The notes below the pieces were generated by a model. It saw nothing but the letters and a program-made list of their open reading frames with translations. It did no database searches and was not told the DNA's origin. The translations under genes were made by a program, and so were the position numbers. From positions 1-18,639 of the forward strand of contig CAXIUT010000112.1 in assembly GCA_964035545.1 (NCBI GenBank): 18,639 nucleotides of DNA, written 5' to 3'. Positions 1-18,639 of the stretch are shown piece after piece. This DNA comes from Bugula neritina (lineage: Eukaryota > Animalia > Bryozoa). Position 1 is the stretch's first letter; the number at the start of each line of letters is the position of its first letter.

Positions 1-93
1 CCCAACCCCAACCCCAACCCCAACCCCAACCCCAACCCCAACCCCAACCCCAACCCCAACCCCAACCCCAACCCCAACCCCAACCCCAACCCC
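1..93 (+). repeat. Left telomere, (CCCCAA)n
   Basis: Perfect C4A2 array at the window start, C-rich strand 5', the orientation of a left chromosome end. Same repeat unit as Tetrahymena-type macronuclear telomeres. Confidence 0.98.
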
Positions 94-276
94 TAATTTG
101 ATATAAAATATTATTATTTCTTTGATATTCAATATGATGGTTCAAAATAATCGTTATCGAAATGAAGTTGATAGTTTAGGCTTTAACTTGGAAGGGGATG
201 GGTCGTTGTTATTTTAGGTTCAGTAGATAACTGAATTGGATATTTATTTGAATATGTTTATTTAAGTTTGATAAAG

Positions 277-2219
277 ATGTTTTTGTGCTGCTGCGACAGT
301 CGTCCCAAAGAATCATACCAGATCATTAAAAAGAATTAATAGAACTAGACAGTTGTTTCCTACGTGACTGATATCAAGTCTCTTGGAAAAGATGTTACCG
401 AGGGAACCGATGTACAAATCCGACCTGTGCGGATGTCTGACTACCAGGAAATCTATGATGATTGTAAAAAGAATAAAAAAAAGTTCTAAGATGGATCTTT
501 CCCTCCCAACGATTATAGCCTCGGAAGAGATCTTAATGTCAAAGCTAATTGGAAAAGAATCTCAGATTTCCTCAACAATCAAACTCTCTTTGATGATAAA
601 ATTGAACCAAATGACGTTATCCACAAAAACGTAGGAGACTGCTACCTTCTTTCCGCTATAGCTGCACTTGCATAAAACCCATAAATAATAAAAAACATAT
701 TCCACGGACAAGAGTATAACTAATAAGGAATCTACCGAGTGGTTTTAAGTGTTGACGGGGTGATACAAGAAGTGATAGTTGACGATTATATTCCTCTAAA
801 TGAACATGATGCACCTATATTTAGTCAACCTAAAACAAGCTAAACTACTTGTTAGATATGGACTTTGATACTTGAGAAGGCACTGGCTAAAATCAAAGGT
901 GGATATGCTAATATTATGGGTAAATCTTAAGTTATACAGAGGGATCACCCAGTTAGATATTTAGAACTGTTACATACTGTCCTGCTGAATCTTTGCTTTT
1001 TGATGAGAAGGAAGCAGAAAAAGTGTGGCATTTGATGGTTGGGTGTTCAGGTTATAATTAACCTTTCTGTGCTACAACTAAAGATAGTCTTTCGAAGTAT
1101 TCTGGGTTGACACCTTAACATACTTTTACAGTTGTATCTATTGGAATATATATAGAATGCTGTGGCTAGTTTGAGCGTTAATTAGATGTCGATTGGAGAG
1201 TTGAGTTCTCATAAGAAGGAAAGAGTGGTTAAGTTGAGAAATCCTTGGGCTCATGAAGGAGAAAGAGGCTGGAAGGGAAGAGCTGGGTTGGATGATAGAG
1301 ATTTTTGGGAAAGTGCTGAAAATGATAGAGAACTTGAATTCATCAATAGAAAAACAGCTGCAGGAGATTATGGAATATTTTATATAACTTTCGAAGACTT
1401 CTTGAAAAACTTCAATCAAATACATTATTGTAATTTCCATAAAAATGGAAAAACAGCTAGAGAAGATCTCACTATCAACAAAAACAACCCGAATGGAAAT
1501 TATTTCTAAGTCAGTGTACCTCATAAAGATATCTACACTTTCTAGTTGAATCAAGGCGCTATTGTAGACCAAAAACCTCAGCAGAGGAAAGAAGAAGGTA
1601 TCTGTAGATCAAGTCTAATTTTGATATAAAAAATAGACGGAAAAATATATTATAAGGCTGGCTCAACTAAACTAAACCAAGAACATTGTATGCTCACTCT
1701 TGAGCTATAAGCAGGACAATATCTTCTTTTCACTCACTTGGATCCAACCAGAGAAACTAATAAATATCCTGAATCAGCGAGTGTTAACGTTCATTCTTCA
1801 TCTTTAGTCGATCTTAAAGCGATAGATCCAGCGAACTGTCAAAAGGCACTTCATGATTCATTTTTAAACGATGGTTTAAGAAATGAGAAAAAGATGATTT
1901 AGAATGATGGATTGATGACTCTGTCATATCGTTTGCTTTTCCAACAGGGAGGATATGGATATATCGTATTTCATAATGACAAGGCTAGTGATAAGAGTTT
2001 TGTGATAAATTATGATGAAGAGTACAAGTTGATTTATGTAGGTAGTTTAATCGATCTCATTTGAAGGTTGTCTAGCCTGCTCATCATGAGAAAGATTTCG
2101 ATATGAGGTTGTAACCTGGAAAAGATATGATTATTTTGGCTAAAGCTAATAATGATAAAGTTGACAGTTGGAAGTTTCCTCCCAAGATGAATGTTCGTCT
2201 CGAACCTTATCTTGGTTGA
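277..2219 (+). CDS. Calpain-family cysteine protease (CysPc domain plus C-terminal domain-III-like region), ~626 aa, 3 introns
   Basis: With TAR=Glu: MFLCCC..., KFEDGSFPP, WKRISDF, GDCYLLSAIAALAENP (catalytic Cys), VIVDDYIP, EIWTLILEKALAKIKGGY, GLTPEHTFTV (His), VKLRNPW (Asn). Introns 920-939, 1134-1155 and 2022-2041 restore the frame. TGA stop at 2217-2219. Confidence 0.92.
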
Positions 2220-2344
2220 TCTGTACCTTTAATAGTATTCCAGTAATATCATTCATCTTATTTTATCTCATACATCTTATATTAATGAAACGAATAATTA
2301 TCTTTAAATAGAATCTGATGAGATGATATAATCTCTATATTTAA

Positions 2345-3151
2345 ATGCAAGAAAAGAAGTCCGAATCATCTTTTGCTCAGATCAAGAGCAAGATCAAAGT
2401 GGTGTTCTTGGGAGAGCAGTCAACGGGCAAGACATCTATCCTCATGCGTTTCATTCATGATCGATTCGAAGAGGGACTTGGAGTATATATTCATTGAAGT
2501 AGGCAACCATAGGAATCGATTTCATGGCTAAAAATCTACATATAGGCCATAATATCCTCAGAATGCAACTTTGGGATACAGCTGGACAATAACGCTTCAG
2601 ATCACTTATTCCTAGCTACCTTAAAGATGCACTTATTGCCTTCATTGTCTTTGACCTGACCAGTACTCATAACATTAGCTAGAGATTAAAAAACATTTGA
2701 CAACTTAAACGAGTGGATCGACCTCTGTCATAATAATAAAAAATAAAAAGCTATTGTGATCTTGCTTGGAAACAAATCTGACCTTGAAGAAACAAGATAA
2801 GTCCCTCCTGAAAGCATAAGAACCAAACTTGAAGAAACAAGTTTGCCTTATTTTTAGGTTAGTGCTAAAACAGGTTAAAACATCAAAGAAGCACTAAATT
2901 TTGCAGGAAATGAGTATTTTAATATACATAACACATCAGAACTGACTTTTAGTACAACAGGGCCTTAAAAATTCAAGAACTAGGTAATAGTTGAAGAAAA
3001 AGGAGAGCATTCCTAGCCAAATGACCTGTCTAAGAAAGGAAAACTTGAGAAAAATCAAAAGAGTCAAAAGAGTTCAAAGAAGATAGGAGAGATGAAGGAA
3101 GAGGTAAAATTGAATGAGAAGAAGAAGGGAAAGAAGAAAGGTTGTTGTTGA
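2345..3151 (+). CDS. RAB6: Rab GTPase, Rab6-like, ~254 aa, 2 introns
   Basis: KVVFLGEQSTGKTS, ATIGIDF, QLWDTAGQERFRSLIPSY (the RSLIPSY switch II is typical of Rab6), LGNKSDL, YFEVSAKTGENI, C-terminal KKKGCC prenylation motif, then TGA. Introns 2483-2502 and 2663-2684. The subfamily call is by motif only. Confidence 0.92.
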
Positions 3152-3364
3152 ATTAATACTATTGATTTAGTTGACTCTTATATTAGAGTTTAGTCATTGT
3201 TGATAATAAAAACTGTCGAAAAGTAGTCTATCATATAATCACCTTTTTTAAGCAAAAGAGACCCTATTTTGATGATATTCCATCTTGATTCTGATCTTTT
3301 TGTCAATAGCTTATCTCTAAGTGCCTTTTTTCTGTAATTTGTTTACTATATGAATTTTTCTTTC

Positions 3365-3715
3365 TCATAAGGAAGTAAAAAAAGTTGGGATGCCTGATGG
3401 AGAAGTCACAAGAAGTTGAGAATTTTGGCTCGACCAAAAAGAGAGCAGTTTATCAGGCATCAGAGATGTATTTGGCACTTAGTTCAAGTTTAAATTGCAA
3501 ATGAAATTGATTCTGTAAACGATTGTTGAAGGATAATACCATAAGAAGTTGTGATTCTGTTTATATTAATAGAAGTTTTTAGATTATGATTTTGTCATCA
3601 GTAGGTAATCCTTTCCTTAAAAGGAATTTGATGAAACGAGCATTTCTTTGATGACCTGAAAAGATTGCTCACTGTTAACTGAACTTTACCATCTTATTTA
3701 ATTATCTTTAGACAT
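3365..3715 (-). CDS. Possible hypothetical protein (116 aa); may be non-coding or a decayed gene
   Basis: Longest ATG-TGA frame I found in the otherwise unexplained 3152-3908 gap (MSKDNEIRWESS...TFFTSL). No recognisable motif. Confidence 0.2.
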
Positions 3716-3908
3716 TTTACTTCATATTGACTAAAATATTTCAGAAAATATTCTTTATTTAAAGAATCTTTAAATGTTCGAAAAAGACTATTGTTATGTT
3801 TTATTGATCATAATTTAGTATATTCTTTTTGTGAAGGTAATATTTTTAATATTTTTATTTCAATAAGTATAATTAATGAAGAAATGATATTTTTCTATTG
3901 ATAAATAA

Positions 3909-6032
3909 TCATGGTTGTTTCTTTTTTTATTCAATTTGAAGCAATATTTATTCTATTCTTTTAGATTTTTGTTAAATTTATTATTATTTTTTACTTTAAT
4001 ACTACTCTGTATATTATGCTTATTATCTTTCTCTTTCTTCAAGTTTATCTTTGATTAATTAAATAAATTATTTCTTTACTATTTCTCTATTCTTTATATT
4101 ATCTTTATTCCTCACATCAAGAAGACTTTCATTCACTATAACTCCCTCTGACAATCTATTCTATATATTAGTTAAATCAGGAATAGCTCTAAATTAATTG
4201 CAATTGGCTAAATGCTATCTTTCTACTCTAAGTAAATTCCAAATGCCTCTTCTTGATATTTAGATTGAACCACTTAAAAATGAAAATAAAGCTGAATTTC
4301 CAAAGATGTCAATAATTGCTGGGGAAAGAGTAAGAGTCCAGACTAATCTGAATAGCAAGTTTACCACCATGATTATGTAATATACTTTTTTTGGAGTAAA
4401 AGTCAAATATTTTCTTAGTAAAAAGTTACGGTTGTTTGATTGTAGAAGATACCAATCCATTTTAAGATCCCAGACATAGGAATATAAAGTTGATATTATT
4501 GATACTGTTAACCAGGCTGCTAAAATAGCTTAAGGATTTTGTTTGTAAAAAAAAGATAAAACTCCTGAAGCCAAAGATAGACAATATTTTATTGTGTTGA
4601 ACATATTACCTTGGCACCAATATCCCTCATCATAACCCAATCTAATGCATTGTAAAATTCTATAAGAAACAGCTATGACTACTGTTAGAAGGGCTACATC
4701 AAAAGCTGATGCACTTTTACAGGGATTTTAATCTAAATTATCGAAATCAAGGCGGGTATGATAACAGATAGTGTAGGCCATATCTCTAAGAGGAGTAATA
4801 AGGGATTGCCATTGATCAGTCATCCAAATGATTGTGAAATCAACTCCTGCAATAGGAGAAATTAAACATCTACCTATTAGTTTGAGGGCATAGAATCGAC
4901 CTCTCCAGTTGAAAATTGGTAGAGGAACAAAGAAGAATCCAAACAGAGAAAACCAAATGATCAAGGAAAGGTGTTATGAGCGAAAAGAACCACTTAGTGT
5001 AAAAATATCACTGATACTAAGTAAATAGATGAGAAAAACAGCTAGAAATAGTGTAGTGAAAATTCCAGCTAATCTGAAGATTTCAGCTGAAGTTGAGTAG
5101 TGATGGTCATTGAAGTGGAAAATCAATCGATGACTGATTTTGTATTTTTCATACATATAGAGATCGAATCCAAGGATCCAAAGATAAAAGGTAAAGATAC
5201 CTATTCCTCTCCATGTTGGAAAATCACGGGCAAAAGCTGAGTTATTTTCTACATCTAGATCTCTGAAAAGAATAATGAAAATAAGAACTCCTAAAACAAT
5301 GATACTAGCTCCGAGTCCTATACCTGCTAGTAAGAAGTCTCTTTTTGAAGATTATTCTTTGTGAGCTGCTTGTCTGATAAACTATCTGGCTACCTTGCTC
5401 TAAACTTATGTATTACTTTCAACGTAGATATCTTCAAGCTGAGTATTGAAATCTTCTTAGACTTTTGCCATTCTTTTTATTTTCTAGTGAGCCGGATTAG
5501 GTGTTGGAATCATTTTTTTTGCATATTTTTTATGTTTTTTAAGGATTTTTCTTTATGCTTCTAGATTGGCTTCTCTCATTTCTGTGACATAACTGATTTA
5601 TATGTAGATGTATTCCATGTATGCTAGATAGAGATCTTTAGTATCTTTTTAAAATTATTTTTATTTGAGTTTGATGATGACTCCGAAACGATCTTAGATT
5701 TCTAAGACTTTCATTTGATAGAAGAGTTCGACTGTTTCATTTTGAATGAAAAATATATGATAAAATATCTCATTGATTGATACTAAGGACTTCTTCAGTT
5801 ATTTTTTCATTCTTTTTAGTTCTTATAATGAATTTGAGTTCAACTATAATTGTTCTTCATGATTAGCTATTTAATTATTGTTTGTGATTTACTCGATAGC
5901 ATTGTCACATTGTTTGATGGTATCAACAATATGTTTGATTAGAATGACAAAAATCTTAAGGATTTAATAGTTAAGATAGCATTCTTTCCATTATGGAATT
6001 GCTATGTCACCAAATGCTTATCCAAACCTCAT
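3909..6032 (-). CDS. XPR1: SPX-EXS domain protein (XPR1/SYG1/PHO1 family phosphate exporter), 707 aa, intronless
   Basis: SPX start MRFGEAF...IPEWKECYLNYEILK and RKILKKHKK, several hydrophobic segments, EXS motifs WMTDQWQS, LQCIR, YSYVWDLKMDW, FRLVW and EISRRGIWNLLRVEREHLANCNEFRA. One frame of 2124 nt ending in TGA. Confidence 0.93.
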
Positions 6033-6160
6033 ACAACTATAATTATATCAAAGACCTTTACAAATGTTAAGCATTAATACAATTTGAATCAATATTTAAA
6101 AATACTTTAAACATTTAAATCATCAAATATTAAAAAAATAAGTGTTCAATATTTAGAGAA

Positions 6161-7358
6161 TCAAAAAAGTTTATTAGATAAATCGAGAGGGCTTAAAGTT
6201 CTCTTTCTTCTGCCGATAAAACTCAACTTCTGTTGAAATTGACTTACAGAATAGTCTCTTTCAATACTTTGTGGCAATCTGAAACTAGAACCTGATCGCT
6301 TTTTAGGACTCAAATTGATAAGCATATGACAATTTTGAACTATTTCCTTTTAAATACGTTCCTCTTCTTAAGGTTTAATAAACGAGTGAAATCTTTGAAT
6401 ACGAGGCAATAAATTTCTAAATAAATTGTTATTTACTTTTATGATCGATTGCTTGGACTCAAGTTACTCTTCTTTCTTCCTAACTCTTTCAATTGTTCAG
6501 CATATACTGGGTCGATCTTTGGATGTTTTTATATCAATCGATTATATGCTCTTAATAGATATAAAAGTACTCGATAGTAATTTGCATGATTTTGCATTGA
6601 GCAGAACAACAAATAGCATTTTGAAGTCTTTTTGGCTAATTGAGATCTTTTTGTCCAAAAATAGTAGATTGACCAACTATAATCATTTCTAACATCTTTT
6701 TTGCTTCAAAACCTGGTGATTCTATTTTAACATTGCCACTGATAACTATATAGCATGCTTAAGGCACTGATCCTTCTCGATATATATAGTTATTCATTTT
6801 AAATTCTTTGAATTTGCAAGAAGAATCAGCAATAATTCTGAGTTCATTTTTGGGAACTTCACTGAACATTTTTGTTAGTACTTCTAAAAACTTTTAAATT
6901 CTTCTAACTTTGACCATATTGATGTAGCTTTAATGAAGCATTGTTGGTATAAATAAAATTTATGCAGGTCCTTCTCTAGGTCTAATTATTGCATCATTTC
7001 TCATCTAAATGACTTCACTTGCACTAATATACTATCCCATCTTGATAAAACTATCATGAATAACTTCTTTTGGTCTTCTTTTTTGTCGATTTCTCAATTA
7101 TTTTCCTGAAGACATACGATAGCACTAAATCTAACCTGATAGTAAGATGATCACATCTGATTTACGGTTAAGAGTGAGACTAAGTTAGTCTTATTACCAA
7201 ATCTTAGCATAAAAGGTAAAACCAACAACAGTATCAAAATCTTAATGTTCATAGTATGGACTAAAGAATGGAGTTAGCATAAAGAATAATTCTACGACTT
7301 CTATTTCATCATGGGTCCAATGCTTTTTGTCTTTTCGAAAGATTTATAGTAAAGACAT
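6161..7358 (-). CDS. Cyclic-nucleotide-binding (cNMP) domain protein, ~385 aa, 2 introns; start uncertain
   Basis: IYREGSVPEACYIVISGNVKI...IFGQKDL...RLQNAIC matches a cNMP beta-barrel, and a more degenerate copy lies upstream (VIILLSGEIECY...IKMGEYI). Two 20-nt introns (6551-6570, 6417-6436) restore the frame. The frame stays open upstream of the ATG at 7358. Confidence 0.75.
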
Positions 7359-7521
7359 CCTTTATTAGTCGATTATTATATTTATAATTTTGTCATCAAT
7401 AAGGGCGTTTATCAGTAGTTACTTCTGTTTTAATATCTAGAGATCATCAATATCAAAGATATTAGACCATTCTAGGTTTAGTAATATTGTATTGAGTATG
7501 ATATGAATAATGATATGAGGA

Positions 7522-10500
7522 TCATCTGGTGCTGAGTTCATCCATAATTTCTTTTCCAAAGAGGTTGAACAAAGCTGTAAGGTTAGCAAGGAATTCGAAG
7601 CCTCTGTTGATTTGAGTGCCTCCCATTTTATCCAAAATAGTTTGGTTAGATGTTAAGTAGAATGATCTCCATCTTTACATTTGCTGATTGGCAGATACTT
7701 CGTCAACTAAGCTATCAATATCTCTCAGCTGTAATAAGAAAGATCTGGGGTAAGTTGCTGCAATGATCTTGTCTTTCAAGTAGAGAGCCAAAGTTGATTG
7801 AGTTGTTTGAGTTACTCTGCTGATCTCTTATATGATGCTCATCACACGGGCTGGGTTTTTGCTTCTATGATTGACTGCATTTTTCAAAGCCGGAATAGCT
7901 ACCATCTTGATAGCAGCTGCCAACAAAGCTGGATATTCTACAAAGACTCGTAAATTATTAGCGAACTCAGTTTCAAGGAATTGATGATAAGTAGTAAAAT
8001 CTTGGTTGGCTTCAAGAGTTTGTCTCATCCAGTGGATGGTTTCAATAAGATAGGTGAGAGATCCTTCATCTCTTTAGTTTTTAATAAGATTATAGAGTTC
8101 CCTGACTGAGGTGTAGGCTTCTTGATATCTTCTTGTTCCAAAATATCCTTTAACAATGAGAAGAGTCATTTCAGAGTACATTTCAAATTAATTGAGTTCT
8201 TGTATTCTAACAAGTTCTTTAGCTCTTCCGAGATACTTCATGCCTTCATCTGGATTATTATTATTAAAGTATATTTTACCAATGAGGAAGTAATCTTTCC
8301 AGAGTCCTTCTCCTTCCCCACCAAAGATCTTTCTTTGCATATCAAGTGAATCTTGGGCATGTCTAAGTGCGACTTCAAAATGCTGGATATGGTTTGAAAA
8401 GTATGAAGCGAGCAATCTACTGACTTGGACATAAAGAGGATGGACATCACCAAGCCATCGTCGAGCATGTTCCATGATAAATGAAATAGGATGTTGAATT
8501 CTATCGATTCTGTTGAGTTTTAAGAACCATTTGATTTCAGCCAACTTGCTTTCGTAAAGGAATCTGCTTGGAGGAGCTGCTACTTCAAGTTTTGAATAGA
8601 GTTCTTTACTTGATTCAGGTGAGGTGAAATTCAAAAGGAACTATCTGATTCTGTCATGCATAGTAGGATGGTTTGTTAAGATTTGGATGTAGGGAATTCT
8701 TGTGCTGGTTTCTTTGGTGAGAAGAGAGCTCAAGTTGTAGAAACTTTATTATGTTTCTGATGAAAGGCAGTCTTAGATTTGTTCGAAAAGGTTGCTAAAG
8801 TCCAAGTTATAGACGTCAGTTTTGAATTCAAAGCCTTCAAAATCAGAAGGGTCAAAGGGTTGTTGAGCCTGGAATAGAGGTCTTCTATGAACTTGATCTT
8901 TTAGATTTATTTCGAAGTGAGTTTGAATGGATTGCAATAAATATGGAATATTGGTTTAAGCAATGTTATTTTCAGCAATGCTGATTCCAAACTTTTATTT
9001 TGAGACGTTATTGATTCTTTTCCAGAGTTCTAAAGTTGATTCTGAGTTTCCAAAGGCAACATTCAAAAAGCTGATAACTCTTCTTCTTTCATAATCTTAT
9101 TGTCTCTCACGTTGAGATACTTTCTAGCTTTGAACCATCACACAATTTTGAATATCAAATCTGAACATATTCTTGAGAGAACGAGCCATTATCTCAGCCT
9201 GTAAGACTCTTCGTAGCCAATTATGTCTTGCTCTTTGGAATACAAGACCGAGATGTCTCATATTTAATCCTGAGAAATGCATCAGATCTGTAAGTTATTT
9301 GGAGTTAGTGAAGTATTAATCTTAATTCTAGATTATTCTGATGAGTTGAGTAACTTTACCTTCAATAGCTTGGCTAATTCTTTCTTGTCTCATTGGTCTT
9401 CTTCTATCTCTGAAAGTTATACCGTCCATTGAATGATCTTGAAGAAATTCTGCTCTTAGCACTCTTGTAGGATCATTTCCATTTTATTTTTCAAGAGGTA
9501 GTAACTCAGTCAATCTTTATATAAAGTAGATGTTTCTGTTGCTGAATGAAGTAGTTGAGATGGGTGTTTTTCTGGTATATGATACAATTTTGCATTTGTT
9601 TTAGTTGAGTAAAGTATCAGCACTAATTCTTGAAGTATCTTCAAATTCTTTGATATTTAGTTGGTTGTAGCATTATCTATTTTTGAAGACATTTCCTTAT
9701 CCACCGAGTCTGGTTTTAGCCATACCTAAAAATCCTTTGTATTCGAATAAAGACATGAATGGTACTTTCAAAATACCTTCATTTTTAGTTACTGATAGCA
9801 CATAATCTAAATTTTTGAACTAGAGAGCTGCTTGTTGATACCTTGGATGCTTTTTATCTGAATTCTAGGGATTCATGAAGTAGAGTTCTAGATAGATATC
9901 ATCAAGAAGAAAGGCAGCATGTTATTTAGTTTGTTCAACAGGTGGAAAGATGCGTTGGTTGGCATGCAGATATAACTAGCTGATGATGACAGCTGCTGCT
10001 CTTTGTATATAATTTTTAAAATCGATGATGAGTTAGACTTATTCTTACCCTCCTAGTAATTATTAAATCCAATTTCTTCTGATTTTGTTTAGATCAGCTT
10101 TGATTCTTTATTTTTCACTGCTGCTTATTCTTCCCATACTTCTGCCTAATAGCAACTAATGTTAATAATTTTGTTGTGATTATCTGTTGATGATAAACTA
10201 ATCCATTTTTGAAAATTGTGGTCTAGCGATAAGTGTGCTCTAGTTTTGCCAATTATTATTGATATTAGTTTGATCTTTGCTCATAGAATTCACATTGCTG
10301 AATGTCATGGCTTGGTTGCCTGAATAGTTGGCGTTAGTTGATAAAGAAAAATTCTTATCGTTTTGATAGTTTACTTTTTCATTTTATATTCTGATTGGAG
10401 AGTTGTTTATGTTGGTGTTGACATTGATGCTGCTGTTCAGTGGTTGACTATTGAAGGAAGAAGTGTTGAGAGTTGTACTATTATTCAAATTTGAACTTTT

Positions 10501-11598
10501 TATGTCATAGTGGGCTGTATTGTTGTTGAAAGTTGAAGAATTTAGGCCTTGGGTATTGAGATTGGTTTGTAGTGAGAGGTTATTGTTGTTATTAAAAGTG
10601 GAAGTAGCTCCTAATCTTGAAGGACTGCTTTCTTGGTTGAAATAACTTTTGTTAATGTTTTATTATCTGTTGATATCTCTATTCAAAAGAGAGTTGATAT
10701 GTAAATTATTCTATTAATTTCTTTTACTTCTAAAGCGATGAAATTAGTCTAGAGTTCTATATCCACTTTTTTTGAATTAGTCTAGAGTAAGAGTAGCATT
10801 ATCTATTTTTTGAGCCCATTCCATTGCACAACTTTTAGTTGGACAGACAAACTCCCAAATTGTCTTCTTTTGACCTGAAAAATGAATTGATAGTTTATCA
10901 TCACTTACATTGCATTTCTAAATTTAACTGATAGGGAAGTGTTGTTTTGGTTTAGGGATTTATAGTTATGAGTTGAAGGGAACTTTCTTTTATGTTGGTA
11001 GTTATTTAGAATAAGCTATTGCTTATAGTCCTTTTAGCACTAAGAAACGTTAGTTGGTTAAAAACATGGTTTGTTGTTTTTTGGCCAAAATTGAATAAGT
11101 GTATTCTTCTCCGTTTATTTTTTGAGAGTATGGACTCTTCCTCATCAGCTTTGATACATCACCATTGAGGTTGTTAGCCATTTCCATTGAGTTGTTGTTT
11201 TGATAGCTACTGTTGAAACTAGGACCTTGGAAGTTAAATCTTTCAGGACTCTGAGAACTTTGGTAGTTGTTTGACCTTTCTGGACTCTGGAGAGATACTT
11301 GGGGAGTATGACTATTGAGACCTCCTTGGAGATTTGGAGATTGTAGAGATCCCTGGATGTTGGGTGTGTTGACAGAAAGTTGGTTGTTGGATGTTTGTTG
11401 AGAAACTTGGTAATTGGAAGATTGAAGACCAACTTGAGCATTAGGCGAGTAGAGGGTATGTTCTCCTTGGGCTTGACCGAACTGTGGAGGTGAGTTGGAG
11501 AACTGTTGTTCTGTTTGGAAGTTTTGTTGTTGATTTCCTTGCATAGATAGTTGTAGATTGGGTTGTTGGTTTTGGTAGAGAGGATTTTATTGCTGCAT
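7522..11598 (-). CDS. CLU (clustered mitochondria)-domain protein with Q/N/S-rich N-terminus, PH-like domain and C-terminal TPR-like repeats, ~1358 aa
   Basis: Supplied ORFs 11050-11544, 8188-8634 and 7828-8028 share one frame. Clu-like VPFMSLFEYKGF, CLU-central LTDLMHFSGLNMRHLGLV...AEIMARSLKNMFR, TPR-like WLGDVHP and AQDSLDMQRKIFG, PH-like ERFLVLKG...WEFVCPTKSCAMEWAQKI. TGA at 7522-7524. Confidence 0.82.
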
Positions 11599-11910
11599 AA
11601 AAATATCATAAGTTGATACTCGTTAATAATCTCTTAAATAACAACAGTCTTAATAAAAAATTAATTATGAAATCAAAGCCTAATGCTTTTGAAAAGTAAT
11701 TTTTATTGCTAAAAAATTTATATTATTGCGATAAAAGAGGTTCTGGGATGAATCAAAGAGAAATAGATGATTATTTTTAATAAAAATATTTGCTGATGAT
11801 AGCTATTTATTAGGAATAAAAGATATTTTTGGCAATAAAAAATATTTATTTGAATATTAATTTGATTTTTTGTTAAAAAGAAAGATTGAATAATTATAAT
11901 GTTTACACTA

Positions 11911-11993
11911 GGGGGTTGGGGTTGGGGTTGGGGTTGGGGTTGGGGTTGGGGTTGGGGTTGGGGTTGGGGTTGGGGTTGGGGTTGGGGGTTGGG
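11911..11993 (+). repeat. Internal (GGGGTT)n telomeric tract, oriented as the right end of the 1-11993 molecule
   Basis: About 83 nt of G4T2 with G5 variants at 11911-11915 and 11984-11988. Preceded by ~310 nt of very AT-rich non-coding DNA and followed immediately by coding sequence. Confidence 0.97.
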
Positions 11994-13718
11994 CTGAGAG
12001 ACCTCAAAATCCACCTCTAATAGCAATTAAAACTGATAACTCGAGATCTGAATCAACCGGAACAGTTTCTAAAACAGTTCAGTCAGATAAACTAGAAGTA
12101 ATAACTAATGAGCACAACCTTTAAGCAACTGATATCAACTATCGAAGGACTAATTGCGATAGTTTAGACACTGAAAGATCATCATATGTAAGTGAGACAT
12201 CGTTTGTAATAGCACTAGCAGATAAAAAATATGTTGAGCAAACATCAAACTATCATCGCAGATATTGAATAGAATCATTGTAGACAGGAAACTAAAATAT
12301 TTGAATAAAAGCATTAGATGAAATAGCAGATGCAATAGCAAATAAACAATCTGACTTCTATCAATCAATAACTATAATAGAAATTGAGATCTAGTTAAAT
12401 TGAATTATAACGAACCAATAAGACAAAGATCGAGTTAGAAATGTAGATTAATAAGGTTAATAAGAATAGGTAGTAGCTTTAGATATAGTTGAAAAAGATA
12501 TAAAGTAAATATTATCTATTGACTTAGTAAAATAGTTAAAAAGTTAAAAAGGTCATAATTGATCCTGCTAAATTGAAACTCTAGTATATTTTTTATTATG
12601 CTAAGTTGAGAAATATTATCAATAGTTTTTTGGATATGAAAGATATTGCTAATATCAGTCAGTGTAATAAATTTTATCACTTGAAATTCAAAAGAGAGCA
12701 AGGAAGGTTATGTTATTTGCATTTTAAAAATAAGTATCAAAATAATATATCTAAATAGATCAAAATGGCCAAAGAGTATTAAAAAATATGGTAAATATTT
12801 CCACAATAAAATATCAAACATAATGCCCTTAAATATCTATTTCTAAAAACCAAACCTGCAACCTATATCGTACCTTATCTTCAGGATGCGCCAGTTCATC
12901 AACCTATTCATTAGCCTCAAAAAAACAAATAAAAATTTACTTGGAAAAATCTATTTAATTCAAATAAAAATCAATAAGTTTAAAAAGAAGAATCTCACAA
13001 AGAAGATACTAAATTTAGCTTATCAAGTTTGAAGAAAGAATAAGATTTCAAAAAGATTTAATCAAAGATATAATCAATTTTCAAAAACATACTCCAGATA
13101 AAGGTGCCATAGGATCTGACATATTTTAGCTAAACTATGTAGAAACAATTTAAGTAGTTAAAATAGTAATTGGGTAAATACAAAGGAGTGAAGGGTACTC
13201 ATTGGGAGTGGAGTGCTCAATTGTATTGTTTGAGTAGGTATATGTATAGTTAAATAAATGAGTTGTTTAATTTATTGCAGGTGATATTTGGATAGCTTTT
13301 GGCTAAAAATAAGGAGTTGTTATTTGTGAGAGATAGTTATTAATATTTGAAGGAAAATTAACAAATTTTGAGGAGTTTGATTTAAAACGTGTCTAGTGAT
13401 AAAGTAGGATTGGAAAAGAAATTTTTGTTTATGGAAAATTAAATATTGAAGTTGAAGTTGGAAAAAGATGTGCTTAGTAACAAGTTGGAACAAATATCTT
13501 TATAAAAATAACAAATAAAAAAGAATTTATCCTATTTATAAATATAAAATAAATAATAAAAGAAAGCTATCTAGAAATACAGATAGTAGCAGAAGATCAT
13601 AGACTAGAAATTCACTTTGATTCGATAGGAGTTGGCTAGATTACCTAACAAGGAGAGGAAGAGTTCATTTGCTAGTAGTTATGAATCTCATCATAGTCAG
13701 GATTTATCAGGATTATGA
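11994..13718 (+). CDS. Coiled-coil protein with an internal F-box-like motif; apparently 5'-truncated at the telomere junction
   Basis: TGA-free frame of 575 codons starting at the first base after the telomere (LRDLKIHLEEQLKLITRD...). Heptad E/K/L-rich composition. LRNIINSFLDMKDIANISQCNKFY near 12606-12680 resembles an F-box. First in-frame ATG is at 12108. Confidence 0.75.
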
Positions 13719-13830
13719 GTTGATGTAGATGATAGTTGATATATTGTGTTTAGATAATGATATTAAAGGATGAGTGTGGGGGTTTGTTTGTCTGTTTTTA
13801 GGAATATGAAATGGCTGTAATTATAAATCA

Positions 13831-14397
13831 ATGGAAAGCCCTTTTAGAGAGATGGAAAGTTAAATTGGGTAAATATCACTCAATTCAAGAAGAGGTTCTA
13901 CTAATAACGGGTCAGGTAAAGAGGTTACTAGTACTAGGAATGATACTAGATTTCTTCCTCTTGACTCATTGCCTCTCAATCCCAGTCATGTTCTTTCTGA
14001 TTCTAGTAAAAGTTAAGCCACTAGATAAATTCAAAAGAAAATCTAATCGATATAGACTGCTCAGAAAACTTTAATAGGTAAGTTTTAGAAGGTTAAGTAA
14101 AATTTAATCAAAGAAATTCAGAAGAAGGATGATTTCAATTCTGACCTATAAAGATAGATAGCATAACTAAAGGGATAGATATAGTAGAGTCGTTCTGATT
14201 TGAATATAATAACAGCTTATATGAAAAAAAAATTGTTGAGGTAGTCTGAGCAGTTAAGTCGTAAGGGTTTGGTGAGGTCAAATAAAAAGCCAAAATCAAT
14301 AGAGGGAAGTAATAAAAGTATCGATACTAGTGGTAATAATATTCGTGTGTAGAAGAAAAGTCGATCACCTAGATAGTATCAATTTAAAAAGTATTGA
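13831..14397 (+). CDS. Hypothetical coiled-coil protein, 188 aa
   Basis: ATG-TGA frame (MESPFREMESEIGEISLNSRRGS...SPREYQFKKY) with an E/K-rich central coiled coil. Fills the space between its neighbours. Confidence 0.7.
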
Positions 14398-14529
14398 ATT
14401 CTTTTTTATTATAAAATTGATTATTTTTCTTTTTATATTTGAATTGTGTCAGCGTTATTTTATCAAATACTAAAAATAGATGTTGATATTGATAAAAGAT
14501 AATAGATGACACAATATTAAGTTATTCTA

Positions 14530-15488
14530 TCATAGATGTTTCTTTAGTTACTCGTAAACGATAAAAACAATGGCATTGGATGGTATTAGACGTATCAGAT
14601 CTGGTTTTAGTCCAGAGTAGAACCCAGAAATACCATTTTATCTCCAAATATGTCTTATTATATTAGTCAAATGTGACTTCTACCTGCCTCTGAAGTCAAA
14701 CATCACTGTCCTCACCACTACTATTGGATAGGTCAAAGTTGAAGCGATTACTATCGTAAAAATATGATTACTTTTGGAAATAGTTGATGCAATAAAAATA
14801 TTCAAGACTGATATTTGAGACTGTTTATACTATTTTATCTTTTAGTAGCAATTGAAGTAGACAACTGCATTGGCTACTGAAAAGAGAGAAGCAGTGAGTC
14901 CTTTATAGAGAGATCTGATTCCTTCCTTGGATATAAAACAAAATTACTGTTTTGTACATTTCTTTGATGACTGCAAAAGGTGCATTGGTTTTATAGTGAT
15001 ATATTTCTGGATGTAGGTATTGCGCCATGAGTCGTGTTCGTACTACCCAGATGGGGTTGGTGAGGACGTTGCAGATCACTCCTGCGGCGATGGTGGCCAT
15101 TAGGTAGGACTATGATTTGGTGTACTTTTTATTGAGGGCATACTGTTTGCTGTATTAATAGATGGGGAAGAAAAGGGAGTGGAATATGGGAATTGCTATC
15201 ACGTTTGTCCTGTACCCTAGTTTGAATTACTACTACCACTGTAAAAGCCTCGCCATCCTTCTTCTTTCCAAATGGTCTTCATGGCGTGAGTGAAATGGGT
15301 GTACTTTCCTGCATTTTTTTGATGACTTGGAGCATTCTAGTTGAAAAGATCAATACGAGCACATTGAGTCTTGTCCTGGCGATATCCAGAGGATTGCAGA
15401 CTGTAACTGAGATAAAGCCAGCTACGAGACCTGAAATGAAGCTGACCACTCGTTCATGGGTTTATTTCTTATCGAAGAGTTCCTTCAT
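14530..15488 (-). CDS. Mitochondrial carrier (SLC25) family protein, NAD+/folate/FAD-carrier type, ~291 aa, 4 introns
   Basis: Three carrier repeats: NPLDIARTRL...WKEEGWRGFYSG, TNPIWVVRTRL...EGIRSLYKG, TYPIVVVRT...ENGISGFYSG. PIWV in repeat 2 is characteristic of the Ndt1/SLC25A32/Rim2 group. Introns 15337-15356, 15217-15236, 14926-14947 and 14751-14771. Confidence 0.92.
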
Positions 15489-15526
15489 TGATATTACTCT
15501 AACTAATTAGGTTTATTATAATATTG

Positions 15527-15792
15527 ATGTACGAATCGTTTTGGATGGGCGTTAGCTTTATGATGATTTGCCGTCATTCTGCATTCAAAATGCTTAGATG
15601 GCCTCATACGTCGGGTACTTATCGAACTAAATAGCCCCTCTGAGTTTGTTTCCTCAGTTGTTGGTCGGAGGACTAATCTGGTCTTTGTTTGATGTGTGTC
15701 GAAGGATAGCGATCGAAGAGGTGCTTAAAAAGGAAGAAATCGATGATCTCAATAAGCAATTGAGAAAAGATGAGAAGTTCTATGATCTTTGA
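15527..15792 (+). CDS. Small two-helix membrane protein, 81 aa, 1 intron; possibly complex I accessory subunit (NDUFC2/B14.5b-like)
   Basis: MYESFWMGVSFMMICRHSAFKMLRWPHTSAPLSLFPQLLVGGLIWSLFDVCRRIAIEEVLKKEEIDDLNKQLRKDEKFYDL after removing the 20-nt intron 15615-15634. Higher GC than its flanks. The family guess is pattern recognition only. Confidence 0.7.
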
Positions 15793-15899
15793 TAATGATT
15801 AAAAACCAATTATGTTCAATCAACTGTATTTGTTATCTTTTATTCAATAGTACTTAGATTAAGAGTGATTAGGTTATTTTAAATAATAAAAAAATACGA

Positions 15900-17393
15900 T
15901 CATATTTATTATGTGTTACAGATGGGTGTAAACTATTTGAAATCTGATCGTTATTCTATTGAATTTACAGTAGATATTTTAGCTATTTTGGTTTATTTAT
16001 TCTATTTTGGTATATTTATTTTTCTTCTTAGCATTTATTGTTTCGTCTATATAAGTTGTCTATCGATTTGTATGATCTAATAATTGATCAAACTGGTAAG
16101 ATCCATGAGTTCCGTCTAATGAACTTATATTTATTCTGTTATTTATTTAAGTTTTCTATGGACTTTGACTAAAGCTGTATAAGACTATCTAATTGAATCT
16201 TAATTTCTTTTTTAGAGTAATACTAAAGTTTGATTTAAAATAGTCAAGCATTATTGATGTTTATTTAGCAGTTGATTTCTTTTGTGATGATTGATTTATT
16301 CTTGAGCTATTTATTTATTTAATGAATGATCTTAGAGTAGAGTTTAATTGAAATGACTTATTTTTTTTTAAGTAGTTGTTTGTATTGAATCATTGATGGG
16401 TTGTGATACGAAATTCATATATTTTTATGAATAAAATTTTATATTTGATGTCTTTATTGTTGAATTAAACTTCTTTATTGTCTATGTACTCCTTTCTATC
16501 ATCTTCTTATCATTTTCATTTTGAATTACCTCATATGATTTATTTGAATGACTAAATGGTGATTTAGGTGTTACTTATGATTAGTCAAATGTTCCATCCT
16601 GGTTTATTTTATATGCGAATAGTTAGATCCAACTCAAACGTCTAAAATAATCTTTGGTTAGTAGTTTTTTTAACAATATTTGTGTCTTCTACGATACTGG
16701 ATGACTATCAATGGGTAGTATTATTTAGCTGTTGTTGATTGTACTGATAAGCATGGCGATTGATTTTGATTGGAATGGACAGACTCCAAATAGCATTTAG
16801 TATAGTACTACGCCTAGCGACCAGATATCTGCTTTCATGGTATAGTTTTATCCTCTGAGTATTTCAGGTGCCATGTAGATGGGCGATCCTAGCATAGTTT
16901 TTGCCATGTTTTATCCTGGTTTTAGACCTTTGCAAAAACCAAAATCACCTAGTTTTACTTTATCATTGCTAAAAAATATATTTTATGGCTTTATATCTCG
17001 ATGCATTATGTTGTATCTATTCAGCACTTTAAAGGCTTATAGAAGTTGTCGGAATATTCTTAGAGATTTTTGTTATGAAAATGATCCTTCTCGTTGCATG
17101 GCTTCAAGTAAATTACCTCCATTGCAGTACTAATAAACAAAATAGTAGTTATTTTTTGTTTGAAAGTGGTCTTAGTATTTTACTATGTATTAGCATGGAG
17201 AGATAGTGGATAGAGTTTGAATTTAGTTGGTGGTGCATTGTTCTAGTTGCGAGTTTTTTTAAAATTTAGAAACGGGTATTATTTTTACAGCAAATTATCC
17301 TTGTTTTTTAGGATGACTGGCTTTGTACACTTAGGCGTAGTTACCCTCTCCGATCTTCTAGAGTAAACTATAGTTATTAATCACTTTAACCAT
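15900..17393 (-). CDS. Ser/Thr protein kinase, ULK/ATG1-like, 497 aa, intronless
   Basis: IGEGNYAEVYKA, FAVKII, TNEIQTL (alphaC Glu), VYEYCNGGNL, MHRDIKPENI, KLGDFGF, LGSPIYMAPE, KADIWSLGVVLYEMLFG. Helical C-terminal tail. TGA at 15900-15902. Confidence 0.93.
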
Positions 17394-17433
17394 TTGTTTA
17401 TTATAATGTTATCTATCTAACAAACAAAAACTT

Positions 17434-17537
17434 ATCAAATACTTAGAGATAATATGAACTAATTAGAGATAATATCAAATAACCAGAGATAAAATCAGAT
17501 AATTAGAGATAAAATCAGATAACTAGAGATAAATCAT
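17434..17537. repeat. Minisatellite, ~5 imperfect copies of a 20-bp unit (AATTAGAGATAA[A/T]ATCA[A/G]AT)
   Basis: Units at 17441, 17461, 17481, 17501 and 17521, each with AGAGATAA in the same register. Confidence 0.88.
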
Positions 17538-18500
17538 AGGAAGGCAACTTTCTTTTTGGATGTTAGTGGTTTAGATTAGCTAATACCACTGATACTATTT
17601 TTAAATTATCTTACTTTAGTTAGTTTTGACTATATTATGCTGTCAACTTCTTTCATCATCTTCTTAGTTTAGTATTCAGAGGTTTATCCATCATTAGATG
17701 ACATTTGATTTAAGGTCATGACTTCCATTGATAAGTTGGATATCGTTTTTAGTAAATTTTTACTTAAAGAATATGCGAATTATCCTTTTGCTGCTCTTTT
17801 TATCTTTATTATTTCATCTGTATCTGCTATCTTATCTTTCAATATCGATATTATTGATTGATATTGGTTATGAATTTGATTTATGTCTTGTTGGGTCTAT
17901 CTGATTACTGTATTCTCGTATCCATCTTGATATGTCAATCTATGTTAGTGATGATTTACCTTCTCCAAGGAAAGAATGCTTTTTTGAGTAGATTGCGATG
18001 GTATACTTGATCCATTTATTTATTCTTCTTTTTTAAAGATTTCATCGCTTTGCTATGATTGACAAGAACATTCCAACATTTTTTTACATTAGATTGATAG
18101 TAATATTTTTATGTGATAGATTATAATAATTTTTATCTTTTTATTTGCTATTTTTTCATCTAAATAGTTGATATTTAAAGATCAGATCCGAATTGTTTTA
18201 ATGATTGTATTGTTTATTACGATTGTTATGTATATTATGTGATCTATATTTTATTGATATTACTTTTGTTTCATAGGGCTATGTTTTTTATTGGTGTTTT
18301 TGATTGAAGAAGTTGGTTATTTATTTTATTGCGTATTATTTTATGTTTTAGATTATGATTGTAAATTATGAGAGATCTTATGTTGTAAATTGGGTTCTTT
18401 GTGATATCATTTCTTGTTAAAAATGGGTTGATTTCTCTTTGAAGAACGTTGTTAATTGGGTTAGGGTTTGATGCAGTTATGATACGGAATATTTTACCAT
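17534..18500 (-). CDS. POC5-like centrin-binding centriole/basal-body protein, ~308 aa, 2 introns
   Basis: Two Sfi1-type repeats (YYYQSNVKKCWNVL and VYHRNLLKKAFFPWRR), then a coiled coil and LSKNLLKTISNLSMEVMTL, resembling the POC5 box (MKKAFMRGVCALNLEAM). Introns of 20 nt at 18244-18263 and 17940-17959 are each needed to avoid a TGA. Confidence 0.68.
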
Positions 18501-18558
18501 CTTTTTATATTTTTAAGTCAATAAATTATATTAAGTTTTATAAAGGTAAAAAATGTAA

Positions 18559-18639
18559 GGGGTTGGGGTTGGGGTTGGGGTTGGGGTTGGGGTTGGGGTT
18601 GGGGTTGGGGTTGGGGTTGGGGTTGGGGTTGGGGTTGGG
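18559..18639 (+). repeat. Right telomere, (GGGGTT)n
   Basis: Perfect G4T2 array running to the window end. Confidence 0.98.

Follow-up and report, generated by a model that had tools for sequence, protein, structure and literature searches.

The window, meaning the whole stretch of 18,639 nucleotides analysed here, is macronuclear DNA of a ciliate derived from a metagenome, with C4A2/G4T2 telomeres, introns of about 16–20 nt and several genes. Its genes and telomeric tracts are as follows.

1..93, no strand: C4A2 telomere repeat, 15.5 copies, which closes a complete ~12-kb minichromosome on the left
277..2220 (end as given in the preliminary description), forward strand: calpain-family cysteine protease with tiny introns (Pfam PF00648 and PDB alignments)
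2345..3151, forward strand: Rab6 (homologue alignments)
3909..6032, reverse strand: SPX-EXS (XPR1/PHO1-like) phosphate exporter (Pfam PF03124; stop TGA at 3909-3911)
6537..7724, reverse strand: gene without a Pfam match, possibly cyclic-nucleotide-binding-like as judged by eye (ortholog in L009)
7522..11598, reverse strand: CLU/eIF3_p135-type gene with a C-terminal TPR region (Pfam PF12807 and TPR; stop TGA at 7522-7524)
11053..11586, reverse strand: Gln-rich N-terminal part of CLU, spanning 178 codons (by codon count, 32 CAR and 0 TAR)
11912..11993, no strand: G4T2 telomere tract inside the contig, 13.5 copies, which closes the 12-kb unit on the right
14533..15349 (approximate limits), reverse strand: multi-exon mitochondrial carrier with in-frame TAA and TAG (Pfam PF00153)
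15900..17393, reverse strand: Ser/Thr protein kinase, ULK/NEK-like (structure alignments; stop TGA at 15900-15902)
18559..18639, no strand: G4T2 telomere repeat, the right end of the window

Beyond the tract at 11912..11993 a second fragment, which has no left telomere, is joined on; the assembly is not flawless, because a telomere tract lies inside the contig. Near-identical DNA is present in sequencing runs of three studies, and the ciliate is apparently widespread. No rRNA was found in the window by an Rfam search, and tRNA scans found no tRNA in the window or in 11 related loci. Among the matches there was no named relative, all relatives being metagenome or Logan contigs. A large representative search with a 150-aa piece of CLU brought up short fragments and TPR proteins unrelated to CLU but no full-length named orthologs, and a metagenome scan with a CLU piece gave 282 pattern matches, of which 0 were confirmed.

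TAA and TAG recur within the reading frames, with 117 and 36 occurrences, respectively, in 3,305 hand-framed codons. The SPX-EXS frame has 27 TAA and 7 TAG, the kinase frame 33 and 10, and the CLU frame, which spans 1,358 codons and is the main data set of the codon test, 41 TAA, 11 TAG and 0 TGA. Read as Glu, these triplets account for roughly every second Glu codon of the genes in the window. Orthologs align through them in a single frame over 700–1,400 codons. The frames belong to genuine genes: CLU and its counterpart from a relative share 40% identity along 1,424 alignment columns in one TGA-free frame, and of the 33 strain variants within the CLU frame, 29 are synonymous. The gene at 6537..7724 has its ortholog in L009 at a syntenic position, with 43% identity over 276 codons.

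TGA has a different distribution. CLU, SPX-EXS and the kinase together comprise 2,541 codons with no TGA in frame, compared with 8–46 occurrences per off-frame, and TGA terminates these three genes and Rab6, the protein of which ends in Gly-Cys-Cys immediately before TGA at 3149-3151. Rab6 is interrupted by an intron of 20 nt at 2483-2502 and by a second of ~16 nt near 2650. The CLU TGA lies 3 codons beyond the end of the alignment, and those of the relatives 5–6 codons beyond it. Across the roughly five gene ends examined, UGA behaves as the only stop, as in NCBI table 30, and the same three frames carry 26 TGG. The preliminary description had proposed that TGA is the sole stop, which these counts bear out, and had noted that Trp is written TGG. 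The UGA = Trp assignment of table 31 was rejected: with 26 in-frame TGG in three genes, there is no in-frame TGA.

The meaning of TAA and TAG was assessed against solved structures through PDB searches with X-masked peptides of at most 86 residues. Every codon that the preliminary description had cited as a conserved Glu position is present at the coordinates given there, and most of them face Glu. In Rab, TAA at 2590-2592 (WDTAGQ-x-RF) faces Glu in Rab6/Ypt6 and in every Rab alignment shown, and the residue aligned with TAG at 2855-2857 (F-x-(V/T)SAK) is also Glu. TAG codons at 853-855, as had been claimed, and at 954-956 lie opposite Glu in calpain-1. In the EXS domain, two relatives, like human XPR1, have Glu at the cited TAA (4260-4262) and TAG (4215-4217), and a further TAA at 4194-4196 is opposite Glu in the human protein. 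The SPX TAA at 5991-5993 (P-x-W) is Glu in two relatives; the SPX N-terminal peptide had no match in the PDB. In the kinase, the alphaC Glu (TAA, 17223-17225) and the hinge position (TAG, 17130-17132) are opposite Glu, as are TAG at 17358-17360 and TAA at 17073-17075. Two cited sites fail as conserved Glu positions in the nearest homologues: TAA at 673-675 is opposite Leu in calpain-1, and at TAA 16983-16985 (HRDIKP-x-N) NEK2 has Ala and ULK1 has Gln. These two weak sites leave the overall result unchanged. For TAG, all six structure sites (one in Rab, two in the kinase, one in XPR1 and two in calpain) are Glu.

Orthologous DNA of four related uncultured ciliates, reached through contigs that encode their short protein fragments, was aligned codon by codon with the window, and a likelihood test was run for each codon; site counts use one relative per gene (L005, L010 or L009). 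Window TAA codons (n = 72) are opposite Glu at 37 sites, Asp at 7, Gln at 6 and Lys at 5. Glu encoded by GAR in the same alignments is opposite Glu in 59%, Asp in 12%, Gln in 5% and Lys in 4% of cases, and the TAA profile matches this pattern. Glu is also the most likely residue for TAA, at least 25 lnL units ahead of any other, with lnL values relative to Glu (BLOSUM62/empirical) of −25/−34 for Asp, −38/−80 for Gln and −55/−117 for Lys. Window TAG codons (n = 22) are opposite Glu at 8 sites, Asn at 3 and Asp at 2, and Glu is again best, followed by Asp (−4.7), Gln (−8.4/−15) and Lys (−12/−23). Against a background of 5.1% Glu, 37 of 72 for TAA has P = 1e-28 and 8 of 22 for TAG has P = 8e-6. 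The TAG sample from the relatives is small, and Asp is just 4.7 lnL units behind Glu; Asp is disfavoured for TAG because all six solved-structure sites are Glu. Tyr at UAA and UAG (table 29) was rejected by the same test. The relatives share the UAR code and so do not serve as fully independent referees, although GAR encodes the majority of their Glu. In a 62-codon inference, 57 of the 60 other codons were assigned their standard residue, and the three exceptions each have n ≤ 2. TAA and TAG are interchangeable: they are swapped at eight sites between orthologs, and position 10156 is polymorphic among strains (TAG>TAA). These results uphold the earlier reading of both codons as Glu: it is best for each in the test with four relatives, and the structures agree. 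As a separate observation, where protein fragments of the relatives end, the next residue in the window is Glu for 9 of 22, a lead only, since truncation at a contig edge is not distinguishable from a stop.

Several other readings of the in-frame TAA and TAG codons deserve consideration. Real stops in decayed pseudogenes, or misassembly, would be in keeping with a contig that contains an internal telomere tract, but this explanation, whose probability we regard as negligible, is refuted by the conservation pattern: strain variants are mostly synonymous, orthologs align across TAR in a single frame, TGA is strictly excluded from the same frames and near-identical DNA occurs in the runs of three studies. 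The Gln code of Tetrahymena and Paramecium (table 6) resembles that of the window in having UAA and UAG as sense codons and UGA as the only stop, and C4A2 telomeres are common to Tetrahymena-type ciliates and the window. Three kinase TAA sites are Gln in human ULK1, and Gln is opposite TAA at 6 of 72 sites in the relatives. Yet CAR-coded Gln in the same alignments is opposite Gln in 45% of cases, compared with 8% for TAA, the likelihood deficits of Gln given above apply to both codons, and the Rab DTAGQ-x-RF site is Glu in every alignment shown. The Gln-rich CLU stretch at 11053-11586, which the preliminary description had already singled out as devoid of TAR, has 32 CAR and 0 TAR, for which P = 1.5e-12 if TAR encoded Gln, although the stretch was picked post hoc. 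Reading TAR as Gln is thus very improbable.

Even less probable is the split code of Oligohymenophorea sp. PL0344, in which UAA is Lys and UAG is Glu. It occurs in the ciliate class that includes the peritrichs (PMC10553269), and it shares with the window both UAG = Glu and UGA as stop. However, UAA is Glu in the window: Lys is opposite TAA at only 5 of 72 sites and has the largest likelihood deficit, the two codons swap among orthologs and strains, and the tail of Rab, though rich in Lys, contains 16 AAR and 0 TAR. Introns also differ, with a median of 57 bp in PL0344 (PMC10553269) compared with ~16–20 nt in the window. A Glu code with double use, in which UAA and/or UAG also end some genes or decoding is ambiguous (Glu with minor Gln), is improbable, but it is the most plausible of these alternatives. 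Codes that depend on context are known from other ciliates (PMC4967479) and from Blastocrithidia (PMC12153298), and only about five gene ends in the window were examined. All of these ends are TGA, 0–6 codons from the ends of the orthologs, and the Gln share at TAA (8%) is near that of GAR-coded Glu (5%). The ~8% of TAA sites opposite Gln is the rate expected from Glu substitution; low-level ambiguous decoding at TAA is nonetheless compatible with the data. The nonstop code of Blastocrithidia (table 31) also has UAR = Glu, but it belongs to a trypanosomatid in which UGA encodes Trp and UAA has a second role as stop, whereas TGA in the window lies outside the frames and closes genes.

We therefore conclude with high confidence that the window derives from the macronucleus of an uncultured ciliate, most probably a peritrich, in which UAA and UAG encode Glu and translation stops only at UGA. 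Table 30 has been described in Vorticella, Opisthonecta, Carchesium and Campanella. The code of the window is already known from peritrich ciliates, and UAR = Glu has been described for Peritrichia (PMC10553269; PMC4967479). The preliminary description had named table 30, and the window agrees with it in UAA, UAG, UGA and the other, standard codons, and in its ciliate host. Tiny introns are a further likeness, with narrow, tiny intron lengths reported in three peritrich genomes (PMC13685798). Set against the described peritrichs, the window stands out in the TAR share of its Glu codons, roughly one half, and in a chromosome that is a 12-kb multi-gene unit. It is unlikely that the ciliate falls outside Peritrichia or diverges at its base; UAR = Glu would then have had two origins among ciliates, or an older one than supposed, in a lineage with multi-gene minichromosomes of 6–18 kb and TAR as half of its Glu codons.

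By analogy with other stop-reassigned ciliates, decoding would involve dedicated Glu-charged tRNAs whose anticodons are UUA and CUA, and translation may be terminated by an eRF1 specific for UGA. Gene callers set to the standard, bacterial or table-6 code will fragment or mistranslate all genes of this ciliate, and in public protein collections its genes and those of its relatives appear as fragments of 40–200 residues cut at TAR. Table 30 is the appropriate annotation code for contigs of this organism. No new principle follows unless the ciliate lies outside Peritrichia, and the group with UAR = Glu gains an uncultured, apparently widespread ciliate.

Telomeric repeats bound the window, with 15.5 copies of CCCCAA at its start and 13.5 copies of GGGGTT at its end, and G+C contents range from 28 to 36%. 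A further GGGGTT tract lies inside it at 11912-11993. Positions 1-11993 are a complete telomere-to-telomere macronuclear chromosome of ~12 kb with five genes (calpain, Rab6, SPX-EXS, an unnamed gene and CLU). At the internal tract, this finished chromosome end is joined to a second fragment (11994-18639) that has a telomere at its far end only. Among contigs of four public runs (X1-X4), one from X3 (3,791 nt, depth 2, 0 mismatches) crosses the tract at equal tract length; those of X1, X2 and X4 break there. Either a chimera made in the library or the assembly, or a genuinely joined molecule, could explain the join. Sequencing runs from three studies, labelled as three organisms, contain near-identical DNA.

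With TGA as the sole stop, long open frames extend on both strands. Genes were identified with Pfam on stop-free pieces and, for the GTPase and kinase, with PDB searches.

Features of the window
Calpain, + strand, Pfam PF00648
Ras-family GTPase, found with Pfam, then identified as Rab6/Ypt6 by PDB search
SPX-EXS transporter, Pfam PF03124
6537-7724, unnamed gene with a counterpart in L009, a locus of a related species
CLU/eIF3_p135 protein with TPRs, Pfam PF12807
Mitochondrial carrier, Pfam PF00153
15900-17393, ULK/NEK-like kinase, PDB searches
920-939 (20 nt), 2483-2502 (20 nt) and about 2650-2665, GT..AG introns of tiny size (16-20 nt), assigned from frame and homology
12000-14400, + strand, long TGA-free frame for a charged coiled-coil-like protein, 41 TAA and 32 TAG in 781 codons
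17434-17533, a 20-nt unit repeated five times in tandem (85% matches) immediately upstream of the kinase start codon (17393), a possible promoter or regulatory element

A tRNA scan found none in the window, and Rfam detected no family there, hence no rRNA.

The proposal that UGA is the sole stop is borne out, with about five gene ends examined. In-frame TGA is absent from the 2,541 codons of CLU, SPX-EXS and the kinase, for which each off-frame has 8-46, and these genes together contain 26 in-frame TGG codons. In CLU, 3 codons separate the alignment end from the window's TGA, and 5-6 separate it from the TGA of relatives; the SPX-EXS TGA is placed similarly, just past the alignment end. Rab6 terminates in Gly-Cys-Cys followed by TGA; Rab proteins usually end in Cys-Cys, where they are prenylated.

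Aligned over 7200-13100, contigs of the four runs show many differences from the window. Within the CLU frame, 29 of the 33 listed strain differences are synonymous, and one of the other four changes TAG to TAA at 10156. A single TGA-free frame of L005, a related locus, matches CLU over 1,424 columns (40% identity), and SPX-EXS aligns with that of L009 over 706 columns (60% identity). Because strain changes are mostly synonymous and ortholog alignments long, these frames are genes under purifying selection; the same evidence rules out pseudogenes. At 10561, in an Asn/Ser-rich low-complexity part of CLU, X2 has a 24-nt in-frame insertion (8 codons).

Short fragments made up most of the matches when representative proteins were searched with a stop-free piece of CLU, and likewise in a word search based on part of EXS. 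These are genes of relatives cut at TAR codons (TAA or TAG) by standard gene callers. Public protein collections thus store genes of this ciliate group as 40-200-residue fragments cut at TAR (P0001-P0165), and one EXS fragment carries the source name 'flagellar biosynthesis protein FlhB'. Related loci came from ENA (L001/L002), JGI metagenomes (L003-L008, one ending in G4T2) and Logan (L009-L011). L009 is syntenic with the window and keeps the gene order CLU, unnamed gene, SPX-EXS. L010/L011, part of a 110-kb contig, represent a relative that is more distant and has TAR-rich frames; there, a few kb separate SPX-EXS from a gene for a mitochondrial carrier with 51% identity to the carrier in the window's second part. 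Their contigs (110 and 67 kb) are much longer, so chromosome size varies widely within this group.

For the codon test, genes were translated with TGA as sole stop, TAR was masked as X, one relative per gene was compared by BLASTP, and codons were read back.

Residues opposite the window's TAR codons, with lnL of rivals (BLOSUM62/empirical)
TAA, n=72: E 37, D 7, Q 6, K 5, T 4, others at most 2 each; best Glu; Asp -25/-34, Gln -38/-80, Lys -55/-117, Tyr -126/-218
TAG, n=22: E 8, N 3, D 2, A 2, seven others once each; best Glu; Asp -4.7/-4.8, Gln -8.4/-15, Lys -12/-23

Glu is therefore best for each codon separately, as the preliminary description held, and its excess over a 5.1% background is significant for both (P = 1e-28 for TAA, 8e-6 for TAG). 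For comparison, Glu encoded by GAR in these alignments faces E at 59%, D at 12%, Q at 5% and K at 4%, CAR-coded Gln faces Q at 45%, and AAR-coded Lys faces K at 55%. With each window codon counted once, Glu occurs at 40/78 TAA and 8/23 TAG sites. Reciprocally, Glu in the window is the commonest residue opposite relatives' TAA (8/23). TAA faces TAG 8 times and TAR faces an identical TAR 17 times; relatives are not outside referees because they share the code, and the test is informative because most of their Glu is GAR-coded. Inference over all codons gives the standard amino acid everywhere except for three rare codons (n<=2), and Glu for TAA and TAG.

Solved structures were searched in the PDB with short peptides that carried X at each TAR codon. 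TAG faces Glu at 6/6 sites.

TAR sites with Glu opposite in PDB alignments
TAG 2855, Rab, F-x-(V/T)SAK: Rab14, Rab2A, Rab27A
TAG 17130, kinase hinge: ULK2, PKC beta, MELK, BRSK2
TAG 17358, kinase: MST1/2
TAG 4215, EXS, R-x-E-N-E-H: human XPR1
TAG 853, calpain: calpain-1
TAG 954, calpain: calpain-1 (weak E-value)
TAA 2590, Rab, WDTAGQ-E-RF: 5/5 Rab6/Ypt6 alignments shown
TAA 4260 and 4194, EXS: XPR1
TAA 17073, kinase: 3/4 kinases
TAA 17223, kinase alphaC Glu: PKC alpha, PKC beta, PLK2

Seven of these sites (TAA 2590, 4260 and 17223; TAG 2855, 853, 4215 and 17130) had been cited as conserved Glu and are so. TAA at variable positions faces assorted residues. Two others of the cited sites belong to this group: calpain TAA 673 faces Leu in calpain-1, and kinase TAA 16983 (HRDIKP-x-N) has Ala opposite in NEK2 and Gln in ULK1.

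A Gln reading of UAR (table 6) finds two more kinase TAA sites opposite Gln in ULK1, and is disfavored by the likelihoods. The Gln-rich stretch noted earlier extends over 11053-11586 (178 codons) with 32 CAR and 0 TAR, for which P = 1.5e-12 if TAR were Gln at the usage found elsewhere (57% of TAR plus CAR), and in the Lys-rich tail of Rab there are 16 AAR and 0 TAR (P = 3e-4); both are support only because they were picked post hoc as stop-free pieces. Lys is opposite TAA once only, in PLK2 at TAA 17190. The organism of the window does not use the PL0344 code (UAA=Lys, UAG=Glu); PL0344 also has 57-bp introns (PMC10553269), in contrast to the tiny introns here. UAA and UAG are Glu codons. The 3,305 framed codons include 117 TAA, 36 TAG, 124 GAA and 29 GAG, so TAR would supply about half of all Glu.

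By analogy with other ciliates that have reassigned stops, GluRS would accept tRNAs whose anticodons are UUA and CUA, and eRF1 would be limited to UGA. Neither suppressor tRNAs nor eRF1 occur in the window or the relatives' loci that were fetched.

The code had been named as that of peritrichs (UAA and UAG as Glu, UGA as sole stop); this observation is confirmed and its interpretation supported. PMC4967479 cites Sanchez-Silva et al. 2003 for its first report; a later prediction covers Carchesium and Campanella (PMC4967479). According to PMC10553269, UAR=Glu evolved once, in Peritrichia. In three peritrich genomes intron lengths are narrowly distributed, as in Paramecium (PMC13685798), in agreement with the window's tiny introns. 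The code match and intron lengths therefore make it likely that the window's organism belongs within Peritrichia, and its code is one already known rather than a new one.
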